Shown here: piece after piece, positions 1 to 64,000 of the stretch
Position numbering within the stretch: position 1 is the first letter of the stretch
Layout: every line of letters starts with the position of its first letter
Assembly: GCA_963827685.1 (NCBI GenBank)
Contig: CAWHBU010000002.1
Location: 672,001-736,000 of the forward strand
Length of the DNA stretch: 64,000 nucleotides
From: an uncultured delta proteobacterium
GTDB lineage: Bacteria > Desulfobacterota > BSN033 > UBA1163
Reading direction: 5' to 3'
Program-made: the position numbers and the translations under genes
Notes under the pieces: generated by a model
Seen by the model: only the letters and a program-made list of their open reading frames with translations
Databases searched by the model: none
What the model was told of the DNA's origin: nothing

Positions 1-1098
1 GAGCCTTTTGAGGATCAGTTCAGAGTTCGGTATCGAATTGACGGGGTACTCCATGACGTGGAATCGCCTCCGAAGCGACTTCAAGCCGCGATCGTTTCGC
101 GTGTGAAAATTATGGCCAAATTGAATATCGCAGAAAGGCGGCTTCCTCAGGACGGACGAATCATGCTCCGTGTAAAAGGAAAGGAAATTGATTTTCGGGT
201 CTCTTCGGTTCCGACCATCTATGGTGAAAGCATTGTTTTAAGAATTTTGGACAAGAGCAGTATCGTCCTCGATATTGAGAGATTGGGTTTTCCGGGGGAT
301 ACCTTGATCGGATTCAATGATCTCATCCAAAGGCCCCACGGGATCATTCTGGTGACTGGCCCTACGGGGAGCGGAAAGACGACGACCCTTTACTGCGCGT
401 TGGGAAAGATCAACTCCCCTGAAAAGAAGATCATCACGGTGGAAGATCCGGTAGAGTATCAGCTGAAAGGGATCAATCAGATTCAGGTAAAGCCAACTAT
501 CGGACTCACTTTTTCCAATACCTTACGATCCATCGTCCGGCAAGACCCGGATGTCATTCTCATCGGTGAAATTCGGGATGCGGAGACCGCTGAAATTGCC
601 ATTCACTCTGCATTGACCGGCCACTTAGTGCTGAGCACTCTGCATACGAATGATGCTCCGAGTGCCATCACGCGGCTCGTGGACATGGGAATGGAAGACT
701 TTCTTCTCTCCTCCACCATCATCGGAATATTGGCACAGCGCTTGGTTCGCGTCGCCTGCCCTCATTGTCGCGAACCCTATTCTCCTTCCCCGGAAATAAG
801 GAGAGAAATGAAACTGGACGGTTTCAATCTTGCCGATTTGAATTTTTTTGAGGTGAAGGGATGCGAGCATTGTTCTCAGACAGGATACTGGGGCCGTTCG
901 GGAATTTTTGAATTTCTTAGAGTAACGGATGATATCCAAAAACTCATTCTGGGGAAGAAGGATTCTAATATCATCAAAGAAGCATCTCGCAAAAATGGGA
1001 TGAGGACCTTGAGGGAAGACGGTTGGTTGAAGGTCAAGCAGGGGATGACGACCGTTTCCGAGGTGTTGAGGGTGACCCAGGAAGAGGAAGTGATTTAA
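1..1098 (+). CDS. gspE: Type II secretion ATPase GspE (5' end outside window)
   Basis: Frame is open from base 1 ([15 protein letters not shown]). Contains [10 protein letters not shown], Walker [31 protein letters not shown] and CxxC..CxxC. Confidence 0.95.
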
Positions 1099-1105
1099 GC
1101 AAACC

Positions 1106-2320
1106 ATGCCAGCGTATCTTTACAAAGCCACGACCCTGACCGGACAGACTGTTGAGGGTTTGATGGATGGCAAGGATGAAGAAACCATCATCCAGGGCCT
1201 TCACCAGCTCGGTTATATTCCCATCCGTATCACCTCGGTTCAAGAGAAAGGGGCGAGACTTCGCCTGTCTTCTATTTTACCAAAACGGGTAGGCGTTAAG
1301 GATCTACTCCTCTTCACCCAGGAGCTTTCCACGCTAATTTCATCAGGGTTACCTATTGACCGAAGTCTTAACATCCTAGGGAAGCTCACAGAGAATGAGA
1401 AATTGCGGGAAACGGCGAAGGACGTATTAAAGGGGATCGAAGGGGGAAACTCTTTTGCAGAGGCATTGGGCAACCATCCTAAGATCTTCTCAAAACTCTA
1501 TGTCAATATGGTCAAGGCCGGAGAATCGGGGGGCTTCTTGGAAACCATCTTGTCACGGCTTGCGCAATATCTTCAAAGTACAAAAGAAATCAGAGATTAC
1601 CTGGTCTCTGTCATGATTTATCCACTCATTCTGATATTTGTCAGCGGAATTACCATTGCTATTTTGATGATCTTTGTCATGCCGAGTTTCACGAAGATCT
1701 TTTCGGATACGGGTCAATCCCTTCCTTTACCGACCCAGATCATAATGTCGATCAGCTATGCTCTAAGGGGTTATTGGTGGATAGGCTTAGGGATTATTGT
1801 GGCAATATATTTCGGGCTACGGGCGTATAGGCAGGACGAGGAGAGGCGGGTGAGGTGGGATGGGTTCAAATTGAGATGGGTTGCCATAGGAGATCTCATT
1901 AAGAAAACTGAGGTAGCTCGGTTTTCGAGAACATTGGGGACTCTGATCCAGAGTGGCGTTTCGATATTGCCGGCCCTCAATCTGGTGAAAGAAATCTCCC
2001 AAAATCGGGTCATTTCAAGATCCATCGCCCATGTCCATGATCGCTTGAGAGAGGGGAAGGCCATTTCCCAATCCTTAGAGGAGGTAGAGGTTTTTCCTCC
2101 GTTAGCTGTTCACATGATCGGCGTGGGGGAAGAAACCGGGAAGCTTGACGAGATGTTGATCAAGGTCGCTGAAACCTACGAGGAGAATGTTCGAAATACC
2201 GTGAAACGGATTGTCTCCTTGCTGGAGCCCCTGATCATTGTGGTATTAGGGGGGGTAGTAGGATTCATTGTGATATCGATACTGATGGCTATCTTTAGTC
2301 TTAATGAAATTCCTTTTTAA
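1106..2320 (+). CDS. gspF: T2SS inner membrane platform protein GspF/PilC family
   Basis: AGESGGFL and VGEETGKLD motifs, three TM segments, operon position. Confidence 0.93.
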   Translation: MPAYLYKATTLTGQTVEGLMDGKDEETIIQGLHQLGYIPIRITSVQEKGARLRLSSILPKRVGVKDLLLFTQELSTLISSGLPIDRSLNILGKLTENEKLRETAKDVLKGIEGGNSFAEALGNHPKIFSKLYVNMVKAGESGGFLETILSRLAQYLQSTKEIRDYLVSVMIYPLILIFVSGITIAILMIFVMPSFTKIFSDTGQSLPLPTQIIMSISYALRGYWWIGLGIIVAIYFGLRAYRQDEERRVRWDGFKLRWVAIGDLIKKTEVARFSRTLGTLIQSGVSILPALNLVKEISQNRVISRSIAHVHDRLREGKAISQSLEEVEVFPPLAVHMIGVGEETGKLDEMLIKVAETYEENVRNTVKRIVSLLEPLIIVVLGGVVGFIVISILMAIFSLNEIPF

Positions 2321-2336
2321 CCCGAAAGGAGGAGAG

Positions 2337-2774
2337 ATGAAAATAAGGAATAAGCCAGGAGAACGAGGGTTTACCCTGGTTGAAATCATGATCGTGGTGA
2401 TCATTATTGGATTGATGGCTGCTTGGGTTGCCCCCAAATTATTTGGGAAACTGAGCACGGCGAAACTGGGTGCAGCCAAGCACCAGATTGAGCTTTTTGG
2501 TACTGCTCTTGATGCCTTTCGGCTCGATACAGGGAGATATCCGACCACCGAAGAGGGACTCAAAGCTCTAAGGGAAAAGCCATCTGGAGTTGAGAACTGG
2601 AGCGGACCCTATCTCCCCAAGGAAATTCCGCTTGACCCGTGGAAAAGACCCTATATTTATAAATCACCGGGTGATCATGGTGATTACGATCTCATCTCGT
2701 ATGGTCTCGACGGAGTAGAGGGAGGAGAGGGAGAGAATCAGGATGTTGTCAGTTGGAGAGATATTGTTAAATGA
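2337..2774 (+). CDS. gspG: T2SS major pseudopilin GspG
   Basis: GFTLVE prepilin motif, GRYPTTEEGL, DPWKRPYIY; ATG 2337 follows the RBS AAAGGAGG. Confidence 0.95.
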   Translation: MKIRNKPGERGFTLVEIMIVVIIIGLMAAWVAPKLFGKLSTAKLGAAKHQIELFGTALDAFRLDTGRYPTTEEGLKALREKPSGVENWSGPYLPKEIPLDPWKRPYIYKSPGDHGDYDLISYGLDGVEGGEGENQDVVSWRDIVK

Positions 2775-3265
2775 AAAACAAAGGCTTTTCATTAATTGAG
2801 CTACTGATCGTTTTGTCTATTTTGACCCTTTCCATCTCATTAGCGGTTTCATCCTTGGCCGGAATCCTAAAAACGGTCGAGTTGAAATCAACGGCCAAGA
2901 AGGTGTCGGGGATTCTTCGATATTGCCGCAGCGAGGCCGTCAACAAAGGGCAGATCTATCAGATTGTTTTCGATTCGGATTTGAGGGAGGTCAGGGTCCA
3001 AAAGATAGAATCCTCTGAGGGAAAGGAAGAGAATGAAAAAAAAGGGGAGATGACCTTTAAGAAGATTTTTCCTCTTCCCAAGGGGATTCGTATGAAAGAG
3101 GTGAATATCGCCTCTCCACAGTACTCTTCGGATTACCCGACGATCGAATTCTATCCGAACGGAGGGTCGAATGGGGGATCATTCCTCTTGAACAGTGAGG
3201 AGCGGGGAGGCTACCGAATCAAGATCCATTTTCTTACAGGCATGGTGGTAATTGAAAAGGCATAG
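2771..3265 (+). CDS. gspH: T2SS minor pseudopilin GspH
   Basis: GFSLIE motif, IEFYPNGGSNGG, ATGA overlap with gspG. Confidence 0.85.
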   Translation: MKNKGFSLIELLIVLSILTLSISLAVSSLAGILKTVELKSTAKKVSGILRYCRSEAVNKGQIYQIVFDSDLREVRVQKIESSEGKEENEKKGEMTFKKIFPLPKGIRMKEVNIASPQYSSDYPTIEFYPNGGSNGGSFLLNSEERGGYRIKIHFLTGMVVIEKA

Positions 3266-3680
3266 GGTAACATACAGAACAGGGTTTACCTTAATCGAGG
3301 TAGTGGTTGCCATCGCCATCTTATCGGTGGGGCTGACGGTGATCATTGAACTTTTTGCAGGTGGACTTCGTCTGGCCAGGGTTTCCGAGGAGTATACAAA
3401 GGCTGTAAATTATGCTCGTATTAAAATGGAAGAAATAGCCGTAAAACCGAAAATGGAGGAAGGAAGTGCGGAGGGAGAGTTCGATGAGACGTTTCGCTGG
3501 CAGGTCGGAGTGAAGAAAGTCGATGTCCTTCCGATAGAAAAAAAACCAGACTTTGAAGTCCCGGTCGAACTTTTCCAAATTCAGGTCAAGGTGACTTGGA
3601 AATCGGGTTCTAAGGAAAGGTCTACCTCTGTCGAGACTTATAAAACGATCCGAGTGGAAAAGGATGAGAAAAAAAGCTAA
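3252..3680 (+). CDS. gspI: T2SS minor pseudopilin GspI
   Basis: GFTLIE motif, order after gspH. Confidence 0.82.
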   Translation: MKRHRVTYRTGFTLIEVVVAIAILSVGLTVIIELFAGGLRLARVSEEYTKAVNYARIKMEEIAVKPKMEEGSAEGEFDETFRWQVGVKKVDVLPIEKKPDFEVPVELFQIQVKVTWKSGSKERSTSVETYKTIRVEKDEKKS

Positions 3681-4404
3681 AGCCTTTGATCCTTCAGTAG
3701 CCCCAGGATTCACTCTGATTGAGGTGTTGGTCACGCTAACCATTCTCGGGTTTATCCTTTTGATCATTTCCGGAGCCTTTCGTCTGGGGCTCTCCGCCTG
3801 GAACAGAGGAGAATCCATCAAAGAAGACTATCAGAAGGTACGGATTATCTCCCAGTTGATCTCCCGGCAGATCAAATCGGCCGTTCCTTACAAGATCAAG
3901 ACCCAGAAGGCAGAAGGAGATTATCTTGCCTTTGAGGGAAAGGCCCATTCTTTAAAATTCGTGTCGGCATTTCCGATGAAGGCGAAACAGACCGGAGGAT
4001 TCGTTTACGCGGTTTATGAGTTTAAGGAGAGAGGGGAAGAGGAAGGTCGATTGATTCTTTATGAGCAGAGGGTCCTCAACAAGGATTTTTTTGCGGACGA
4101 TTTCAAGGAGGATCAGGGCATTTCGATATTGGAAGGAGTCTCAAATGTCCATTTTGAATTCTATCAGGAAGGGGATCCAGCGCAGAACAAACCTGAAGAA
4201 TGGCTGGAGGAGTGGAACGCGAAAGATGAGAAAGAGCTTCCGAAGGCCTTAAGGATGATTATTACACTGAAGAACGGAAAGGCTGCCGGAGAGGAGTTTC
4301 CCATCACGATCCAGGCGTCCCTTCCGGCGTATCGATTTGAGCAGGTCTTAACCACTCCCCTGAGAGTTCGTAGAAGCATTCTACAGGGATTGCCTCAGAG
4401 ATAA
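3664..4404 (+). CDS. gspJ: T2SS minor pseudopilin GspJ
   Basis: GFTLIE motif, C-terminal W..ELPKALR, gene order. Confidence 0.82.
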   Translation: MRKKAKAFDPSVAPGFTLIEVLVTLTILGFILLIISGAFRLGLSAWNRGESIKEDYQKVRIISQLISRQIKSAVPYKIKTQKAEGDYLAFEGKAHSLKFVSAFPMKAKQTGGFVYAVYEFKERGEEEGRLILYEQRVLNKDFFADDFKEDQGISILEGVSNVHFEFYQEGDPAQNKPEEWLEEWNAKDEKELPKALRMIITLKNGKAAGEEFPITIQASLPAYRFEQVLTTPLRVRRSILQGLPQR

Positions 4405-4412
4405 GGAAATTA

Positions 4413-5513
4413 ATGAAAGTTCAAGGTTCAAAGTTTGAAATAAAGAGTTTCCGCCTGGGCCGATGCCTCGGCGGGCAGGCCCGCCTACGTCGATACTTCA
4501 GCGGGCAAGCAAGAGGCGTTGCCTTGGTGATGGTGCTCTGGGTGTTGGCGGTCCTCTCCGTGATTGTCTTAGAATTCTGTTTTGCTATGAGGACAGAGGT
4601 CAATATTACGAATAATTATAAAGAGGAGTTACAACTCTATGCGATGGCTGAAGGAGGTGTTCAGCGTGCCGTTACTGAGTTGATCTACATAAACGATCCA
4701 AGGATTCACCAAATGAGGACGGCCATGAAGCTTGAAAAGGTTCCTCCAGAGAAGATGGAGTGGGTGACGGACGGAAGGCTTTACCCCCTCCCTTTTGACC
4801 AGGGAGTGTGTGAGGTCAGAGTGATGAGTGAGGCGGGCAAGATCAATATCAATACGGTTTCTGAGATGACGCTTCGGAAGATCATAGGAAATTTGGGCTT
4901 GGAGGGAGAAGAAAGGGATATTGTCGTGGATTCGATTCTGGATTGGAGGGACACGAATGATTTCCACCGAATCAATGGGGCAAAAAATGACTACTATCAA
5001 TCCCTCAAAGAGCCCTATTATTGTAAGAACGGCAATCTGGACTCCATTGAAGAACTCCTGCTCGTTCGTGGGGTGACTCCTGATCTGTTTTACGGAAGAA
5101 AGATGATCAAGAAGGAAGGAGAAGGGAACGAGGAGGAACGGGTCGGATTGAAAGATATATTCTCCATATACGCCGCGGGAGAGCAGATTGATATCAACAG
5201 TGCGACTCCGGTCGCATTGAGATTTGTTTTAGGGATTCCCGAAGCAGTCGCCCGGCAAATTGTCAAGGCCCGGGAAGAGAAAAGATTTGAACAGCAACAG
5301 GATCTCCTCCAAAGGGTGCCTGAAATTTCTCCCTTTATGGGAGGGATTGCGAACCTCATCAGCTTCGGTTCAGCGATACCCTATTATACGATCGAATCGA
5401 AGGCAAGGAAAAAGGAGGGAGAATCAAACCGAGGCATCAAAGTGATTGTTAAAATAGACTCGGCAGACAAGAAAAAGCATAAAATCATTCAATGGGTGGA
5501 TGCACTTCTTTAA
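4413..5513 (+). CDS. gspK: T2SS minor pseudopilin GspK
   Basis: RGVALVMVLW, GKININ, ILDWRD, EELLLVRG motifs. Confidence 0.9.
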   Translation: MKVQGSKFEIKSFRLGRCLGGQARLRRYFSGQARGVALVMVLWVLAVLSVIVLEFCFAMRTEVNITNNYKEELQLYAMAEGGVQRAVTELIYINDPRIHQMRTAMKLEKVPPEKMEWVTDGRLYPLPFDQGVCEVRVMSEAGKININTVSEMTLRKIIGNLGLEGEERDIVVDSILDWRDTNDFHRINGAKNDYYQSLKEPYYCKNGNLDSIEELLLVRGVTPDLFYGRKMIKKEGEGNEEERVGLKDIFSIYAAGEQIDINSATPVALRFVLGIPEAVARQIVKAREEKRFEQQQDLLQRVPEISPFMGGIANLISFGSAIPYYTIESKARKKEGESNRGIKVIVKIDSADKKKHKIIQWVDALL

Positions 5514-5553
5514 GGATTCTCGTTGAGATTCACAAAGGAAACAGGTAAGATCG

Positions 5554-6996
5554 TTGAAGCAAAACATCATGGATAAGATCATTTCCGATTTAAGTCTTGG
5601 GATTGAGTTTAAACCGAACCATCTCATTCTCACGCTTCTGAGGAAGTCCTTCCGGAAGATTACGCTCGCGGATTCTGAGATCCATTCACTTCCGTCCGAG
5701 GGTCAGAAGGAAGAGCGGGAGGTACAGATTCTCAACCTCATTAACAAGTTTATCTCTAAACACCGTCTCCATAAGGAGAAGACCTCCATCTCCGTGCCGA
5801 GAGAAAAATCGGTCGTTCGGTTTATTAACCTCCCCATTGCCACCAAAGAAAATCTGAGAAAGGTGATCGAATACGAGGTTCCAAAATATACCCCCTTTGA
5901 AAGGGAGGAAGTCTATTTTGACTGTCAGATCCTCAAGGAGGAAAAAGACTGGCTGCACCTCTATGCCGTTTTCATCAAAAAGACTGAAGTAGATCCCTAT
6001 TTATCTTTGTTAAAGAAGATCGGGATTGACCCGATTTCAATCCAGATCTCGTCTGTAGGAGCCCTTAATCTTTTCTATTATCATGAAGGAGCGAAGGAGG
6101 ATGAAATATCGGTTTTGCTTGATGTGACGGAATCGTTCTTTGAGATGGATCTGATCCAGGGAAAGGAGTGGCAGGAAAGTTTTTATCTCCCCTTATCGGG
6201 GGAAAAGGGAGAATCGAGAATATGGAAGGCCTTTGAGCGATCTGTGGTGAAGCAGGATTCCTTTTCAAAATCGACGTTCTTCGTTCACGGATTAGACACG
6301 GATGAAAACCTTCTGAATGCCGTCAGGGAGAACGATCGGATCAAAGGTGTTTTTCTGCCTCCGTTGCATCGAACCGAAGCCGAAAGAGAAGGGCTTCCTG
6401 CTCTTCATAAAATTTATGGCGCCATCGGCCTCCCTTTAAAGGGGCTGATTAAGACTCAGGTGGATTTAAACCTCCTCCCCTTCGAGATGCGGAGAAAGGT
6501 AAGGGAGTTCGGGAGACCTCTCTCCATCTTGTTAACGTTCGTTGCCTTATTCCTCGCTTTGACCTGGGGAGCGGGCGTTTACTATCGGTACAGCAGAGAA
6601 TTGAACACGCTCAACGCCGAGATCAAAAAGAGAAAGCCTGAAGTCGAGGCTGTCGAAAAACTGCAGAAGCAGAAGGAGGAATTGGGGAAGGAGATCTCTG
6701 AGCTCCTGAAGGTCAGGTCGGAAGAAACGAGTACGATAGAGATAATGAGGGAATTGACCCAGATCTTACCCAATACGGTCTGGATCTGGAGCTTTAAATA
6801 TAACGGGAAAGAGATTGAGATCAGCGGATTTGCAGATTCTGCCTCGGATTTGATCCCCCTGTTGGACAAGTCTCCTCTCTTTGAAAATGTTGAATTTCTG
6901 GCTCCTGTAACGAAGGAGAGACAGATGAGGCCGGATGGGGATAAAGAAAAAGAGAGGTTTAGAATCAAGGCAAAGATAGAGGGCAGGAGAGCATGA
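5554..6996 (+). CDS. GspL/PilM-PilN-like assembly protein
   Basis: Cytoplasmic domain, LNLLP, one TM, coiled coil, PilN-like C-terminal domain; start codon uncertain. Confidence 0.8.
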   Translation: MKQNIMDKIISDLSLGIEFKPNHLILTLLRKSFRKITLADSEIHSLPSEGQKEEREVQILNLINKFISKHRLHKEKTSISVPREKSVVRFINLPIATKENLRKVIEYEVPKYTPFEREEVYFDCQILKEEKDWLHLYAVFIKKTEVDPYLSLLKKIGIDPISIQISSVGALNLFYYHEGAKEDEISVLLDVTESFFEMDLIQGKEWQESFYLPLSGEKGESRIWKAFERSVVKQDSFSKSTFFVHGLDTDENLLNAVRENDRIKGVFLPPLHRTEAEREGLPALHKIYGAIGLPLKGLIKTQVDLNLLPFEMRRKVREFGRPLSILLTFVALFLALTWGAGVYYRYSRELNTLNAEIKKRKPEVEAVEKLQKQKEELGKEISELLKVRSEETSTIEIMRELTQILPNTVWIWSFKYNGKEIEISGFADSASDLIPLLDKSPLFENVEFLAPVTKERQMRPDGDKEKERFRIKAKIEGRRA

Positions 6997-7619
6997 TCTT
7001 GAAGCAGCTATCCTTCTTAAAAAGAATTAACCTTAAAAGAATTAACCTACCTCAGAAAAAGGCGCTCTGGGCGGTTATTGCGGCGGCAGTAGCCATTTTG
7101 ATCTATTTCCTTGGAATCCTTCCTATCGTGGACGCGAAAAGGAAGACAGCGGAGGAGATCGTTCAGAAAAGGAAGCTCCTCTCAAGATATGAGGACTATT
7201 TGAAGAATCGCAAGACCATTGAAGAGGAACTGGATCGCACTCTCAAAGTCCATGGGACGGTTCAACAGAGGCTCCTTCCCGGGGAGACCCCTCAACTGGG
7301 TGCGGCCAATCTTCAGGAGATTGTGAAAAAGCTCTCGGAGAAGAACGGCATTGCGATCAGGAGTTTTAGAATCCTTGAACCGAAAGAGATGCATGTCTAC
7401 CGGAGGATCTCTCTCCATATCGAATTCAACCCGATCAACAGCATGCTGAGCCTGGGCCAATGGATTTATGATATTGAAAACAACGAAAAAGAATTGGGGA
7501 TCTCAGAGATCGATCTTCTGGTGTTCAACCCGAGGATGCCGAACAACATCCAGGGAAGCCTGGTTATCTCCGGCGTGATGAAAGCGGTCAAGGCCAAAGA
7601 GAAAGGGAAGGAAGGATAA
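6993..7619 (+). CDS. GspM/PilO-like protein
   Basis: N-terminal TM, coiled coil, AANLQEIVK; follows the GspL-like gene. Confidence 0.78.
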   Translation: MILKQLSFLKRINLKRINLPQKKALWAVIAAAVAILIYFLGILPIVDAKRKTAEEIVQKRKLLSRYEDYLKNRKTIEEELDRTLKVHGTVQQRLLPGETPQLGAANLQEIVKKLSEKNGIAIRSFRILEPKEMHVYRRISLHIEFNPINSMLSLGQWIYDIENNEKELGISEIDLLVFNPRMPNNIQGSLVISGVMKAVKAKEKGKEG

Positions 7620-8497
7620 TGTCATTCAAGTATGGGATGATATGTATCGTTCTCTTCATTATTATTCTCTTCCTCGCTATCAAGAGTTACAATGCGCTGA
7701 CCCACCCTCTGGAGATGATCCCTGATAAGGGAGCAGCTAAGAAATCGGAGATGAGAAAAGAGAATTTCGCAGCGATGGGGGTCGTAAAAGAGTCCATGTC
7801 CATGGTATCCTATCATTCGATCGCTGAGAAGAATATTTTTAGCCCGGATAGAAAAGATTTCCCAGTGACAGGTCCTGGGTCTGCGATGCAGCCTGTAGCG
7901 CGACCTCAGGTCATTTTATACGGAGTGACCATTGCCGGGGATTACCAATCCGCCTCGGTGGTCAATCCTGGAAGGTCCCTCAAAAAGGGGGAGAGGGACT
8001 TGATGACTCTAAAATTGGGGGAACGCATTGGGGAGTATAAATTGGCAAAAATATTATCTGACCGGATTACTCTGGAAACGGAGGGGGATAGTTTTGAAGT
8101 TTTTCTCTATGATCCCAAGTCGCCGAAGAAAAGAGAGAGTGGGCCTCCGGGGGCCCCTTCTTCTGCATCCACTCCAACGGCTACATCAAGACCTTTTGTT
8201 CGCACAGAGGCAGCCGAAGGGTCGAAAGAATCGGCGCAGCGGAAGACTTTGCCTTCGCAGATTCCTATGCCCGTGATGCCACCTCCTAATCCTTCACAAA
8301 TTCCTTGGCCTATTTCCACACCTGCCCAAATCCCTTGGCCTGCTCCCACACCAGACCAAATCCCTGTCCCTATGGTACCAACCCCAATAACACCGTCGTT
8401 TACTCCCACACCTGTAACTTTAGCCCCTGGAATGGGCCAGCCGGTTCCTTTACCATCAACGGCTCCGACACAGCCGCCATCTCAGGAAGGAAAGTGA
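7619..8497 (+). CDS. GspC-like protein, paralogue 1, Pro-rich tail with QIPxP repeats
   Basis: TM anchor, KNIFSPDR, HR-like domain (LYGVTIAG...GERIGEYKL), position upstream of the secretin. Confidence 0.65.
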   Translation: MSFKYGMICIVLFIIILFLAIKSYNALTHPLEMIPDKGAAKKSEMRKENFAAMGVVKESMSMVSYHSIAEKNIFSPDRKDFPVTGPGSAMQPVARPQVILYGVTIAGDYQSASVVNPGRSLKKGERDLMTLKLGERIGEYKLAKILSDRITLETEGDSFEVFLYDPKSPKKRESGPPGAPSSASTPTATSRPFVRTEAAEGSKESAQRKTLPSQIPMPVMPPPNPSQIPWPISTPAQIPWPAPTPDQIPVPMVPTPITPSFTPTPVTLAPGMGQPVPLPSTAPTQPPSQEGK

Positions 8498-8567
8498 AGA
8501 AAGCAGTTATCAATAGATGCGATCGATGAGAATTTATGGGAGAGGAGCTTAGTCGAAAAAGGGAAAA

Positions 8568-9368
8568 TTGATGTCTGGAAAATATTTTATTTTGAGTCTT
8601 CTGCTCGTCTTCATCATTTTATTGCTTTTTCTGAAAAATTATGAGATATGGACGTATCCTGTGGAGTGGGCATCCGAAAAGGAAGGGGCGAGGAAATTGG
8701 AGAAGAGACCGGAGTCACCTTCAATGCTAGTAGGCCAGAAGAATCCAACTCCTATCCAATCTTATATTTCGATTTCTGAGAAGAATATCTTTAGCCCCGA
8801 GAGGAAGGAATTCCCCATTTTTGGGGTTGACGGAAAAAAGCCTATCGTACGGCCTCAAATTGTCTTGTATGGAGTGACTATCGCAGGGGATTATAAAGCT
8901 GCCTCCATTGTGAATCCAGGCAGGTCCCTCACAAAAGGGGAGAGGGAGTTGATGACCGTAAAAGTAGGCGATCGAGTAGGGGAGTATAAGCTAACAAAAA
9001 TTTCATCTGACCGAATTACTTTGGAAGCAGCGGGCGATAGTTTTGAAGTTTTTCTTTATGATCCCAAAATACCCAAAAGAAGGACGGATGTCAAAACAGA
9101 GAACAGACCTGCGACGGTGACGAGCACTCAACCAGGCCCTGTTCCTCTGGGCGCTGGAGTAGCTCCATCCACTGCATCACCAGGGGGTTTTGTGCCTGCC
9201 TTACCGCCAACATCCATAGAGGGATCAAAGCCCACTACCCCTGGCGAGCAAGCGGCGACGCCTCCACCGACCGGCCCGGCTACAACCTTTCCTTCGGCGG
9301 GAATGAGAAGGGGAAGAACGCCGATTTATACACCATCAACTCCAACACAAGGTACGGGGGAAAATTGA
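8568..9368 (+). CDS. GspC-like protein, paralogue 2
   Basis: Core closely similar to the preceding gene (KNIFSPER...LYGVTIAGDY...DSFEVFLYDPK). Confidence 0.65.
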   Translation: MMSGKYFILSLLLVFIILLLFLKNYEIWTYPVEWASEKEGARKLEKRPESPSMLVGQKNPTPIQSYISISEKNIFSPERKEFPIFGVDGKKPIVRPQIVLYGVTIAGDYKAASIVNPGRSLTKGERELMTVKVGDRVGEYKLTKISSDRITLEAAGDSFEVFLYDPKIPKRRTDVKTENRPATVTSTQPGPVPLGAGVAPSTASPGGFVPALPPTSIEGSKPTTPGEQAATPPPTGPATTFPSAGMRRGRTPIYTPSTPTQGTGEN

Positions 9369-12013
9369 AGAGAGGGGATCATCACCATATGAGAAAAGAG
9401 GCACGTTTTTGGATGAAAATTTTTCTTTTTTGCCTGGCATTTGGAATTGTGAGTAGTCTAGGAATGAAAACAGGATTGAGGGCAGAACCCGGCCGAGAGT
9501 TTTTTGAAGGGTCTGTCGACCCTTCGACCCCCTGGCCCGAACAGGGCTTACCTGCGACCCGAGCGGCTCGCCTGAGCTCGCCGAAGTCTCAGGCCGAGGG
9601 GATCAGGGTTGATAAGGCGACTTCCATTTTTGATGTGGTAGCCCAGGCTTCACCCTCTCAGCCTTCAGCTCCGACTCCCACTCCATCTCAACCTCCGACG
9701 GCATCGCAGTCTCCGACCCCAAGTCCAGTTCAACCTGCGGAGGTCCCGACACCAAAACCTGTTCCTCCTCTTCAGCCTCAACCCTTACCTGCTCCTTCGC
9801 CGCCAACTCCGGTCGCTGTCCCCACTCCTCCCGGTCCACCGCCATCTCCAAGAAAACGCTTTGTGCCTCGACCGTCGACTTCGCCAACACCACAGCCTTC
9901 AACCTCAGCCACGCGGCCCCCCTCCGGTCCCATTCAGCCTCAGCCCTCTCTGCCAACCACAGGCCCAGGGACAGCTATAGCCGTAGCGCCTTCTACCTCT
10001 CAGGGGGCTCCGCCTTCTCCGCCGGCAACACAAGTTCCTCCTCAGGCAGGCTCGGGGGTGGTCTTCAATTTTGACAATGCCGATCTCTATGAGGTGATTC
10101 GGGTGATGTCAGAGATCATGAAAATTAATTATATTGTGGATCCTAAGGTTAGGGGAGCCGTCAATATCCATACATCAGGCCAAATTTCAGCCGGGGACGT
10201 CTTCCCCATCTTCCAATCGATTTTAAGATTGAACGGAGCCACAGCCGTCAGGAGAGACGGTGTTTATGAAATCGTTCCTTTGGGTGACGCAAAGAAGCTT
10301 CCCATTCCTCCCTCGGTTACTCGAGAGCAGAAAAAACCGCCATCCGACGAGAGATATACGATTCAAATCATTGTGCTGAAATATATTCCGGTGTCAGAGG
10401 TTTCAAAAATGATTAAACCCTTTCTCTCAGATGGGGCGGATATTGTGGAACACCCTCCCAATAACATCCTCATCATTGGCGACCTCGCCTCAAATGTGAA
10501 AAAATGCGTGGATATCATCAACCTGTTCGATGTCGATATTTTCGCCGACTTAAGAGTTAGAATCTATCCCATTCTCAATGCCGATGTGAATGAGGTCGCC
10601 AAGGAGATGGAGCGGATCTTTACTTCCTTCGAGGTTTCCACAAAATCGGGGAGAGGAGTTGGCATTACCTTCACACCCATCCTTCGAATCAACTCACTTT
10701 TGGTTGTAAGTTCCATTCCCAATATTTTTGAGAAGGTAGAGGGGTGGCTTAAGGAACTGGACAGAATACCAGGAGAAGGGTCGAAGTTAAGCGTCTTTGT
10801 TTACTATGTTCAGAATGCGAAGGCCAAAGACCTGGCTGACGTCCTGAAAGAAGTATTTGTAAAGGCGAAAGAAAAGAAGGGAGAAAAAGCGGCAGCACCT
10901 GCGGAAACAACTCCCAGGGGGGTGAAGCCAGCTCCAACTCCTACCGCTCCTGCGGCTCCTGGGAAGGAAGAGGCAGGGGGCATTCCAGAAGGAGAGATCG
11001 GAATTGTGGTTGATGAACCCACCAACTCGCTGATCATTAAAGCATTTCATAGGGATTATAGAGCGATCCTCGAGACGATTAAGAAGCTTGATATCTACCC
11101 AAAGCAGGTGCTAATTGAGGTCCTTTTAGCTGAAGTCACCCTCGATGAGGAAAACAAATTCGGCATCGAATGGGCCAAGCTCGTGTCGAGTCATTCAAGG
11201 GGAGAGGGTCAAGGGGCTGTATTTCAGAGCCAGCCACCTTCTCAAAGCACCACTGATACTTCTGGAAATACTTCTACGACCTTTCTTAATCCTTTCAATG
11301 CTACCCTTGTTAGCGCTGGCCTCCGGTACGCCATTGTGGAGTTCGGCGGGAGACTATCCGCAGCAATCGACTTGGCGGCGTCACAAGACCGACTGAAAGT
11401 AATTTCTTCACCCCACATCATTGCCTCGAACAATAAGGAGGCAAAAATTCAAGTCGGATCGTCCCAGCCCATTCTCACCAGTACTTATACAACGCCGGGA
11501 GTGACGAGTGCCACGGGTTCGGGCGTGGTCGAGGGAACAATTGAGTATAAAGATATCGGCATTATTCTCTCCCTGACGCCTCGCATCAGCGACGGAGGAC
11601 TAGTGAGTCTGGAGATCAACATTGAGGATAGCACCGTAAATACTTCCGCCATCCCCCTTGGCAATCTTACAAATGTCCCTGTTTTTGGAAAGAAGACTGC
11701 TAAGACCATTCTCTCAGTCATGGAGGGACAGACCATTATCCTCGGGGGATTGATTTCAGAGCAGAAGGAAAAGATAACATCGGGTATTCCTCTGTTGAGC
11801 AAAATTCCCTTAATAGGCGGTATCTTTGGGTTTCAGGACTACAAGAAGAAGAGGGATGAGTTGATCCTGCTAATGACCCCTCACATTATTAGCAATCAAT
11901 CTACATCCGATGCTGTCACAAGAGAGTTCAAGGACAAGGTGGAAAGCATGAAGAAGCAGTTGGAAGAAAAGGAGAAAAAAGAGAAAGAGAGAAAGGAGAA
12001 GAGAGAGAAATAA
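9365..12013 (+). CDS. gspD: T2SS secretin GspD with long Pro-rich N-terminal region
   Basis: N0 FNFDNADL, N domains, secretin motifs QVLIEV, NNKEAKIQVG, GIPLLSKIPLIGGIF; start could be ATG 9389. Confidence 0.93.
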   Translation: MKRGDHHHMRKEARFWMKIFLFCLAFGIVSSLGMKTGLRAEPGREFFEGSVDPSTPWPEQGLPATRAARLSSPKSQAEGIRVDKATSIFDVVAQASPSQPSAPTPTPSQPPTASQSPTPSPVQPAEVPTPKPVPPLQPQPLPAPSPPTPVAVPTPPGPPPSPRKRFVPRPSTSPTPQPSTSATRPPSGPIQPQPSLPTTGPGTAIAVAPSTSQGAPPSPPATQVPPQAGSGVVFNFDNADLYEVIRVMSEIMKINYIVDPKVRGAVNIHTSGQISAGDVFPIFQSILRLNGATAVRRDGVYEIVPLGDAKKLPIPPSVTREQKKPPSDERYTIQIIVLKYIPVSEVSKMIKPFLSDGADIVEHPPNNILIIGDLASNVKKCVDIINLFDVDIFADLRVRIYPILNADVNEVAKEMERIFTSFEVSTKSGRGVGITFTPILRINSLLVVSSIPNIFEKVEGWLKELDRIPGEGSKLSVFVYYVQNAKAKDLADVLKEVFVKAKEKKGEKAAAPAETTPRGVKPAPTPTAPAAPGKEEAGGIPEGEIGIVVDEPTNSLIIKAFHRDYRAILETIKKLDIYPKQVLIEVLLAEVTLDEENKFGIEWAKLVSSHSRGEGQGAVFQSQPPSQSTTDTSGNTSTTFLNPFNATLVSAGLRYAIVEFGGRLSAAIDLAASQDRLKVISSPHIIASNNKEAKIQVGSSQPILTSTYTTPGVTSATGSGVVEGTIEYKDIGIILSLTPRISDGGLVSLEINIEDSTVNTSAIPLGNLTNVPVFGKKTAKTILSVMEGQTIILGGLISEQKEKITSGIPLLSKIPLIGGIFGFQDYKKKRDELILLMTPHIISNQSTSDAVTREFKDKVESMKKQLEEKEKKEKERKEKREK

Positions 12014-12110
12014 AGCCAATCTTTGTTGATCCTGCAGGGCTGTTGGTTTGATATTCGTTTAGATTCCAAGTTGTAAAGGTTCCGTATTGACAGCCTCAGA
12101 TCGCTGCCTT

Positions 12111-12404
12111 CTAAAAAGATGATGATGTAACCGTCATAATGGTACATTCTTCACCATCTATAATAATCTTGTCCGAGTCACACACGTAACTTTTACTGAG
12201 GAGAATGCGTGACGAGGGATTGATTGTGCAATCGGGGATGTTGAGGCTTCCTAAAGGTCTTGATCCTCGATAGAAAACAATATTGTGGGTGTCCTCCGCA
12301 AACCAATCAGTGAAACCGACCAGGCTCACGCAGTCTGCCAAGGCCAGCTTTGGAGAGAGTAAAAACATTGCAAAGCTTAGTAGAACAACTATCTTGTTTC
12401 CCAT
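12111..12404 (-). CDS. Small exported protein with four Cys
   Basis: Signal peptide ending ALA-D; RBS GGAGG upstream. Confidence 0.7.
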   Translation of the reverse strand: MGNKIVVLLSFAMFLLSPKLALADCVSLVGFTDWFAEDTHNIVFYRGSRPLGSLNIPDCTINPSSRILLSKSYVCDSDKIIIDGEECTIMTVTSSSF

Positions 12405-12578
12405 TTTTTTACCTCCGACTTATCCCTCTTCCACGTCCGCCTCTTTGCTTCATCGTATACTAATTGACTGCCCAATTTTTAAATCTATTAGATGAGTGCG
12501 TTAATGTCAATCAAAATTTGAAGATGGTAGGACTGACCATTGACGAAAATATAACAGGCTTGTATAGTTACAGACAAT

Positions 12579-12652
12579 GCCCCTGTAGCTCAGGTGGATA
12601 GAGCAACGGATTCCTAATCCGTGTGCCGCGTGTTCGAGTCACGCCAGGGGCG
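12579..12652 (+). tRNA. tRNA-Arg (anticodon CCT)
   Basis: Acceptor GCCCCTG/CAGGGGC, D arm GCTC/GAGC, anticodon arm ACGGA-TTCCTAA-TCCGT, T loop TTCGAGT; CCA not encoded. Confidence 0.96.
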
Positions 12653-12654
12653 CT
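12605..12654 (+). repeat. att site (left), 50-bp direct repeat
   Basis: Matches 43732-43781 at 49/50. Confidence 0.95.
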
Positions 12655-12712
12655 CACTCTATCAAAGTTTTGCTGGCATCATCCACTTTTACTAATTCCG
12701 AGTTTAGCTTTT

Positions 12713-12731
12713 TGTCCCCCAGCTGTCCCCC
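12713..12731 (+). promoter_or_regulatory. Putative integrase arm-type sites (TGTCCCCC x2)
   Basis: Same tandem octamer pair at 43483-43502 and 43586-43604. Confidence 0.7.
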
Positions 12732-13310
12732 GATTTCAGAGAAAGGTATAAATTAAAGCGCCAATTCGACAGGAATTTAAATCTTAGAGACAGTCTAAGA
12801 ATAATGTCGCTCTGCGGACACGGAGGCTCGAATCTATGGACCTAAAGACAACTCTCCAGCGGATGAAGGAGCTTCTCAAACTCATGGACGAATACCTGGC
12901 CAGCCGAGGCTTGGAGAAAACGATTCCCCCACCCCGGTATGTCACATTCGACCGGTCGGTTGCGTCGCTCCTCCAGGGATGGGTCCCCCTCCCCTCCAAG
13001 ATGTTCCAGCTGGCTCAAAAAATTTTAGCCTTACCAGATTTCTTCGGCTCAAAATACCCTGGAATGTAAGAGTTAGGAGATATGCTTCGAATATGGGTGT
13101 GGGGGGGGACGGCAAGACCCATCATTGGTATTGTTATTTTACCCTTTTGAGGGGTTAAAAAGGGAACGATGGACACCTATAGGGACACCCGGTTTTAGAC
13201 CATCGAAGCTGCGATGACTCGCACATACTTCCCAAATTGTCGGCATTTTAAAACTTACACTCGGTCCCTCAAGAGTGAATCAGGGGAACCCGTGCAGAAA
13301 CCTTCCCTGC

Positions 13311-14147
13311 CTAATTAAGTCTTCCGGCAAGCATTTCCTGGGCCAGATTAAATGCCCTTGCCTTAACAAAATAGCCGTCGCCAAACCAAACAGACTCAAG
13401 ACGCTTTTCCGGCATCCGTCCGGTCTCACGCTGATCAATAAATTCAGTAACGCCATTATATGCAGCCCATAACGTGCCTTTTGCTCTTCCAGTCGTGTTA
13501 CCTTTGCCAGCTTCAAAAAAATAACTGGCCCAAAGTCGGTTCTCCCGGCATCGTTGCAGAGAGTTTTGAAAACGAGGGCTGTCATGGTCTCCCCCATCCC
13601 GAGGTTCAGGAAAGACTGCTGTCAGATATTTAACCAATTCGGGTCTATCGATGCTTTTTTTCACCATGGCTTGAAAATTATCCGCCAGTTCGTCAAATCG
13701 CCGATTTACGATTCCCAACAGTTGCTCAGCCTGCCGCAAACGTTCCTTAAGATTCGAAAAGTGCGCTACCCTAACGGTCGGTCCCCGACTCAATGCCATA
13801 GTTAGCGTATTTTGGCACACGACCCGAATCGGAGTGAATTTGATCTGGACACTGCTTTTCCCATCGTGACTGTTGCTGAGTAAAAGAAACTTTTCGGCGA
13901 TGTCATCATCGACAACCTCTATTCCCTCCGGCATTTTGGCAAGAATCCAAATCCGCTCACCTTTTCCGAGAGCTCCGGCTGTGTGATATATAGCAGCTCC
14001 CTTCCCCACAATATCGTCGAAGAATTTAAAGGCTTCGGTGTTCTGTAGCGGCGTATAGCCACTTCCAACGATGCCAAATACAGGACAATCCGCCTTGTCC
14101 TGTTTGTCCCCTCGGACAATGGCGTAATTGTCTTTCATGGGTAACAA
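13311..14147 (-). CDS. DUF932 / phage-plasmid-like protein, probably N-terminally truncated
   Basis: LQNTEAF, TAGALGKG, LLSNSHDG, TPIRVVCQNTL, GTLWAAYNGVTE; TTG start and the usual N-terminus is missing. Confidence 0.8.
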   Translation of the reverse strand: MLPMKDNYAIVRGDKQDKADCPVFGIVGSGYTPLQNTEAFKFFDDIVGKGAAIYHTAGALGKGERIWILAKMPEGIEVVDDDIAEKFLLLSNSHDGKSSVQIKFTPIRVVCQNTLTMALSRGPTVRVAHFSNLKERLRQAEQLLGIVNRRFDELADNFQAMVKKSIDRPELVKYLTAVFPEPRDGGDHDSPRFQNSLQRCRENRLWASYFFEAGKGNTTGRAKGTLWAAYNGVTEFIDQRETGRMPEKRLESVWFGDGYFVKARAFNLAQEMLAGRLN

Positions 14148-14278
14148 TCGTTTACCTTGGTCCCTTTCTTGAAGAATGGAATGATTAGCAGAATCAAGCT
14201 AATAACAACGAAAGTAAGACTAAGGACACCGTATAGTTTCTTCATATATGGCTAACGTCGAGGATTACGAGTTGAAAG

Positions 14279-14335
14279 AGATAACGCGGCCATCAGCGAG
14301 AGCCCCTGGCAATCGGCTGCACGGCGTTGTTCGTC
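14279..14335 (-). other. attC-like site (57 bp) after the PLD gene
   Basis: Minus strand: GACGAAC-5nt-CGTGCAGC ... GCTGATG-5nt-GTTATCT. Confidence 0.65.
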
Positions 14336-14342
14336 GTTCCTA

Positions 14343-15548
14343 TCAGTAGAAGATTGCATCAAGGAATGCTGCACGTCGCCTCCAAATAGCAGCTTGTTCC
14401 TCGTCAGTCGGTTGGTTTGAGTTGAACCAAGGAGACGAATGGATCAGTTTAATCAGTTGCAGATATCCTTCTACCCCCTCAAATCGGTTTTGTGGGACAT
14501 CGAGGGTTCGGGACAGATTCTGCCTAACAGAGACGGCTGCAACGGTACAGTAAAGGTCAGGGCGAACAAGACAGAGAAGGCGGCCCCAGACCTTCATAGT
14601 AGGCCCCAACGAAATTAGGCGATCAAGATGAGATGTCAGTTGTAACCACGGAATAGGGGGATTAAGCTCAGCCACAGCGTTTATGGCCTGAACTATATTT
14701 CCCCACTGCTTAGGCGTTCCATTTGCCAAGAGTTTACGAAACTGACCAGACGCGGCGACGTCCCCGAGCCAGCCATAGTGCTTGATACCACCGATAATCC
14801 GCCGCTTCTCGATGTCCTGAAAGTATTGGGTCGTCCATGGTATTGGGATCTCTCGCGACGCAGCATCAAGCACGTCGTGGTAGCCTTGGCCATTCCGTTC
14901 ACGCTGCTTCAACCCCGCAAGCACTTTCTGGTAATAGATGTCCCAATCCGCATGTTCGAGCCAGCTGGCGCTGGAAATTTCTTCCTCAGCTCCTGGCGGT
15001 GTGTGTATTCCATGCTTCCGTTGGTTCTGTAAGATAGCTTGGTAACGCTTACGGTAACCATTGAGCCACGGTTTTGTGGGTTTAAAGGAGAACTCCGGTG
15101 TGTGCCACTTGGCAAGAGTCTCCCTTAGCGAAACTATATCTTGGGGCGTCTCTGCGGATGAATTTTCTTCGATAAAGCAGTTGATTTCCCAGTTCGTGTA
15201 GAATCCTCCATAGGTCAGATTGGAGCTGCCAATGAAGAGGGCATAGCGGTGCTGGTCACGAAAGAGGTAGACTTTCGGATGAAACAGACCAGCATCGTCC
15301 TTGAAAATGCGAATATCGACACCGATATCGAGAAACCATTCAATGGCGTCCGGGTGTGTATGGTCGAAAGCGATGCCTACAGTCGCCTTAACGGTCCCGC
15401 TAAAACCTTCAAGAAATTTGTATGGGAGCGTCTGTTTTGGATTCCCGCACCAGGCTACTGCAATCGTCAATTCCTTGTATTCTCGGCAACATCGGGCAAA
15501 CTCTTTAGCTAAGGAGTTTGCTGAGTCGAGGACGCATGATTTAGGCAT
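14343..15548 (-). CDS. Phospholipase D (HKD) family nuclease-like protein, probable defence gene
   Basis: FHPKVYLF...IGSSNLT...N.E in the N-terminal domain. Confidence 0.8.
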   Translation of the reverse strand: MPKSCVLDSANSLAKEFARCCREYKELTIAVAWCGNPKQTLPYKFLEGFSGTVKATVGIAFDHTHPDAIEWFLDIGVDIRIFKDDAGLFHPKVYLFRDQHRYALFIGSSNLTYGGFYTNWEINCFIEENSSAETPQDIVSLRETLAKWHTPEFSFKPTKPWLNGYRKRYQAILQNQRKHGIHTPPGAEEEISSASWLEHADWDIYYQKVLAGLKQRERNGQGYHDVLDAASREIPIPWTTQYFQDIEKRRIIGGIKHYGWLGDVAASGQFRKLLANGTPKQWGNIVQAINAVAELNPPIPWLQLTSHLDRLISLGPTMKVWGRLLCLVRPDLYCTVAAVSVRQNLSRTLDVPQNRFEGVEGYLQLIKLIHSSPWFNSNQPTDEEQAAIWRRRAAFLDAIFY

Positions 15549-15590
15549 ATCATTCTTCCTCCGACGCTCTATTAGTATACGGAATACTTA

Positions 15591-15653
15591 TTTGTCCTGA
15601 ATTTCGACTTCTACCATATCACAACCGATAGAGAGGTTCAACCGTAAGTATTT
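15591..15653 (-). repeat. Repeat R1 copy 1 (promoter/attI-like unit)
   Basis: 54/63 identical to 20182-20244; TTGAAC-17-TATGGT on the minus strand. Confidence 0.8.
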
Positions 15654-15706
15654 CAGGGGTGTACTAAATCAGGAATGGGGTGTCAATGGGAATTGAGAGG
15701 GGGGAC

Positions 15707-15768
15707 CTTAATTGGATTGGAGAGATGAAGATATTTGGAGAGAGCTTAAATTGAGGAGTTTGCTTACA
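15707..15768. repeat. Repeat R2 copy 1
   Basis: 50/62 identical to 17703-17764. Confidence 0.8.
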
Positions 15769-15803
15769 AGTCACCGCTGACAACCATGTCGAGTAGATGA
15801 AAA

Positions 15804-16325
15804 CTATGGGTTGAAAGCGATGATATCTGGCTCAGACTTATTGACGCAATTCCAGACTCGAATTCCTTCCATTTCGGCAGCTTTTGCTAACCGTCCATCA
15901 CCCGTAATTAAGATTGGCTTAGAGTCGCTTTCAAATCTGGAGAAGTAATTTTTTTTTACTGAAACAATCTGAAATGCGTCTGAAACATCAATCGACTTAT
16001 CGTATTTTTTTATGAGATTTTCTACTTCGGTAAAAACCATCCTGTCTTTGATTTCTATGTCCTCTATTTCAATCATGTCACCCGCTGCCCAGGCTAAAAG
16101 CTGGTCACATGCGTAAAAATATTCTTCGTCAGATATTACTTTTTGATTGAAGTACTTTACTTTTAGCACTCCGAGAGCTTCCGCAAAACACAAGCTCGTC
16201 ATACAATAAAAATTTGACTCTTGCTCTTTGTTGAAATATGCCCTGAGAGTATCGCTTCCCTTTTCATCTATAAAGAGCTTCACGATTGCTGACGCATCCA
16301 AATAATGAATTCGAATCAGTTCCAT
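15804..16325 (-). CDS. PIN domain (VapC-like) protein
   Basis: YLDASAIVK, E, DAFQI, ITGDGRL acidic PIN motifs. Confidence 0.85.
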   Translation of the reverse strand: MELIRIHYLDASAIVKLFIDEKGSDTLRAYFNKEQESNFYCMTSLCFAEALGVLKVKYFNQKVISDEEYFYACDQLLAWAAGDMIEIEDIEIKDRMVFTEVENLIKKYDKSIDVSDAFQIVSVKKNYFSRFESDSKPILITGDGRLAKAAEMEGIRVWNCVNKSEPDIIAFNP

Positions 16326-16438
16326 AGGTGGCCTGCCGCTCTTCAGGTAGTGAATCGTTGGCTAAGGAATTGCGAAGAGCTAAAGAAGAGAGCAGATTCG
16401 CCGCTCACTACTTCAACCGTTCCCATTTTCGACCTGTC

Positions 16439-16840
16439 TTAAACCGCCTTTTCCTTATCAGCCCCATGCCCAAGATGTTTTGAAAGTGGCTCTTTGCATT
16501 CATGTACTACTCTCCCGGTTTCGGGGTCCGTAACGACTTCATGGTAAAGGTCGTTTTTGCGGTCAATGATGCGGCGGAGATTCATCCATTTACCCCACTC
16601 CCGATAAAGGTCATCACCGGAAACCTGCTCGATGAATGGCTTTCCGCCTCCGGAGTGGCGGCCTTTCGTGCCAAGTTTCTCCCTGAACGTACCCGTATCG
16701 AGAATTGTCACATGATGAATGCTCCGTGTCACCGACCCACACGAAGGGCAGGGATTAGTTTCTTCTACCGGGCAACTCGTGTTTTCTTCGAGTGCAAGGC
16801 CACAATTACCACAGAAAACAGAAGGATAATGTGCTGGCAT
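16439..16840 (-). CDS. Zinc-ribbon hypothetical protein
   Basis: CGNC...CPSC, C-terminal HECKEPLSKHLGHG; ATG 16840 preferred over TTG 16972. Confidence 0.65.
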   Translation of the reverse strand: MPAHYPSVFCGNCGLALEENTSCPVEETNPCPSCGSVTRSIHHVTILDTGTFREKLGTKGRHSGGGKPFIEQVSGDDLYREWGKWMNLRRIIDRKNDLYHEVVTDPETGRVVHECKEPLSKHLGHGADKEKAV

Positions 16841-16959
16841 TATTGTTCCTCGGACGCTACCATTTTCAAACTGATTCTTTGTGGCTGTAATATACACTTT
16901 TCCCGAGTTTTTGGGAAGCGAAAGTTTTAGGAAGAACTCAATATCCCATCCCTGACTTA

Positions 16960-17026
16960 AGAGGACCGCCAAAGAGGATCGGAGGAGGACTGGAGTGGTT
17001 GCCTCTAAATTCCAGCCTTAAACATT
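16960..17026. repeat. Repeat R3 copy 1
   Basis: 62/67 identical to 18862-18928. Confidence 0.85.
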
Positions 17027-17100
17027 GAGTCGAATTGGGCAATAGCAATTTTTTGGAGTTTGAGGGGGATACCTACAATGATTCGGCAGCCCCTCTTTTT

Positions 17101-17679
17101 TCAGGGCTTCCGTTCTTTCTCAGGTAGCTTGCGGTAATCCCAAATGTCAATAACCGTGTTGATTTCGAGGAGAAGCACCATTATTCCTGGAACCACCCAC
17201 GACACCCCCGGAGTCCTCTGGAGTTCCTCGCTCTTGCCAATATAAAAGCAGATAAAGAAGAATAGCGCATAGAAAGCAAACACAAAAAGGGCGGAAATGA
17301 TGTTCAGGAGCCATGTTTCATCGGGATACGCCTTTTGATAGTCAATCCCCCAGAATCCGGCAATGGCTCCAGCGGATAGGAGGGCAAGGATCTCGAGGAC
17401 CGCGCGGTAGTCTCCGTTTGGAATCGCAGGACCATTTGCGAGGCGCTGAAATCCTAAAAAAGCAACCCCGTTGGCGATGAGAGACAGACCAAGGCAAATC
17501 CAGAAGCTCCAGTCCCGAAATTGATATTTCCTTGGGAGGTAAACGCTCCTGAGAAAAAGCGTTGACACCCAAGAGAGGAACAGGCCGATTATGGCAAATA
17601 TCATTCCGTTGTCCATTTGTGGTTGTAATATACACCTTTTTCTAAAATTAGGGAATAGAAAGTTTCGGGAAGGACTCAA
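17101..17679 (-). CDS. Hypothetical membrane protein (about five TM)
   Basis: Hydrophobic segments; true start probably MDNG near 17616. Confidence 0.6.
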   Translation of the reverse strand: MSPSRNFLFPNFRKRCILQPQMDNGMIFAIIGLFLSWVSTLFLRSVYLPRKYQFRDWSFWICLGLSLIANGVAFLGFQRLANGPAIPNGDYRAVLEILALLSAGAIAGFWGIDYQKAYPDETWLLNIISALFVFAFYALFFFICFYIGKSEELQRTPGVSWVVPGIMVLLLEINTVIDIWDYRKLPEKERKP

Positions 17680-17702
17680 TTTGTGTCGAGATTAGAAGAG
17701 GG

Positions 17703-17764
17703 CTTAATCGGATGGGAGAGATGAGGATATCACGAGAGCGCCTAAGTTGAGGAGCTTACCTACA
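17703..17764. repeat. Repeat R2 copy 2
   Basis: Matches 15707-15768. Confidence 0.8.
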
Positions 17765-17813
17765 CCTGCTCAGCTCGACATGGGACACGGAGTTGAAAAT
17801 TACTGAACCCTAT

Positions 17814-18647
17814 TTATGGGAGTGAGATACCCAAGAATGTCAGAGCCTGTTTTAGCGTTTCATATGCCGGTTTCATACTTGCTACAGTTTGGATAGAAAT
17901 CCCGATCGCAGACAGCATGCTTCGTAGTTTTGTAATATTTGGGTTCGGCCTCTTCAATTCTTCGCGGCCTTCGTCAACAAGTTCAATGATTTCTCCTTTG
18001 GGATGTGGCATCGTCACATCTAAACGGGATAACTCCACGCCGATTTCTTCGAGTACTTTAATCAGTTGTTCACGAACTTGGGTGTCGATACTCTGAGTTA
18101 CATTAGCAATTGAACTATCACCCGTCTGAATAGCTCCGACTGGAGAATAAATATTGAAAACTGTTGAAGCCGCCTCCTTTTTCTTCATTTCGACTTTCTT
18201 CTTTAAAGAATGCACGAACAGATCTATTTCCGTGCCAACTTTGGCTAAGGCAGCTCTCCTGGCGGAGTCAAGCTGGGGTTGAAACTGCGTAAACAAATCC
18301 GTTCCCCTGATAAGTTGCGCAGTTTCTCGTACCAGGTCATTTAAGGTTCCCATGGGCAAATGACGGTCTACCACCACTTTCAAGTCGCCCGCAAGGTTAT
18401 CATAATAGGATAACCCAGCTGTACTAAGAAACCGAAACAATGTTTGCCACACAAGCTGAGCCCTGATTTTAATAGCGACAGCACATAAATCAGCTACACG
18501 GTTGACGACCACACTTGAATACAGCATGTCTCGGGCACCCATCTCTGCCTTTATTCGCTCGACCTCTTTATGCAAGTTTTCATATTGCTCATTGATTTCG
18601 AGCTGTATCCTCTCTTGAGCAATCTTTAGAACTTGTTCGTCTAACAT
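17814..18647 (-). CDS. Hypothetical helical protein
   Basis: 277-aa ORF with RBS AAGGAG; no family recognised. Confidence 0.75.
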   Translation of the reverse strand: MLDEQVLKIAQERIQLEINEQYENLHKEVERIKAEMGARDMLYSSVVVNRVADLCAVAIKIRAQLVWQTLFRFLSTAGLSYYDNLAGDLKVVVDRHLPMGTLNDLVRETAQLIRGTDLFTQFQPQLDSARRAALAKVGTEIDLFVHSLKKKVEMKKKEAASTVFNIYSPVGAIQTGDSSIANVTQSIDTQVREQLIKVLEEIGVELSRLDVTMPHPKGEIIELVDEGREELKRPNPNITKLRSMLSAIGISIQTVASMKPAYETLKQALTFLGISLP

Positions 18648-18861
18648 ATCATACTCCTTTTTTACGTCGATGCCTAAGGATAATAGAACCGTCAGTCATC
18701 AATTACAGATTGCAATATACATCTTTTTCAAACTTTTAGGAAGTGAACGTTTCAGGCAGAGCCAAATTCCCCCCCCATCCCTGGCTATTAATCAAGTATT
18801 TTAATAGGCGTCAAGCCGTGTACACGCCAAAAACGGTCTATGGGGGTAGCTGGTCAGGACG

Positions 18862-18928
18862 AGAGGACCACCAAAGAGGATCGAAGGAGGACTGGAGTGG
18901 TTGCCTCTAAATTCCGGCAGTAAACATT
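18862..18928. repeat. Repeat R3 copy 2
   Basis: Matches 16960-17026. Confidence 0.85.
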
Positions 18929-19142
18929 TAGAGGGGGATGGGGGGAAGAAAGACGCCAAATTTGCCAATCGGAGCTTCATAGACTTTGTCGGTCACACCT
19001 ACGACTTATTATTGGGGGCTATATTCAAGAATCGAGGGTTAGGGGTTGAAAGTGAGCATAACGCTCGCAATAACCTGCCGGCAAGAGACGGACACGAAGC
19101 GGCCAGCTATCGACGGTCAGTTTGATTGCGCTGTTGGCAACC

Positions 19143-19487
19143 TCATGTTTTCTCAGGGACCCCCGGGATCCCCCACCACAGACACCTTGGACAGACAACG
19201 TAGAGTGTTCTCTTCAATAACTCCTCATCGATATTCCTTCCAATCTTGATTAGTCCTTCCTTTTCAGCAGCCAAAATCGGTATTCCCTTCAACCTAAAGT
19301 TTACACCACTAAGGGAACAACTGGGGCAATCGCCTGCGTCCGTGAATTTCTCCTCCATTATGCGGAGCCAAGCTACCAATTGAGTTTCCACGAGCCCGTC
19401 CAAATCCACGCGATTGATCCTTGCATATTCCCGGAGTTTATTGACATCCTCCGCGGTTAACCGGGTGAGCGTCAATTTCATTTCCAT
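19143..19487 (-). CDS. Hypothetical protein with two CxxC pairs
   Basis: RBS AAGGAG, CPSC...CPRC. Confidence 0.65.
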   Translation of the reverse strand: MEMKLTLTRLTAEDVNKLREYARINRVDLDGLVETQLVAWLRIMEEKFTDAGDCPSCSLSGVNFRLKGIPILAAEKEGLIKIGRNIDEELLKRTLYVVCPRCLWWGIPGVPEKT

Positions 19488-19504
19488 TTCTCATTCTCCT
19501 TTCT

Positions 19505-19599
19505 CTGCCACGATCAGCTCACCGATGACGGCCCTCAATGGTTGTCGAATCTGCAACTGACGTAGCGGGGCCGTCATTCGGTGCAGCGCCTGGTTCGGC
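19505..19599 (-). other. attC site (R' box damaged) overlapping the 3' end of the HEPN gene
   Basis: GCCGAAC-CAGGC-GCTGCACC ... GGTGAGC-TGATC-GTGGC, long internal inverted repeat; complementary core GTTCGGC at 20163-20157. Confidence 0.8.
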
Positions 19600-20151
19600 T
19601 TCCTTCTTCTTTGGGTTTTCTAAAATCGGAGAAAGCAGAGCGTGCACGACGACATCGTTGTACCAGGAGCACACACTTCGACAAAGCGTGATCTCAGAGT
19701 CGGAAATTAGAAATTCATCCAGCCGCTTTGGGTGGGTCACGCGGTTTCGCACTTCTATTGCGTGCAGAAAATCATTCCATGGTTTTGTTCCGACCTGCAG
19801 GTCCACGGATCCCGAGAACACTCGGTTCACGATTTTGTGGGTGAACCTCAGATTTTCTGGCAGGCGCAGGAACTTATCTGACTTACGTATATCTCCATTG
19901 GCCTTGAGGTCATAAGACACATCCCGAAGAAGGCTGTACTCACCGGTGGAGAAGAGTGGGCGCTTACTCTCCTTTGCCGCCTGCAACACCACTTGCTTTA
20001 GAATCCACACTGAACCTTCAAAGAAGGCAAATAGACTGCGTACGTATGCCCGGCGCGCAAACTGTGAATCATTGGCGTCAAGGTACTCTTCGGCGCTTCT
20101 GACGTCGTCGAGGAGGGCAATGATGGGTTTTGTAATGTCACCGATCTTCAT
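19519..20151 (-). CDS. HEPN-like protein (RNRVTH) in an integron-type cassette
   Basis: Rx4H motif; the C-terminal AEPGAAPN tail is translated attC. Confidence 0.7.
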   Translation of the reverse strand: MKIGDITKPIIALLDDVRSAEEYLDANDSQFARRAYVRSLFAFFEGSVWILKQVVLQAAKESKRPLFSTGEYSLLRDVSYDLKANGDIRKSDKFLRLPENLRFTHKIVNRVFSGSVDLQVGTKPWNDFLHAIEVRNRVTHPKRLDEFLISDSEITLCRSVCSWYNDVVVHALLSPILENPKKKEAEPGAAPNDGPATSVADSTTIEGRHR

Positions 20152-20181
20152 TTTCAGCCGAACAATAGACGAAATATCTTT

Positions 20182-20244
20182 TTTGTCCTAAGTTTCCATT
20201 TTTACCGTATCACAACGGATAGAGAGTTTCAAGCGTAAGTATTT
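20182..20244 (-). repeat. Repeat R1 copy 2 (promoter/attI-like unit)
   Basis: Matches 15591-15653; TTGAAA-17-TACGGT. Confidence 0.8.
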
Positions 20245-20522
20245 GTGAAGAAAAGAGATTTATTTTTGCTCTTTTCGTATTTGCTTTGTAATAACACGTT
20301 ATACGAAATTCGTATAACATGGGTTTATTGTCAGTCTGTATTCCCTGTTGATTTCGGATTGAAATCTGCACTACTCAGATTAAACGGTTAGATAACGAGG
20401 GAGTACTCCTTGCGAAGGATCTCGGACCACGGACTCCTTCCGCCTCGGACCTTTAGCTCTGGACACCCAATAATTTCAACCTCACCGGATTAAAAGATGA
20501 GCTACCTCCAATAGAGACGTTG

Positions 20523-21119
20523 TCAAACTCCAAACTGAAGGCTCTCTATCGCCTCCACCTTCCGGTCATCCGTGCTGTGTAGATACGCCTCTGTGGTCCG
20601 GATATGGGAATGGCCCATTAGGGCCTGGACGGTTTTGAGGTCGTTCCCCTTGTCAAGAATGGTTGTGGCGAAGGTATGACGCATCACGTGCGGATGAATC
20701 CGCTTCTGAATCAGGGCCTTCTTCGACACTGACTTGATGAGGCAGTCAACAGCCTTGGGAGTCAGGCCCTTTTCCTCGTAGGGACCATGTTTCCGGAGGG
20801 TGTTGAAAAGGGGATGTCCCGGATCTGCCCCGTTCCCGGTAGCCTTGTGATAGTCCTTTATGGCGAGGAGGGTCTCGGTCTTCAGGGGGATACGCCGGAA
20901 TCTCTTCCCCTTGCCGATAACATCAATAACAGCCTGGTTCCGGTAGGTCTTAAGATCCTCGACCTTCAGGCTACAAATTTCGGCCTTTCTTAATCCGGTG
21001 GTGAGTAGAGTGAGCAGAATGGCGTAATCACGTTTGCCTTGGAGGGTCCTTCGATCAGGGACCCGGAGAATGGCCTGGGCTTCTTCCTCGGTGAGAAATT
21101 CTGTCTCTTTCTTTTTCAT
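20523..21119 (-). CDS. Short tyrosine recombinase (catalytic domain only, resolvase-like)
   Basis: TGLRKAE, GKG, HVMRH, MGH, TEAY; 198 aa; no IntI-specific insertion apparent. Confidence 0.9.
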   Translation of the reverse strand: MKKKETEFLTEEEAQAILRVPDRRTLQGKRDYAILLTLLTTGLRKAEICSLKVEDLKTYRNQAVIDVIGKGKRFRRIPLKTETLLAIKDYHKATGNGADPGHPLFNTLRKHGPYEEKGLTPKAVDCLIKSVSKKALIQKRIHPHVMRHTFATTILDKGNDLKTVQALMGHSHIRTTEAYLHSTDDRKVEAIESLQFGV

Positions 21120-21240
21120 GGTTCAACCTCCTTCCTGGTTGAATGATCCGAGCTTTGATGGTAGATTTACTTCGAGTGGGCATCATCCCGTTCCTTCCAG
21201 CCGTGAGATGCAACTCATGGCTTTTGGGATGAAGGCTCAC

Positions 21241-21423
21241 TCACTTCTTTTTTCCCTCCTTTTTCATGTTTTTTCTTTCTTTCCTGTCCAAATATTCATC
21301 GATTGCCCGGCGAATAATCTCGGCAACCGATAGCCCTGTTTTATTGGACAATGCCTGAAGTCTTGTGATCTCTGCTTCAGTAAGATGGTAATTTACCCGC
21401 TTCATAGTCTGTATATTATACAT
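21241..21423 (-). CDS. Ribbon-helix-helix (CopG-like) protein
   Basis: KRVNYHL...GLSVAEIIRRAIDEYL. Confidence 0.8.
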   Translation of the reverse strand: MYNIQTMKRVNYHLTEAEITRLQALSNKTGLSVAEIIRRAIDEYLDRKERKNMKKEGKKK

Positions 21424-22123
21424 ACATAAATAGGATTGTCAAGAAAATTCTTTTCCAATCGATTTGTCACTATTGCAGATGGAGCTCTCGGCCACTACGC
21501 CAGCTTTCTACTCTACTGTTATCATCTTCCCACCCCAAGCTACTCCGGTGGCCAGATTTGGGTAATATTTCTGTACCTTTTGTTACCCAAATGGTGATCG
21601 AATGAGCGATAATCAAAGGGGTTTTTGGACATCAAACCTCCCATGATTTGGGTAACAAAAAATCACTTAAAGAAAAAGGAGTGGCCTCCTGTACCCCCCT
21701 CTCCTAATCCATTACCCTTTGTTTCCCTGCCTTGTCCTCCCCTACCTACCCTTCATTCGGTTGGATAGGGTGAGAGAGTTCGTTAAAGGGAGTTCCCTTT
21801 GAACAGTTCTTCCTGGAAGCAGCAACGGAAAGCTTTATTCAATTGTGCGAATTTCAACTTGTAATTCTTTATTGGATAACCACTTCCATCTTCATTCTTA
21901 ATCTGGTTCACCAAAAATTGTAAGAACGGTTTAGTGCCCTTCCTTAAATTCACACAATAAGTGGAAAGCGAAAAATTCTTTCCGTTGAATGTGAAAAATC
22001 TTTCAATTTTGAACAAAATCCGTTCTTGAATGGAGCAAGCCTGGCATTCTACGCCCTAATCGAAATTCAAATTAATTCTTAGATATAAGATAGTTATGGG
22101 GTTGAAACCTACAAATTTACTTC

Positions 22124-22140
22124 TTGGCATATATTTCGCA
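22124..22140 (+). promoter_or_regulatory. Putative sigma54 promoter
   Basis: TTGGCATATATTTCGCA, GG-N10-GC. Confidence 0.55.
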
Positions 22141-22187
22141 GTCAAATTGATTAAAACTTAGAAAAAAGGAGACAATTTAGGGGTTTA

Positions 22188-22361
22188 ATGGACGAGGACG
22201 TGGTTTTAACAACCCAAGAAGCCATCGAATATTTAAGAATCTCCAAACCCACCTTTCTGAAATATATCCGCCTTGGAAGAATCAATGCCGTTAAAGCGGG
22301 AAACGGCTGGAGAATCCACAAAGCCGAATTACATCGATTTCTAAAGCTAGGGGAGAAGTAA
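22188..22361 (+). CDS. Excisionase-like HTH protein (57 aa, not in the ORF track)
   Basis: MDEDVVLTTQEAIEYLRISKPTFLKYIRLGRINAVKAGNGWRI. Confidence 0.8.
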   Translation: MDEDVVLTTQEAIEYLRISKPTFLKYIRLGRINAVKAGNGWRIHKAELHRFLKLGEK

Positions 22362-22395
22362 CAAGGCCAATGCCTATTGATCGGAGTAAATTAAG

Positions 22396-25300
22396 ATGAG
22401 AGCTCAAAGCAAGACAAAGGGGCAACCTATGAAAGAATTAAACAAACCACGCCAACGAATCATTGAGCAGGATCGATTGGAAGATAGGAGAAAACAGGCA
22501 GAAGAGGCGTTGCGGGAGAGTGAGAATTACTATAGAACACTACTCGAAAACTTACCACAAAAAATATTTCTAAAAGATGAGAATTCAGTCTATTTATCCT
22601 GCAATGAAAACTACTCTCGGGATCTAAAAATCAGGCCCGATGAAATCACGGGGAAGATAGACTATGATTTTTATCCCAAGGAATTGGCCAAAAAATACCG
22701 GGCAGACGATAAAAGAATTATGGAGTCTGGAAAAACAGAAGATATCGAAGAGAGATATATCCAGGATGGAAAGGAGGTGATTGTCCATACAGTCAAAACG
22801 CCGATCAAAGATGAGAAAGGCAAAATCGTTTGTATATTAGGTATTTTCTGGGATATCACGGAACGCAAACATGCGGACGATGAATTGAAGAAATACCGTG
22901 AGCGCCTTGAGGAGCTGGTAGAAGAACGTACAGCTGAACTGAGAAATGCTAATGAACAGCTTCAACGAGAAATCAACGAACGCATGCGTACGGAGGAAGT
23001 GCTGCGAGAATACCAAAGAGCTGTTGAAGGTTCACAAGATATCATCGCTGTTGTCGATCAAAACTACAACTACCTACTTGTAAACAATGCCTTCCTCAAA
23101 TATCGAGGCATGGACAGAGAGCAGGTTATAGGGCGATCAGTTGCTGGAGTATTGGGTAAAGATTTTTTTGAGAGGGTTGTTAGGAAGCACTTAGATACCT
23201 GTCTTCAAGGTGAAGTTGTCCATTATGAGATGAATTACACGTATCCTAAGTTCGGTGAAAGGGATTTGCTGGTGTCGTATTTTCCTATCGAAGGTCCCGA
23301 TGGTGTCAATAGAGTAGCGAGTGTCATAAGCGACATCACCGAGCGTAAACGGACGGAGGATGCGTTGCGTGAAGGCGAGAAGAGATACCGCGCTCTTTTC
23401 GAGGGGTCTAGAGATGCGATCTATGTCACCGCTCGGGAGGGAGAGATCGTCGATGCCAACCCATCTATGGTAGATCTTTTCGGATATTGCAGGGAAGAGA
23501 TAATCGGCCTCAACGCCCGGAGGATGTATGTTGACCCCGAGGATCGGAGAAAGTTTCAGCAGCAGATAGAGCGGGAGGGATTTGTTAGAGATTATGAGAT
23601 AAAGTTACGCAAGAAAGACGGAATACAGATGGAGTGCCTGCTTACTGCGACTGTGCGGCGGGCCGATGCCGGTACCATTGTCGGATACCAGGGCATCATT
23701 CGTGACGTTACCGAGCTCAAGCAAATTGTGAATGAGCTACAGACCGAGAAACAAAGATTTCAAACTCTATCAGAGAATGCTCCGTTCGGGATGGTGATGA
23801 TTGATAAAGATGGCACCTTCAGATACATGAACCCTAAGTTTAGAGAATTATTCGGTTATGATTTAAATGATGTTCCTGATGGAAGAACCTGGTTTAGAAA
23901 AGCATACCCTGACCCAACCTACAGACATAATGTTATCTCCACCTGGGTTAATGACTTAGACAGTTCCAACCGAGGAGAAAAAAGGCCGAGGACTTTTACA
24001 GTGACCTGCAAAGACGGAACGGAAAAGATCATCAATTTTACTCCTGTGCAATTGGAGACAGGCGAAAATTTGATGGCTTGTGAGGACATCACTGAGCGAA
24101 AGCGAGCGGAGGAGGCACTCCGAGAAAGCGAAGAGAAATATAGAAGTATTCTTGAAAACATCCAGGACGGTTATATCGAGGTTGACCTTGCTGGTAATTT
24201 TACCTTCGTTAATGGTGTGGTCTGCAGACGTCTCGGATATTCCAGAGAGGAATTGATTGGAATGAACAACCGGCAGTATACAGATGAAACAACCGCTAAG
24301 AAAGCGTATCAGCTCTACAACAGAGTCTACAGAACAGGGGAACCAGTTAGGAACTTTGAGGAGGAAGTTATCAGAAAAGACGGGACTAGATGGATTTACG
24401 AACTTTCGGTATCTCTTATAAGGAACCCAGAAGGGAAACCGATTGGATTCCGAGGTATTTCTCGAGACATTACCGAGCGCAAACGTGCGGAGAAAGAAAT
24501 GGCAGCCCTTCAAGAACAGCTTCGGGAGTCTCAGAAGATGGAAGCCATTGGTCGCTTAGCGGGTGGCATTGCCCATGATTTCAATAATCTCCTTACCGTC
24601 ATCAAGGGCTACAGCCAACTCTCCCTTATGGAACTCAAAGAAGGTGATCCCTTGAGGGGAAACATCGAGGAGATCCAAAAAGGCTCCCAACGGGCGGCGG
24701 ATCTTACACGTCAGCTTCTGGCCTTCAGCCGGCGTCAGGTGATGGAGATGAAGGTACTTGATCTGAACACTCTTTTGAGAGATTTGGACAAGATGCTCCG
24801 CCGAATTATCGGTGAGGACATCGAATTGACCACTCTTTTGGCTAATGATCTGGGAAGGGTCAAGATCGACCCAGGGCAGATTGAACAGGTGATCATGAAT
24901 CTTGCAGTCAATGCGAAGGATGCGATGCCCTCCGGAGGGAAACTTACCATTGAGACGACCAATGCGGAGTTGGATGAATCCTATGCTCGTAATCATGCGG
25001 ATGTGAAACCTGGTCGCTATGTCATGTTCTCAGTGAGTGACACAGGGTTGGGGATGACTCCGGAAGTCAGGGAACGCCTCTTTGAGCCATTCTTTACAAC
25101 GAAGCAAAAGGGCAGAGGGACCGGATTAGGTCTCTCCACGGTCTATGGGATTGTGAAGCAGAGCGGAGGGAACATCTGGGTATATAGCGAACCCGGTCAT
25201 GGGACGACGTTTAAGATTTACCTTTCGAGGGTCGATGAGCCCTTGGAGCAATTGAGAGAGAAGACGACGAGGGAGGAACTTCTTCGTGGGAGTGAAACGG

Positions 25301-25656
25301 TTTTGGTGGTGGAGGATGAAGAGAAAGTTCGTAAGCTGACTGTGGAAATTCTTGGGAGGCAAGGGTACAGCGTTTTAGACGCGTCTCAAGGAGATGATGC
25401 TTTGGCTATTTCTGAGAAGCACAAGGGTCCGATTCATCTAATCTTGGTCGATGTTGTTATGCCTGGGATAAGCGGTACTGAGTTAACCAAACGCCTAGCG
25501 TTCCTTCGTCCAGAGACAAAGATACTCTATATGTCGGGCTACACAGACAATGCTATAGTTCATCATGGGGTCCTGGAGAAAGGAGTGAATTACATCCAGA
25601 AACCTTTTACGATAGACGAGCTAACTCGAAAGGTGAGGGAAGCGCTGGATAAATAA
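22396..25656 (+). CDS. Multi-PAS hybrid sensor histidine kinase
   Basis: Five PAS/PAC repeats (DITERK), GGIAHDFNNLL, HATPase boxes, C-terminal receiver. Confidence 0.95.
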   Translation: MRAQSKTKGQPMKELNKPRQRIIEQDRLEDRRKQAEEALRESENYYRTLLENLPQKIFLKDENSVYLSCNENYSRDLKIRPDEITGKIDYDFYPKELAKKYRADDKRIMESGKTEDIEERYIQDGKEVIVHTVKTPIKDEKGKIVCILGIFWDITERKHADDELKKYRERLEELVEERTAELRNANEQLQREINERMRTEEVLREYQRAVEGSQDIIAVVDQNYNYLLVNNAFLKYRGMDREQVIGRSVAGVLGKDFFERVVRKHLDTCLQGEVVHYEMNYTYPKFGERDLLVSYFPIEGPDGVNRVASVISDITERKRTEDALREGEKRYRALFEGSRDAIYVTAREGEIVDANPSMVDLFGYCREEIIGLNARRMYVDPEDRRKFQQQIEREGFVRDYEIKLRKKDGIQMECLLTATVRRADAGTIVGYQGIIRDVTELKQIVNELQTEKQRFQTLSENAPFGMVMIDKDGTFRYMNPKFRELFGYDLNDVPDGRTWFRKAYPDPTYRHNVISTWVNDLDSSNRGEKRPRTFTVTCKDGTEKIINFTPVQLETGENLMACEDITERKRAEEALRESEEKYRSILENIQDGYIEVDLAGNFTFVNGVVCRRLGYSREELIGMNNRQYTDETTAKKAYQLYNRVYRTGEPVRNFEEEVIRKDGTRWIYELSVSLIRNPEGKPIGFRGISRDITERKRAEKEMAALQEQLRESQKMEAIGRLAGGIAHDFNNLLTVIKGYSQLSLMELKEGDPLRGNIEEIQKGSQRAADLTRQLLAFSRRQVMEMKVLDLNTLLRDLDKMLRRIIGEDIELTTLLANDLGRVKIDPGQIEQVIMNLAVNAKDAMPSGGKLTIETTNAELDESYARNHADVKPGRYVMFSVSDTGLGMTPEVRERLFEPFFTTKQKGRGTGLGLSTVYGIVKQSGGNIWVYSEPGHGTTFKIYLSRVDEPLEQLREKTTREELLRGSETVLVVEDEEKVRKLTVEILGRQGYSVLDASQGDDALAISEKHKGPIHLILVDVVMPGISGTELTKRLAFLRPETKILYMSGYTDNAIVHHGVLEKGVNYIQKPFTIDELTRKVREALDK

Positions 25657-25665
25657 TATTGCAGA

Positions 25666-26598
25666 TTGAAAGAATTAAAGGCGATAAAAGAAGAATTATC
25701 GAATTTGAAGATGTTAGATAGCTTAAATATGAAACCCTTCCATTATAAAGTTCTTGTGGTGGATGATGAGGAACCAGTGAAGAGATTAATTGTGACTTTA
25801 TTATCTCAAAAGGGACATCAATGTATAGCCGCAGGTAGCGGTCTTGAGGCCCTGGAAAAAATTGAGAAAAACAAATTTGATGCTGTAGTCGCTGACATTG
25901 TCATGCCTGAAATGGACGGGCTTACCCTAACGAGAGAACTTTCAAAACATGATCAAAGCCCCCCTGTGATGATCATGACAGGGCATGCGGATGAATATTC
26001 AGCAGAAGATGCTATTGCTCTGGGGGCACGAGAATTTATTAACAAACCATTCTCGATTGCAGAATTTATTATCCGATTTTATAAAATGATGCATGACCAC
26101 AGAGGAGAGGAGGCGTTGCTGGCTCTATCCCTCACGGATGAACTTACAGGTTTGTATAATCGGCGAAGATTCTTTGTTTTGACAGACCAGTGTTTAAAGG
26201 TAGCCGTTCGGACAAAGAAAAGGCCGTTGCTCCTTTTCATCGATATGGATAACTTAAAATGGATTAACGACCACTACGGACATAATGAAGGAGACCAAGC
26301 ACTAATAGGCCTTGCCGATATCCTGAAACAGACCTTTCGTGAGTCTGATATTATTGCTCGGATTGGAGGAGATGAATTTGTAGTTCTATTGGAATCCACT
26401 GATGAGAACAGTGAGACAACGATAACTCGCTTGCATGAAAATGTGAGAGATTATAACGCCCAGAGGTCCAAATATACACTATCGATTAGCTTGGGAACTG
26501 CTCAATTTGATCCTGAATACCCTATTTCGATAGATGAACTCCTTTCTAAGGCGGACGCCTTGATGTATGCCCAGAAACGGAGAAGGTGGAGGGGTTAA
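25666..26598 (+). CDS. Response regulator diguanylate cyclase
   Basis: Receiver domain, then GGDEF with RESD I-site. Confidence 0.93.
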   Translation: MKELKAIKEELSNLKMLDSLNMKPFHYKVLVVDDEEPVKRLIVTLLSQKGHQCIAAGSGLEALEKIEKNKFDAVVADIVMPEMDGLTLTRELSKHDQSPPVMIMTGHADEYSAEDAIALGAREFINKPFSIAEFIIRFYKMMHDHRGEEALLALSLTDELTGLYNRRRFFVLTDQCLKVAVRTKKRPLLLFIDMDNLKWINDHYGHNEGDQALIGLADILKQTFRESDIIARIGGDEFVVLLESTDENSETTITRLHENVRDYNAQRSKYTLSISLGTAQFDPEYPISIDELLSKADALMYAQKRRRWRG

Positions 26599-26849
26599 CA
26601 AATCGGAGAATTTATCGGAAACTCCAGGGGATCAGAGTAAAGGGATGGCCGATTTAATATTAAAATTAGCGAAGGGAATTCTTCAAAGAAACCATGGGAT
26701 GATGGTGGAAACCCACGGGAAAAGATCGGAGACTCTCATTGCTCTGAGATTCCCCATTGCGAGAAGAAAAGTAGGCTATTATGAACCGATTGCCCTATGA
26801 AATAAGATGCAAATTTAGTAATAGAAAAACCTGAGGGCACAAGGAAACA

Positions 26850-27269
26850 TTGGAAGGATCATTTAACAAAAGAGAGAGAAGAAGCTATCCCAGGTTTATT
26901 GTTGATTTGCCTCTTGAATATCGGGATATGGATGGATCGTGTTTGCGTGGAGGGGTTCTTGTCAATGCAAGCGAGGGAGGCTTTCTTATCGAAGCAGTCA
27001 GAGACATCTCTGTTGGTACGGAATTAAATATTACTGTCCTGTTCCCAAAGGGGTTTGAATTGGCTAACTTCAAAGTGGTGGCGAAGATTGTGCGGAAGGA
27101 ACCTTATTGGAAAGAAGACTTGAAAGGAAACCAGTATTGGGAGGGATATCGGTATGGATTAGAATTGATCCAGATATTGGATGAGGATCGTTGGAAACTA
27201 AACCTCCTTCTTGGTGGCCGATTTGGATCTGAGGAGATTTCCCCCAGTCTACGCAGTCAGCATTATTAG
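26850..27269 (+). CDS. PilZ domain protein
   Basis: ERRSYPR and NASEGG motifs. Confidence 0.85.
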   Translation: MEGSFNKRERRSYPRFIVDLPLEYRDMDGSCLRGGVLVNASEGGFLIEAVRDISVGTELNITVLFPKGFELANFKVVAKIVRKEPYWKEDLKGNQYWEGYRYGLELIQILDEDRWKLNLLLGGRFGSEEISPSLRSQHY

Positions 27270-27283
27270 GAGTTTGGGTGCAG

Positions 27284-27427
27284 ATGGAAAAGGTTAAAGT
27301 TGTTGTGCAATTTAGCGATGGTAAGTTAATCAAGGGTTTTACTCAAGATTTTTTTCCGAATAAGGAACGTTTTCATCTTATTCCAGCTAATAACCCCCCT
27401 GGCGGGGCGAACAGGCAAGAAGGATAA
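27284..27427 (+). pseudogene. Truncated fragment of a conserved deltaproteobacterial protein (DUF6982-like)
   Basis: MEKVKVVVQFSDGKLIKGFTQDFFPNKERFHL, stops after 47 aa. Confidence 0.55.
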
Positions 27428-28100
27428 TCCAGACTCTTGATGGATGTTGTGGGGGAACAAAAAGCGTTGAGATCAAGAAGGCAATCCAGGAGTGGGGACA
27501 AAAGGTTGGAAAAATGTGAACCTCCGTGCTTTAGGAAAGGTATTCTTGATTCAATTTTTCTTCGCTGCTAAGTTCACCACATGCTCGCTTTCAATCGGAA
27601 ATCTTCACTTCTCAAAACAACTCTATCCACACTCTTTGTAGGTGAAGGTTTCAAATTCGGCTTGTGACCGGCGGGATTTGGAAAAAAGAGGACTTCTTCC
27701 TGTAATCTTGTTTTTCGATTTCTGCCCTTCTATGCAACATTACAAAGGGAAATCAGCAATATGAGGTAAATTATGGACGGAATTTTCCCCTTGATTTTCC
27801 ATGCACATGAGAGTATGTTGTATTTATAGTATTTCCCACCTGGCCCTAATTAACTTTACAACTTAACCTCTAACCTTCTTGGGTGCCGTATGAAGAGGAG
27901 ATTCCAGAAGGTGCCCCTATTTCGGTTCCAAAGGGATTCTTATGCCCCTTGGAGCCTTTTTAATTTTTAGATTCTTTTAATGTGTTAGGGGTCCTCCTAT
28001 TAACTCTACTCACAAATTGTGCCCTGACAATCGGGATTAAAAAAAAGGGAGGGGACTTCCGTTTTATCGGGGTTGATCGAATGAAAGGAGGTCGGTGCAA

Positions 28101-28808
28101 ATGAGGGAATTAAGCAAGTTGGACAGGACCTATAATTTCATCCTGAGACGTATGACGGAGACTGGCCAAGCGCCTTTTTATACGGAAATTGCCGCTGAGT
28201 TGAGGGTTTCCGTGGAAGAAGGTCGTAAAGCCCTCCATGATCTCTTTGGAGCGGGAATTCCTGGTTGGCTATTTCCGAATACAGACCTTATCGCTTCTTT
28301 TGCCCCCTTCAACAATCTTCCCAACCAGTACCGGATCACCGTCGAAGGGCAACAGAAGTGGTTTGGTCAGTGAGGGTTTGAGTCGCTGGCGGTCAGCTGG
28401 CTCTTCAAAAGAAAAACAGTGCGGATCGATGCTCCATGTCTTGATTGCGGATCACCCATCCGGGTGGAGATGAAAGATGGTATAATTAAAAATACTGAGC
28501 CCAAAGGGCTGATAGGATACACGTCTGTACCTTTTAAGGAATGGTTCAAAGACCTTCCTTATAGCTGAAGTACCATGAATCTCTTCCGGTCGGAAGAGCA
28601 CATTCGTAATTGGAGCGGTTTCAAATCGGGTACTGAAGAAGGGATCGTTGAATTGTCGGCCGTGGCTAAACTTTTTTCGATTGATGGTTTTAAGAGGCGT
28701 TTGGACCCGGATTATGTTTCCAATTATCAGAAGTATTTAAAGGAATTCATCTCTGCCCTTGGAGAGATGGGGAAAATCCGCCCATTCTGGTCACCGCCGG
28801 GTCCGTAA
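28101..28808 (+). CDS. MerB (organomercurial lyase)-like protein with two in-frame TGA read as selenocysteine (235 aa, U91 and U156)
   Basis: One frame through TGA 28371 and TGA 28566: N-terminal HTH, FAPF, WFGQ-U-GFE, PCLDCG, YS-U-STMNLFRSEEH; hairpin after each TGA. Confidence 0.85.
28380..28403 (+). promoter_or_regulatory. SECIS-like hairpin 1
   Basis: GAGUCGCUGG-CGG-UCAGC(U)GGCUC; loop 16 nt after UGA. Confidence 0.7.
28575..28607 (+). promoter_or_regulatory. SECIS-like hairpin 2
   Basis: AUGAAU-CUCUUCC-GGUC-GGAAGAG-(CAC)-AUUCGU; G-starting loop 19 nt after UGA. Confidence 0.78.
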
Positions 28809-28838
28809 CGGTGCGTGATTAGTTTTTACTTAATTACT

Positions 28839-28871
28839 GGCGGGGTCAGAAATGGCCCTGCCTCCCTTTTT
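28839..28871 (+). terminator. Probable intrinsic terminator after the MerB-like gene
   Basis: GGCGGGGTCA-GAAA-TGGCCCTGCC then TCCCTTTTT. Confidence 0.6.
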
Positions 28872-29032
28872 GGCTTATGCTTGCTTTCTATTGGTAATCG
28901 TCAGCCTTGAAGATTATCTTGGACCGAAGAGTAGGTAGGTGCTATACGTAACAAAAAGGTGATTGAAAGTTAAGCTTATCAGGTTCATCATCTATCTGTA
29001 TTTCCTATTGATTCAAAGGAAAGGAGATAGAG

Positions 29033-30196
29033 ATGGACCAGAGGGCTATAGAATATTGCAGCGTCATTCCAACGAATGAATCCCTGACGGAATTTAGAAG
29101 TATTGATCGACGGGAGGGGATTCACCCATCCATTTTTTTATCCAAGGCCCATAGAAGAAAATCAGAGAGGCCGTGTTGTCCTGAGCTCGAGGCGAAGGCA
29201 AGAGCGTTTCAATGGGCACTGAATCGGGTTGCAGGCTGGGGCTTGCCGGGAAAAGAGCACGTTGAGGGCTATTTGCGGGACATGTGTAGGCGGGGTCTCA
29301 GGCCAAAAACGTACTTCAGTAACCTGACCGCAATCTATATTTTTCTCACTCTTATTAGAGGTTCCGGAAAGACCCGTTTGGAGGAGATCACCAAGGATGA
29401 TCTGGAGGTTTTTATTGAACATGAGCAGGATCGGGGGTTAATGATATCGACGGTGCGAACAAGGCTTCACTGTGTCAATGCTTTTTTAGGCTATCTGATT
29501 GAAGCAGGTGCGATTCGTAGTAATGTTCTGGCAAGAAGAATTCGTCTGAGGAAGCCCGAGACCTTACCGAGGGCCATAGATCCGGACGATGTGAAAGCAT
29601 TACTTTCTGTTATCAACAATCCCAGAGACCGGGCCATGGTGATGGTGCTTTTACGGACGGGGATGAGAATCGGTGAATTGCTGAGTACCAGGATGCAGGA
29701 TCTTCACCTCAAGGATCGAAGAGTGGATATCTACGAGGGGGAAAAGAACCGCATCGGAAGAGTGGTTTACCTCAGTGAAGATGCCATGCAGGCTTTGAAA
29801 GCCTGGATCAAGGTGAAGGATTCTCATAAAGTATATCTCTTTTATGCGACGGGCAAGAACGCCATGTCCTATACGACCGCACACCTCATGTTCAAAGGCT
29901 ACCTGACGAAAGCCGGTCTTGCCCATAAGGGGTATTGCCTCCATGCCCTACGACATACGTTTGCCAGTGAGCTTTTAAATGCCGGTATGCGCCTCGAATG
30001 CCTCCAACCGCTGATGGGGCATACCTCTGTGGATGTGACGCGGCGCTATGCGCGGCTCACGGATAAGACCAGAGAGCAAGAGTACTTCAGAGCCATGACG
30101 ATTATAGAAAGGGGGGAGCTGAATGGATCTTACCGACTCGATCATCAGGTACAGGCGTTTCTTGAAGAGAAGGAACGTCTCACCGAATACCGTTAA
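29033..30196 (+). CDS. Tyrosine recombinase A
   Basis: RTGMRIGE, HALRH, MGH, TRRY. Confidence 0.93.
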   Translation: MDQRAIEYCSVIPTNESLTEFRSIDRREGIHPSIFLSKAHRRKSERPCCPELEAKARAFQWALNRVAGWGLPGKEHVEGYLRDMCRRGLRPKTYFSNLTAIYIFLTLIRGSGKTRLEEITKDDLEVFIEHEQDRGLMISTVRTRLHCVNAFLGYLIEAGAIRSNVLARRIRLRKPETLPRAIDPDDVKALLSVINNPRDRAMVMVLLRTGMRIGELLSTRMQDLHLKDRRVDIYEGEKNRIGRVVYLSEDAMQALKAWIKVKDSHKVYLFYATGKNAMSYTTAHLMFKGYLTKAGLAHKGYCLHALRHTFASELLNAGMRLECLQPLMGHTSVDVTRRYARLTDKTREQEYFRAMTIIERGELNGSYRLDHQVQAFLEEKERLTEYR

Positions 30197-31016
30197 GCAC
30201 TATTTAAACAGTCTGAAGCACTTTGTTCTCTGGCTGGATGAGCCGATCGAAAAGGTCACCTACAGAAAGGTTGACGAGTATATGGATGACCTGCTTGGAA
30301 AACGGCTAAAACCTAAGACCGTCAACTGTTATCTCAACAGCATCTGTCAGTTTTACCACTACCTCTGCGAAGAAGAGGGACTCCGGATCGTCAACCCTGT
30401 GAAGAAGCCAAATATCATGAAGCTTCCCAGAGGGCTTCCCAAACATCTGAGAGACGAGCACATAGAGATCCTCTTCAAGCATCTGAAAGGGCGAAGGGAT
30501 CAGGCCATCTTCACGCTCATGCTCCGATGCGGATTACGGGTAGAAGAAGTGGCTCACCTTTCCCTCAGCAATATTGATCTGAAACGCAGAATGCTGCTCA
30601 TCCAGGATGGCAAGGGTGCGAAGGATCGGATTGTCTATCTCAGCAACGATGCCCTTCATGCTCTCCTGGAATATCTAAGGGTGCGACCCGCAAATAAAGT
30701 AAGAAAGGTTTTTCTTGTAGAGAAAGGGCCTCTCAGCGGGCAACCTTTATCCATTCGCGGCATCCAGAAACGGATGGAATATTATGCCCGCAAAACAAAC
30801 TTGAGAATCTCCTGCCACCATCTTCGCCATACGATGGCAACGCAGATGTTGAATGCGGATGCGGACCTCTCTACCATCCAGGATCTTTTGGGGCATAACT
30901 CTATCAGGACGACCCAACGCTACTGCCGGGTATCAAACCTCAAAGTACAGAGAGATTACTACAAAGCCATGGAGGTGATCATGCAACGAACGGCTGGCAA
31001 CCCAAATAATCCTTGA
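30123..31016 (+). CDS. Tyrosine recombinase B (XerC/D-like)
   Basis: RCGLRVEE, GKG, HHLRH, LGH, TQRY; 74-bp overlap with A. Confidence 0.93.
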   Translation: MDLTDSIIRYRRFLKRRNVSPNTVKHYLNSLKHFVLWLDEPIEKVTYRKVDEYMDDLLGKRLKPKTVNCYLNSICQFYHYLCEEEGLRIVNPVKKPNIMKLPRGLPKHLRDEHIEILFKHLKGRRDQAIFTLMLRCGLRVEEVAHLSLSNIDLKRRMLLIQDGKGAKDRIVYLSNDALHALLEYLRVRPANKVRKVFLVEKGPLSGQPLSIRGIQKRMEYYARKTNLRISCHHLRHTMATQMLNADADLSTIQDLLGHNSIRTTQRYCRVSNLKVQRDYYKAMEVIMQRTAGNPNNP

Positions 31017-31269
31017 CATGAGAAAGAAATTATGAAAACTTAAACACTACGCAACATCATAATATCAATAGTAAATACGGATTATGTTACGTATAGGTAG
31101 GTGAAAGTTTCAAGCTGGACTTGTGACTGGCGAGACTTAGGAAGAATGTGGATTTCTTCCTGAAAGAGTGATTTTCAAATCTCGCCACAAAATAGAATCT
31201 TTCAAGCAGTAATCGATACGAATGGAACATAATGGAGGTATGTGGTGTTTCTCATCCTCATAAATTGAT

Positions 31270-31875
31270 CTACTTTCTTATCAGCAGCCATAATCCCCCT
31301 TCAGAGACGATTTCCACTTTTCCCTTCACATTGCTCATCGAGATACCTTGCCATAACTGATCTTCATTTACTTCGATCTTACCGATCTTGAGGTTAAGAT
31401 CCCGTGATCTCTTTCCGATTTTCTTAATCACAGTCTCAGGGGTGAACTTCCCGAACCCTCCACCAATAAACGCCATTCCATTCTTCCTCAGAATCCCAAA
31501 GATCGCTGAAAAGTTGACCTCAAACAAAGAAGGAAAGAAAAAGGCTCCTCGAAAGATGGCCAGATCAATTCTATTTTCGTCTACCCCGCTCAAGGAAGGA
31601 TCTGATTCAATGACCTCGATTTTGTCCTCAGCTTTCTGTTTCCTTGCTTCTTCACGGAAAAAATCGCCCATTCCTGGCGGAAAGGTTGCGATCAAAAAAG
31701 AGCGGCCTATCCCTTGTCTTAGCAAGGCAAAGATTGAACCACAAAAGGGACCTATTTCCAGAATATTTCCGTCTTGACGACCGTAGAGCTCATGGATGTG
31801 TCGTGCTAAATATGGATAAACCGGATCCCAGAGGCGATCAATCTCTTTAATAAGATCTAAATTTACAGATGTCAT
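31270..31875 (-). CDS. Class I SAM-dependent methyltransferase-like protein
   Basis: ILEIGPFCG (degenerate motif I), IDLAIFRG, G.AFIGGGFG. Confidence 0.6.
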   Translation of the reverse strand: MTSVNLDLIKEIDRLWDPVYPYLARHIHELYGRQDGNILEIGPFCGSIFALLRQGIGRSFLIATFPPGMGDFFREEARKQKAEDKIEVIESDPSLSGVDENRIDLAIFRGAFFFPSLFEVNFSAIFGILRKNGMAFIGGGFGKFTPETVIKKIGKRSRDLNLKIGKIEVNEDQLWQGISMSNVKGKVEIVSEGGLWLLIRK

Positions 31876-31945
31876 AAGATACCCCTTTTAGGTCCCCTAG
31901 TCACATCCTTTCTCTGTTTTGCTCTTAAAAACTTTCTTCGTTGTA

Positions 31946-32797
31946 TTATAGAGAAGGCTCGGTGATCAGCCGAAGTACAGCCTGTTCTAATCGCTCCTGG
32001 AAGGTCTTCCCCTCATGGTTCATGATGGACCGAGCCAACAGGGAGAGAGTCTCCTGCTCCCTTTTGGAAAGCCATGCGTAGGCTTCATTCCATTGATTTC
32101 TGAGGGCTTGAGCCTCTTCAATTCCGGCGGAAATCAATCCCTCGATAGGAAGAAGTGTTTTAAGGAAAGCCGCAAAAGCTATTTTCCTCAGGGGAGGAGA
32201 GCCTTGAACGACCTCCCAGATACGGTGCTCCTCTTCAGTATCGGAAATGATGTGCTTGAGAAGGACCTGCTGGCTGAAACCAAGGCCTATTTTGGCAAGC
32301 CACTGCATCACTTCCCGATCTTTAATGGCCACTGAGAGGAGGTAGACACTTTGTTGAAGAAGGGATAGATTAAAACCACAGGAAATTCCCGCCTCCTGAA
32401 GCTTGCTTGAGAAACGAAAGGTGTAGAATTCCAGGGTGCCGTGGTGTAAGGCATGGCCGATCTCATGGTGAATAACACCCTGAATGATCACGCTAGGGAT
32501 TCCTATCAGCCTTTCTTCGCAAACATGAATCCTCGGATAACCTCTCCATGCGTCATGGGTGGCCAGGAAATCCGTCTCTTCTCCCGTCACAATGCCGAGT
32601 TCCTTCTTTTCTCTCTGACAGAAGGCTTGAAATTCCTTCATCGTCTTCCAAATCCTTACGCACAGAAGAGGAGGCGGAGATGGAAACTCTGCCATTTCCA
32701 GAACCTCGTTGGCCCACAATCGAACCTGGGTCAAGAAGCTCTCGTCTATCTTCTCGTGGGCTACCATTTGAATCTGCGTGCCCATTCGACAACTCAT
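31946..32797 (-). CDS. Hypothetical protein with HExxH motif (possible metallopeptidase)
   Basis: IHHEIGHALHH. Confidence 0.65.
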   Translation of the reverse strand: MSCRMGTQIQMVAHEKIDESFLTQVRLWANEVLEMAEFPSPPPLLCVRIWKTMKEFQAFCQREKKELGIVTGEETDFLATHDAWRGYPRIHVCEERLIGIPSVIIQGVIHHEIGHALHHGTLEFYTFRFSSKLQEAGISCGFNLSLLQQSVYLLSVAIKDREVMQWLAKIGLGFSQQVLLKHIISDTEEEHRIWEVVQGSPPLRKIAFAAFLKTLLPIEGLISAGIEEAQALRNQWNEAYAWLSKREQETLSLLARSIMNHEGKTFQERLEQAVLRLITEPSL

Positions 32798-32915
32798 CTC
32801 CTTTTATCCGGGATATGGGGGCCAATATGACCAAAGGGAGTCTGACAAAGAACGGTGGAGAGACCGGTTCCCCGAAGGAAATGGTAGACCTCTACCATCT
32901 CCTGATAGGAAGGTT

Positions 32916-34361
32916 GAGTCAATACCTTTTTTAGTTGAAATTCGATAATGGCTCCTTGTTGAGTTCATCAGGCCGCCTCCGCCACCTTCGGCATTTCTTG
33001 TTTTCCTCCCTGTCTCGCAATCTCCCTCTGGATAGAAATTCTTAACTGTGGAAGATATCTGTAACCCTTGACCTTTCTAAGTCTCGGCTCAATATCTAAA
33101 AGGGCTGCGGCTAACCACCGATGCTTCTGATCACTATTCTTCCAATAATCGACCTTGTCGGTCTTCTGACCAATGAGCGCCATCAAGGATTCGATACAGT
33201 TCGTGGTTTTAAAGCTGATTCCACATTCTCTAAGGAGTCCCAAACGATGCAGCGTCAAGGTCTCTTCACATCCTTCGTCTAAACTATTGACCGCCGATCG
33301 GTTGAGCAGCTGCAGTTCCTTACGAATCTTTAACAGTCTCTCCTTCGCCCTTTCATAGATGGGCTCCTCATAGGCCTCTTGAAGCTTCCGCCTCATCGAA
33401 GCCTGCATCGCCTTCGGAAGATAACTCACCACATTCTCCCGCTTGTGCCACTGGCATCGCTGCACCAAGGCTTTATTCCCAAAAACTTCATACACCGCTT
33501 TCCTCAACCCTTTCGATCCATCAATCACACATAAAAACCCTTCTTCCATCTCTAGCCCACGCTCCAGCAACCCCTGGAGCATTTCCCGGCCAACCCGCTC
33601 ATTCTCCGTCCCCGCCTGAATAAATCCTAAAAGAATCTTCTCCCCTTTGACGGTAATCCCCAATACCAAAATCATCTCATCTGCACCAAAACTCTTCCCA
33701 TCCAGAATCAATGCTACAAAATCATACCCCTCCAATCGACGCTCGCAAAGCTCCTTGAGCGCTTTTGCGCTGACTCGAATGTATCGCCTCGAAATCGTCG
33801 AACCACTCAAACCAAAAGCCTCCGGCACCGCTTCCGCACACTCCTCATAGTTCCGACAACTTAATCCATGGAGAACTCGTCTCAATACCCCTTCATCTGC
33901 CCCACGAGGCTCCTGTAACCGCTCATAACTCTTTAACCGTACCTCTTTCCCCCCACGCCTATCTCTCACCCTTGGCACCAAGATCGGAAGCTTCTGATCC
34001 GATAGATAAACTGACCCCCCTTGGCTCCCCCAACGATCATACCCAGGAACCCCCCGGCGCTTATATCTTTCCCCAGCTAAACTTCTGACTTCTTCCTCCA
34101 AAACCTCCTTCACATGCCACAACCCTACGGGGATCAATGCCTGGATTAACTCTATCTTCATATCCACATCCATCTGCTTCAATCCCCTATCACAAATCTC
34201 TTTCACCCGCGCCCGCCTAACCTTGACACCTCTACCAATCCGTAATATCTTCTCCATCACTGGCTCCTTTCTTGGTGGTTTTTCTTTTTCTTCCCAAAGT
34301 AAGAGATTACCACCATTTTAGGAGCCACTTCTCAAATTTCAACTAAATTTAGCACACCCTC
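32916..34361 (-). mobile_element. IS256-family insertion sequence (1446 bp), 8-bp target duplication GGAAGGTT
   Basis: 27-bp imperfect IRs GAG...TTTAGTTGAAATT; GGAAGGTT at 32908-32915 and 34362-34369. Confidence 0.93.
32968..34260 (-). CDS. IS256/Mutator family DDE transposase
   Basis: VPRVRDR, LDG, IDGSKGL, QRCQWH, TTNCIES. Confidence 0.93.
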   Translation of the reverse strand: MMEKILRIGRGVKVRRARVKEICDRGLKQMDVDMKIELIQALIPVGLWHVKEVLEEEVRSLAGERYKRRGVPGYDRWGSQGGSVYLSDQKLPILVPRVRDRRGGKEVRLKSYERLQEPRGADEGVLRRVLHGLSCRNYEECAEAVPEAFGLSGSTISRRYIRVSAKALKELCERRLEGYDFVALILDGKSFGADEMILVLGITVKGEKILLGFIQAGTENERVGREMLQGLLERGLEMEEGFLCVIDGSKGLRKAVYEVFGNKALVQRCQWHKRENVVSYLPKAMQASMRRKLQEAYEEPIYERAKERLLKIRKELQLLNRSAVNSLDEGCEETLTLHRLGLLRECGISFKTTNCIESLMALIGQKTDKVDYWKNSDQKHRWLAAALLDIEPRLRKVKGYRYLPQLRISIQREIARQGGKQEMPKVAEAA

Positions 34362-34690
34362 GGAAGGTTTGCCATCGAGGTAAATGGTGATGGTTTCCCA
34401 CGAAGGTCTTTCTTCCATTTTTACAGGTCATAAGGGCATGAGACATGACACGCTTGACAGCCGACGCAAGACACATACCGGCAAATCCACTTTCCACAAT
34501 ATTGGCAATCTTGACAGAGATTAGGATCTCTTTTTGAAATCTAAGGGGCCATAGCTGAAAATGATTTTATCACCCATTTGAGATGAAGTCATCTCTCGTT
34601 ATATAATGTTTATCGGCAAGGCATTCTGCAACGAATGGGCTGGAGAGATTACAGTACGTTTAGTTAAGGTTAAGTTTTTCTGAACTATCT

Positions 34691-35293
34691 ATGCCTCTTT
34701 ACTCCTTTACCAGTGATTTAAGCTACAGTGTTTTAGAGTTGTATTCTGAAATGGATAGACAAACGGCCGAATTCCGGAATGCAACTGGACTACGCTGTCT
34801 TCCCAGTTGTGGGCAATGTTGTGAATCTGCTCCGCCTGAAGCCACAGTGATCGAACTGCTTCCTGCGGCAGAGGAATTATTTTCTAGAGGAGAGGCCCAA
34901 CAATGGCTGGAACGCATTGCATCGGTTCGAGAGACTGGGAGATGCGTATTCTTCCAGCCGGACCCTTTGATCCCAGGAAATGGTCATTGTCAGTTATACG
35001 CGTTTCGGCCATCGGTATGCCGTCTGTTTGCCTTCGCAGCGATGAAAAATAAAAATGGAAAGCCAGAACTACTGACCTGCCGTCGCCAGAAAGAGCAGAT
35101 ACCTTTTCCTGTTAAAGGAGCCCAGGAAGCAATTTCGGGAGGAATGGCTGTCCCAAGTTTCGATTACTTTTTCTTTAAGATGGTAGCCCTTGAACTATCG
35201 CTCGGAAGGCAGCGGGTACCTATCAACCGGGCTCTTCATCTCGCCTTGGAAAAATATGGGCTCACGGTTCAACTGATGGAAGCAAATGGCTAG
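34691..35293 (+). CDS. YkgJ/CxxCxxCC cysteine-cluster protein
   Basis: CLPSCGQCC, CVFF, CQLYAFRPSVCRLF. Confidence 0.88.
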   Translation: MPLYSFTSDLSYSVLELYSEMDRQTAEFRNATGLRCLPSCGQCCESAPPEATVIELLPAAEELFSRGEAQQWLERIASVRETGRCVFFQPDPLIPGNGHCQLYAFRPSVCRLFAFAAMKNKNGKPELLTCRRQKEQIPFPVKGAQEAISGGMAVPSFDYFFFKMVALELSLGRQRVPINRALHLALEKYGLTVQLMEANG

Positions 35294-35489
35294 AAATCCA
35301 GGGGAAGAAATGATAGATTAAGGCTTGGTGGAAGTCAGGGTCATAAACATCTCTGCCTTTTTTATGCACATTTCAACTAGAAATCGTTACCTTTCAGAGT
35401 AGCCTTAGAGTGAAGACTCGTAGGTGTAACTTTCAGATCAGGATTTATCTTGTCACTACCCATCAAAATCAGCATTGGTCAGGATAGAT

Positions 35490-36119
35490 TTAGGGTTTCT
35501 CATCCTGTGACTTACCACTAAGTGCCTTTTGTGCCTCGATTTCCTTCGTCCGCTTCACCGCTAACTTCACGAGGTAGACAATTTTCGGGCTCAACTCCGG
35601 AGCAGTTAAGGTCCTATTTATCTGGCCCTGCTCTTCCTCCTCTTTATCCCTGTGCTTTCCATTACCGAGGAGGCCCAAATTCTTGGCCATGTTGGTAAGA
35701 GAAGGATTCGGGTCCCATAACCGGACCTTTTTGGTATAACCAACAAGAATACGGTTCTCCCCTTTTCCCTGATATTCCTCAAAGGTCTCAACTCCCGCTA
35801 CTGCGGGTCCTATCTCGTCCGGCCATTCATGGGGAGGCAACAAGGTCCCATCAGGCCGATAAAGCTTCCGGATGTCAGCAAAACCAATTCGTGCCATCCT
35901 GGTCAACACTTCTACGGCATGGACCCCGATCTTCCGTAGGCGTTCTTCCATTGCACGATCTAAAGCTTGCCGAACTGTAGGAATCTGTAGGAGTTGATAA
36001 GCCATTTCAGACGCTCTCTTAGGGGAATACCCCGCCTTGATAGCCGCCTTGGTTCCATTAAAGTTTGTTTGATATTCGGCTACGAAAAGCCTTTGTTTTC
36101 TGGTAAGTTTAGCACGCAT
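35490..36119 (-). CDS. terS: Terminase small subunit
   Basis: LTRKQRLFVAEY..NGTKAAIKAGYS, IGFADIRKLY. Confidence 0.9.
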   Translation of the reverse strand: MRAKLTRKQRLFVAEYQTNFNGTKAAIKAGYSPKRASEMAYQLLQIPTVRQALDRAMEERLRKIGVHAVEVLTRMARIGFADIRKLYRPDGTLLPPHEWPDEIGPAVAGVETFEEYQGKGENRILVGYTKKVRLWDPNPSLTNMAKNLGLLGNGKHRDKEEEEQGQINRTLTAPELSPKIVYLVKLAVKRTKEIEAQKALSGKSQDEKP

Positions 36120-36268
36120 CTTGTCTCCGCAAATCGGGCAATCAGATAGTCAAAAGATGAAGTTTTGTGAAGTAGCTGGTGCTCCCGATGGGCCGACAGA
36201 ATTCGGTAGTTTCAGGGTATTCTATGGCCTTTTTTACTGAGGCTTTCTGCAGTTGCTTCACCCGCGCG

Positions 36269-36472
36269 TTATTGTTTAACAACCTCGTTCTCATTTTGTT
36301 TTACAGACTCCTTCTGATTTTGTTTAACAACAACCTCCCATCCAGCCGCTATGAGCCGATAGAGAAAGAGTGTCAAAGTCTCCTGCCTCTTTTGGGCCTC
36401 TTCTAAGATCCGTTGCTTGGCGGCGGGAGGGACTCGAATCGCTATTATCTGCGTCCTTCTTTCTTTGCTCAT
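36269..36472 (-). CDS. Small RHH-like DNA-binding protein
   Basis: RTQIIAIRV..K..I..A, C-terminal VKQ repeats. Confidence 0.55.
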   Translation of the reverse strand: MSKERRTQIIAIRVPPAAKQRILEEAQKRQETLTLFLYRLIAAGWEVVVKQNQKESVKQNENEVVKQ

Positions 36473-36477
36473 TCCCC

Positions 36478-36981
36478 CTAAAACCTCCTTTTGAATAATT
36501 GTTTACCTATCTTGGGATCGACACCAATTCTTAAGAACAACCCGTCAAATCTATGGCTTTCTTTTGAGCTTTCATAGGTGAGGTTATAGCAGTGCCGGCA
36601 ACCAAAATACTTACCGCCACCCAGATAAAGGACACCTACTCGGCGGTTACAAACTCTGCCATTGACCACCAAAGGACAAAGAAACCACCACCTACGGCCG
36701 CCGAAATTACAGGGAGTCCAATCAAGCGGTGCCTTATAATCAAGCTTAGTCTTATCGCCGGTGTGCCTGTCGGTTTGCGTGTATTGAAAGCGGATATATT
36801 CATCGCCTTCGACCGTTGAGACCATAAAGCCGATGCTTCCTGTTTTCTCACCTGCCCGGCTCCAGTTCATCCCGCCCCAGCGAATATCGCCGTTAAAGTA
36901 ATTGTGTTTGTTAAGGAATTTTGTCGTGATTGATTTGCATTCCTCAACCGTCCATCTGTCTGAATATGACCGTCTACCCAT
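36478..36981 (-). CDS. Zn-finger hypothetical protein typical of integrated elements
   Basis: TPCNFGGRRWWFLCP...CNRR...FGCRHCYNLTYES. Confidence 0.8.
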   Translation of the reverse strand: MGRRSYSDRWTVEECKSITTKFLNKHNYFNGDIRWGGMNWSRAGEKTGSIGFMVSTVEGDEYIRFQYTQTDRHTGDKTKLDYKAPLDWTPCNFGGRRWWFLCPLVVNGRVCNRRVGVLYLGGGKYFGCRHCYNLTYESSKESHRFDGLFLRIGVDPKIGKQLFKRRF

Positions 36982-37592
36982 AAAATGTTTCTCTCTTTTC
37001 TTTTCCTAAATCATTAAGAAAAGTGTAGGTATAACTTTTCCTCTATCATTGTTTAACAGTCCTCATCCGGTCCGTATCTTATGAATCATGTGAATCATGT
37101 CCAGTCTCTTTTCCAGAGGAATTTTCTATTTCCGTTAATCACCAGTAATTCACAAGCAATCTGGGAGAAAGAGTATCCCGGGGAGTGGACGCTGCGGAGT
37201 GTTCCAGACGTCTGAAGATCTACGTGGTTCATAAGCGATTTTGAGGCCACAAAGGCCATTTAACCATTACCCCGCCCCTTTACCCCTACAACCCCCCGTG
37301 AGACTACCCCATTTGTAAGCCTTTCTAACCCCTTCCTGATAGCGTAGGAGGGGGTTTAAACGGGTCCTGACGGTGTGTGTGTCTGGGAAATCACCAGGGA
37401 GTTACTTCAATCGGTGTGGATCCCTATCTTCTGGAGACGCTCATCCGTCTGCTTTTTAATCGCCTCTAAAACCCAACTTTTACCAACCAGATGGTTAGCA
37501 ATTACCTCGGCAGTCTTGGCACTACCAACCCAACTCTTTGGTACTCCTGAATAAGCTGAAGTCAAGCCACGTCACCATGGCTTCCTCCCAGT

Positions 37593-37952
37593 CTAAGGCT
37601 CCGATTCTGTTGTTTCTGTCTGCGGCTGCGATCTCGGCAGGCTCGACAGCCAGTCTCTCATCTTCTGTTGGAACTCTGACGGGAGCTGCTTTCTCACCCG
37701 GCTCTCCACCGGAGGGCTGATCACTTCTTCGAACGCTGCCTCGGCGGCCTGGCTTGGGTTCTGCCCCCTTTTCTCCCTCGCCTGCTGGTTTAGCCAAGCC
37801 TGTTTCACCTTCATGCACAGTAGTTCCAGGAGCCTGTTTGGATCCTGCAGGAAGAGCTTTTCCACCTCCTGCGGGCGGTTCTCCATGAACCACTCCAGGC
37901 GGTCCGAGATCCACGGGTCGTCCCAGTATATTTTCATCTCGTCTGGACTCAC
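37593..37952 (-). CDS. Hypothetical protein
   Basis: 119-aa ORF, RBS GGAGG before GTG. Confidence 0.55.
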   Translation of the reverse strand: MSPDEMKIYWDDPWISDRLEWFMENRPQEVEKLFLQDPNRLLELLCMKVKQAWLNQQAREKRGQNPSQAAEAAFEEVISPPVESRVRKQLPSEFQQKMRDWLSSLPRSQPQTETTESEP

Positions 37953-38194
37953 CTGAAATCGCCTCCGTTACCTACCGATACCAGATGATCATGGGACCCC
38001 CCTCTCGGATCCGCAGAAAATCGACCAGTTGCAATTAAATTGCAATCCCAAGGGAGAGAAAAGGGTAGGGGTAGTGTCACTCAGTTCCAATAGGTACCGC
38101 GTGGCGATTCTTTTTTCCCCCAGAAGTCGCTCCCTTCGCCCTTTCTGTCTGCCTGAGTATTTCTCCCATCTTGCGCTCTGCTTCGCCACTCTCT

Positions 38195-38253
38195 TGTAGG
38201 CAGTTGTAGATCATGTAGACACTCTGTAGACAAAATGTAGTCACCTTGTAGAC
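38195..38253 (+). repeat. Six phased TGTAG motifs
   Basis: Starts at 38195, 38205, 38214, 38225, 38236, 38247. Confidence 0.75.
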
Positions 38254-38700
38254 AGATTTTCCTCATTGTTCAATCCCTTTCATTGATGAGGGATTTTCCG
38301 GTTGACGCTCTAATCCATGCCCCGAATGTGTTGGAGGCTCCCCATGGGATCTGACTTCTCCTGGCCCCGAGTTGCAACCAATTGCAAGTCACGCATTAAC
38401 CTGGATCCCTTCCTTCTCTTCAGGATGCTTATCGAGAATGTCCACCATGGTGGACAAACAGAAATTCTACCGACCAATGAACGTCAAACCCGTGCATTAT
38501 CTAAAATTCCCCCCGGGCAACAAATAGAGGTCTGGCAGAAAGCTGTCGAAACTGCACCAAGCCAGTTTATTGATAGGGTTATCGGGTTACCCTCCTTCTC
38601 TTTTAAGCGACTATTTCCTTGCCCACATCGACCGGGCCGTCAAAATTTTTTTTTGATTTTTGATTTTTTGTGGTCGCCACATGAATCCATACCCCTTACT

Positions 38701-38750
38701 CCCAAACCTAACCCTAAAACCTAAACCTAAACCTAAAATCTAAACCTAAA
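38701..38750 (+). repeat. Degenerate (CCTAAA)n tandem repeat downstream of rep
   Basis: About eight imperfect units. Confidence 0.8.
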
Positions 38751-38791
38751 AGAGGAGGAGGTTTCACCACCCATACAAGACTACACACCAG

Positions 38792-40183
38792 TTAACACCT
38801 CTTAAGAAGTTGGGAGATACCGGCTGCTGTCATACCCATTTGGGAAGCTATCTCCCTGTAACTCAAGCCCTTTTGTCTCATTTCAATGGCTTGTTTCTGT
38901 CGCTTTCCGACCTGAATGAGCCTTTGGGCCTCATATTCTGCCCTGGATAGCATTCCCCTGGCCCTTCGAATCTTTTTAATTGCCTCTTTCCAGCGCCGCC
39001 GCTTCTCTCCTTTGGAAATAAGAATCTTCATCTCCCGCTCTTCGTCTGGAGTGACATGGAGCATATCAAGAGCCCTTTGATTCGTGTATCGATACCGCTC
39101 CTGCTGCTTCTGCGCCTCTATCATTTCCGCCTTGAATCGTTTATAGATGAAAGAGACATGACTGCGAATTTTGGCCCCTGTCCAATGGGGAGCGAATTGT
39201 CTACTCAACGCTTCCAGCTCCTGAGATAGGCGAAATGGATGTTCAACTGTCGGCGGAGTGATCCAGCTTAAAGAAATCGCTGCAAGAAAAATAAATGGGT
39301 CTCGCTGGCCGTCCGGATTTCCATGCTCCCATCCTCGAAGTTTCGTAAGGGTCCGCATGTCCTCAATCCGATTCCAATGCAAAGATTCTTGAGTAAATTT
39401 CCACCGCATTGGGTCCACTTTGGTTGCTCTCTGTGCCCTGGCTGCTCTCATTTCAGCCCGCACCGATCTCAAGATTTCCATTTCTTCCCGCGTATAAGGG
39501 AGAACCTTATCGGCCAATATATCAAAATCGTAGCGGATGGGGTTGTATTTATCACCATTCACACAATTTACATAAAGAACCTTTACAAATTCGCCTGACT
39601 TCGTGTTGACCGTTCGATCGATCCTTAAAACCCTGCTGGCATCCAAGGCCATATTGTCAGCCCCAAAGGGTTCAAGTCTCTTGGCAAGATGCCTTTGAAC
39701 CGCATTCCATCTCGGAAGGGCGGCCCTTGGAAGAGACCCATCCGGTAGCCATTTGACTTGGAGCCCCCTGCCTGAAAACAAAACCACTGATGGAATAGGA
39801 ATTCCTTTATTCTGACAGTAGTTCAATAGCAAAGAAGTTGATTTCTCGGGTTTTAAATCGATTAAATTTCCAACTTTATACGTGTCAAGATCCAAAAAAA
39901 TAGTATTGATCCTCAATAGATTAGCCACCCTCCGATTTCTCCTAAAAAAATCGTTCACCGAGAGCCAACTATCCCAGCGCCTATCAATATGGGATAATAC
40001 AAAAGGCATTTCGGAGAGCAGGAAAGAGTCTTGGTTTACGCGATCCCCTCTTTTAACCAAGGTGGAAAAATACCCAGGTGAACCAGGATCATGGTAGAAA
40101 AGAGGCTCAAATATTAATTGGGAAGTATCCTGAAATTCGTTATTTAATGTGCCGTACAGACAACTCACCTCCTTTCTGGCCAA
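38792..40183 (-). CDS. Plasmid-type replication protein (AEP primase-like domain plus C-terminal HTH)
   Basis: FLDLD, SGRGLQ, DASRVLR..TVNTKSG, GLSYREIASQMG. Confidence 0.78.
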   Translation of the reverse strand: MARKEVSCLYGTLNNEFQDTSQLIFEPLFYHDPGSPGYFSTLVKRGDRVNQDSFLLSEMPFVLSHIDRRWDSWLSVNDFFRRNRRVANLLRINTIFLDLDTYKVGNLIDLKPEKSTSLLLNYCQNKGIPIPSVVLFSGRGLQVKWLPDGSLPRAALPRWNAVQRHLAKRLEPFGADNMALDASRVLRIDRTVNTKSGEFVKVLYVNCVNGDKYNPIRYDFDILADKVLPYTREEMEILRSVRAEMRAARAQRATKVDPMRWKFTQESLHWNRIEDMRTLTKLRGWEHGNPDGQRDPFIFLAAISLSWITPPTVEHPFRLSQELEALSRQFAPHWTGAKIRSHVSFIYKRFKAEMIEAQKQQERYRYTNQRALDMLHVTPDEEREMKILISKGEKRRRWKEAIKKIRRARGMLSRAEYEAQRLIQVGKRQKQAIEMRQKGLSYREIASQMGMTAAGISQLLKRC

Positions 40184-40192
40184 AAAATGAAA

Positions 40193-40600
40193 TTAGAATT
40201 TAATATCGTGTTCTTCTCTAATTTCGATATGATCATCTTTCAATTGGAGTGAATAAGGTTTACTTAGGAACTCTTGAATTTCATTTATGCCATACCCATT
40301 CTTTACGAGGGTCTCAACCATTGCCTCAAGTTTTGGGTCGTTAACGTGCATTTTGTCGAATTCTCGGTCTATAGTCGCCCACGGGCACTTGATCTGAGAA
40401 CCACACCGATCACAGAACATAAGCGCTGGGGTAAGGGTCCCATTGAACTGGGGACTTTCTGAAAAAAAGAAAGCGTTTAATGACGCGCTTTCCAATTCCT
40501 TATCGGTAAGGCATTTCATGCAGATACTTTTACCTTCCGGTATTCCATCTTTACATACTGTGACGCTGCATCCCCAAAGATCCTCTTTGTTTATAATCAT
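40193..40600 (-). CDS. Hypothetical protein (CxxC pairs)
   Basis: RBS AAGGAG; CMKC, CDRC. Confidence 0.65.
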   Translation of the reverse strand: MIINKEDLWGCSVTVCKDGIPEGKSICMKCLTDKELESASLNAFFFSESPQFNGTLTPALMFCDRCGSQIKCPWATIDREFDKMHVNDPKLEAMVETLVKNGYGINEIQEFLSKPYSLQLKDDHIEIREEHDIKF

Positions 40601-40639
40601 GGTTCCATCTCCTTCATCTGGCCATTGGCCGGTTAAGGG

Positions 40640-41044
40640 TTAAAGATTCACGCTCCTTTCAGAGGCCTTCATATGCTTTTCCCATATTAATGAAAGCGTG
40701 GGAATTACCACCATCTCGAAGATTTCTAAAGAATATTCTTCCCCGGCAAGGTCTTTGATGTCGCCTCCTGAATAGCCATTAACCAAGAGTGTTCTAACCA
40801 TTAAGTGCTCCACCCATTGAAACCACTGGCCCGCCGCGTGATCGAAGAGGAACCCGCCCCGGTGATGGTCAATGAAAAGTCGGGCATCACCATCCTCGTT
40901 TGAATTGAGTGCCTTTAGAATGGCCTCGCTCGAAAGGGTAGGTGATCCCGGTCCAGGATCTCCCGTGGTCGGTCCCCATTGTTCGGCCTCTTCCGCAACC
41001 CTGGCAAAGACAGCCCCTTGAATGGTTTCGGTTTGTGGGTTCAT
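40640..41044 (-). CDS. Chimeric ORF: P4/D5-type primase N-terminal remnant fused to an unrelated tail
   Basis: NEDGDARLF...FLFDHAAGQWFQW resembles a D5 N-terminal domain; no helicase follows. Confidence 0.55.
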   Translation of the reverse strand: MNPQTETIQGAVFARVAEEAEQWGPTTGDPGPGSPTLSSEAILKALNSNEDGDARLFIDHHRGGFLFDHAAGQWFQWVEHLMVRTLLVNGYSGGDIKDLAGEEYSLEIFEMVVIPTLSLIWEKHMKASERSVNL

Positions 41045-41055
41045 CAGTTGCCTTT

Positions 41056-41286
41056 CTATTCGTCAAGAGATACGGTCCGGTGTTCAAGCCATTCGATAAG
41101 CTCATTGACAGGGTAGGCCACTTTGCGCCCGCATCGAATGCGGCCTGGAGGCCCCGCGCCCTGTGAGTCTAAATTCGCGATGTATTTTTCGCTCATAATA
41201 CCGCCGCTGAATGTCTTGATCTCCTGGCGGGCTACAAAAGGGGACGGCCATTTGTCGGCTAAACTTCGAAGGGTTACTTTTGTCAT
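41056..41286 (-). CDS. Excisionase/AlpA-like DNA-binding protein
   Basis: IANLDSQGAGPP.RIRCGRKVAYPVNELIEWL; RBS GGAGG. Confidence 0.75.
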   Translation of the reverse strand: MTKVTLRSLADKWPSPFVARQEIKTFSGGIMSEKYIANLDSQGAGPPGRIRCGRKVAYPVNELIEWLEHRTVSLDE

Positions 41287-41362
41287 AAAAAAACCTCCAA
41301 AGAAATTTGTTCTTGGAGGTTATCTTAAAATATGGGAAATGACAGTAAGTAACTTACTGCGA

Positions 41363-42160
41363 TTATTTTTTTAGTCCTTTTTTTAGACTATTCACATACC
41401 GCTCGAAGGATCGGAAGCCAATATCTCTCGGTCTTTTCCTTTCATCGCTAAAATATAGTGTAATTCGATTGTTCTTTTTTTCGTACACAAAATCACAGCC
41501 CTCAATGATATACCGCCCGCCGATATCCCCCGCTTCGAGTTTTCTTATAAGAAATTCCCACATCGAAAGACAGGTTTTCCTTTTGCTGTTCTGCCATGCA
41601 TACCTCACAAGCAGATTAAAGGCAGGCACCTTTTTTTCTTTCTTCCCCCCCCTTGCGGGTGCTGTCTTCGCCTTGATCCCCCTTACAATCATTTCATGGA
41701 GATTTGCCGAAACGGTAGCGAAGCACAACCTCAGCATATCGATTGCCGTTTGCTCGGCATCACCATTTAAAATATCTTTTCTTACCCTATGGACACAGAG
41801 AAAAACGTATGCAACATTTTGGAGTGCCATAGAGGTTAGAAGAGGCGAAAACAAGGAGGGGGAATCTTTCCGCTGTGGGTATAGGCGACTGAAATCTTTC
41901 ACATCAGAAGGGGTGCGCCACGCTTCTACTAGCTCCTCTGAGTAAAGGCCATTCTCTTCCAATATCTTTTTGGCTTCGTCTTCAAATTCTATGAGGAAAA
42001 ATTCAAGCGGTTTTAATTCTAAGTCTTGGTCTAAACAAAACGGAGACTCAAATAGCAAATTCTTAGTCCAATTATTGACTAAATCTATATCAAAATCGTT
42101 CCAACGATCAATTCGTTTTGGCTCGTTCTTCTTTCCGTCTGTCATCTCAGCCCCCTTCAA
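41363..42160 (-). CDS. Hypothetical protein between int and xis
   Basis: 265-aa ORF. Confidence 0.7.
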   Translation of the reverse strand: MKGAEMTDGKKNEPKRIDRWNDFDIDLVNNWTKNLLFESPFCLDQDLELKPLEFFLIEFEDEAKKILEENGLYSEELVEAWRTPSDVKDFSRLYPQRKDSPSLFSPLLTSMALQNVAYVFLCVHRVRKDILNGDAEQTAIDMLRLCFATVSANLHEMIVRGIKAKTAPARGGKKEKKVPAFNLLVRYAWQNSKRKTCLSMWEFLIRKLEAGDIGGRYIIEGCDFVYEKKNNRITLYFSDERKRPRDIGFRSFERYVNSLKKGLKK

Positions 42161-42240
42161 GCTGCCCCTGTGTGTTTAGGGAAAAACGGGGTAGCATTCC
42201 TCGCTTATCGACCAGCTGTGATTATTTCCCCGTTTCTGAT

Positions 42241-43443
42241 CTAACGATTTCCTCTCAACGTAGCCACCTTGCTTTTTCTCCTGGCCTGCCGGATCCCCTT
42301 TTCAAATTCCTTCACGTCATTGGTTAGTCGTTCATCAGATAAGTGGCTGTATCGTTCCGTTAACTGACTGCTTCTATGGCCTAAAAGTTTTTGGACGTCA
42401 TACAGCCCGATCCCCCGGTCCACAAGCCAGCTCGCGTAGGTGTGTCGAAGCGAGTGGAAAGTCAATTTCTGTCGGCTGTCAGTAACCCCTTCATTCAGCT
42501 TACGGTCATCGATAACAGCCGCGAATATCTTGGAAGGGCGTTTCATCTTGTTTCCGTTGGGATCTGTAAAAAGCAAGTCCTCTCTGTTCCCTCTTATGCC
42601 AGCAAGAACCTTCCGGACCTCTTCTGTCATCCTGCCATATCGGGGAAACCCCCCTTTGCTGCTCCTGATCCCGATAAGTCCTCTACGAATGTCAATATCC
42701 GCGCCCCGAAGATTGGCAATCTCTCCAAACCTCAAACCACAATGAAGGGAGATCAAGGCGATCTGCCAAAGGGTCTGGTTTCGATTCCGTAACTCATTTA
42801 GGAACTGATCGGCTTCCTCATGTGTGAAATACCTGACTCGTTTGTTGTCAAACCGATCAAGACGGATCTTTTTTGTCGGACAATCCTCGGAGACGATCCC
42901 CTTTTCCTTGGCATCATTCCAAACCCGGCGAATCGTGGAAAAGACATATTGGATCATCCGCGGGGACCTTCCAGCGGTCAGCATATTCGTCTTAATCTTC
43001 TCAAGCTCAAGGACTCCGATCTCAATGAAGGGTAGGGCACCTATCATCGGCTTTATCCAATTTTCATAATGCGATTTTTTCTCTTTCGTCTCTCTCGGTT
43101 TTTCAATGGCTGCCAGCGGAACAAAGGTATCGATGAAGTAGTCACCGAAAGTGACACCTTGCTTCTCTTGTCTTTCTCTTTCTGCCCTGGCAACCTCTCG
43201 TTTCTCCAAAAGGGTCACAGGCTCCCCGGTCCCCTTCCTGTAAGCCTCTTGAAGTTCTGCAAGCTGGAGCCCTGCTTTCTGTGCCGTCCATCCCTTACTG
43301 GCCCATCCCAATGCCTCTTCAATTCTCCTACCATCGACGCGGTAACGAATAGAGAAGTATCGATCCTTAACAATGCCGTGCTTTCTTGTTGGGTGTTCGC
43401 GATACCTCACACCTTCGAATTCTGTTGAGATCCAACTTGACAT
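42241..43443 (-). CDS. int: Island integrase (tyrosine recombinase with arm-binding N-terminus)
   Basis: HCGLRFGE, SKGG, FHSLRH, LGH, TERY; next to the att repeat. Confidence 0.95.
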   Translation of the reverse strand: MSSWISTEFEGVRYREHPTRKHGIVKDRYFSIRYRVDGRRIEEALGWASKGWTAQKAGLQLAELQEAYRKGTGEPVTLLEKREVARAERERQEKQGVTFGDYFIDTFVPLAAIEKPRETKEKKSHYENWIKPMIGALPFIEIGVLELEKIKTNMLTAGRSPRMIQYVFSTIRRVWNDAKEKGIVSEDCPTKKIRLDRFDNKRVRYFTHEEADQFLNELRNRNQTLWQIALISLHCGLRFGEIANLRGADIDIRRGLIGIRSSKGGFPRYGRMTEEVRKVLAGIRGNREDLLFTDPNGNKMKRPSKIFAAVIDDRKLNEGVTDSRQKLTFHSLRHTYASWLVDRGIGLYDVQKLLGHRSSQLTERYSHLSDERLTNDVKEFEKGIRQARRKSKVATLRGNR

Positions 43444-43482
43444 AAGATCACCCCCTCTTATATGATTTGCTGGTCGGGGAAT

Positions 43483-43604
43483 TGTCCCCCAGCGTGTCCC
43501 CCGGAGAGGTTAGGGACACGGATATTTAAATCCGTTGCTTCTTCATGCAAAATTATGGAACACGGATTCTTATCTGTGTAATTTTTGTCCCCCACCTGTC
43601 CCCC
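43483..43604 (+). promoter_or_regulatory. Putative integrase arm-type sites (two TGTCCCCC pairs)
   Basis: 43483, 43495, 43586, 43597; same motif at 12713 and 12724. Confidence 0.7.
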
Positions 43605-43731
43605 AAAAAGCCCATGAAACAAAAGGTAGCAAAAGGAACTCATGGGAAGGATATTATCAACTAAATTATTGAATGTCAAGGAAAATATTGCAATAAAAGG
43701 AAGTTATAGGAATTTATAGGAAGGTGGTCAA

Positions 43732-43781
43732 AACGGATTTCTAATCCGTGTGCCGCGTGTTCGAGTCACGCCAGGGGCGCT
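43732..43781 (+). repeat. att site (right): displaced tRNA-Arg 3' fragment with TCT at the anticodon
   Basis: 49/50 match to 12605-12654, mismatch T43740 vs C12613. Confidence 0.95.
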
Positions 43782-43802
43782 TTCCTTCTCTAGAAAAGAA
43801 AG

Positions 43803-45047
43803 ATGAAGGCTGAAGTCATTGCCATTGGATCAGAGCTTCTTCTCGGTCAAATCATCGATACAAACTCTTCTTACATTGCTAAACGCCTTGCAGAAAATGG
43901 GATTGAACTTGTTCAAACTGCAACGGTTGGAGACGATCTCCAGCGAATGAAAGAGGTAATCAGAGAAGCGATCAATCGATCTCAGATCGTCATCACCACT
44001 GGTGGCATCGGTCCCACGGAAGACGATCGCACCCGGGAAGCCATAGCTGAAGTTACCCAACGTCCTCTCACCTTTCAGCCTCATTTGATGGAACAGATTG
44101 AAACCCTCTTCAAAAAGAGGGGGTTTCGAATGGCTGAGAGCAATCGGAAACAGGCCTATATTCCCGGAGGGGCTATTCCCATTGAAAACCCCAAAGGAAC
44201 GGCTCCTGGGTTCATTGCAGAAACGTCAGATGGAGCCATCATTTCCATCCCGGGCGTCCCTTTCGAGATGGAACATTTAATGGAAAATACAGTCATCCCT
44301 TATCTTCGGAAACGATTTCATATCAGACATCAGGTTATCCAGTATAAGGTCTTGCGTGCCTGTGGCCTTGGAGAGAGCGCTATCGGCCTTCAGATCAAAG
44401 ATCTGATGAAGGAGACTACCAATCCTTCAATCGGGACACTCGCCTCAATGGGGGACATTAGGGTAAGAATCACAGCCAAAGCCGAAAATCTCGAAGAAGC
44501 CTCAAACCTGATACAACATATGGAAAAGGAAATCAGAAATCGACTCGGCATTCTGATCTATGGTGTGGATACCGAAACCCTACATGGAAATGTCGCAAAG
44601 GAATTGGAGAGGTTAACCCTCACATTATCTGTGGTTGAAACCTTCACAGGAGGAATCGTCTCTCAGAAATTGACGAGTACGGAGAGTAACTCTTTCATTC
44701 AAGGGGTAGTTCTCCCATCCGAAAATTCCCAAAGACAGTTTCTTAATCTGTCCTTGAAGGAATTCAACTCTCTCAGGAAAAATTCAAAAGGGTTTTCTGA
44801 TTTATTAGCTCAAAAATCTCGGAATGAGTTTAAGACGGATTTAGGGCTTGCCATGTTTGGAAAGATAGTGGAGAAACAAGGAGAGGGAGAATATCGAATC
44901 GAAACCTATTATTCCCTTTCAACTTCTGGCGGAATAGAAAACCAAGAATACTCAATGGGTGGTGAACTGTGGATGGTCCGAGAAAGGGCATCCATTATTG
45001 CGGTCGATTTCTTGCGAAAATACCTTCTTAAGATGAAAGACATTTAA
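43803..45047 (+). CDS. cinA: CinA family protein (MocF domain plus degenerate PncC domain)
   Basis: IGSELLLG..DTN, GGIGPTEDDRT, GTAPG; ETFTGG in place of ESCTGG. Confidence 0.88.
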   Translation: MKAEVIAIGSELLLGQIIDTNSSYIAKRLAENGIELVQTATVGDDLQRMKEVIREAINRSQIVITTGGIGPTEDDRTREAIAEVTQRPLTFQPHLMEQIETLFKKRGFRMAESNRKQAYIPGGAIPIENPKGTAPGFIAETSDGAIISIPGVPFEMEHLMENTVIPYLRKRFHIRHQVIQYKVLRACGLGESAIGLQIKDLMKETTNPSIGTLASMGDIRVRITAKAENLEEASNLIQHMEKEIRNRLGILIYGVDTETLHGNVAKELERLTLTLSVVETFTGGIVSQKLTSTESNSFIQGVVLPSENSQRQFLNLSLKEFNSLRKNSKGFSDLLAQKSRNEFKTDLGLAMFGKIVEKQGEGEYRIETYYSLSTSGGIENQEYSMGGELWMVRERASIIAVDFLRKYLLKMKDI

Positions 45048-45222
45048 GTCCGAAGCACTGTGAGAGCGTGAGGCGCAAGTCGCAAGGGGTTTGTACCCCT
45101 TACCCCTAACGCCTTACTCCTTACGAATGAAAATTTCGATATTCGGATTTCGAATTTTGGAGAATACATTCGCCTGAACGGAGCTAAGAGTTTATCCACC
45201 AAAGTTGAAAGGATAGAAGACG

Positions 45223-45666
45223 ATGGCTCGTAAAACCATTCAGTGTCCAACATGTAAAAAAGAAATTGAAGTTTACCAAAACCCTATCCCTACAGTTGAT
45301 ATTATCATCGAGATGGAGTCAAAGGAAATTGTTCTGATCAAGCGTAAGAACCCACCTTATGGTTGGGCCATCCCAGGAGGTTTTGTAGACTACGGGGAAT
45401 CTTTGGAAAAAGCTGCTGTCAGGGAAGCAAAGGAAGAAACCAACCTGGATGTGAAACTAATCAGACAATTTCACACTTATTCAGATCCAAAAAGAGATCC
45501 AAGACATCACAGCATTTCAACGGTTTATATTGCAAAAGCTAATGGAATACCTCAAGCTAAGGATGACGCACTTGAAATTGGGACCTTTAATGAATCGAAC
45601 CTCCCGGAAGAAATCGCTTTCGACCACCGCTCTATCCTGAAGGATTATTTCAAACGAGTTTTTTGA
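45223..45666 (+). CDS. Nudix hydrolase
   Basis: [26 protein letters not shown]. Confidence 0.93.
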
Positions 45667-46846
45667 GGGCCTCCTCAAGTCGATCTAATCCTGCTTTGAT
45701 ACCCTCCATAGAAGTCGCATAGGAAAGCCTCTCAAAGGGATCGACTCCGAATTCAACTCCTGGAACAACAGCCACTCTTGCCACGTCCAAAAAGAAATCA
45801 GCCAGGTGCGTGGAGTTCTCAATCTTCTTCCCCTGGTAAGACTTCCCGTAATATGAAGAAAAGTTTGGAAAAACATAGAAGGCACCCACAGGCTTATAAC
45901 AAGAGACCCCTGACATCTTGTTTAAACGATCCACAATATAGTTTCGTCTTTGAGCAAAGGCAGAAACCATCTTTTCCACTTCACTCTGTGGACCGATGAG
46001 GGCCTCTACAGAGGCCTTCTGGGCAATGGAAGTGGGGTTTGAGGTGCTTTGGCTCTGGATATTGTTCATAGCTGAAATAATCTCTTCGGACCCTGCGGTA
46101 TAGCCAATTCTCCAGCCAGTCATGGCATAGGTTTTCGCAACTCCATGGACAATGATCGTTCTTTTCTTAATCTCCTCATTGAGAGAAGCAATGCTTGTAA
46201 ATTTAAAACTATCGTAGACAATCTTTTCATAGATCTCATCCGAGATAACAAAAAAGTTTTTTGAAAGTGCAATTTCGGCAATCTTTTCCAATTCTTTCTT
46301 GGTATAAGCACTTCCCGTAGGATTGGATGGGCTATTGATGATCAAGGCTTTGGTTTTCGGTGTTATGGCCTTTTTCAAAGCCTCTGGTGTGATCTTAAAC
46401 TCATTCTTCTCCGTCGTTTCGACAATAACCGGTGTGGCGTTTGCCAGTGACACCATGGGAGGATAGGAAACCCAGTAGGGGGCTGGGATGATCACTTCAT
46501 CCCCCTGATCGAAGATAGCTTGGGCCAGATTGTAAAAGGAATGTTTGCCCCCGCATGAAACCAGGATTTCAGACCTTTTATAGGATAAACCGCTATCTCT
46601 TTGGAATTTCTTGATGATTGCGTCTTTTAACTCATCAATGCCTCCAACAGGTGTATACTTTGTGAAGCCTTCGTCAAGAGCTTTCTTCGCAGCCTGTTTG
46701 ATGTTTTCGGGAGTATCAAAATCTGGTTCCCCCGCACCAAAACTGATGACATGGATGCCCTGAGCTTGCATCGACTTTGCTTTGGCGTTGATGGCAAGGG
46801 TAGGGGAGGGTTTTAAGCTTTTCGCGCGATTAGAAAGAACAGACAT
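45650..46846 (-). CDS. Aspartate aminotransferase (class I PLP)
   Basis: [29 protein letters not shown]. Confidence 0.93.
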
Positions 46847-46848
46847 TT

Positions 46849-47826
46849 CTACACCTCCTTGAATAGGATTTCTGAAATTTTATTAATCCTTTCGACGCCT
46901 TTGATCTCCTGTGGCATAAGAGGGAGCTCTATTAACCCAATCCTGTGAGAATATTGATTTTCCAATATCTGAATGTAATGCTGCTGCATTTCTTTTCTAA
47001 GCTTATGAAAATTGCAATCTGCCTCCTGAATGATATAGTTAATGATTAAATGGTTAACCTTAAGTTGATATTCATCAAAATCTTTGATGATCCTCTCTGT
47101 CTGTCTTACGCCGAGAGCTTCGGGTATGGTCACAATGATAAAGTCAGATTTTTGAGGATCTCGAATAAAATTGACAACTTTTTCTGCCAAATCCTCCCAT
47201 CCGCTAATAATTTCTAATAGAGATCTCTTGCCCTTTTTTAACTTCACACTTTCCTTTAACTTTTCAAAATAACTATATAGATTCATATAAAATTTTGTAG
47301 CAGCTTCAAGGTGTTTGAGAAATATCTGGGGAAGATGGAGCAGCCTCAGGGTGTGACCGGCAGGGGCTGTGTCCCAAACAACTAAATCATATTGGGCACC
47401 CTCGACCAACTCCAGAATGTAACTGAGCATGTATTCCTCTTCAATGCCGGGTGCCCCGCCGATATAATCAACAAAATCATAATCAAGTGAGGTAAAGGAT
47501 GAAACGACCTCATAGATTTCTGGCCCAAACCGTTCCTTCCATTTTTTCAAGACCACATCAGAACTGATCTCAATTCCAAATAAGCCCTTCGTATTTTTAA
47601 TAGGGGTTTCTCGATCACCGATCTCCATTTCAAAAATGTCTGAAAGGGAAGGGGTAGGGTCACTTGAAATGATCAAAGTCTTTTTCCCATGAAGGGAGAA
47701 ATGGAGGGCGATTGCAGAGGCACAGGTGGTCTTTCCCACACCTCCTTTTCCCCCGATCATAATCAAGCGCTTTTGTTCTCTGTCCAGGCGTTTTAATGAA
47801 GGGTTCATCACCGCCTCTAAAGGCAT
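46849..47826 (-). CDS. ArsA/GET3 family ATPase (single domain)
   Basis: GKGGVGKTT, DTAPAGHT. Confidence 0.9.
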   Translation of the reverse strand: MPLEAVMNPSLKRLDREQKRLIMIGGKGGVGKTTCASAIALHFSLHGKKTLIISSDPTPSLSDIFEMEIGDRETPIKNTKGLFGIEISSDVVLKKWKERFGPEIYEVVSSFTSLDYDFVDYIGGAPGIEEEYMLSYILELVEGAQYDLVVWDTAPAGHTLRLLHLPQIFLKHLEAATKFYMNLYSYFEKLKESVKLKKGKRSLLEIISGWEDLAEKVVNFIRDPQKSDFIIVTIPEALGVRQTERIIKDFDEYQLKVNHLIINYIIQEADCNFHKLRKEMQQHYIQILENQYSHRIGLIELPLMPQEIKGVERINKISEILFKEV

Positions 47827-47908
47827 TGATTTTAAAGATATTAAACTTTATAATAAATAATCTGTTTGGTCAAGATATTACATTTTGGTACACTTTTGGA
47901 GGAAAGTC

Positions 47909-48139
47909 TTGGCATTGGGAATGATCGAAATCGATTCGGAATTGTGTAAAGACTGTAAATTATGCATTTCTGTCTGTCCTCATCGATTAATAGAATCCTC
48001 TGATCGAATGAATCAAAAGGGTTATTACTCTGCCTTTTTTGTTGAAACACATTTGAAAAAAGAAGGCAGAAAATGCACAGGATGTGGTCTCTGCGCCATT
48101 TCATGTCCTGAAATTGCCATTGAGGTGTATCGTGCCTAA
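47909..48139 (+). CDS. 2-oxoacid:ferredoxin oxidoreductase delta subunit (2x4Fe-4S)
   Basis: Two CxxCxxCxxxCP motifs; TTG after GGAGG. Confidence 0.88.
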   Translation: MALGMIEIDSELCKDCKLCISVCPHRLIESSDRMNQKGYYSAFFVETHLKKEGRKCTGCGLCAISCPEIAIEVYRA

Positions 48140-49202
48140 AGTTTTGATGCGCGGGAATCATGCCCTCGCCGAATCAGCCGTCCGTGCAGGTTGCCGATTT
48201 TATTTTGGATACCCTATCACCCCCCAGAATGAGGTCCCTGAATATATGTCCGAGAGGCTATCCAAATTGGAGGGGGGGGTGTTCATCCAGGCCGAAAGCG
48301 AGATCGCCTCAATCCATATGGTCATCGGTGCCAGCATGGCTGGAGGAAGAGCAATGACTTCCTCTTCAAGTCCTGGAATTAGCCTCAAACAAGAAGGTAT
48401 TTCTTTTCTCTCTGCTTTAGAGTTACCGGCAGTCATCGTCAACATGACTCGGGGAGGCCCAGGCCTGGGCAACATCGCTCCGGCCCAATCTGATTATTTT
48501 CAGGCCACAAGAGGAGGAGGGCATGGGGATTATCGAACTATTGTTCTTGCCCCCAACTCTTGCCAAGAGCTTGCCAATTTAACCTATGAAGCATTCGATC
48601 TCGCTGATAAATACAGGAACCCTGTTATTATCCTTGGCGACGGCATGCTCGGACAGATGATGGAGCCTGTTGAGTTACCACCTGAGGTTCAGATAAAGAA
48701 GTTGCCCCATAAAGATTGGACCCTGACAGGCGCCAAAGGAAGGCCAAGCCGATTTCTGCGATCACTTCTCTTAGACCCGATTGAAGAAGAGGAGCATAAC
48801 TGGAAATTGATGAGGAAATATGAAAGGATCATCAAAGAGGAGGTGAGATGGGAAGCCTCCTTTGCCGACGACGCTAAATTGATGGTGGTCGCCTTCGGGA
48901 TCGCAGCGAGAATTGCCAAAGGGGCGATCAAGAGGATGCGGGATGAGGGGCTGAAAGTGGGGCTCATCCGACCCATTTCTCTTTGGCCTTTTCCTTATAA
49001 GGCCATCAAGGAGTTTACGAAAAAGGTAAGGCACTTTTTTGTATTTGAAATGAATATGGGGCAGATGTTGGAGGACGTCAAGTTAGCACTCGAAGGAAAC
49101 GGAGAGATTCATTTCTATGGTAGACCGGGGGGAACCATTCTTACTCCCTTAGAAATTTCAAGGGTCATCTCGAGCTATTACTATCAGAAGAAATTAGGAT
49201 AG
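48132..49202 (+). CDS. 2-oxoacid:ferredoxin oxidoreductase alpha subunit (VorB-like)
   Basis: GYPITPQ, QAESE, SSSPG, RGGPGLG. Confidence 0.92.
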   Translation: MPKVLMRGNHALAESAVRAGCRFYFGYPITPQNEVPEYMSERLSKLEGGVFIQAESEIASIHMVIGASMAGGRAMTSSSSPGISLKQEGISFLSALELPAVIVNMTRGGPGLGNIAPAQSDYFQATRGGGHGDYRTIVLAPNSCQELANLTYEAFDLADKYRNPVIILGDGMLGQMMEPVELPPEVQIKKLPHKDWTLTGAKGRPSRFLRSLLLDPIEEEEHNWKLMRKYERIIKEEVRWEASFADDAKLMVVAFGIAARIAKGAIKRMRDEGLKVGLIRPISLWPFPYKAIKEFTKKVRHFFVFEMNMGQMLEDVKLALEGNGEIHFYGRPGGTILTPLEISRVISSYYYQKKLG

Positions 49203-49432
49203 GCCCAGCCGCTGCATAAAAAAATTCTAAAAGGCTGTTGGGTGTGGTGGAGAAGCTGTACAGCGGGACCTTTTAGCAGTTTGCTACCGTGTTTCCAAGC
49301 AAATTGCAGAGGTCACACTAGGTGATATCGCATGTTACCCATAAAACATATTAAAGAACCGCTTGGTAGAGGTTTGGAAGCAAACCCAACTGCCTTTTCG
49401 ATGCAACATCTGGATAGAAAGGGACAATAGTA

Positions 49433-50191
49433 ATGAAAAAGGTATTTTCAAGACCGAAATCTCTCAAAAGAACTCCCTTTCACTATTGTCCAGGATGCGG
49501 GCATAGTCTCCTGCATCGAATCATTGGAGAGGTCATCGATGAGATGAACCTTCAAGAAAGAATCATTGGTATTCCCCCAGCAGGGTGTGCAGTGTTGGCA
49601 TATTTCTATTTTGACATTGACATGGGAGAGGCATCCCACGGAAGAGGAGCGGCTTTGGCTACAGGGATGAAAAGGGCGTTGCCGGATCGGGTCGTTTTTA
49701 CCTATCAAGGGGATGGGGATATTGCTGCCATCGGCACAGCCGAAACCATTCATGCCGCTGCTCGAGGAGAGAACTTCTCAACCATCTTTGTTAACAATGG
49801 CGTCTATGGAATGACAGGCGGGCAGATGGCTCCGACAACGATATTAGGTCAACACACCACCACTTCGCCCGGGGGGAGAAAAGAAAAAAGAGATGGGTTT
49901 CCCGTCAATCTCAGCGAAATGCTTGCCGTAGCCAAGGGAAGTGCGTATATCGAGAGGACAGCCGTCAATAGCCCTGCTAACATTTTGAAGACGAAAAAGG
50001 CAATTGCGAAGGCTTTTCGTGTTCAACTGGAAGGATACGGGTTTTCGCTAATCGAGGTCCTATCTCCTTGCCCTACCAACTGGAAGATGGAGCCTGTAGA
50101 AGCCTGCAAATGGATCGATGAGGTGATGGCCGTCCATTTTCCTCTCGGAGTTCTAAAAGATACCACTGGGGATAGAAAAAATGCTCATTAA
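49433..50191 (+). CDS. 2-oxoacid:ferredoxin oxidoreductase beta subunit
   Basis: YCPGCGH, GDGD, NNGVYGMTGGQ, SPCPT. Confidence 0.93.
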   Translation: MKKVFSRPKSLKRTPFHYCPGCGHSLLHRIIGEVIDEMNLQERIIGIPPAGCAVLAYFYFDIDMGEASHGRGAALATGMKRALPDRVVFTYQGDGDIAAIGTAETIHAAARGENFSTIFVNNGVYGMTGGQMAPTTILGQHTTTSPGGRKEKRDGFPVNLSEMLAVAKGSAYIERTAVNSPANILKTKKAIAKAFRVQLEGYGFSLIEVLSPCPTNWKMEPVEACKWIDEVMAVHFPLGVLKDTTGDRKNAH

Positions 50192-50717
50192 GACCGTTTT
50201 TTCCGGATTTGGCGGACAGGGGGTGATCATGATGGGGTACCTCCTGGCGGTAGCGGGTATGTATGAAGAGAAAAATGTCACCTGTTTACCCTCTTACGGA
50301 GCTGAGGTGCGAGGGGGGACCGCCAATTGTACCGTCGCCATCTCCACGGATGAAATTGCCTCGCCAGTTGCCTCGGAGCCTGAATTTGCTGTTTTAATGA
50401 ACAATCCTTCCTTATTTCGGTTTCAGAACCAGGTCCAATCAGGGGGAACCGTCTTTTTAAATTCGAGCATGATCGAGTCAAGGCCCGTCCGGGGGGATTT
50501 AGAGATTTTTGAAATTCCAGTCAATGACCTTGCCAAAAAATTCCCGGGAGATAAAGTGGCCAATATGATCATGTTGGGAGCCTTCGTCAAGAAGTCAGGT
50601 CTGGTTTCGTTCGACACGGTGGTTCATGTCCTGAAAGATACTTTTGGAAATCGAAATCCGGGGGTACTCAAATCAAATAAATCCGCCCTGCAATTGGGAT
50701 ACGACTATCTGCAGTGA
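50181..50717 (+). CDS. 2-oxoacid:ferredoxin oxidoreductase gamma subunit
   Basis: GFGGQG, SYGAEVRGG, NMIMLGA. Confidence 0.93.
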   Translation: MLIKTVFSGFGGQGVIMMGYLLAVAGMYEEKNVTCLPSYGAEVRGGTANCTVAISTDEIASPVASEPEFAVLMNNPSLFRFQNQVQSGGTVFLNSSMIESRPVRGDLEIFEIPVNDLAKKFPGDKVANMIMLGAFVKKSGLVSFDTVVHVLKDTFGNRNPGVLKSNKSALQLGYDYLQ

Positions 50718-50819
50718 TACCATGGATGATGAACAATAAACGACGAACGAAGAAGGATATGGCGAAATGTTCATTGTTCACAGTGCATCGTTCATTGTCT
50801 AAGAGGGAGGAAGCGTGCC

Positions 50820-51245
50820 ATGCCAGTTAAACAAATCTCTGTCAGTCTCGAAAATGCTCCAGGGAAACTTTCCGAAGTAAGTGAATATTTAGGCGAAAAT
50901 GGTATCAATATTATCGCCCTGAGTGTTGCCGATACCGCGGATATCAGTGCTGTTCGATTTGTGGCGAACGATCCTGAAAAAGCAGCGAATGTCTTAAAGA
51001 GCCATGGACATTCGATAAGAATAACCGATGTGTTAGCGGTAGAGACACCGAATCATCCGGGAGGTCTGAACGCTGTTTTAAAACCCCTTAAAGAAGTTTC
51101 CATTAACGTCAATTATCTTTATACATGCCTCGGAACAGGGGAGAAGACGGTTCTCATTGTGGGCGTGGACAAAATGGCCGAAGCCATGCAGGTTTTAAAG
51201 AAGAACTGGGTCCATATGTATGATGAGGAGCTCTATCGGTTGTGA
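50820..51245 (+). CDS. ACT domain protein
   Basis: KQISVSLENAPGKL, tandem ACT domains. Confidence 0.88.
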   Translation: MPVKQISVSLENAPGKLSEVSEYLGENGINIIALSVADTADISAVRFVANDPEKAANVLKSHGHSIRITDVLAVETPNHPGGLNAVLKPLKEVSINVNYLYTCLGTGEKTVLIVGVDKMAEAMQVLKKNWVHMYDEELYRL

Positions 51246-51251
51246 TCGAGC

Positions 51252-52169
51252 CTAAGCATAGCTATGGAGCCCTGAGATAATATAATTGACGCCGAAATAG
51301 GTAAATAAAACTGCCGCAAATCCAACAATCGACAGAATGGCTGCCTTTCTTCCCCTCCAATCTTTTGTAAATCGAGCGTGTAAAAAAGCAGCGTAAACAA
51401 ACCAGGTAATGAGAGACCAGGTCTCTTTGGGATCCCAACTCCAGTAACTTCCCCAAGCATAATTCGCCCATGCAGCACCCGTGATGATCCCCAAGCTCAG
51501 CATGGGGAAACCGATCACAATGGATTTGTAATTGATCTCGTCCAGGACAGGGGTCGAAGGCAACCATTTTGCCCCCCCCTCCTGAGGTGAACCTTTTCTG
51601 TCCCGAATTAAATAGAGGATGCTGACTCCAAAGGATACGGCAAAAGAAGCGTATCCAAAAAAACAGGTGGTCACATGAATGGTCAGCCAATTGCTCTGGA
51701 GGGCAGGCATCAGGGGGGTAATCTTTGCGTCAATGCCAGGGACGATAGAGGTCAGGGCGATAGCCAGGAAAGCAAAGGGAGTGATAAAAACCCCTACGAT
51801 CTTCTGCCGGTATTTGAATTCGAGAATCAGATAAATCAAAACGATGGTCCACGAGAAGAAGATCAAGGATTCATACATATTGGATAAGGGAACATAGCCA
51901 TAGCCCGTCTGATGTGTTTCCAACCAACGGACGACAAGGCCTCCTGAGTGGATGACGAGTCCAATGATCAGCAGGGAGGTGGAGAGGATCCCGAGTATTT
52001 TATTTCGTGTGGCCGTAAGGATGAGATAGCCTAAAAAACAAAAGAGATAGATAGCCATTGAAATATTAAAAAATGTTTGGCTTGAAAAGGAAAAAATCAT
52101 ATTCCTGCTCCGCGATACACCACCGCATCCTTCCCCTTGTGAGGGGGAGGATGCGGTAAGAGTTATCAT
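51252..52169 (-). CDS. Cytochrome c biogenesis protein CcsA/CcsB (system II, WWD domain)
   Basis: WANYAWGSYWSWDPKETW, GLHSY; true start probably near 52100. Confidence 0.92.
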   Translation of the reverse strand: MITLTASSPSQGEGCGGVSRSRNMIFSFSSQTFFNISMAIYLFCFLGYLILTATRNKILGILSTSLLIIGLVIHSGGLVVRWLETHQTGYGYVPLSNMYESLIFFSWTIVLIYLILEFKYRQKIVGVFITPFAFLAIALTSIVPGIDAKITPLMPALQSNWLTIHVTTCFFGYASFAVSFGVSILYLIRDRKGSPQEGGAKWLPSTPVLDEINYKSIVIGFPMLSLGIITGAAWANYAWGSYWSWDPKETWSLITWFVYAAFLHARFTKDWRGRKAAILSIVGFAAVLFTYFGVNYIISGLHSYA

Positions 52170-52234
52170 GAATTAATGTGTTTATATTATATCAAAAATA
52201 ACCGATACCAATTTGAATGTCAATTTTAATACAA

Positions 52235-52560
52235 CAACCCCCCTTCATCCCCCCTTAATTTAAGGGGGGAATAGAGGGGGGTTACAAGGGGGGATGAAGG
52301 GGGGTTAGGGGAGTTAGGTCCATCTATTTTAGACTCTTATTGTCCAACGAGGAAGCCTGCGGTAGAGTTGGACGGCGGACAACGCAACCTAACCCCCCAC
52401 ACCTCCCCTTAAGTTAAAGGGAGGGTAACCCACAAAAGACCCGGAATAACTTATTCATGTTAGGAAAAATCCAAAATCTCCCTCTTGAGGAAAAAGGAGA
52501 GAAGGGGGGGTTAACACTGTTTCAAGAAGGTAGAGAAAAGAAGGAGGGCAGGGGGGTGCC
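52235..52560. repeat. Cluster of short palindromic (REP-like) repeats
   Basis: CCCCCTTAATTTAAGGGGG, CCCCTTAAGTTAAAGGG and a nested CCCCCTTCATCCCCCCTT/AAGGGGGGATGAAGGGGG inverted repeat. Confidence 0.65.
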
Positions 52561-53318
52561 TATTTCTGCGCAGCGATTTTATCTTTTTTTAAAGCAACGG
52601 AAGCAGGAATCGTCTTTTTGCCTGGTTTGACCATTTCGGCAAGTTGGATTTCATAGGTTGCTTTCAGTAACAATACCCCGTCGTCTTTGTGTCGGTGAAT
52701 GAACTCTTCCATGGCTGAATATTCTTGTTTCTTAAAAATATTACGGCAATTCCTCAACAAATACATTAAATGGATGTCGTCTAATTTATAATAGATTTCG
52801 AGAGGACAGTGAGATTCCTCAGGAATCCTTTCTAAATCCCTAATATCGACATCTTCAGCAATTGCACGATACAATTTAAGAAAAGCATCGATTTTGTTTT
52901 GAGAAAGCGAGGGGGTCAATTCTCTTTTTAATTGTTTGGAAACTTCTTCAGATTGGATTTCGATGGTGGTACATTTCAGGGAGTAGTCTCCGGGGATCAA
53001 CAGGTATTTCAACGGTTCATCAATTTTCTCTCTAAATTTCTTAATCACAAATTTTTCTTTTCCATTGGTTGCCTTGAAAAAGGAAGCCTTGACAGGCTCG
53101 GAGTAGGACTTTTCGCTGACGAATGAGTCGTCAATGATTTTCAAATCTTCTAATTGATGTCCCTGATGATGGGTTAAGAAATCTTGATAATCATCTATCT
53201 CAATGCTTCGAAAATTCTCCAGGGACCGGTCGGGGTCAAATTTATATTCCGGGTATTGGTCAAAGGGCGTTTTCATGAAAATCGCGTCACAATTTTTACA
53301 GCGGATGAGCTGGTTCAT
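52560..53318 (-). CDS. Hypothetical protein (CxxC..HxxH)
   Basis: 252-aa ORF directly after the HD-GYP gene. Confidence 0.7.
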   Translation of the reverse strand: MNQLIRCKNCDAIFMKTPFDQYPEYKFDPDRSLENFRSIEIDDYQDFLTHHQGHQLEDLKIIDDSFVSEKSYSEPVKASFFKATNGKEKFVIKKFREKIDEPLKYLLIPGDYSLKCTTIEIQSEEVSKQLKRELTPSLSQNKIDAFLKLYRAIAEDVDIRDLERIPEESHCPLEIYYKLDDIHLMYLLRNCRNIFKKQEYSAMEEFIHRHKDDGVLLLKATYEIQLAEMVKPGKKTIPASVALKKDKIAAQK

Positions 53319-53337
53319 TTAAATCTCTCGAGTCATT

Positions 53338-54471
53338 TCAATATAAGCTAGCAGGGACTCTCAGATGATCTTTCACGAGAAAGACTTCTTCCATCTCCTT
53401 CAAAACGTCTACGAAAAGAGAGACCAACTTTGGGTCAAATTGTTTTCCGGCGTTTTTCAGCAATTCATTCTTCGCATCTCCATTGGCAAGAGGTTTTCGA
53501 TAGGGGCGATCAGAGGTCATGCTGTCATAGGCATCGGAGATGGTGATAATTCTTGCCCCCAATGGGATTTGTTCTCCCATCAATCCGTCCGGATAGCCTG
53601 TTCCGTCATAACGCTCATGATGGTGCTGAATATAAGAAAGAATGTTGGAGGAGAGGTTTAAGGGCATTAAAAGTTCAATCGACTTTTTAGTGTGCTGCTT
53701 AATGATGGCCCAATCCGTTGGAGTCAGAGTTCCTTTCTTATTAATAAACCGATTGCTAATGCCGATCTTTCCAATGTCATGGAGATAAGAGGCAATTTGA
53801 AGCTCACTCCGCTCTTTAGGTGAAAAACCGAGCCGTTTGGAAATGAAATCCGAATAATAACAGACCCGTTCTGAGTGACCCGAGGTATACGGATCTTTCT
53901 CTTCAAGCGTGTAGGCGAGGACTTTCGCAAATTCCAAACAACTTTGGGTGTCTGAAAGGTTGATCTCATCCCATTTCCCGTCAGTGATTCCCTGGCTCTC
54001 TTTTTGGAGAAGGAAATCGGAATCGACGACAGGTTCTTTAAGCAATTGTTGATTAAAACAGTTACCAAGAATTTCTTTTACCTTCCGATTCAGTTTCCGT
54101 CGTTGAATCGATTTGTCAATAATGGATAAGATTTCGGGAACATTGAAAGGCTTCGGGATATAATCAAAGACACCGTAACGAATGCCCTCGATCGCACTTT
54201 TTAACGTTCCGTATCCTGTGATGATGATAACCATCACATCAGGATCAATCACTCGAATCTCTTTCAGGGCATCGATCCCCGTCAAGCCGGGCATCTTGAG
54301 GTCTAATGTCAGAACGTCCATTTCAATTTGTTGAATCATCTGAATAGCGGCGTATCCATTCTCAACGGCATACACGTTATAGTTTGGTTTTAAAACCATC
54401 CTTAAAGATTCTCTTGGCCCAATTTCATCATCGACAATGAGGATGTTCGGTGCGTTGGCTTTCGCTTCCAT
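53338..54471 (-). CDS. Response regulator with HD-GYP phosphodiesterase domain
   Basis: Receiver, HDIGK, HHERYDGTGYP; start moved to MEAK at 54471. Confidence 0.93.
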   Translation of the reverse strand: MEAKANAPNILIVDDEIGPRESLRMVLKPNYNVYAVENGYAAIQMIQQIEMDVLTLDLKMPGLTGIDALKEIRVIDPDVMVIIITGYGTLKSAIEGIRYGVFDYIPKPFNVPEILSIIDKSIQRRKLNRKVKEILGNCFNQQLLKEPVVDSDFLLQKESQGITDGKWDEINLSDTQSCLEFAKVLAYTLEEKDPYTSGHSERVCYYSDFISKRLGFSPKERSELQIASYLHDIGKIGISNRFINKKGTLTPTDWAIIKQHTKKSIELLMPLNLSSNILSYIQHHHERYDGTGYPDGLMGEQIPLGARIITISDAYDSMTSDRPYRKPLANGDAKNELLKNAGKQFDPKLVSLFVDVLKEMEEVFLVKDHLRVPASLY

Positions 54472-54520
54472 TGGCTCCCCTTCCCAATTCAAAATGAGAA
54501 TCAGATAAGAGATATACTTA

Positions 54521-54536
54521 AGCAAAAAGTTTGCCA
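54521..54536 (-). promoter_or_regulatory. sigma54 promoter of the HD-GYP gene
   Basis: TGGCAAACTTTTTGCT on the minus strand. Confidence 0.75.
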
Positions 54537-54687
54537 TCTGTAGGCAAGACATATTATTTCATTAAACTAATAACTCTTTGAAATTAAAAAGGAATTGTTA
54601 ACTAATCTGGAGGGACAAACCTCGTAGGGATAGGGGTAATTTAATATTTTTCAAAATTGAACAGAAATCAACAATTTTGTAATGATT

Positions 54688-56073
54688 TTAGTAGTCTTTA
54701 AACTTATTCTGATCAATGCCTAATTTGTCCATTTTATATTTTAATATTCGACGGCTAATCCCCAAGATTTCTGCAGCATGAGATTGGACATAATTGGTCC
54801 TTTTTAGGGCGTCTAAAATAACCTCCCTTTCAAATTCTTCTTCGGCCTGTAAGAAGGAGACTTTTCCGTCTAAAATAGATTCTTTTAATCCATTGATTTT
54901 AGGAATATTCTTAAAAGAAAGAGGCAATTCATTCAATTGAATATATTCGTTGGATGTCAAGGCAATCACCCGCTCGATTAAATTCTCCAATTCCCGAATA
55001 TTTCCAGGCCATTCATATTGCATCATCAATTCTAAAGCCTCTTTACTGATCCCTTTCACATTCTTATTATTTTCGACACCAAATTTTTTTATAAAATGAT
55101 CAATCAGCAAGGGGATGTCCTCTTTCCTTTCCCTCAAAGGGGGAATCAGGATGGGGACAACGTTGATTCGATAATAGAGATCTTCACGAAAAGTTCCTTT
55201 TTTGATCAGCTGGTTCAAATCTTTATTGGTCGCCGTAATCAGCCTGACATCGACCTTGATCGTCTTCGATCCCCCAACGCGATTGAATTCTCTTTCTTCC
55301 AGAAACCTGAGGATTTTGGCCTGGGTCGCTAAACTCAACTCCCCGATCTCATCGAGGAAGAGGGTCCCTTGGTGGGCGACCTCGAAGCGACCTAACTTTT
55401 TCTCTATGGCATTGGTGAACGCCCCTTTTTCATGGCCGAATAATTCACTCTCAATCAGTGTTTCTGGAATGGCGGCGCAGTTAATGGTGACAAACGGATA
55501 ATTTACCCGATTGCTATTATAATGGATGGCCCGAGAGATCAGTTCCTTTCCTGTTCCGCTCTCTCCCATGATTAAAGCAGTCGATCTCGAATCAGCGATT
55601 TGTTTGACCACTTTAAAAACGTCCTTCATCAATTTGCTTTTCCCGATGATATTTCCGAAATCGAAACTTTTTTCCATTTCTTCGCGACGATATTTAACCT
55701 CTCGCTCCAGGGCCTTCGTGGATAAAGAGCGGCTGATAATGAGACGCAGTTCGTCAATATCGAATGGTTTGGTTATGTAATCATAGGCTCCAAGCTTCAT
55801 CGCTTCGACGGCCGTCTTCACGGTTTTCGTGGCCGTAATCATGATCACAATCATATCCGCGTCATTCTGTTTGATTCTTTCTAACACTTTTATCCCATCG
55901 AGGTCGGGCAAAATGATATCGAGGAGGATGACGTCTGGGGAGTGCAATTTGACTTGGAGAAATGCCTCTTCCGCGTCTTTAGCTAAAAACACCTCATAAT
56001 CATTCTTTAAAACCATCTTGAGAGATTCTCTGGCACCAACCTCATCATCAACGACTAAAACACTTTTCACCAT
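54688..56073 (-). CDS. NtrC-family sigma54-dependent response regulator
   Basis: Receiver, GESGTGKE, GAFTNA, FLDEIG, WPGNIREL, Fis-type HTH; start uncertain. Confidence 0.94.
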   Translation of the reverse strand: MVKSVLVVDDEVGARESLKMVLKNDYEVFLAKDAEEAFLQVKLHSPDVILLDIILPDLDGIKVLERIKQNDADMIVIMITATKTVKTAVEAMKLGAYDYITKPFDIDELRLIISRSLSTKALEREVKYRREEMEKSFDFGNIIGKSKLMKDVFKVVKQIADSRSTALIMGESGTGKELISRAIHYNSNRVNYPFVTINCAAIPETLIESELFGHEKGAFTNAIEKKLGRFEVAHQGTLFLDEIGELSLATQAKILRFLEEREFNRVGGSKTIKVDVRLITATNKDLNQLIKKGTFREDLYYRINVVPILIPPLRERKEDIPLLIDHFIKKFGVENNKNVKGISKEALELMMQYEWPGNIRELENLIERVIALTSNEYIQLNELPLSFKNIPKINGLKESILDGKVSFLQAEEEFEREVILDALKRTNYVQSHAAEILGISRRILKYKMDKLGIDQNKFKDY

Positions 56074-56168
56074 CTCACCCCTCGACATCGTCTCCCTCTT
56101 TGAGATTTCTGAAAAAATCGACAAATCTCTATTAAGAGAGCCCATAGCAGTTCTTCAGAGCTCTCTTT

Positions 56169-57716
56169 TTAGACATTCCCAGGTTGATAATAAATTAACT
56201 TCCTTCTTTCAATGGGAAACTTCAAAGAAATAATTGTCCTCGGTTTCTTCTCATTGACTTCGAACTTCATCATCCCTCGGTTCTTTTGAATAATCTCTTT
56301 AATAAGTCGTAATTCCAATTCAACGGCTTCTTCTTTTTGAACCCCGGGGATTCCCAACACGGTCTCAAATTGTTCAATGGGCTTTTTATAACCCGTGAAA
56401 ACGATCAATACCTCAACATACCCCCCGTTCTTGTAATGAAATGTTTTAACGCCGGCGGGTTCTGTTTGCAGATCAAAGGATTTGGTCAAGAATCCGATGC
56501 TCCCACCGGGAGGGATGGAAGGCATGGCATATTGAAGAAGAGCATTTAAGATATATCTGAGCTGCTCATCATGAACAATCGTCTCAGGAAGGTCCTTCTC
56601 GAATTTCTTAAATATTTTTATCTTTTTATCTTCCAGTTGTATTTCATGTCTTTTTAAGACCTCTTCAAGGATGAAGTGAACCGTGTCCTTTTTTTCAATG
56701 GGGGTATTGATTTTAATATAAGTGAGAAGACCGTTCAGCACATAATCGATCTTCTCGATATCTTCCGTGACAATCCTGTAAAAATGTTCTCTGAATTCCC
56801 CATCGTTGAATTTCTCTCGTAAAAGTTGAGTAAAGGTCTTGATAGAGACCAAGGGATTTTTGATACGATGAACTAATTCAATTAAAAAGAGTAATAAAAG
56901 ATTGGCATTCTGTTCAGAGGAGAAGCTTCGTGGTTTCGATTCGGTTGATTCCACATCTGCCTTTTTCAGAAAGGTGCTAAAGGATTTATTTTCACTTTCG
57001 GTTTCGAAAAGGAGGTCCTTTTCTGTTAGATTGTTGCCTTCTGAAAACATGGCACTTCGAATAATGACTTGCTCCAGTTCTCTCAGGTTCCCGGGCCACC
57101 AATAGTTCTGAAATAATTTAAGAACGTTGTTAGAAATTTCTATTTTATTTATTTTCATTTTTTTAGAGTACTCTTTCAAAATATGTTGAGCAATCGTTGA
57201 AATCTCTTTGGGGCGGTCTCTCAGGGGGGGAATATGGATCGATAGAGCATTTAATCGGTGGTATAAATCCTCTGAAAATTTGCCCTGGGAAACTTTTTCT
57301 TTCAAATTTTCTGAAGACGATGCGATGAATCTGAGATTTTTGATGACCCTTCTGTCGGTGCCATTTTGGAAAAACCCGTCTTCAAGCAGGTCCAGCAGCT
57401 TTGACTGGTTGGATTGTCCCAATTCCCCAATCTCCTTTAAGTAAACCGCAGCAGGGATGGTTCCGAAATTGTTTTCCTTAAAGATACGGATAAACTGGTC
57501 ATTGAATGAATCCTCTGTTTGAGTCTTACAATCGATCTTGTGAAAACGATAGTATTTCCAATCTCCAGCATAATGGATGATCTTCGCAACCAATTCTTTT
57601 TCTGTCCCGTGCTCGCCCTGGATGAAAACGGGAACATTAGTATGAGCAGCCTTCTGGGTGAGCGGAATAATCTGAGATGGAATGATTGGGGAATGAATCA
57701 ACTCTTGGTAATTCAT
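56169..57716 (-). CDS. Degenerate sigma54 AAA+ domain fused to HisKA/degenerate HATPase
   Basis: GEHGTEKE, no GAFTGA, WPGNLREL, ELVHRIKNPL. Confidence 0.75.
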   Translation of the reverse strand: MNYQELIHSPIIPSQIIPLTQKAAHTNVPVFIQGEHGTEKELVAKIIHYAGDWKYYRFHKIDCKTQTEDSFNDQFIRIFKENNFGTIPAAVYLKEIGELGQSNQSKLLDLLEDGFFQNGTDRRVIKNLRFIASSSENLKEKVSQGKFSEDLYHRLNALSIHIPPLRDRPKEISTIAQHILKEYSKKMKINKIEISNNVLKLFQNYWWPGNLRELEQVIIRSAMFSEGNNLTEKDLLFETESENKSFSTFLKKADVESTESKPRSFSSEQNANLLLLFLIELVHRIKNPLVSIKTFTQLLREKFNDGEFREHFYRIVTEDIEKIDYVLNGLLTYIKINTPIEKKDTVHFILEEVLKRHEIQLEDKKIKIFKKFEKDLPETIVHDEQLRYILNALLQYAMPSIPPGGSIGFLTKSFDLQTEPAGVKTFHYKNGGYVEVLIVFTGYKKPIEQFETVLGIPGVQKEEAVELELRLIKEIIQKNRGMMKFEVNEKKPRTIISLKFPIERRKLIYYQPGNV

Positions 57717-59890
57717 CGTTTTTCAAAGATACTGGAAATATTCTGACTATTTTCTAAATCTCTCTTTCGTCTTTTGAAATGATCCTGATTGACCGGCAAA
57801 TTGATAAAAAAGGAAGATCCCTCGTCCAGCTGACTCTCCACAACAATATAGCCTCTATGGTCCTGAATGATCTGATGCGAGATGGATAGCCCTAATCCGC
57901 TTCCTGCGCTTTTCGTGGTGAAGAAGGGATTGAAGATGTCTTCTAAATGCTCCCCTGGGATGCCACAACCTGTGTCGGCAAACTCAATCTGGACATAAGG
58001 TTCTCCCGCTGGTTTTGTAAAGGATCGGGTTTTAACTGTAATGGTTCCATTCTCGTGGGTGGCCTGAATTGCATTTAACAAGATGTTCAAGAAAACTTGT
58101 TTAATCTGTTCCCGGTCAATCTGGACACGAGGTAAATCGGAGGCATAATTCTTAATAACGTTAATTTGTTTCTTCTTTGCTTCTGTCGAAACTAAGAGGA
58201 TCATTCCATCTAAAATCGTGTTGATCTCCTCCAACTCCAACTTTGGATCGGAAGGTCTAGCAAAATCGAGAAGCTCGTTGACCAACGAAGAAATCCGATC
58301 TACTTCGCCGGAGGCAATCTTCAGGAATTGGTCTCGGAATTCTTCGTCGTCAAGCCGGTCTGGAAGTAATTGTGTTAATGTCTTAATGGCGACAAGGGGA
58401 TTACGAATTTCATGGGCCAGCCCAGCAGTAAGGGTCCCCAGAGAAGCAAGACGGTCTGCCCTTCGAATATAGGATTTTGATCTCTTCAAATCTTCATAAA
58501 GCCTTGCATTCTCAATAGCGATCGCTGTTTGGTTCGCCAGGGTGTTGAGTAATTCAATATCTTCATCGGAATAAATATCCTTATTAAACTTATGGCTTAA
58601 ATTAATCATCCCGATAAGCTGTCCCTTCCAAATGAGGGGAATACTCACTTCTGCTTCTAATAAAGACATTTTCTTAATAAGATTATTTAATTCTGGGATA
58701 TTGGCTCCCTTGGCCATTTCTTCCCGAATAATAATCTCTCTTAGTTTTTGTAGATAGCGGGGTAGGGGATCGTCTTTAGGAAGTTGAGAGGTTGAAGCGG
58801 TTAGTTTAATATTCTTAGACTCAAATAGACTATACCCTCCCTTTTCCTCATTCACTAAAAAGAGCGAGGCTTTCTCAACTCCCATGGTCTGGGTGATTGT
58901 TTCAATAATGTTTTTGGAAAGAGATTGTAAATCGAGGATGGAAACCATGGCCTTGCTGAATTTTCCCAATGTTTCACGGTAGTCGTAACGACCTTTAAAC
59001 AAAAAGTGTTCTACTGCTTTTTCTGTTTGACCCTTTATCCTGTAAAATAAAATGGTGATCAAAAAGAGGAGTGCAACAATAATAGCCGAAAATAGATAAC
59101 TGATCTTATTGAAAAAGACCTTTTGACTCAGAAGGATGAAAACAAATGACGGGACAAACAGAAGTGCCAATAGAAGAACATAAGTTGTCCCTTTCTTTAA
59201 AACAATATTAATGTCCATCAACCGATGTCTGATAATTGCGTAGGTTATAAAACTAACCATAATTATTGTTGTTGCAGGTCCCAAATGACTGAGTCGTGAC
59301 GTTCCGAATAAGGGCAAAATTAAGTTTAACGTAACTGCCGGGATGGTCGTTATAAAAGTTCCCAGAAAACAATATTTAATTTGAATACGTTCTAATCCAA
59401 CCGAATTTGTGTAGGATTTAATTAGAAAAAATATCGCTCCAAACATACCCGCCAATAAATAAATTGAAAAAACTTTGTGGCCAATACCGTAAGTTGCTTT
59501 GAGCGTTTCCCAACGAACGGAGCGTACCATCAATCCAGTAAGAGAGGTTATTACAAATATAGAGGATACAGAAGCAATGATAACGATTGCCCAACGAGAG
59601 ACGTTACGTTTTTCTCTGGGGAAAATTAATGAAAAATAAAGGAAACTGGAAGGAATAATGCTTGCTGCCACAAAACTCATTCTTATCCATAACAACCTCC
59701 ACCATGCATCTTCAACCAAGTAAACCATTAAGATGCTAAACGCCCAGCCTGCCAGCGCCCACGTAAAAATAGAGAATGAAATGTTAACCCGGCGGTGAAG
59801 AGAATTTTTCGAATAAACCAATAAACCCAGTGCAGCATTCAGCAAAAAAGCACTTGATAAAGCGATGTTCGGGATATTTAACTGGTCCAT
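57713..59890 (-). CDS. Membrane (7TM-type) GAF sensor histidine kinase
   Basis: Multiple TMs, GAF (AIAIENARLY), AHEIRNPL, GSGLGL. Confidence 0.92.
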   Translation of the reverse strand: MDQLNIPNIALSSAFLLNAALGLLVYSKNSLHRRVNISFSIFTWALAGWAFSILMVYLVEDAWWRLLWIRMSFVAASIIPSSFLYFSLIFPREKRNVSRWAIVIIASVSSIFVITSLTGLMVRSVRWETLKATYGIGHKVFSIYLLAGMFGAIFFLIKSYTNSVGLERIQIKYCFLGTFITTIPAVTLNLILPLFGTSRLSHLGPATTIIMVSFITYAIIRHRLMDINIVLKKGTTYVLLLALLFVPSFVFILLSQKVFFNKISYLFSAIIVALLFLITILFYRIKGQTEKAVEHFLFKGRYDYRETLGKFSKAMVSILDLQSLSKNIIETITQTMGVEKASLFLVNEEKGGYSLFESKNIKLTASTSQLPKDDPLPRYLQKLREIIIREEMAKGANIPELNNLIKKMSLLEAEVSIPLIWKGQLIGMINLSHKFNKDIYSDEDIELLNTLANQTAIAIENARLYEDLKRSKSYIRRADRLASLGTLTAGLAHEIRNPLVAIKTLTQLLPDRLDDEEFRDQFLKIASGEVDRISSLVNELLDFARPSDPKLELEEINTILDGMILLVSTEAKKKQINVIKNYASDLPRVQIDREQIKQVFLNILLNAIQATHENGTITVKTRSFTKPAGEPYVQIEFADTGCGIPGEHLEDIFNPFFTTKSAGSGLGLSISHQIIQDHRGYIVVESQLDEGSSFFINLPVNQDHFKRRKRDLENSQNISSIFEKR

Positions 59891-59891
59891 T

Positions 59892-61175
59892 TCATGATAC
59901 CAATTTCTCAGCTGGAATTTTCTTTAGGATTAGTGCCGTAAGCCTGCCACCAAATCCGTGCGCGTTAACAAGAACATTTTGAACCTGCTTCTTCAAAAAA
60001 TGATCCGGGACGTAATTAAGATCACACTCCGGAGAGGGGTTTCTAATATTTATCGTCGGAGGAATTATACCGTGGTTTATACTTAAGAGCGAGGAAATGA
60101 TTTGGAAAAGGCCAGTGGTTGAGAGAGAGTGACCTGTGTTAGGTTTCAAGGATGTCATTGGAATATTGTATGCCAATTCACCAAACACTTCTTTGATTGC
60201 TTTAGTTTCGCCGATATCATAAGATAGTAAGCCGTTTCCATGAGCGTTAATATAATCAATTTCTTCAGCACGCATATTGGCTTTTTTTAAGACTTGGCTG
60301 AAATTTAAACTCATCGTCTCATTATTCGTGTCCACTCCAAAAAGATTGAAGGCTTCGTTTAATGCAGAATAACTTGCTATTTCGCCGTAGATTCTTGCTC
60401 GTCTTTTCAAGGCATGTTGGAATTCTTCTACCAATAAACAACCCCCTCCCTCTCCCAAAACCATTCCATCCGCATTGATATCATAGGGTTTCAGCGCTTT
60501 CCAGGGCTCCTTATTTTCCCGCGAGAGAAACCCAGTGGCACTAAATAAAGCCTGAATGTAAGGTGTGATTGGAGATTCGCCTGCGCCAACGACGACTGCA
60601 TCCGCATCCCCAAGGCGAATCGCATTAGTCGCCAAATAAGCAGCATCCAGTCCCGAATTGCAACCGGCCGAAATCGTGGTGTTTGGACCTTTTAAATTGT
60701 ATTCGCAACTAATAATCCCACTTGCGGAATGTGTTGAAATGGCGACAACCGCATACGGATTGATTCTTTTCACACCTTTCTCCAGGAAAATGTTATGCTG
60801 AATTTCAATGACATCCCCGCCACCTATGGCCGTTCCAACAAAAACTCCCATCTTATAAGGATCTTCCTTGCAGAAATCTATTCCTGAATCCTCGACCGCC
60901 ATTCGTGAGGCTGCAAATGCGAATTGAGCAAATCTACTCAACCTCTTCGCAGTCTTATGATCCATGAAATCGGTGGGGTCGAAATCTGGTACCTCAGCAG
61001 CCACCTGACAGGGGTAAGATGAAGCATCGAAATGGGTTATTCTTCTAACGCCTGATCGGCCATGCACCAATGAATCCCAAAAGTTATCTATTCCAATACC
61101 ATTAGGAGCAACAACACCCATTCCTGTTATCACGACTCTTCTACCATCAACCAATTTCTTCCCCTCTTGGCTCAA
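59892..61175 (-). CDS. FabF-like beta-ketoacyl synthase
   Basis: RRVVITGMG, AGCNSG, LGEG, NAHGNG, NTGHS, HGFGG. Confidence 0.9.
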   Translation of the reverse strand: MSQEGKKLVDGRRVVITGMGVVAPNGIGIDNFWDSLVHGRSGVRRITHFDASSYPCQVAAEVPDFDPTDFMDHKTAKRLSRFAQFAFAASRMAVEDSGIDFCKEDPYKMGVFVGTAIGGGDVIEIQHNIFLEKGVKRINPYAVVAISTHSASGIISCEYNLKGPNTTISAGCNSGLDAAYLATNAIRLGDADAVVVGAGESPITPYIQALFSATGFLSRENKEPWKALKPYDINADGMVLGEGGGCLLVEEFQHALKRRARIYGEIASYSALNEAFNLFGVDTNNETMSLNFSQVLKKANMRAEEIDYINAHGNGLLSYDIGETKAIKEVFGELAYNIPMTSLKPNTGHSLSTTGLFQIISSLLSINHGIIPPTINIRNPSPECDLNYVPDHFLKKQVQNVLVNAHGFGGRLTALILKKIPAEKLVS

Positions 61176-61476
61176 GGAAATGATGCGTAAATGACAATGG
61201 TATTATTATAGACATTTTTGTAATTTGTCAACAATTTTGTACAGAATTTTAGGGTAGCTCCTTTGAAGCTAAAAAGTGAACAAAGTTATAAATCTCTTTC
61301 CTTAGTATCGGTTAGCTCTTCTTCCTTCCCTCCAATCGTTATTACGGTTCCAAAAAGCTTCGGTAAAAGGGGACGGAAAATTGATAAACGATTAAATTTG
61401 TGTTAAATTGTACTCACATGCAAGGTGCCCGCTTACGTATCTCTTCATGACATTCGAAGATATTTGAGGCCGATTA

Positions 61477-62892
61477 ATGACAAAGAAGTTTATTGTTCTC
61501 ATTCTTTCGGTCGTTCTCTTATTAGTGGTCCTCGTTCTAATTCGGTGGAGATTAGAGCCTGATATCAACCAGGAACGTTTCAAACCTTTTACACCCAAGG
61601 ACGTTGTTCGCCTTCCCCCCTTCAAACGGTTCATGGTGAACGCGATGCTGCATGCTGTTCGCTTCTCCGGTCGCTGGGACTATCCTCGTGTGACCGACGG
61701 CGACTTTCCAAACATGACCTTCGTGGATAAACTGTATTGGTTCTATAAAAGCCAATATCCGGTTTGCAGGGGAGAGCGGGGTAGAGACCTGGAGGAATTC
61801 TTTGCCCAAAATCGGCGCAGGAAAATCTCGCCTCCGTCAGGTTTTATCCCCCAACAGAGCATCACTCTGAGTGCAGTCGGCGACCTCATGCAGCACGATG
61901 CGCTCGCGGGGCAACACTATTCACCCTATCAAACCATTGCCGATATGGTTTTTTCCGCTGACGTATCTTTTGCGAATCTGGAATCGCCTCTGACTGGTCA
62001 AGATTTAAAGAACCTGTCCGTTCGAGAAGACGAATCGCCGGCGTTGTGCATGTCTCGTTCCCAGTTCGAACGACTCAAAGGAGACGGGTCTCGTCATTTC
62101 ACGGTAATGGCCACTGCATGCAACCACTCTCTGGATTTCGGCGAAGAAGGCGTTTTGACCACGAGATCCTCTCTCACAAAAGCGGGGATCCGCCCCGTAG
62201 GGACCAACGAAGGCGTAGAGGGAGAGGGGCGAGGAGAAATTATCGAGACAAAGAGTGTACGCATCGGATTCATCGCAGCCACCTTCGGCCTCAACGGCAA
62301 ACCTCTACCGGAGAACAAAGAGTATCTGGTCAACCGGATTGCGCTCAATCAGGTTTCAGGAGCGGCAGATCTCAGTCTGCTTGAGACCCAAATTGCCTGG
62401 TGTCGCCGCCTGCACTGCGATTTCATTGTGGCCTCCCTGCACTGGGGCCTTGAGTACGAGTTTTTTCCCACCTCGCAGCAGATTACGCTCGCCCACCGGA
62501 TTATTGAACTTGGTACGGACCTCATTCTAGGCCACCATCCTCATGTTATTCAACCCATTGAATACTACACGCCGAAGCGAGATCCGTACAGGATCGCACC
62601 AATCTATTATTCTCTCGGGAACCTCAGCAATCCCTTTGAAACGCCATTCATGACCCTTTCTCTGTTGTCCTTGATTGAGCTGGCAAAAGGAGCGTTTAAT
62701 GGAAAGAGTGTCACTTACATCCAGAAGGTTACCAACATCCCAATCATTCAGGAACTGCATACCGGTGAGTTATCGGGTATTGAATTCCGGCCATTGTTAG
62801 ATTCTCTTAATGATCCGACGGCAACACCATACAGGAGGAAGTTTACCCATCAGGCGAAGACCTACGCGGATCTTGTTCTGGGTAAAGACTAG
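61477..62892 (+). CDS. CapA/PGA_cap family metallophosphoesterase
   Basis: AVGD, ANLE, CNHSLDFG, HWG.E, GHHPHV, YSLGN. Confidence 0.88.
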   Translation: MTKKFIVLILSVVLLLVVLVLIRWRLEPDINQERFKPFTPKDVVRLPPFKRFMVNAMLHAVRFSGRWDYPRVTDGDFPNMTFVDKLYWFYKSQYPVCRGERGRDLEEFFAQNRRRKISPPSGFIPQQSITLSAVGDLMQHDALAGQHYSPYQTIADMVFSADVSFANLESPLTGQDLKNLSVREDESPALCMSRSQFERLKGDGSRHFTVMATACNHSLDFGEEGVLTTRSSLTKAGIRPVGTNEGVEGEGRGEIIETKSVRIGFIAATFGLNGKPLPENKEYLVNRIALNQVSGAADLSLLETQIAWCRRLHCDFIVASLHWGLEYEFFPTSQQITLAHRIIELGTDLILGHHPHVIQPIEYYTPKRDPYRIAPIYYSLGNLSNPFETPFMTLSLLSLIELAKGAFNGKSVTYIQKVTNIPIIQELHTGELSGIEFRPLLDSLNDPTATPYRRKFTHQAKTYADLVLGKD

Positions 62893-63417
62893 CGGACAGA
62901 AGGCAGGAGCTAATGACTTGGAGCAAGAGTCTGCTGAAATATTATGGGGACGATTCTCATTTTCATTTTAAATAACCAATCCTTACAAAATATTTTTTGG
63001 TCTACCCCTCTTTAACCTTCGAGCGTCTGTCGACCTTTTCAGAATATTCCTTATTGTTAGAAAATCTTCCCCTGATGTAGGCTTTGCAGGAATTAGTAAA
63101 CCGGCAAGACATAATTGCCGTCGAAATAATATGCACGCGTGCCTGTATAGACAGCAAACAAGTCGGGGATGAATGTTTCTTGCTGGCCGATGAATCAATC
63201 TCAGATCAATTTTGTAATAATGCAATGCATTTTACGTCACGGATGTATTAGGGGATTGGTCGTTTAACTTCAATTACTTTCTTGTCTATTGTACTCTTTG
63301 TCCATTCATTGATAAGAGATGGAATTTTCCATTAATCATAAGGGGTTACAAAACACCTTGAATGGATTAAGAATATATGCTAATTTTAGTTAATTGGTTA
63401 ATTTTGAGGAGAATAGT

Positions 63418-63657
63418 ATGCACATCGATGAAGACAAAAAATTTGATAAAAGAAACATTGTCATGAATATCAAGAACGGGATAGTTACCCAAAAGGATTA
63501 CGAAATCTTCCTATCAAAGTTGCCGGATGCAAGTGACAAACTATTTAATCCCGAAGAAACCTCGACTGATGAAAGCGAAATCGAATCAAAAAGAGAGAGT
63601 GAAATATCTTTTAAAAAAAGGGGGATAAAAAAGAAGGTAAAAGGAAAAGGGAAGTAA
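63418..63657 (+). CDS. Small hypothetical protein
   Basis: RBS GAGGAG; FDKR...DY..FL.KLPD. Confidence 0.7.
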   Translation: MHIDEDKKFDKRNIVMNIKNGIVTQKDYEIFLSKLPDASDKLFNPEETSTDESEIESKRESEISFKKRGIKKKVKGKGK

Positions 63658-63715
63658 TTATCTGTGATTCAGACATTAGTCCATAGACCTCAGACATTAG
63701 ACCGAAGTGGAGGAA

Positions 63716-64000
63716 ATGGCCAGAGATTATACAAAGATAAAGGCATGGCAGTTAGCAGATGCATTGGCACTCTTGGTATATAAGGCCACGAAGGAATTTC
63801 CAAAGAGTGAGATTTGGGGGTTGACATCTCAGATGAGAAGAGCTGCTGTATCCGTGCCAGCAAATATAGTAGAGGGCTCAGCCAGGAAGAATAGGAATGA
63901 ATACTTACAATTTTTATATATCGCTATTTCATCGTTAGCAGAATTGAATTACTACATCCGGTTTACAAACGAATTGGGATATTTAGACACCAATAGATAT
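63716..64000 (+). CDS. Four-helix-bundle protein (23S IVP family), runs off the window
   Basis: AWQLA..FPKSEIWGLTSQMRRAAVSVPANIVEG; preceded by heptamer repeats at 63670-63704. Confidence 0.9.
   Translation, partial: MARDYTKIKAWQLADALALLVYKATKEFPKSEIWGLTSQMRRAAVSVPANIVEGSARKNRNEYLQFLYIAISSLAELNYYIRFTNELGYLDTNRY

Follow-up and report, generated by a model that had tools for sequence, protein, structure and literature searches.

A MerB-family gene of an uncultured delta proteobacterium with two in-frame TGA codons, predicted to encode selenocysteine at both ligand positions

The window analyzed here is a 64,000 nt stretch of DNA from an uncultured delta proteobacterium of the Desulfobacterota (contig CAWHBU010000002.1, positions 672,001 to 736,000). 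Two open reading frames on its forward strand, 28095-28373 and 28575-28808, lie in one and the same frame and are joined by 64 open codons between two TGA triplets (Table 1). If TGA is read as selenocysteine (Sec, U), the frame gives 235 residues from ATG 28101 to TAA 28806-28808, with U91 and U156 (residues are counted from ATG 28101; the numbering of P0001, the protein version used in the searches, is higher by two). The ATG is preceded by a ribosome-binding site, and GAAAGGAGG together with the ATG could be aligned and was retained in nine of nine close relatives, so that we place the start at ATG 28101 and not at GTG 28095. The unit closes with a terminator-like hairpin and T run, and a similar downstream hairpin is present in most of the nine aligned close relatives; the sole Rfam match on this terminator, a fragment of a Moco riboswitch (E 0.07), was dismissed. 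An earlier sequence-only reading of the window had proposed a single 235-residue gene running across both TGAs, with its own ribosome-binding site, TAA stop and terminator, and the uninterrupted frame, the AAGGAGG motif, the TAA and the hairpin are all in place. Contigs from relatives, 80-92% alike, in a single metatranscriptome library run across TGA1 (28167-28409) and TGA2 (28527-28679), which is a weak hint of transcription, as the library may contain DNA. In a search of sequencing runs, no run contained half of the query words.

Table 1 Features of the two-TGA gene and its surroundings, in window coordinates
Feature	Position	Strand	Remarks
Direct repeat of ~80 nt, left copy	27638-27716	+	starts GTAGGTGAA; 75-78% identity to 31097-31176
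Ribosome-binding site AAGGAGG	28085-28091	+	9 nt upstream of ATG 28101; from sequence
Predicted two-selenocysteine MerB-like gene, 235 codons	28101-28808	+	U91, E94, C113, D115, C116, U156; Pfam MerB E 8e-17
First in-frame TGA, predicted Sec91	28371-28373	+	column of MerB Cys96
SECIS-like hairpin 1	28377-28409	+	core stem 28385-28390/28396-28401 (6 bp), loop GGUCA 28391-28395
Second in-frame TGA, predicted Sec156	28566-28568	+	column of MerB Cys159
SECIS-like hairpin 2	28575-28607	+	upper stem 28581-28587/28592-28598 (7 bp), loop GGUC 28588-28591, lower stem 28575-28580/28602-28607
Intrinsic-terminator-like hairpin and T run	28839-28872	+	hairpin 28839-28862; closes single-gene unit
Element with two overlapping tyrosine-recombinase genes, 2172 bp	28934-31105	+	neighbor, not part of the gene
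Direct repeat of ~80 nt, right copy	31097-31176	+	directly after the recombinase element
IS256/Mutator-family insertion sequence	32914-34363	-	separate neighbor; Transposase_mut E 1e-29; 6 copies, 99.9-100% identity

The predicted protein belongs to the MerB family. Residues 74-190 of P0001 score 61.8 bits with the Pfam model PF03243 (MerB; cut-off 27, E 8e-17). A profile built from 89 members of the family matched MerB2 (5c17) at E 9e-11 and MerB (3f2g, 1s6l) at approximately 5e-5 to 9e-5. In MerB, Cys96 and Cys159 are the thiolates that bind Hg, and Asp99 is the proton donor. Alignments to solved and plasmid-encoded MerB proteins place U91 on Cys96, E94 on Asp99 and U156 on Cys159, the same correspondence that the sequence-only reading had drawn, with a spacing of 65 residues between U91 and U156 versus 63 in MerB; C113 (C115 of P0001), which is invariant, aligns with Cys117. 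The ligand role of Cys96 and Cys159 is probably retained, selenium substituting for sulfur. The signature given for the merB survey of Christakis et al. 2021 (PMC8261052), namely Cys96, Asp99 and Cys159 in R831b numbering, is absent from the family, in which the acid column holds Glu, longer than Asp by one methylene, in 89/89 members; in the present gene both Cys columns are TGA.

Compared with MerB of plasmid R831b (1s6l, 3f0o, 3f0p, 3f2f) and MerB2 of Bacillus megaterium (5c17), with which it shares the Pfam family, a similar length and a similar N-terminal region, the present family has Sec/Glu/Sec instead of Cys/Asp/Cys, a CxxC at the Cys117 position and a further conserved segment at the C terminus that ends in PFW. 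The scores against the NCBIfam MerB equivalogs stay below their cut-offs (21.4 bits versus 193 for NF009710, 17 versus 200 for NF033555). Among 72,556 plasmids, the best annotated match is MerBA, a bifunctional organomercurial lyase/mercuric reductase encoded on alphaproteobacterial plasmids (e.g., pSinA, NC_021209; 26% identity, E 4e-15), in which C aligns with U91, D with E94, CxxC with CxxC and C with U156; MerBA differs in having Cys and Asp, in being fused to MerA and in residing in a mer operon with merT.

Both TGAs are conserved across the homologues. At site 1 and at site 2 alike, TGA is found in all but one of the distinct copies compared (88/89), down to 43% identity and never replaced by TAA or TAG; the exceptions are L064, with TGC at site 1, and, for site 2, the frameshifted L033 (in genome G014). 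Over the same range of identity, the U/E/U columns and the buried Cys are invariant. The genome itself carries a paralogue that is 66% identical and has two in-frame TGAs as well, and the Pfam MerB model recovers both paralogues. A search of 61 related genomes returned 27 matches, 23 of them with two in-frame TGAs, and matches with at least two in-frame TGAs were found in 38 of the 401 genomes sampled across the phylum; many anaerobes of sediments have this two-Sec form. Homologues read from DNA hold either Cys or TGA at both columns and no other residue: distant C/C relatives have Cys at both, while C/U sister loci combine a Cys codon at site 1 with TGA at site 2 in 78 of 80 cases. A quick version of the tree nests one C/C row (P0027) and the C/U row L064 within the U/U sequences and assigns the copy from the window to a different subgroup than its paralogue. 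The median dN/dS was 0.105 before, 0.157 between and 0.199 after the TGAs, indicating purifying selection on all three segments. The conserved TGAs, Cys as their only alternative and a middle segment under selection all agree with the reading of the two frames as one selenoprotein gene.

Gene callers split the gene, as had been anticipated, and numerous "hypothetical proteins" of 91, 63 and 77 residues in public databases start or end at the TGA sites. Translation table 11 likewise cuts the frame in three, so that a decayed gene, or three small genes of 92, 49-64 and 77 residues with the TGAs as true stops, would be the literal reading, and one relative (L033) is indeed frameshifted. We regard this as extremely improbable, since the TGAs persist in 88/89 copies at both columns without a single TAA or TAG, purifying selection extends over all three segments, MerB homology runs through both TGAs and one ribosome-binding site and one terminator serve the whole unit; the middle piece, as is directly visible in the sequence, has no ribosome-binding site of its own.

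The host genome encodes selA, selB, selD (itself with a TGA) and tRNA-Sec (selC), the machinery on which the sequence-only reading depended. The tRNA-Sec is present as a single copy and is the only tRNA with a UCA anticodon, the tRNA for Trp has the anticodon CCA only, and TGA ends 494 of 1285 long open frames in the host and is hence a normal stop. In the phylum sample, 35 of the 38 carriers gave a selA match; the other three, which are 99, 90 and 79% complete drafts, gave none at E 1e-80. Of 15 proteins examined in public databases, six are full length and have W in the two columns, as would be expected if the TGAs were read as Trp, or else as Gly or Cys, via a variant code or near-cognate read-through. 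These W versions are taken to be the product of gene callers that applied a TGA=Trp code to short contigs. Insertion of another amino acid appears very improbable in view of the tRNA complement, the use of TGA as a stop and the full Sec machinery; moreover, Cys alternates with TGA at both columns in DNA-verified homologues, and a hairpin that follows the TGA vanishes where the codon is Cys.

These hairpins resemble SECIS elements. A stem-loop with CGGUC after each TGA had been noticed in the sequence-only reading and was confirmed by folding and by comparative pairing, with apical loops that begin 17 nt (TGA1) and 19 nt (TGA2) downstream. The core of hairpin 1 is paired in 99.4% of 510 cells (85 distinct sequences), versus 12-60% in slid controls, and its outer stem (28377-28382/28404-28409) is present in the window's subclade only. 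The upper helix of hairpin 2 is paired in 97.3% of cells, and two of its pairs change on both sides, amounting to 23 such cells versus 14.7 in shuffles, a value reached by 0 of 500 shuffles; no compensatory double change was found in hairpin 1, because this hairpin hardly varies. Among 192 six-codon windows, the 10 with the lowest synonymous entropy all lie directly after a TGA, so that synonymous sites are frozen only there, and the region of hairpin 2 has the lowest synonymous entropy of the gene. Pairing in the same columns drops to 45% of 300 cells where site 1 is a Cys codon; 78 single-Sec sister loci of this type have lost the first hairpin and retained the second. In L064, with its TGC at site 1, two stem positions of hairpin 1 are changed.

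The single-sequence fold energies are no better than those of shuffles (z 0.70 and -1.43), so that it is the comparison among homologues that carries the claim for the hairpins. An Rfam search matched them to no family, SECIS or other. A genome-wide scan for hairpins with a GGUC loop after open in-frame TGAs gave six matches, of which four belong to the two paralogues themselves and the remaining two resemble chance (control loops gave 0-4), so that GGUC is not the general SECIS loop of this host; the hairpin of the host selD differs from those of the MerB-like gene. The Sec genes of the host, the role of TGA as a normal stop and the conserved TGAs and hairpins together point to a genuine MerB-family protein with two selenocysteines. 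We consider it highly probable that 28101-28808 is one intact gene for a cytosolic MerB-family protein of 235 residues, in which both UGAs would be decoded as Sec by SelA, SelB, SelC and SelD, each via its own SECIS hairpin.

One selenoprotein of the MerB family has been described, SaoL (NF040728), the "selenocysteine-assisted organometallic lyase" of Haft & Gwadz (bioRxiv 10.1101/2022.07.06.499078). According to that account, the single Sec of SaoL forms part of a CU dipeptide, Cys and Asp are kept at the first site, and SaoL marks a nine-gene SAO locus; the authors doubt that mercury is the sole substrate. As portrayed there, SaoL and the present family are alike in being MerB-family selenoproteins of anaerobes, with Sec at the MerB Cys159 column, that are cut at UGA by gene callers. 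Unlike SaoL, the present family carries Sec in each of the ligand columns and has Glu for its acid; a CU dipeptide is absent, the motifs being Q-U-G-F-E and (S/A)-U-S-T-M, and instead of a nine-gene locus there are no conserved neighbors across 89 loci. Neither P0001 (35.8 bits) nor its paralogue (37.4) nor a C/U form (33.6) reaches the SaoL cut-off of 140 bits, and no SaoL over the cut-off was detected in 201 genomes of the phylum. Identity with SaoL is ruled out by this score, by the Sec pattern and by the absence of an SAO-type conserved neighborhood.

The C/U sister forms (P0113-like, from soil and other metagenomes) share 52-60% identity with the two-Sec family, along with the same Glu, the CxxC and the second SECIS hairpin, and differ in the Cys codon at site 1 and in having no hairpin after it. 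They also score under the SaoL and MerB cut-offs, and no description of them was found in the literature. Likewise, a literature search found no two-Sec MerB, with the proviso that supplements may hold unlisted candidates. The two-Sec family is absent from the catalogue of 119 selenoprotein families in Table 1 of a 2026 review (PMC13188914), where the only entry for the MerB fold is the one-Sec SaoL, and it is not in NCBIfam. Judged by its sequence, the two-Sec MerB-family protein is genuine and distinct from the known one-Sec SaoL.

The neighboring genes encode a sensor kinase, a GGDEF regulator, a PilZ protein and recombinases. The sequence-only reading had stated that no mer operon genes are nearby, which is correct, and there is also no merA over the cut-off in the genome; the two-Sec gene differs from MerB in this respect as well, being without mer operon and merA. 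Across the 89 loci there is no conserved neighborhood, and the commonest real neighbor cluster, consisting of sensor kinases, occurs in 11 of them; two larger clusters, in 36 and 15 of the 89 loci, consist of out-of-frame ORFs within the MerB-like gene and were set aside. The suggestion that the gene is carried on a mobile island is not supported in that form, as it lies beside, not inside, two multi-copy elements. The recombinase element starts 126 bp after the stop of the MerB-like gene, contains genes at 29033-30196 and 30123-31016 and has 11-bp terminal inverted repeats with GGTAGGTG at both ends. It is present in three copies in the genome (99.8-100% identity), and the other copies are without the MerB-like gene. 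Among the 72,556 plasmids there was no close relative and only five weak MerBA matches, and known phages gave none. The left direct repeat is part of a dispersed intergenic repeat that reaches to ~27960, with copies elsewhere in the genome, in genomes of the genus and beside the closest homologues (L035, L038, L041). That this repeat brackets the gene and recurs beside its closest homologues is the remaining, circumstantial, pointer to mobility.

Overall, the explanation that we find best, and likely, is a two-Sec protein of the MerB family for which the homology suggests a MerB-like lyase mechanism. That such a mechanism operates on an organometal is, taken by itself, plausible, and we put it forward tentatively; the chemistry that we infer is that of a lyase, possibly on methylmercury. 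In this scheme, the selenolates of Sec91 and Sec156 would bind a soft metal bearing a carbon ligand, with CH3Hg+ as the leading substrate candidate and other organometals or organometalloids as possible ones. Double coordination would weaken the metal-carbon bond, and Glu94 would protonate the leaving carbon, so that a hydrocarbon would be released and the metal left on the Se-M-Se site. The two-Sec enzyme would probably act alone and pass the metal to cellular thiols or sulfide. Among the relatives, 14 of 19 carriers and 16 of 42 non-carriers have hgcA, and in the phylum sample it occurs in 21 of 38 carriers, with 17 carriers without it, versus 101 of 363 non-carriers, all of these counts ignoring relatedness; with kinship likewise ignored, the two-Sec family is about twice as frequent in the hgcA genomes of the phylum sample. 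We take this association as a weak link to mercury.

Several observations count against a lyase: the acid is Glu and not Asp, the scores are far under the cut-offs of the MerB equivalogs and SaoL, and there is neither a merA over the cut-off nor a conserved gene neighborhood at the 89 loci. In addition, from general chemistry an Hg(Se)2 product is expected to be very hard to release. A real two-Sec protein with the MerB fold might instead bind soft metals (Hg, Cd, Cu, As) with high affinity, as a scavenger, chaperone or sensor, or serve as a diselenide/selenol redox protein, with the fold merely supplying a two-ligand pocket. The lack of a mer operon, merA and conserved partner genes and the replacement of Asp by Glu in 89/89 members would suit such a role, and the very tight hold that two selenolates would have on Hg(II) would fit sequestration better than turnover. 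The N-terminal 70 residues give faint matches to Pfam models of helix-turn-helix type (E 0.13-0.26), and a review (PMC10114901) describes copper binding by MerB proteins altered at the acid position and a native 99Ser form of much lower activity. We nevertheless consider a non-lyase role somewhat unlikely, because the catalytic set of MerB is retained, with two chalcogen ligands, an acid at +3 and a buried Cys in columns that are invariant down to 43% identity, because the closest annotated homologue is the lyase domain of a mer-operon MerBA, and because a mere binder would have no need of the conserved acid.

Net methylmercury in sediments and wetlands is set by its degradation as much as by its formation. 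The mechanisms of mer-independent anaerobic demethylation are described as still obscure in the same review (PMC10114901). If the lyase reading is extended to this process, the di-selenolate MerB-like protein would be a mer-independent demethylase of methylmercury or of broader organometals in strict anaerobes, standing alone without MerA, a proposal that is speculative and, in our estimate, unlikely to hold as such. If it were true, Hg-methylating organisms of the Desulfobacterota type could break the Hg-C bond without MerA. Surveys of merB that demand Cys96/Asp99/Cys159, as specified in PMC8261052, cannot detect the two-Sec family, and since it would be encoded by a gene that is broken up at its two UGAs and has no Cys/Asp/Cys signature, such a demethylase would have escaped every merB survey. 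The gene would then provide a marker for part of the unexplained anaerobic degradation of methylmercury in sediments, peat and wetlands. With about 1 in 10 genomes of a large anaerobic phylum carrying it (38/401) and with the excess of hgcA among carriers, it is a concrete candidate, accessible to cloning and assay. For selenium biology, the C/C, C/U and U/U forms constitute a clean natural series in which a SECIS hairpin comes and goes with its UGA.

The two-selenocysteine MerB-family gene at 28101–28808 is real. The sequence-only reading had described a single read-through gene with a ribosome-binding site, a TAA stop and a terminator, and this structure was borne out: the ORFs 28095–28373 and 28575–28808 on the plus strand lie in a common frame, and the 64 codons from the TGA at 28371 (site 1) to the TGA at 28566 (site 2) are open. 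An AAGGAGG ribosome-binding site is located 9 nt upstream of ATG 28101, and because both are aligned and retained in nine of nine close relatives, we place the start there and not at GTG 28095. A downstream hairpin similar to the one closing the gene unit is present in most of these nine relatives.

Features in and around the two-selenocysteine MerB-like gene (window coordinates)
Feature	Position	Strand	Description
~80-nt direct repeat	27638-27716 and 31097-31176		begins GTAGGTGAA; second copy directly past the recombinase element
Two-Sec MerB-like gene	28101-28808	+	ATG 28101, TAA 28806, 235 residues, U91 and U156 (TGA read as Sec)
Terminator-like hairpin and T run	28839-28862	+	closes the gene unit
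Two-recombinase element, 2172 bp	28934-31105		two overlapping tyrosine-recombinase genes, 11-bp terminal inverted repeats
ORF, 201 residues	31270-31875	-	between recombinase element and IS256 copy
ORF, 283 residues	31946-32797	-	between recombinase element and IS256 copy
IS256/Mutator-family insertion sequence	32914-34363		six genome copies, 99.9-100% identity

The host possesses the selenocysteine (Sec) machinery, with selB, selA and selD over cut-off (357, 630 and 384 bits, respectively; selD contains one TGA of its own) and a tRNA-Sec at C3:1143951. No other tRNA has a UCA anticodon, and of 1285 long open frames 494 end in TGA, which excludes a variant genetic code.

Both TGAs are conserved. 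A second two-TGA copy in the same genome (L015, C3:1235448-1236146) is 66% identical to the window copy; its grouping with the copies found in other genomes of the same family makes it look like the one inherited vertically. An IS200-like copy is situated ~1 kb downstream of this gene. Nineteen of 61 related genomes gave 27 matches, 23 of them with two in-frame TGAs; the remaining four comprise three fragments of copies that are broken or lie at a contig end, and one distant one-TGA homologue. A scan of species-representative genomes gave 80 loci with 58–80% identity, and reading all fetched loci yielded 89 distinct gene copies, with TGA at site 1 in 88 (TGC in L064) and at site 2 likewise in 88 (the exception being the frameshifted L033). 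In an even phylum sample of 401 genomes, 43 had a match at E 1e-20 or better, 38 of these with at least two in-frame TGAs. One Desulfobacteraceae MAG carries tandem two-Sec MerB-like genes (L049:5769-6458 and 6649-7344) that belong to different family subgroups.

The expected pairing of Cys with TGA was found at both columns, in relatives with Cys at both sites (C/C) or at site 1 only (C/U). Among 15 fetched database proteins, three carry Cys in the two columns and are full-length; five, of 155–156 residues, have Cys at site 1 and end at the position of site 2; one has W and then a stop; and six show W in the two columns, a reading we attribute to gene callers translating TGA as Trp. More distant full-length relatives have Cys at both columns and Glu or Asp at +3. 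The segment between the TGAs is under purifying selection, with median dN/dS values of 0.105 before site 1, 0.157 between the sites and 0.199 after site 2 (from 1058, 2267 and 2269 of 3828 pairs, respectively, the remaining pairs being saturated or skipped).

A stem-loop follows each TGA, as had been noticed from the sequence: a 6-bp stem with the loop GGUCA after site 1, and a 7-bp stem with the loop GGUC above a 6-bp lower stem after site 2. The apical loop of the E. coli fdhF SECIS also displays G and U, at a roughly similar distance. Folded singly, the hairpins showed no advantage over shuffled sequences (z 0.70 and -1.43); nor did an Rfam search match either of them to a family. Comparison across the family lends both predicted hairpins strong support. 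In 85 distinct sequences, 99.4% of 510 stem 1 cells are paired, compared with 12–60% when the partner is slid, and pairing reaches 97.3% in upper stem 2. There, pairs 15-37 (UA 25, CG 18, UG 9, other 23) and 16-33 (CG 57, UA 5, UG 1, other 12) vary on both sides, and double-change cells number 23 versus 14.7 in shuffles, 0 of 500 shuffles reaching 23. Synonymous-codon entropy is ~83% of maximum gene-wide and collapses at codons +4 to +9 past each TGA; the ten lowest-entropy of 192 six-codon windows begin 3–5 codons past site 1 or 1–7 past site 2.

In the C/U sister forms, represented by 78 of 80 metagenome loci (related to the database form that ends at site 2) whose first site is a Cys codon and whose second is TGA, hairpin 2 is near letter-perfect and 135 of 300 cells (45%) pair in the hairpin 1 columns; in L064, nested among two-Sec genes, two stem positions are altered. 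This erosion of stem 1, with hairpin 2 kept, argues that the hairpins belong to the UGA and not to the protein. The sister group (L147-L226, metagenome contigs) is large, scores under the cut-offs for both SaoL and MerB, apparently comes from high-GC soil-type organisms, and appears in public sets as truncated 155-residue proteins.

The assignment to the MerB family, with Sec at both catalytic Cys columns, was likewise upheld. The protein scores 61.8 bits with Pfam MerB (PF03243), whose cut-off is 27, and a search of the host genome with this model returned two genes only, both with two Sec. Against solved structures, the single sequence matched MerB2 and MerB weakly, and a profile built from the 89 members matched MerB2 (5c17) at E 9e-11 and MerB (3f2g, 1s6l and others) at E ~5e-5 to 2e-4. 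The alignments pair U91 with Cys96, Glu94 with Asp99, Cys113 with Cys117 and U156 with Cys159, so that the three catalytic MerB columns hold Sec, Glu and Sec. Invariant across the 89 members are G, A, P, A, T, S, P, F, W, U91, E94, C113, D115, C116, P, U156, F and Y. Among 72,556 plasmids the top annotated match was to a MerBA encoded in a mer operon, a lyase-reductase fusion whose MerB domain (26% identity, E 4e-15) aligns at these four columns and shares the CxxC of the two-Sec protein.

The curated NCBI models scored below cut-off (SaoL 35.8 versus 140; MerB equivalogs 21.4 versus 193 and 17 versus 200). SaoL is the known Sec-containing MerB relative; as described by Haft & Gwadz (bioRxiv 10.1101/2022.07.06.499078), it differs in having one Sec, in a CU dipeptide, with Cys and Asp retained at the first site, and is the marker of a nine-gene locus. 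This one-Sec protein is the sole MerB-fold entry among the 119 prokaryotic selenoprotein families in Table 1 of a 2026 review (PMC13188914), and searches of article full texts found no two-Sec MerB.

The gene had also been placed on a mobile island, which was not supported. The recombinase element (terminal inverted repeats CTATACGTAAC / GTTACGTATAG, with GGTAGGTG at both ends) has three genome copies with 99.8–100% identity and different flanks, and the MerB-like gene is absent beside the other copies. With its end 126 bp short of the element, the gene lies next to it rather than being carried by it, and no direct evidence of movement was found. The ~80-nt repeats flank gene and element in direct orientation and are the first part of a longer dispersed intergenic repeat (27638-27960; no Rfam match), which in other genomes is found no more than ~1 kb from the nearest homologues (L035, L038, L041, partly L036) and has further copies elsewhere in genus genomes. 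In a quick tree, the window copy falls in a patchily distributed subgroup, apart from that of L015. Repeats and patchy subgroup would fit a moving repeat-bounded cassette, and the dispersed repeat may mark the edge of a cassette or serve as a target for the recombinase element. The two ORFs farther downstream have no Pfam or NCBIfam match; the 201-residue ORF has a DNA paralogue (73% identical) at C1:261434-262032.

The host's lineage carries hgcA, encoding the mercury-methylation corrinoid protein. With kinship not controlled, 14 of 19 carriers of the MerB-like gene among the 61 relatives had an hgcA match over cut-off, versus 16 of 42 others, and in the 401-genome sample hgcA was present in 21 of 38 carriers versus 101 of 363 others. 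The Sec trait does not explain this difference, since selA occurs in 369 of the 401 genomes. The two genes are unlinked (11 kb apart in one genome, 136–620 kb on shared contigs in three others), and the association with mercury is weak. Insertion elements are abundant in the host genome, and one of ~18 identical copies of a 546-bp IS200-like element splits hgcA (C4:643082-644610), so the organism may have lost methylation.

In MerB, as outlined in a review (PMC10114901), R-Hg+ is coordinated by Cys96 and Cys159, Asp99 donates a proton with release of R-H, and Hg(II) is retained on both thiolates, while Cys117 is buried and structural. Several points limit a lyase reading of the two-Sec protein: the expected absence of a mer operon was confirmed, with no merA over cut-off in the genome, no neighbour genes are conserved among the family loci compared, and the acid is Glu. 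Moreover, an Hg product held by two selenolates should be highly stable. The main alternative, a binding, sensing or redox role without catalysis, is in our view rather unlikely. By analogy with MerB, the two-Sec protein would instead perform MerB-type protonolysis with two selenolates and Glu, a putative chemistry for this family.
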